A stretch of DNA of 9,278 nt from positions 1-9,278 of the forward strand of contig NW_003314612.1 in the NCBI RefSeq assembly GCF_000143415.4, in the 5' to 3' direction. Position 1 is the stretch's first letter. Each line of letters opens with the position of its first letter. The notes below the pieces were generated by a model. The model was given only the letters and a program-made list of their open reading frames with translations. It searched no databases and was not told where the DNA came from. The translations under genes and the position numbers were made by a program. Below, piece after piece: positions 1 to 9,278 of the stretch. This stretch comes from Selaginella moellendorffii (Eukaryota; Plantae; Lycopodiophyta).

Positions 1-310
1 TGATGTCATACAGTGACAAGATCCTGGCATGACACCCATTCCACTACATAGCGATGTAAAAAAACTCGAGCTTCGATACTACTCGGCTGCGCAATGAAAA
101 ACATTCTTCGAAGATTTACGCGTGCTACAATACCACAGTGACATGATCTGACCAGTTTGTGCGAGAAGATCGAGTTTGGTTTGGATACCAACGTGTGCCT
201 GCTGGTCGTAAAGCTTTGACTCGTAGAGGCGTAGCACCACCTCTTTAAGTTAAAAGATGTTTGGGGCCGAGCGAGCGAGCGAGCACATTTCTATCATCCA
301 TCCGTCCACC

Positions 311-2263
311 ATGGGCATGCCGGACGAAAATCAGGTTTGCGATAAAGAGGGAGCTCTCAAACAGTCTCTTTGTTTCTTGTTCTCTCATAGATTGTTTCTG
401 TTCCAGATGGAGGAGGTGCTCGTGGATGCTCACGATAGGGTGCGAGTAATGACCCTCAATCGCCCTCGAGTGCTCAACTCTCTCAATCTCTCCGTTGTAA
501 GAGTTTGCATTTGGATCAAGAAGCCTTTGCGGCATCCTGGTTTTTGTTCTTGAGCTTTCTCTTTCAGGTCTCCCGACTCGCGGAGCTGTTTGAGCAGTGG
601 GAGAGAGATGAGAGTGTGGAGCTTATAATCATCAAGGTGAGCTCCACCTACCATTCTTCTCTTTTTTAATCCCTGTCTCGCAGGCCGCAGGCAAGGTTTT
701 CTCTGCTGGTGGTGACCTGCGCATGTTCTACGATCACAGGAAAGGTTTTGTTCAAGGATTAAGCTTTGGTGATTTTGATTCCCTTGCGTGTCTTTCCCAG
801 ACGAATCGTGGAAGGAAGTCGTGTACAAAAAGTACTGGCTCGACTATCACCTGTACAGCTACAGGAAAACAAGAGTATGTTCACATCACCTTTCTCAAAG
901 CCTAGAAGACTTGGAACTTAGAGACTTTTGTTCTTCACAGGTAGCTATTTGGCACGGACTCGTTGTGGGAGGGGGAGCAGGCTTTACGTTTCCCAGCACG
1001 TTTAGAATCGTCACTGAGAATGCTGTACGTTTTGTGATTGCTATTTGAGAGTATCTAACAGTTTCGCTGCCAGGCATTCTCCACTCCCGAAGTTGCTGTC
1101 GGTTTTCATACTGATTGTAGTGCCTCGTATTTCCTTCCACGACTTCCAGGACATCTGGGTAAAAATCACTCTTTGAGATTTCTTACTTGATCTCAAATTT
1201 AAGTTTTTCAGGAGAATACCTTGCGCTCACAGGCTCGAAACTGGACAGCGCTGATATGCTAGCTTGTGGCATCGCTACGCATTTTGTCCCTTCAAAGGTG
1301 GTTTTCCGTTTTCTGATCTCTTCTTACATTTCAATCAAACTATTGCAGGATGTTCCGGAGCTTGAGAAGACTTTGCTGAATTTACAACCGGAAAGCTCAA
1401 TACAGGAGGCTATCCAGGGATTTGCTAAGACGCCTGAAGCTGGAGCGAGCAGTGTCATGAAAAGGCAAAACTTCTTAATCGTTCAAAGTTTACGTATGAA
1501 CTAACAAGCTTCCAGGCTTTTCCAGGATGACTTGGATAAACAGCTGCTTCTCGAAAGACCGAGTTGAAGAGATAATCGAGTCTCTGGTGAGTCCCTGAGG
1601 CCTTTGCGTTGATTTCTTTCTTGATAAATCCCGCTTGTCAACCGTTTCACTAGGCCAGTACCAATGACGAATGGTGTAAAGAAACTGCACGGTCACTGAG
1701 GCGCCTCTCGCCAATTGCGCTCAAGCAAGCCTTAGCATCGGTTAGAAGAAACTCTCTCGCGCGCGCGCGTACGCAATTTTTGTGCTGATTGTGTTTGGAA
1801 TTGTCAACACAGATCCGGCAAGGCAGGACTCAGAGCTTGAAGAAATGCTTGGAAAGAGAGCAGCGGATTACTCTAAATTGCTTAAGGAGCCTAGTCTCGG
1901 ATGATCTCTACGAAGTAAGTTCTTCGGTTTCCTGGTTCCATAAAAGTTCTTTCTGCTTCTTTCTGATTATGACTAGGGGATTAGAGCTGTGGTTGTGGAT
2001 AAAGATCGCGCTCCAAAGGTTGGTTGTGTTGGCTCTCAAACGTTAAGGTTCAGCCATGTTAATTGGTGAAACTTTTGCAGTGGAATCCATCGACTCTTGC
2101 CGAAGTCACGGATGACATGGTAGAGTTGATCTTGAACACCTACACTGCCAGGGAGCAAATTCAATTGCCTCTGGAAGACGAGGAAAGGTAAACTAACTAA
2201 AATCCCTTTCGTCATCCCTTCAAACCCTTCAATTCAAGGTGGAGTGGCAAATACTCGGCCTAG
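311..2263 (+). CDS. 3-hydroxyisobutyryl-CoA hydrolase-like protein (enoyl-CoA hydratase/crotonase family; resembles the plant HIBCH-like 5 / At1g06550 type), 15 exons, 370 aa
   Basis: Exons 311-334, 407-496, 568-636, 684-744, 801-874, 941-1024, 1074-1158, 1212-1297, 1349-1464, 1526-1586, 1654-1740, 1813-1914, 1977-2018, 2081-2187 and 2239-2263 join in frame (1113 nt) from an ATG in CCACCATGG context to TAG. 13 introns are GT-AG and one is GC-AG, all 47-72 nt. Family motifs: MTLNRPRVLNSL, FSAGGDL, GLVVGGGAG, TPEVAVGFHTD (catalytic Glu/Asp positions), RLPGHLGEYLALTG, GIATHFVPS, CFSKDRVEEIIESL, DLYEGIRAVVVDKDRAPKWNP, C-terminal RWSGKY. The subfamily call is from recalled motifs. Confidence 0.95.
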
Positions 2264-2337
2264 GAGATCCAGGCAAACTCCCGCCATTTTCTTGTTTGAA
2301 TTCAAAATAATCGCGAATATTCATGAGCTTAGAGGCT

Positions 2338-2579
2338 TAGGGTTTTTGCGAGAAGGGGAAGAAACTCTCGGGGACGCGGAACCAGAACCACTTCGATGGG
2401 AGACCAGTACGCATCTCGGCAGTGATCTCCGAGTGGTGGCGGATGTCACTAGCGGCAATTCGTCTTCAGAGTTTGGATGGGTGGTGATCTTCCGCCTAAG
2501 AGCAGAACATGAGTATGACTCGAAGCAGGGTAGAGTTTTTTATTCGCTTACCATTCGCATTCCAAAGAGCGCGATTTAG
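2338..2579 (+). pseudogene. Collapsed relic of gene X (copy X0): N-terminal fragment fused to the last strand of an alpha-crystallin domain
   Basis: 2469-2498 encodes EFGWVVIFRL, versus EFLWMVMLRL in copies X1 and X3. 2516-2570 (DSKQGRVF..LTIRIPKS) aligns at DNA level with 8001-8052 and 6471-6510. A TAGGGTTT motif at 2338-2345 precedes it, as upstream of X3. Confidence 0.65.
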
Positions 2580-2641
2580 TAGCGCATTTATTATACTTAT
2601 CTTGATCGACTTTTAGAGCTCTGCTGCTTGTGCTCCACAAA

Positions 2642-2882
2642 TTAGTCTGTCACGCTCATCATCTGGATTGTTCCGAACATGCCATTGAGGAAGAGCGTAA
2701 TCCTGGTGGAAGGGAGAACTTTAGACAAGCTAGAAGATTAACGAGAAAGAGATGATTTGATGAACACTGAAATGATTCGAACATTGACAGACTTGCGACT
2801 TTCACTCCCCATTGCAGGCCACGATCCTGAAAGATTGAGAAAACAGAGGTCGAAGAGGTTGACAGCTAGGAAAGAGCAGCAA
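2642..2882 (-). pseudogene. Relic of unidentified gene Y
   Basis: The minus strand reads ...ttctag then LSKVLPSTRITLFLNGMFGTIQMMSVTD*. GMFGTI recurs on the minus strand at 8118-8135 with only synonymous differences. 2864-2882 matches 5014-5032 in inverted orientation (18/19). Confidence 0.45.
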
Positions 2883-3037
2883 CCCGGCACCAATATCCTG
2901 GTCGCTCGCCTGCAAAAAGGAAAACACTAGAAGATACCAGCAGGTAGAGATAAGGATTGATTTTTGCGTCCAAAACCTTTCGAAAGAACATTGGAAGCTT
3001 GTGTCAAGGATTTTAGAATTGCTGTAAGACTCTGGCA

Positions 3038-3088
3038 TGCTTTTCCACGATGGATGCTTCTCAAGGAGTGTTGAAGAGATTATCCAGT
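3038..3088 (+). pseudogene. Diverged fragment of hydrolase intron 9 acceptor and exon 10
   Basis: gcttttccacgatg..tgcttctc..gttgaagagattatccagt aligns with 1516-1581 (gcttttccaggatg..tgcttctc..gttgaagagataatcgagt), with deletions and a mutated AG acceptor. Confidence 0.65.
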
Positions 3089-3114
3089 AGCCTGTGCCTT
3101 AATTTCTTGTGCTT

Positions 3115-3860
3115 TCGTTGTGGATTTACGTTTCCCCGCACGTTTAGAATCGTCACCGAGAATGTTATAAGTTTTGTGGTTGCTACTTGAGAGCATCTAA
3201 GAGTCCGAAGTTGCCGTTGGTTTTCATACCGATTGTAGTGCCTCGTATTTCCTCATACCTTGCGCTCACGGGCTCGAGGCTGGCCTATACGGTAGCTTGT
3301 GGCATCGAGCGACGCATTTTGTCCCTTTAAAGGTGGTTTTCCGTTCTCTTATTTCTTCGTACATTTCAATCAAACTATTGCAGGATGTTCCGGAGCTTGA
3401 GAAGACGTTGGTGAATTTCCATGAATACAGGAGGCTATCCTAAGATGCCAGAGGCTGGAGAGAGCATTGTCATGAAAAAGTAAGCTTTTATGGGACTCTA
3501 TGTATGAACTAACAAGCTTCTATGCTTTTCCAGGATTACTGCTTCTCGAAGGACCGCGTTGAAGAGATAATCGAGTCTCTGGTGAGCCTTTGCGTTGATT
3601 TCTTTCTTGTCAACTAGGCCAGTACCAATGAAGAATGGTGTAAAGAAACTGCTCGGTCACTGAGGCACCTCTCGCCACTTGCGCTCAAGCAAACCGGTTA
3701 GTGAAAACTGCGCGTTACGCATAACATTTATGCTGATTTTGTTTGGAATTGCCCACACAGATTCGGCGAGGCATGATGGAGAGCTTGAAGAAATGCTGCG
3801 GATTACTCTAGGAGCCTAGTCTGTTTCTGTGTAGGGAATTAGGCTGTGGTTATGAATAAG
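3115..3860 (+). pseudogene. Unprocessed partial pseudogene of the hydrolase gene (exons 6-13)
   Basis: Colinear with ~960-2003 including intron sequence (e.g. intron 8, acatttcaatcaaactattgcag). It lacks the 5' exons, has the intron 6 donor changed GT>AT, and carries multiple deletions (e.g. ~80 nt spanning intron 7) that break the frame. Confidence 0.93.
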
Positions 3861-3974
3861 AAGCTTCAATGACAGCCCAAACTACTCTTACCTACACAAA
3901 ACCAAAAATCTGAAATGGAAACAGATAGTTACAAAATCCTACGGGGTATAGGGTTCTTTGAAAGACTTCTCAGA

Positions 3975-4735
3975 ATGTTAAAGCGCTTCATCCACAAAGC
4001 AAATGCGAGTAGGAGTAGGAGCAACAGCAGCAAAGGCAAGAAACTCTCTCAGGTGAGAAAAACACTGACAGACAAGGCTGGAGAGTTTCTGTGGATGGTG
4101 ATGCTCCGCCTAAACAACCGTGTCCGCGGCCAAGTCTTTAGGGCGCTAGGCGGCAGTGGGTGGGCCACCGACGCCTTCCAGTCGCATGTCCTGCATCACA
4201 ACCAGCGGCGAATTCCCCCCTGTTGAACAACCACTCGGGCTTGACGACTGCGGCGACTTGTTTCCATCCATGGTCAAAGGATGCAATTCGCCGCTTGCAT
4301 GGAAAGCCACCCCTACATCACCGTACACAGGAAGAAACTTGCCTCATGCACAACTTTTGCCGGAGTGTTGCCTGCTGAGCCGAGAAAGAACTCTTCTCTG
4401 GGGAGCCAAACGTGCACGAGTTGCAGGAGCAAGCGCGTGTGTTTGCCGCTAAAGACCTCTGGTATCTGCAGTCCACGAGTCTCTCTAACCTGGTCTATGA
4501 GTTTTCTCCATCATATGCTTCATCGGTTGTTCCAAAAGCTCTCCTCTCCAGCGATCATTTGAAATTGATGAGGTGTGCCAGGAGCCTCGGGTTGGCGCAG
4601 GAGGTGGCTGCTGCTGGGGGGCTGCCAGAGTTCTCTCAGCACGGAGGCCTTGTTTCTCTCTACAACTTCGAGAAGAAACACGCTTGCCACCTCAAGCACA
4701 ATAAAGGTATGACTTTGATCTGCCTGAGTGCTTGA
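3975..4735 (+). pseudogene. Gene X copy X1, frameshifted exon 1 only
   Basis: Starts MLKRFIHKANAS and is homologous to 6627-7400. The homologous peptide is split across ORFs 3915, 4156, 4160 and 4412 (e.g. a 20-nt deletion near 4200). It ends shortly after the conserved donor aataaag|gtatg at 4707, and the first alpha-crystallin exons are absent. Confidence 0.92.
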
Positions 4736-4823
4736 TTTCCCTCTTGTGATGTCTTCAAACCCTTCCCGTTCTTTAATTGGTTCTTTTAGGAATATATACA
4801 CATCCTGTGTAAGATCTTTCAGC

Positions 4824-4986
4824 CTCAGGTGAGCAAACCCAAGAAGACCTGTCGCGATAGAACGTGATTGTGGACTGTGCAGGGCCGGAACTCATCATTA
4901 AGAGCAGTGACGTCTTCAAGCAAAGGAAGTTTAACCTTCCTTCTAGTGCTGACTTAGAGCGTTTTTCAGTGAACAGCTTGCTTACC
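4824..4986 (+). pseudogene. Collapsed relic of gene X (copy X1b): 5' motif joined to the second alpha-crystallin-domain exon
   Basis: 4824-4839 (ctcaggtgagcaaacc) is identical to 5455-5470. 4849-4986 reads LSR*NVIVDCAGPELIIKSSDVFKQRKFNLPSSADL and aligns with 6367-6510 and 7914-8040. Confidence 0.75.
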
Positions 4987-5013
4987 CCATTTATCGTAGG
5001 ATTCGAGTTGAAC

Positions 5014-5145
5014 TTGCTGCTCCTTCCTAGCTCTCGTTCGATCATCTCAGAATCTCACATATGTTGGGCATGTACTTTCTTGTCAATCTTTTCTAAAGTT
5101 CTTCCAGATTTTTGTCTTATCTTCCAACTCGCTCTTCTGCTGGCA
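5014..5145 (+). pseudogene. Inverted relic of gene Y
   Basis: Blocks ttgctgctccttcctagct, gttcgatcatctcag and ctttcttgtcaatctt..tctaaagttcttcc match the reverse complement of ~2680-2882 in the same order. Both copies encode SKVLP. Confidence 0.5.
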
Positions 5146-5228
5146 CTTTTCTGGATGGCGGTTGTCACAAGGTTCTACCTTGGGAAGCCTCAATATATGC
5201 CAATTACCTGCGGCGAAACAGGGGAGTC

Positions 5229-5255
5229 TGGAAGGGGGAGCGGACTTTACGTTTC
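5229..5255 (+). pseudogene. Small relic of hydrolase exon 6
   Basis: tggaagggggagcggactttacgtttc matches 966-992 at 24/27 positions. Confidence 0.6.
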
Positions 5256-5417
5256 TCCGGGGTAAAGTATTGAGTGTTCTGGGCACCGTTTGGCTTTCTC
5301 TGCTGAGAAAAACCTACATTGCTTTTAGTTTTATTGGTTTTGATCAAACTGATCTCAATTGAACTCCCGCCATATTTTATTGGGGTTTAGGTTCTTGCGC
5401 TAAGACGGATGAGCATA

Positions 5418-6512
5418 AGTAGGAGTAGGAGCGGCAGCAAAGCCAAGAAGCTCTCTCAGGTGAGCAAACCACCAACGGACGATGCCTAACAATATGGAGA
5501 GTTTGTGATGCTCGCTTCCAGGGGCATCTCCTGGATCACCGAAATCATGAGCGGCGAATTCCCTGGGAAACCACTCGGGTTTGACGACATAGGCGACTAC
5601 GGTTGCCCGTATCCAGACATGATCAGGAAGAAACTCGCCTCGTGCACGACTTTTGCCGGAGTGCTGCCTGCCGAGCCGAGAAGGAAGTCTTCTCCAAACG
5701 TGCACGAGTTGCAGGAGCACACTCTTACCAACTGCTGCTAAACTGCCACAAGCTCGTTGATAAAGGTATGGCTTTGATTCTCCCTGGAGTTTTTTATTTC
5801 TTTTTCTCTGTGGCTTGCAGGATATGACGAGCGCAAGCTATTTTGGTCGTTCTTAGAGAACCAGCAGTTCTACACTGTTGACGTGCAAGTGCCCGGTAAG
5901 TAATGATTTACAGGTGTTATTATCTTATTTCTTTTTCCTTGTGTGCGACAGGTCTCACATCGCTGGATCAACTGCGTGTTGCGAAAGATGGAAAGGGTGT
6001 GCGTGTTTCCATGGAGAAGGACGTGTCCTGGCACAAGAAGCTTGCCATTCCTCCTTACGCTGATGTCGATGGTGCAATAGTTAATCTCCAAGATGAGATT
6101 CTCACCATTTGCTTTCCCAAGGGGGACCCTGTGCCCAAAGAGACAGTTCTGACAATTGACCAAAGAGACAGTGCCAATTGAGGACCTCGACGAGGCCGAG
6201 CTAAACAAGGGTATTGATATTATATTTGTAGCCAAGAACAAACGTCTCAAGGCAACTATTGAAGATGACAAGGATTACCACATTTTTCATGTCGAAGTTC
6301 CAGGTATGCCCCTTGAAACTTTCTAGTTTTCTCAAGAGCTGTTGGTTTGTTTGCGACCGTGTAGGCTTGTCGCGAGAGAAAATATAGTGGGTGCAGGGAA
6401 CGAACTCATCGTTAAAAGCAACGCCAACGTCTTCAAGCAAAGGAAGATTAAGCTTCCCTCTAGTGCCGAGATGAAGCAGACTAGAGCTTTCTTCAGAAAC
6501 GGTTTGCTTGCA
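5418..6512 (+). pseudogene. Gene X copy X2: deleted exon 1, intact first alpha-crystallin exons, frameshifted second alpha-crystallin domain
   Basis: Exon 1 homologue 5418-5765 has several large deletions relative to X3. Exon 5821-5895 and the exon starting at 5952 keep their splice sites and encode YTVDVQVPG|LTSLDQ..EILTICFPK. 6180-6303, intron 6304-6364 and 6365-6512 encode a second, frameshifted domain. Confidence 0.9.
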
Positions 6513-6560
6513 TGCAATGGAAATATGATAGCGCCTTCTTATTTCTTATGGAGTCAGGGC

Positions 6561-6576
6561 TAGGGTTTTAGGGTTT
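6561..6576. promoter_or_regulatory. Two tandem telo-box motifs (TAGGGTTT = reverse complement of AAACCCTA)
   Basis: TAGGGTTT at 6561-6568 and 6569-6576, about 50 nt upstream of the X3 ATG. Telo-boxes are established plant promoter/5'UTR elements. Function here is inferred. Confidence 0.45.
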
Positions 6577-6626
6577 TGGAGGAATTCAATTGAGCCGGGC
6601 GTATTCACTCTGCCAAAAACTAAAAA

Positions 6627-7788
6627 ATGCTAAGGCGCTTCATCCACACGGGCAGCAAAGGCTCTCAGGTGAGCAAACTGACGGACAAGGCCTACAAAGA
6701 GTATGGAGAGTTTCTGTGGATGGTGATGCTCCGTCTAGAGAACCGTGTCCTCGGCCAAGTCTGTAGGGCGCTCAACGACTGTGATGCTACCACCGGCTGC
6801 TTCGAGTCGCATCTCTTGCGTCACACGCTTGAGTACAACGAAATCGTGAGCGGCAAATTCCCACCCGTTGAAAAACCACTCGGGTTTGACGACAACGGCG
6901 ACTACCCCTGCCCGTATCCACGCATGATCAAGCTTGTGGACGATGCCTGGGAGGATAACTTCCGCCGCTTCTGTAAAGAGGAACCCATACATCACCGCAC
7001 ACAGGAAGAAACTCGCCTCGTGTACGACTTCTGTAGGAGTGCTGCCTGCCGAGCTGAGAAGGAAGTCTTCTCCGGGGAGCCAAACGTGCACGAGTTGCAG
7101 GAGCAGGCGCGTGTGTTTGCTGCTGATTGTTATCCCAAGCTCCTTGGTCTGCAGTCCACGAACCTCTCCAATCTGATCGAAGAAGTTTCATATACTGTCA
7201 TTCCAGAGGCTTCCTTCTCCAGCAATGACTTGAGGAGGTGTGCCAAAAGCCTCGAGTTGGCACAGGCAGTGGCTGATGCCGGGGGGCTGCCGCAGTTCTC
7301 TCAGCACGAAGGTCTCGTCGCTCTCTACAACTTTGAGAAGAAACACGCATACCAGCTACTGCTAAACTGCTGCAAGCACAATAAAGGTATGGTTCTAATC
7401 ATGCCTGGAGTTTTATTTTCCTTTTTTCTCTGTGGCTAGCAGGATATGACGAGCGGAAGCTCTTGTGGTCGTCCTTCGAGAACCAGCAATTCTACACTGT
7501 CGATGTGCAAGTGCCCGGTAAAGTCATTTGCAGATGTTGTTATTTATTTCTTTTTCTTCCTATCGCACAGGTCTCACTTCACTGGATCAAGTGCGTGTTG
7601 AAACAGATGGACAGAACGTGCGTGTTTCCACGAAGAAAAATGTGTTCCGCCCCAAGAAATTTGTAATTCCTTCTTATGCTGATGTGGAGGGTGCAATAGT
7701 TAATTTCCAGGATGAGATTCTCACCATTCGCCTTCCCAAGGGGGATGCTGTGCTCAAAGAGACACTTCCGACAATGTTGCTGAGTTGA
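6627..7788 (+). CDS. Gene X copy X3: uncharacterised protein with a C-terminal HSP20/alpha-crystallin-like domain, 3 exons, 350 aa
   Basis: Exons 6627-7386, 7443-7517 and 7571-7788 (1053 nt) join in frame through GT-AG phase-1 introns of 56 and 53 nt, both conserved in X2. The C-terminal SFENQQFYTVDVQVPGL..VRVETDGQNVRVS..FVIPSYADVEGAIVNFQDEILTIRLPK fits the alpha-crystallin pattern. It may be a truncated allele of a longer gene. Confidence 0.78.
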
Positions 7789-8052
7789 ACTGATATCATC
7801 ATTAGTCAAGAATAAATTTTTCAAGGCAACTAATGACAAGCATTACCATATTCTTTATGTGGACGTTCTATGTCCTGTGAAACTTTCACGCATTTTCTCA
7901 AAACCTTTTGCTTTAGAGAAAGTAATTGTGGGTTGTGAAGGGCCAGAACCCATCGTTATGACCAGCACCAGCAAAGGAAGCTCAAGATTTCTTCTAGTGT
8001 TGACTTGAAGGATGCTAGAGCCTTTTTCGGGAATGGCTTGCATTCCAAGAGC
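7789..8052 (+). pseudogene. Degenerate second alpha-crystallin domain downstream of the X3 stop
   Basis: Aligns with 6200-6510: KNKFFKATNDKHYHILYVDV, donor lost (gttc[cagg]tatg), then EKVIVGCEGPEPIV..RKLKISSSVDLKDARAFFGNGL. Confidence 0.8.
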
Positions 8053-8059
8053 TCAATGG

Positions 8060-8186
8060 AGTTATATCCTTCCTTGTCAATGAACATTTTGTTGCAAGTC
8101 TCGGTTGCAGAAGTCTCGATAGTTCCAAACATACCCTCTACATACATAATTAGCAAATCTAGAGGAATAAAAAAGCTTTAGACAAG
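8060..8186 (-). pseudogene. Relic of gene Y downstream of X3
   Basis: Minus strand LSKA..IMYVEGMFGTIETS. ctttagacaag at 8176-8186 is identical to 2719-2729, and 8118-8135 matches 2666-2683 at 15/18. Confidence 0.45.
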
Positions 8187-8359
8187 AGTTAAGCTGGGAG
8201 TTCGAATGGAATATTTTACTACTTGCTGTCTTGAGCATAATCTATTGAGCTGAATTCAGTTCATGCCACCTTGTGAATAACTGCCATTTTTTTTTCTTTA
8301 ATAGAAATAATAGCGTGGTTACACATTGTGGTGTGATGAATGCAGAACCTGCAGAACCT

Positions 8360-8377
8360 TGTGTGTGTATATATATA

Positions 8378-8409
<32 letters not shown>

Positions 8410-8448
8410 GTTTTCTTGTGTATGTGTGTGTGTGTGCATGTGTATGTA
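8360..8448. repeat. Compound (TG)n/(TA)n microsatellite
   Basis: Alternating TG and TA dinucleotide runs are directly visible. Confidence 0.95.
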
Positions 8449-8449
8449 A

Positions 8450-9278
8450 TGTATTATGATTAATCTTGTGTATATAAATTATAAAATGTTTATAATTATA
8501 AACTTCATTAGATCTATTGGTAAATAATAAACACTACTATTAAGCAAACCAAACATTGTTATATGCAACATGTAGCAAATTATTGTAGTGTTTATAAACA
8601 TACTTTTTACTTAGGGGAGGAGAATGGCAAAGGATCAAATATGTTTTAGAGAGATTGTATTTCTGAAACATAAATTTTCCTAATATTTTGTTTTCATCTT
8701 TCCAAATTTTAAGATAATTTTCTTTTATCTTAGCAAAAAGGGACAGTTTGAGCCATCTCCATATCCTAGGAGTTCTTAAACTGATTCATCATTAGAGTTT
8801 AGTTTTTCATTTTTCTCCCTTGGAAAGTACATTAGAGACATAGCAAGGTTACATAACAATTGAATAGTGCATTGATGATGTTGACTAGTATAACTTTTCT
8901 TCTAGCCTGCTTTGTAAATTTGGCCTTACTAGAGTCAATTGACATTGATAAACAGGTGATCAATAGTCACAAATCTAAGTAGCAACATGAAAATTATCAA
9001 TGGGTTTCAGATGGAATATGTTCAACTACATTGCTGATAATTAATTTAAAATAGTTTTTATTATTATAATCTTAAAAAAAGCTTTTTGATATTATAAATA
9101 TTTTAATTTTTTTAGGTGGGACAGTTTTGAAAAGATTCATAGAATACTTGGACCTCTTTATGAGGTATGTATTATTAGAATATTTCTACTAAATTTTATA
9201 CTGAGCTTCTATCATAAAACCTTTTAGCGTTTTAATATTTACTTATAACCCACTTCTATAAATAATATTTTAGAAGTT
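8450..9278 (+). mobile_element. AT-rich block, possibly a degenerate intron-containing DNA transposon
   Basis: Abrupt compositional shift to AT-rich sequence. 9116-9164 is a clean exon (ttttag|...|gtatgt) reading WDSFEKIHRILGPLYE, reminiscent of the hAT transposase W..L..L.P.YE helix. No termini or target-site duplication seen. Confidence 0.25.

What the first reader, a model, noticed from the sequence alone, without database searches (positions are those of the whole stretch)
6180..8052. Hidden second alpha-crystallin domain: gene X was a tandem double-ACD protein
Seen: downstream of the first domain in X2, an open frame reads IEDLDEAELNKGIDIIFVAKNKRLKATIEDDKDYHIFHVEVPG. It is followed by a 61-nt GT-AG phase-1 intron (6304-6364) at the same VPG| position as in domain 1, then GLSREKI..GAGNELIVKSNANVFKQRKIKLPSSAEMKQTRAFFRNGLL. 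Homologous pieces lie at 4849-4986, 7789-8052 and 2516-2570, and the last supplies the terminal LTIRIPK. Established: E....Y.....VPGL..E and F.NG.L.I.IPK are HSP20/alpha-crystallin signatures. Inference: the ancestral gene was [unknown ~250 aa]-ACD1-ACD2, formed by internal duplication of a two-exon module. No single ORF shows this, and each copy carries different lesions in ACD2.
Basis: partly seen in the sequence, partly recalled or inferred. Interest (0 to 1): 0.75.

Follow-up and report, generated by a model that had tools for sequence, protein, structure and literature searches.

The report
Decayed double alpha-crystallin gene copies

Summary
The window is a whole 9278-bp scaffold of Selaginella moellendorffii. 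Gene X3 (6627-7788) is the annotated 350-aa SELMODRAFT_432472.

Four paralogues of 420-524 aa elsewhere in the genome carry the intact layout: N-terminal region, ACD1, linker, ACD2. Pfam HSP20 scores their ACD2 above threshold (E 4e-10 to 1e-7). ACD1 is the divergent domain (E about 0.09).

ACD1 and ACD2 profiles align without gaps (hhalign 97.5%, E 6e-12). Both are split by a phase-1 intron in the Gly codon of VPG|L. This supports an internal duplication.

In X2 a net 16-nt insertion (6155-6170) is what puts ACD2 out of frame. In X3 a roughly 19-nt linker deletion creates the stop.

The 253-aa N-terminal region has no credible relative outside Selaginella among 1.84 billion representative proteins.

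Two corrections. The architecture is hidden only on this scaffold. The window's exon pieces do not reach Pfam on their own.

Tandem-ACD proteins are known in animals. This is a lineage-specific plant variant seen here mostly as pseudogenes, so interest is modest.

The parts
6627..7788 (+). Gene X3, the annotated SELMODRAFT_432472 (350 aa). Exons are 6627-7386, 7443-7517 and 7571-7788, with two phase-1 introns. It encodes the N-terminal region plus ACD1 only. The stop is at 7786-7788.
   Evidence: P0001 is 100% identical and its longest contig is 9278 bp. Splice sites were read. tblastn of P0002 covers residues 1-364 here.
7789..8052 (+). X3 relic of the linker and ACD2, badly decayed. It has a roughly 19-nt linker deletion that shifts the frame into the stop, and a 4-nt deletion that removes the splice donor. 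A 22-nt deletion spans the acceptor, followed by a 10-nt deletion and an 11-12-nt deletion in the last strand. The terminal ..IPKS-like end is retained at about 8041-8052.
   Evidence: DNA alignment A2. tblastn pieces 7808-7966 (frame 2) and 7969-8040 (frame 1), E 9e-8. Three-frame reading.
5424..5760 (+). X2 remains of the N-terminal exon. Large internal deletions of about 72 and 238 nt relative to X3. The start codon appears to be lost.
   Evidence: Self-blastn blocks 5537-5625, 5624-5719 and 5719-6156 against X3. tblastn frames. Reading.
5821..6154 (+). X2 ACD1: exon 5821-5895, phase-1 intron 5896-5951, exon from 5952. The reading frame is still open.
   Evidence: Translation. 81.5% DNA identity to X3 over 5719-6156. 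dN/dS against X3 is 0.35.
6155..6170 (+). X2 lesion: a net 16-nt insertion, part of an imperfect 25-nt tandem repeat at 6135-6181. It shifts the frame by +1 between ACD1 and ACD2 and leads to the stop at 6179-6181.
   Evidence: TRF period 25, 2.0 copies, score 62. Frame check with the 16 nt skipped.
6171..6303 (+). X2 linker plus ACD2 exon A (VPIEDLDEAEL ... DYHIFHVEVPG).
   Evidence: E 2e-23 against P0003.
6304..6364 (+). X2 ACD2 intron: 61 nt, GT-AG, phase 1, in the Gly codon of VPG|L. Same position and phase as the ACD1 intron.
   Evidence: Read. The paralogue proteins read EVPGLSREE across it.
6365..6515 (+). X2 ACD2 exon B. It reads LSRE, then a 1-nt frame slip and a stop (TAG 6383-6385), then ..AGNELIVKSNANVFKQRKIKLPSSAEMKQTRAFFRNGLL. 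The last strand (LTIxIPK) is not recognisable.
   Evidence: Three-frame reading. tblastn. Pfam HSP20 E 0.12 on this piece alone.
3975..4745 (+). X1 N-terminal exon with two frameshifts. ACD1, the linker and ACD2 exon A are missing downstream.
   Evidence: tblastn of P0002 changes frame 3 to 1 to 2 and finds no match to residues 282-401. 70% DNA identity to X3.
4849..4986 (+). X1 relic of ACD2 exon B. It has an in-frame stop (LSR*NV) and 3-nt and 9-nt deletions, and it departs from the family after LLT.
   Evidence: tblastn E 1e-11, 64% identity to P0003. 79% DNA identity to X2 6368-6469.
2448..2579 (+). X0, an internally deleted copy just after the upstream gene. A fragment of the N-terminal region (EFGWVVIFRL) is joined to the end of ACD2 (..LTIRIPKSAI, then a stop).
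   Evidence: ORF 2244-2579. tblastn E 0.045. Alignment A2.

Best explanation
The window is a birth-and-death array of one Selaginella-specific gene family.

The ancestral gene encoded four parts in one chain:
- a basic, Ser/Thr-rich leader
- a region of about 250 aa, predicted helical, with no known relatives
- a divergent alpha-crystallin domain (ACD1)
- an acidic linker, then a canonical but short HSP20-type domain (ACD2).

ACD1 and ACD2 most likely arose by tandem duplication of a two-exon module, since both keep a phase-1 intron in VPG|L.

Segmental duplication placed four copies here, and each lost ACD2 in a different way:
- X0 and X1 by large internal deletions
- X2 by a 16-nt slippage insertion in the linker, plus a 1-nt slip and decay of the last strand
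- X3 by a roughly 19-nt linker deletion that creates the present stop, followed by loss of both splice sites and further deletions.

X0, X1 and X2 are dead. X3 keeps 350 open codons and has probably lived on as a truncated protein with the N-terminal region and ACD1 only.

For the intact proteins the inferred mechanism is an ATP-independent holdase or scaffold. The two beta-sandwich domains of one chain would pair with each other, as the two ACDs of Tsp36 do, instead of relying on the beta6-loop swap of ordinary plant sHSPs.

Shown: the anatomy, the homology and the lesions. Inferred: the chaperone function, the domain pairing and organellar targeting.
For: Source and gene model. P0001 is 100% identical and its contig is 9278 bp.

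Intact paralogues with both domains. Pfam HSP20 on ACD2 scores 32-40 bits against a cut-off of 20.8. PDB sHSP sequence matches to ACD2.

ACD1 homologous to ACD2: hhalign 97.5%, E 6e-12. Cross tblastn hits of ACD2 on ACD1 reach E 1e-8.

Fold: the models are low-confidence, yet their Foldseek hits are dominated by sHSPs.
- P0002: top hit is Tsp36 (2bol), E 3e-7. Ribosomal protein chains are interleaved among the sHSP hits.
- P0007, which has ACD1 only: nearly every hit with E <= 0.001 is an sHSP. 4rzk gives TM 0.72 and rmsd 2.4 A.

Lesions. Copy map.

Constraint on ACD1: dN/dS 0.35 at dS 0.38 between X2 and X3. X3 has no frame-breaking change in 1053 nt, against at least 5 disabling events in the 264 nt that follow.

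Lineage restriction of the N-terminal region.

Leader composition: 4-8 R+K, 0-1 D+E, and no hydrophobic core.
Against: - Both structure models are poor (mean pLDDT 37.6 and 48.4), so the fold matches are only supportive.
- ACD1 alone does not pass Pfam (E 0.09).
- The window's own ACD2 pieces do not pass Pfam on their own.
Their intron positions and dN/dS are unknown, and their models may be predictions without transcript proof.
- No expression data exist for X3.
- No tree shows ACD1 and ACD2 as sisters relative to other Selaginella ACDs.
- The C-terminal I-x-I motif of sHSPs is not conserved.
Confidence: 0.85

Rival explanations
1. The ACD2 pieces are remains of a separate single-domain sHSP gene that sat downstream of each X copy. 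The two-domain paralogue models would then be annotation fusions.
For: The paralogue proteins are computer-predicted models (names). In X2 and X3 a stop does separate ACD1 from ACD2.
Against: In X2 the two frames differ only by a 16-nt insertion inside one uninterrupted stretch. The restored frame reads the family's conserved linker TVPIEDxDEAEL. The linker has no start codon, promoter gap or intron. Four independent models and one partial model (P0006) read through the same linker.
Confidence: 0.04
2. ACD1 and ACD2 came together by fusion of two different ACD genes, or by capture of a pre-existing double-ACD cassette (for example from the secretory double-ACD family noted elsewhere in this genome). 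They did not duplicate inside this gene.
For: At 32% identity the two domains are old. Another Selaginella family with two ACDs is on record in this scan (not checked here).
Against: The intron position and phase are the same. The alignment is gap-free over 68 columns. Both domains share the shortening relative to HSP21 and Hsp16.9. ACD1 is far closer to ACD2 (E 6e-12) than to the general HSP20 profile (E 0.09). Extra partial modules in P0010 and P0011 show that the module does duplicate in place. Capture of an already duplicated cassette is not excluded.
Confidence: 0.12
3. X3 is also a dead gene. Its long open frame is a survival by chance, or the annotation of a pseudogene.
For: It sits in an array of three dead copies on a tiny scaffold. 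It has lost a whole domain. No expression evidence was available.
Against: There are 350 codons without a frameshift or stop and with intact GT-AG introns, directly next to 264 nt carrying at least 5 disabling deletions. dN/dS is 0.35 on ACD1. Other family members also end after ACD1 (P0007, P0008, P0012).
Confidence: 0.3

Closest known systems
Tsp36 of Taenia saginata (PDB 2BOL), with other animal multi-ACD sHSPs such as schistosome p40, earthworm double-ACD sHSPs and shrimp multi-ACD genes (PMC2850924, PMC13226371)
   Same: Two alpha-crystallin domains in one polypeptide joined by a linker. 2bol is the best Foldseek match of the low-confidence P0002 model.
   Different: It is an animal protein and almost certainly an independent duplication. 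It has no 250-aa N-terminal region. The Selaginella ACDs are shorter, about 70-80 aa. Sequence identity is 17-19%.
Plant organellar and cytosolic sHSPs: Arabidopsis HSP21 (7BZW), HSP25.3 (5NMS), wheat Hsp16.9 (1GME), pea HSP18.1 (5DS2)
   Same: ACD2 aligns to their ACD from beta3 to beta9, including the ...A.(F/L).NG(L/V)LTI..PK end. The leader is basic, Ser/Thr-rich and transit-peptide-like.
   Different: They have one ACD and a short N-terminal arm. They carry a beta5-beta7 stretch 12-14 residues longer, including the beta6 loop used for dimerisation, and a conserved C-terminal I-x-I motif. Neither of those two features is conserved here.
Plant non-chaperone 'ACD proteins' such as Arabidopsis IDM2/ROS5, IDM3, ACD15/ACD21 and RTM2 (from my own knowledge, not tested here)
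   Same: An ACD combined with unrelated extra regions. The ACD may serve as an assembly or scaffold module rather than a classical heat-shock holdase.
   Different: No sequence relationship was shown. Those proteins have a single ACD.
Secretory double-ACD family of Selaginella moellendorffii noted in this scan (s1-394692, s1-398874, s1-368830)
   Same: Same genome, with two ACDs in one chain.
   Different: Those proteins are described with a signal peptide and no long N-terminal region. The family here has a basic leader without a hydrophobic core and a 250-aa orphan region. They were not retrieved by either word search, so the relationship is untested.

Membership tests
HSP20 / alpha-crystallin domain (Pfam PF00011) | ACD2: sequence match to the family profile above the curated cut-off | tested here: met
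   Intact paralogues: P0002 37.8 bits, P0003 38.1, P0004 37.2, P0005 32.1, P0010 32.1, P0011 40.2, against a cut-off of 20.8. The window's own relic reaches only 13 bits, E 0.12.
HSP20 / alpha-crystallin domain (Pfam PF00011) | ACD1: sequence match to the family profile | tested here: inconclusive
   Pfam gives E 0.09, about 13 bits, on P0007 and P0008, covering profile positions 6-91. That is below the cut-off. Homology to ACD2 is strong (hhalign 97.5%, E 6e-12). UniRef names the ACD1-only proteins P0001 and P0008 'SHSP domain-containing'.
HSP20 / alpha-crystallin domain (Pfam PF00011) | Seven- to eight-stranded beta-sandwich fold | tested here: inconclusive
   The models have mean pLDDT 37.6 and 48.4, rising to 50-63 in the ACD regions. 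The strand pattern fits. Foldseek hits are dominated by sHSP ACDs, with 4rzk at TM 0.72 and rmsd 2.4-2.5 A for both models. Confidence is too low to count as proof.
HSP20 / alpha-crystallin domain (Pfam PF00011) | Conserved beta8-beta9 motif A-x-x-x-N-G-V/L-L-x-I-x-x-P-K | tested here: met
   ACD2 reads A(S/F)(F/L)(R/Q)NGLLTI(R/H)(V/I)PK in the paralogues, and AFFRNGLL in X2. ACD1 keeps only ..(D)EILTIRLPK, without the N-G.
Classical oligomeric sHSP chaperones | C-terminal I/V-x-I/V anchoring motif and the beta6 dimerisation loop | tested here: not met
   The tails differ: AIELTSE in P0002, STELQS in P0003, STTAVV in P0010. Only P0002 has an I-x-L. Alignments to HSP21 and HSP25.3 need a 12-14-residue gap where beta6 lies.
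Classical oligomeric sHSP chaperones | Holdase activity, large oligomers, stress induction | not testable with these tools
   No expression or biochemical data are available.
Tandem-ACD (multi-ACD) sHSP-like proteins | Two ACDs in one open reading frame | tested here: met
   Met in P0002, P0003, P0010 and P0011. Within the window it is met only as relics, and no copy is intact.

The most novel reading that the evidence does not exclude
Selaginella has evolved its own family of possibly organelle-targeted tandem-ACD proteins, built on an orphan 250-aa helical region. In this family the linker-plus-ACD module is repeatedly gained (partial third modules in P0010 and P0011) and lost (X3, P0007, P0008, P0012). 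X3 would be a living, selectively maintained product of domain loss rather than a pseudogene. That would give a natural series of one-, two- and three-module variants for asking what a second ACD does.
Probability: 0.35. Interest if true: 0.45.

Novelty: new variant of a known kind. Interest (0 to 1): 0.33.

Why it matters
Small heat-shock proteins normally carry one alpha-crystallin domain and build their dimers between chains. Natural proteins with two domains in one chain are few and are described mainly from animals. I found no paper on this family or on tandem ACDs in Selaginella.

A plant family with two shortened ACDs behind a lineage-specific N-terminal region would be useful material for studying how ACD dimers can be hard-wired, and what an sHSP does without the beta6 loop and the I-x-I motif. 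The family also offers natural truncation and extension variants.

For annotation there are two points. The public entries mark at most one sHSP domain. The 350-aa model on this scaffold is a truncated derivative.

The window itself adds only a tidy example of gene birth and death.

Tried and rejected
- **Pfam on the window's exon pieces by reference.** No piece reached HSP20. This does not count against the finding, because the pieces are 24-75 aa halves of a short domain.
- **N-terminal region.**
  - Pfam found nothing.
  - ESM Atlas gave no usable hit.
  - phmmer against 1.84 billion representatives returned only family members plus P0009. P0009 is a 2023-aa Bacteroidota Ig/PKD/T9SS repeat protein whose eight short repeated matches I reject as repeat-inflated noise.
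- **AlphaFold2 of P0002 and P0007 with 8-row alignments.** Confidence was low, so the models are used only as weak support. Ribosomal protein chains among the Foldseek hits of the P0002 model are set aside as two-domain look-alikes of a poor model.
- **Word searches for ACD relatives outside the family.** Only family members came back.
- **Rfam on the window.** Nothing.
- **Earlier-findings look-ups by place and by sequence.** Blank.
- **Steps not done.**
  - Inside scripts only, codons of ACD1 exons 2 and 3 were pooled to count substitutions.
  - Also in a script, the X2 frame was checked with the 16 nt skipped and the break marked.
Full report
**Source and layout**

The window is a complete 9278-bp scaffold of the lycophyte Selaginella moellendorffii. 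The ORF at 6627-7439 retrieves the 350-aa protein SELMODRAFT_432472 (P0001) at 100% identity, and that protein's only contig is 9278 bp long. I do not take the contig for human.

Reading, ORF listing and self-comparison give this map on the + strand:

- An intron-rich enoyl-CoA hydratase/isomerase-type gene at about 300-2262. One exon alone hits Pfam ECH_2 at E 2.8e-9.
- A remnant X0 at 2244-2579.
- A 76%-identical pseudo-copy of the ECH gene at 3122-3797.
- Three further copies of gene X:

| Copy | Coordinates |
|---|---|
| X1 | 3975-4986 |
| X2 | about 5424-6515 |
| X3 | 6627-8052 |

- An AT-rich tail at 8060-9278.

The copies are 70-87% identical in DNA, so the duplications are old.

**Checking the observation**

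- In X2 the ORF 6156-6326 reads the stated peptide ending ...HIFHVEVPG.
- A 61-nt GT-AG intron at 6304-6364 splits the Gly codon after its first base.
- Exon B then reads LSRE.., followed after a 1-nt slip by ..AGNELIVKSNANVFKQRKIKLPSSAEMKQTRAFFRNGLL.
- The ACD1 introns of X3 (7518-7570) and X2 (5896-5951) split VPG|L in the same phase. The X3 splice is verified by the annotated protein.
- tblastn with an intact paralogue finds the homologous pieces at 4849-4986 (E 1e-11), 6159-6509 (E 2e-23), 7808-8040 (E 9e-8) and 2448-2570 (E 0.045).
- A four-way DNA alignment agrees.

**What it is**

The word search and a second search restricted to the ACD region found only S. moellendorffii proteins. Four of them are intact and read N-terminal region, ACD1, acidic linker (..TVPIEDxDEAEL..), ACD2, ending ..NGLLTIxxPKS. 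They are P0002 (465 aa), P0003 (420 aa), P0010 (519 aa) and P0011 (524 aa).

*ACD2.* Pfam HSP20 hits the second domain of all of them, and of P0004 and P0005, at 32-40 bits against a cut-off of 20.8. PDB sequence searches align the same domain to Sulfolobus Hsp20.1, Arabidopsis HSP21/HSP25.3, pea HSP18.1 and wheat Hsp16.9. So the 'hidden' domain is the canonical one.

*ACD1.* The first domain, the only one left in the annotated X3, is the divergent one.

- Pfam gives only E 0.09.
- A profile of ACD1 aligns to a profile of ACD2 with 97.5% probability, E 6e-12 and 32% identity, over 68 columns without a gap.
- ACD2 queries cross-hit the ACD1 exons of X3 at E 1e-8.
- UniRef names the ACD1-only proteins 'SHSP domain-containing'.

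*Structure models.* The alignments are shallow and the models poor: mean pLDDT 37.6 for P0002 and 48.4 for P0007. Their Foldseek matches are nonetheless dominated by sHSPs.

- For P0002 the top hit is the two-ACD protein Tsp36 (2bol, E 3e-7). Ribosomal protein chains are interleaved with the sHSP hits.
- For P0007, which has ACD1 only, nearly all hits are sHSPs. 4rzk gives TM 0.72 and rmsd 2.4 A.

I treat this as supportive only.

**One gene or two**

In X2 the ACD1 exon continues directly into the linker and ACD2 exon A. The only obstacle is an imperfect 25-nt tandem repeat at 6135-6181 (TRF). Compared with the family it amounts to a net 16-nt insertion at 6155-6170.

With those 16 nt skipped, the two parts are in one frame and read ..KETVLT|VPIEDLDEAEL... 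That is the paralogues' linker.

**Lesions, copy by copy**

- **X0** keeps a 5' region and a fragment of the N-terminal region, joined directly to the end of ACD2 (..LTIRIPKSAI, then a stop).
- **X1** has two frameshifts in exon 1. It lacks ACD1, the linker and ACD2 exon A. Its exon B relic has an in-frame TAG, 3-nt and 9-nt deletions, and a diverged end.
- **X2** has apparently lost its start codon and about 310 nt of exon 1. It keeps ACD1 open. It then carries the 16-nt insertion, a 1-nt slip after LSRE with a TAG, and an unrecognisable last strand.
- **X3** is intact through ACD1. A roughly 19-nt deletion in the linker then shifts the frame into TGA at 7786-7788. Downstream, the donor is lost to a 4-nt deletion and the acceptor to a 22-nt deletion. 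There are also a 10-nt deletion, an in-frame 6-nt deletion, and an 11-12-nt deletion in the last strand.

**Is X3 alive?**

X3 has 1053 coding nucleotides without a frame-breaking change and with intact splice sites. These lie directly beside 264 nt carrying at least five disabling deletions. ACD1 of X2 against X3 gives dN/dS 0.35 at dS 0.38. Codons of exons 2 and 3 were pooled inside the script for counting only.

Other family members also end after ACD1 (P0007, P0008, P0012). I infer that X3 functioned, and may still function, as a truncated protein with the N-terminal region and ACD1. The probability is about 0.6-0.7. No expression data could be consulted.

**Origin of the double domain**

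Internal duplication of a two-exon module is supported by four points.

- The intron position and phase are the same in both domains.
- The ACD1-ACD2 alignment is gap-free.
- Both domains share the shortening of the beta5-beta7 stretch. Alignments to HSP21 and HSP25.3 need a 12-14-residue gap there.
- The module is still duplicating. P0010 has an extra partial linker plus ACD start. The tails of P0011 and P0008 (..ITTFxVSKFQ..) are the +1-frame reading of a further exon A, matching ORF 6259-6387 of the window.

It is not proven. No tree with outgroup ACDs was made. A second double-ACD family, with a signal peptide, is on record for this genome and could not be compared.

**The N-terminal region**

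- It has no Pfam family and no usable Atlas hit.
- Among 1.84 billion representative proteins it matches only family members. The one other hit is a spurious match to a Bacteroidota Ig/PKD repeat protein.
- It is predicted helical, at low confidence, and has seven cysteines in P0002.
- The first 17-40 residues are rich in Arg/Lys and Ser/Thr/Ala, nearly free of acidic residues, and lack a hydrophobic core.

That composition fits an organellar transit peptide better than a signal peptide. This is inference only.

**How it probably works**

By homology the intact proteins are ATP-independent holdase- or scaffold-type ACD proteins. They lack the beta6 loop and a conserved C-terminal I-x-I motif. 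The two ACDs of one chain plausibly pair with each other, as in Tsp36, and the orphan N-terminal region would provide client or partner specificity. None of this is tested. The copies in this window do not make such a protein.

**Comparison and novelty**

Multi-ACD sHSPs are documented in Taenia (Tsp36; PMC2850924) and in earthworm and shrimp (PMC13226371). Three literature searches found nothing on this family or on tandem ACDs in Selaginella.

The proteins are already in public databases as uncharacterised 'SHSP domain-containing' entries with one recognised domain. I rate this a new variant of a known kind. The window holds its wreckage.

**Limits**

- The joined spliced models and a consensus of the ACD2 pieces were deliberately not built for any search or fold.

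Noticed in passing
window 300-2262 and 3122-3797: The upstream gene is an intron-rich enoyl-CoA hydratase/isomerase (ECH_2, hydroxyisobutyryl-CoA hydrolase-like). One exon gives E 2.8e-9. A 76%-identical, exon-and-intron pseudo-copy lies at 3122-3797. The original duplicated unit was therefore ECH plus X.
   Followed up: partly
window 2338, 3949, 6561, 6569 (+ strand): TAGGGTT occurs four times, each within about 25-65 nt upstream of the start of an X copy (X0, X1, and twice before X3). It is the plant telomere-repeat or 'telo-box' type motif. 0.82 matches are expected by chance, and 1 of 200 shuffles reaches 4. It is possibly a conserved promoter element of the family.
   Followed up: partly
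window 8060-9278: An AT-rich tail (GC 30-33% against 42-55% elsewhere) with a compound (TG)n/(TA)n microsatellite at 8360-8447. It has no long ORF and no Rfam match. Its nature is unknown.
   Followed up: no
window 4821-4850: Just before the X1 relic of ACD2 exon B there is a 16-nt exact copy (ctcaggtgagcaaacc) of the 5' end of exon 1 (compare 5453-5470, 'LSQVSKP'). The X1 exon B relic may therefore belong to a further, internally deleted copy built like X0 (5' end joined to the ACD2 tail).
   Followed up: no
P0011 residues about 475-524, P0008 residues about 140-191, and window ORF 6259-6387: The C-terminal tails of two annotated paralogues (..ITTFxVSKFQACRKRL..) are out-of-frame readings of another linker-plus-ACD module. 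The same peptide appears as the +1 frame of X2 exon A. P0011 thus carries the relic of a third ACD module, and P0008 a frameshifted second one.
   Followed up: partly
P0010 residues about 365-420: An extra partial repeat of the linker and the start of ACD2 (..VEDFDETKLDKTKNKVDDEHHHEVP.. followed by ..IEDLDETKLDKTKNKPIKATSVDDEHHHILRVEIPG..). This shows ongoing tandem duplication of the module.
   Followed up: no
P0004, P0005: These two annotated models skip the C-terminal half of ACD1 and the linker, and parts of the N-terminal region. They are either further decayed copies or mis-spliced predictions.
   Followed up: no
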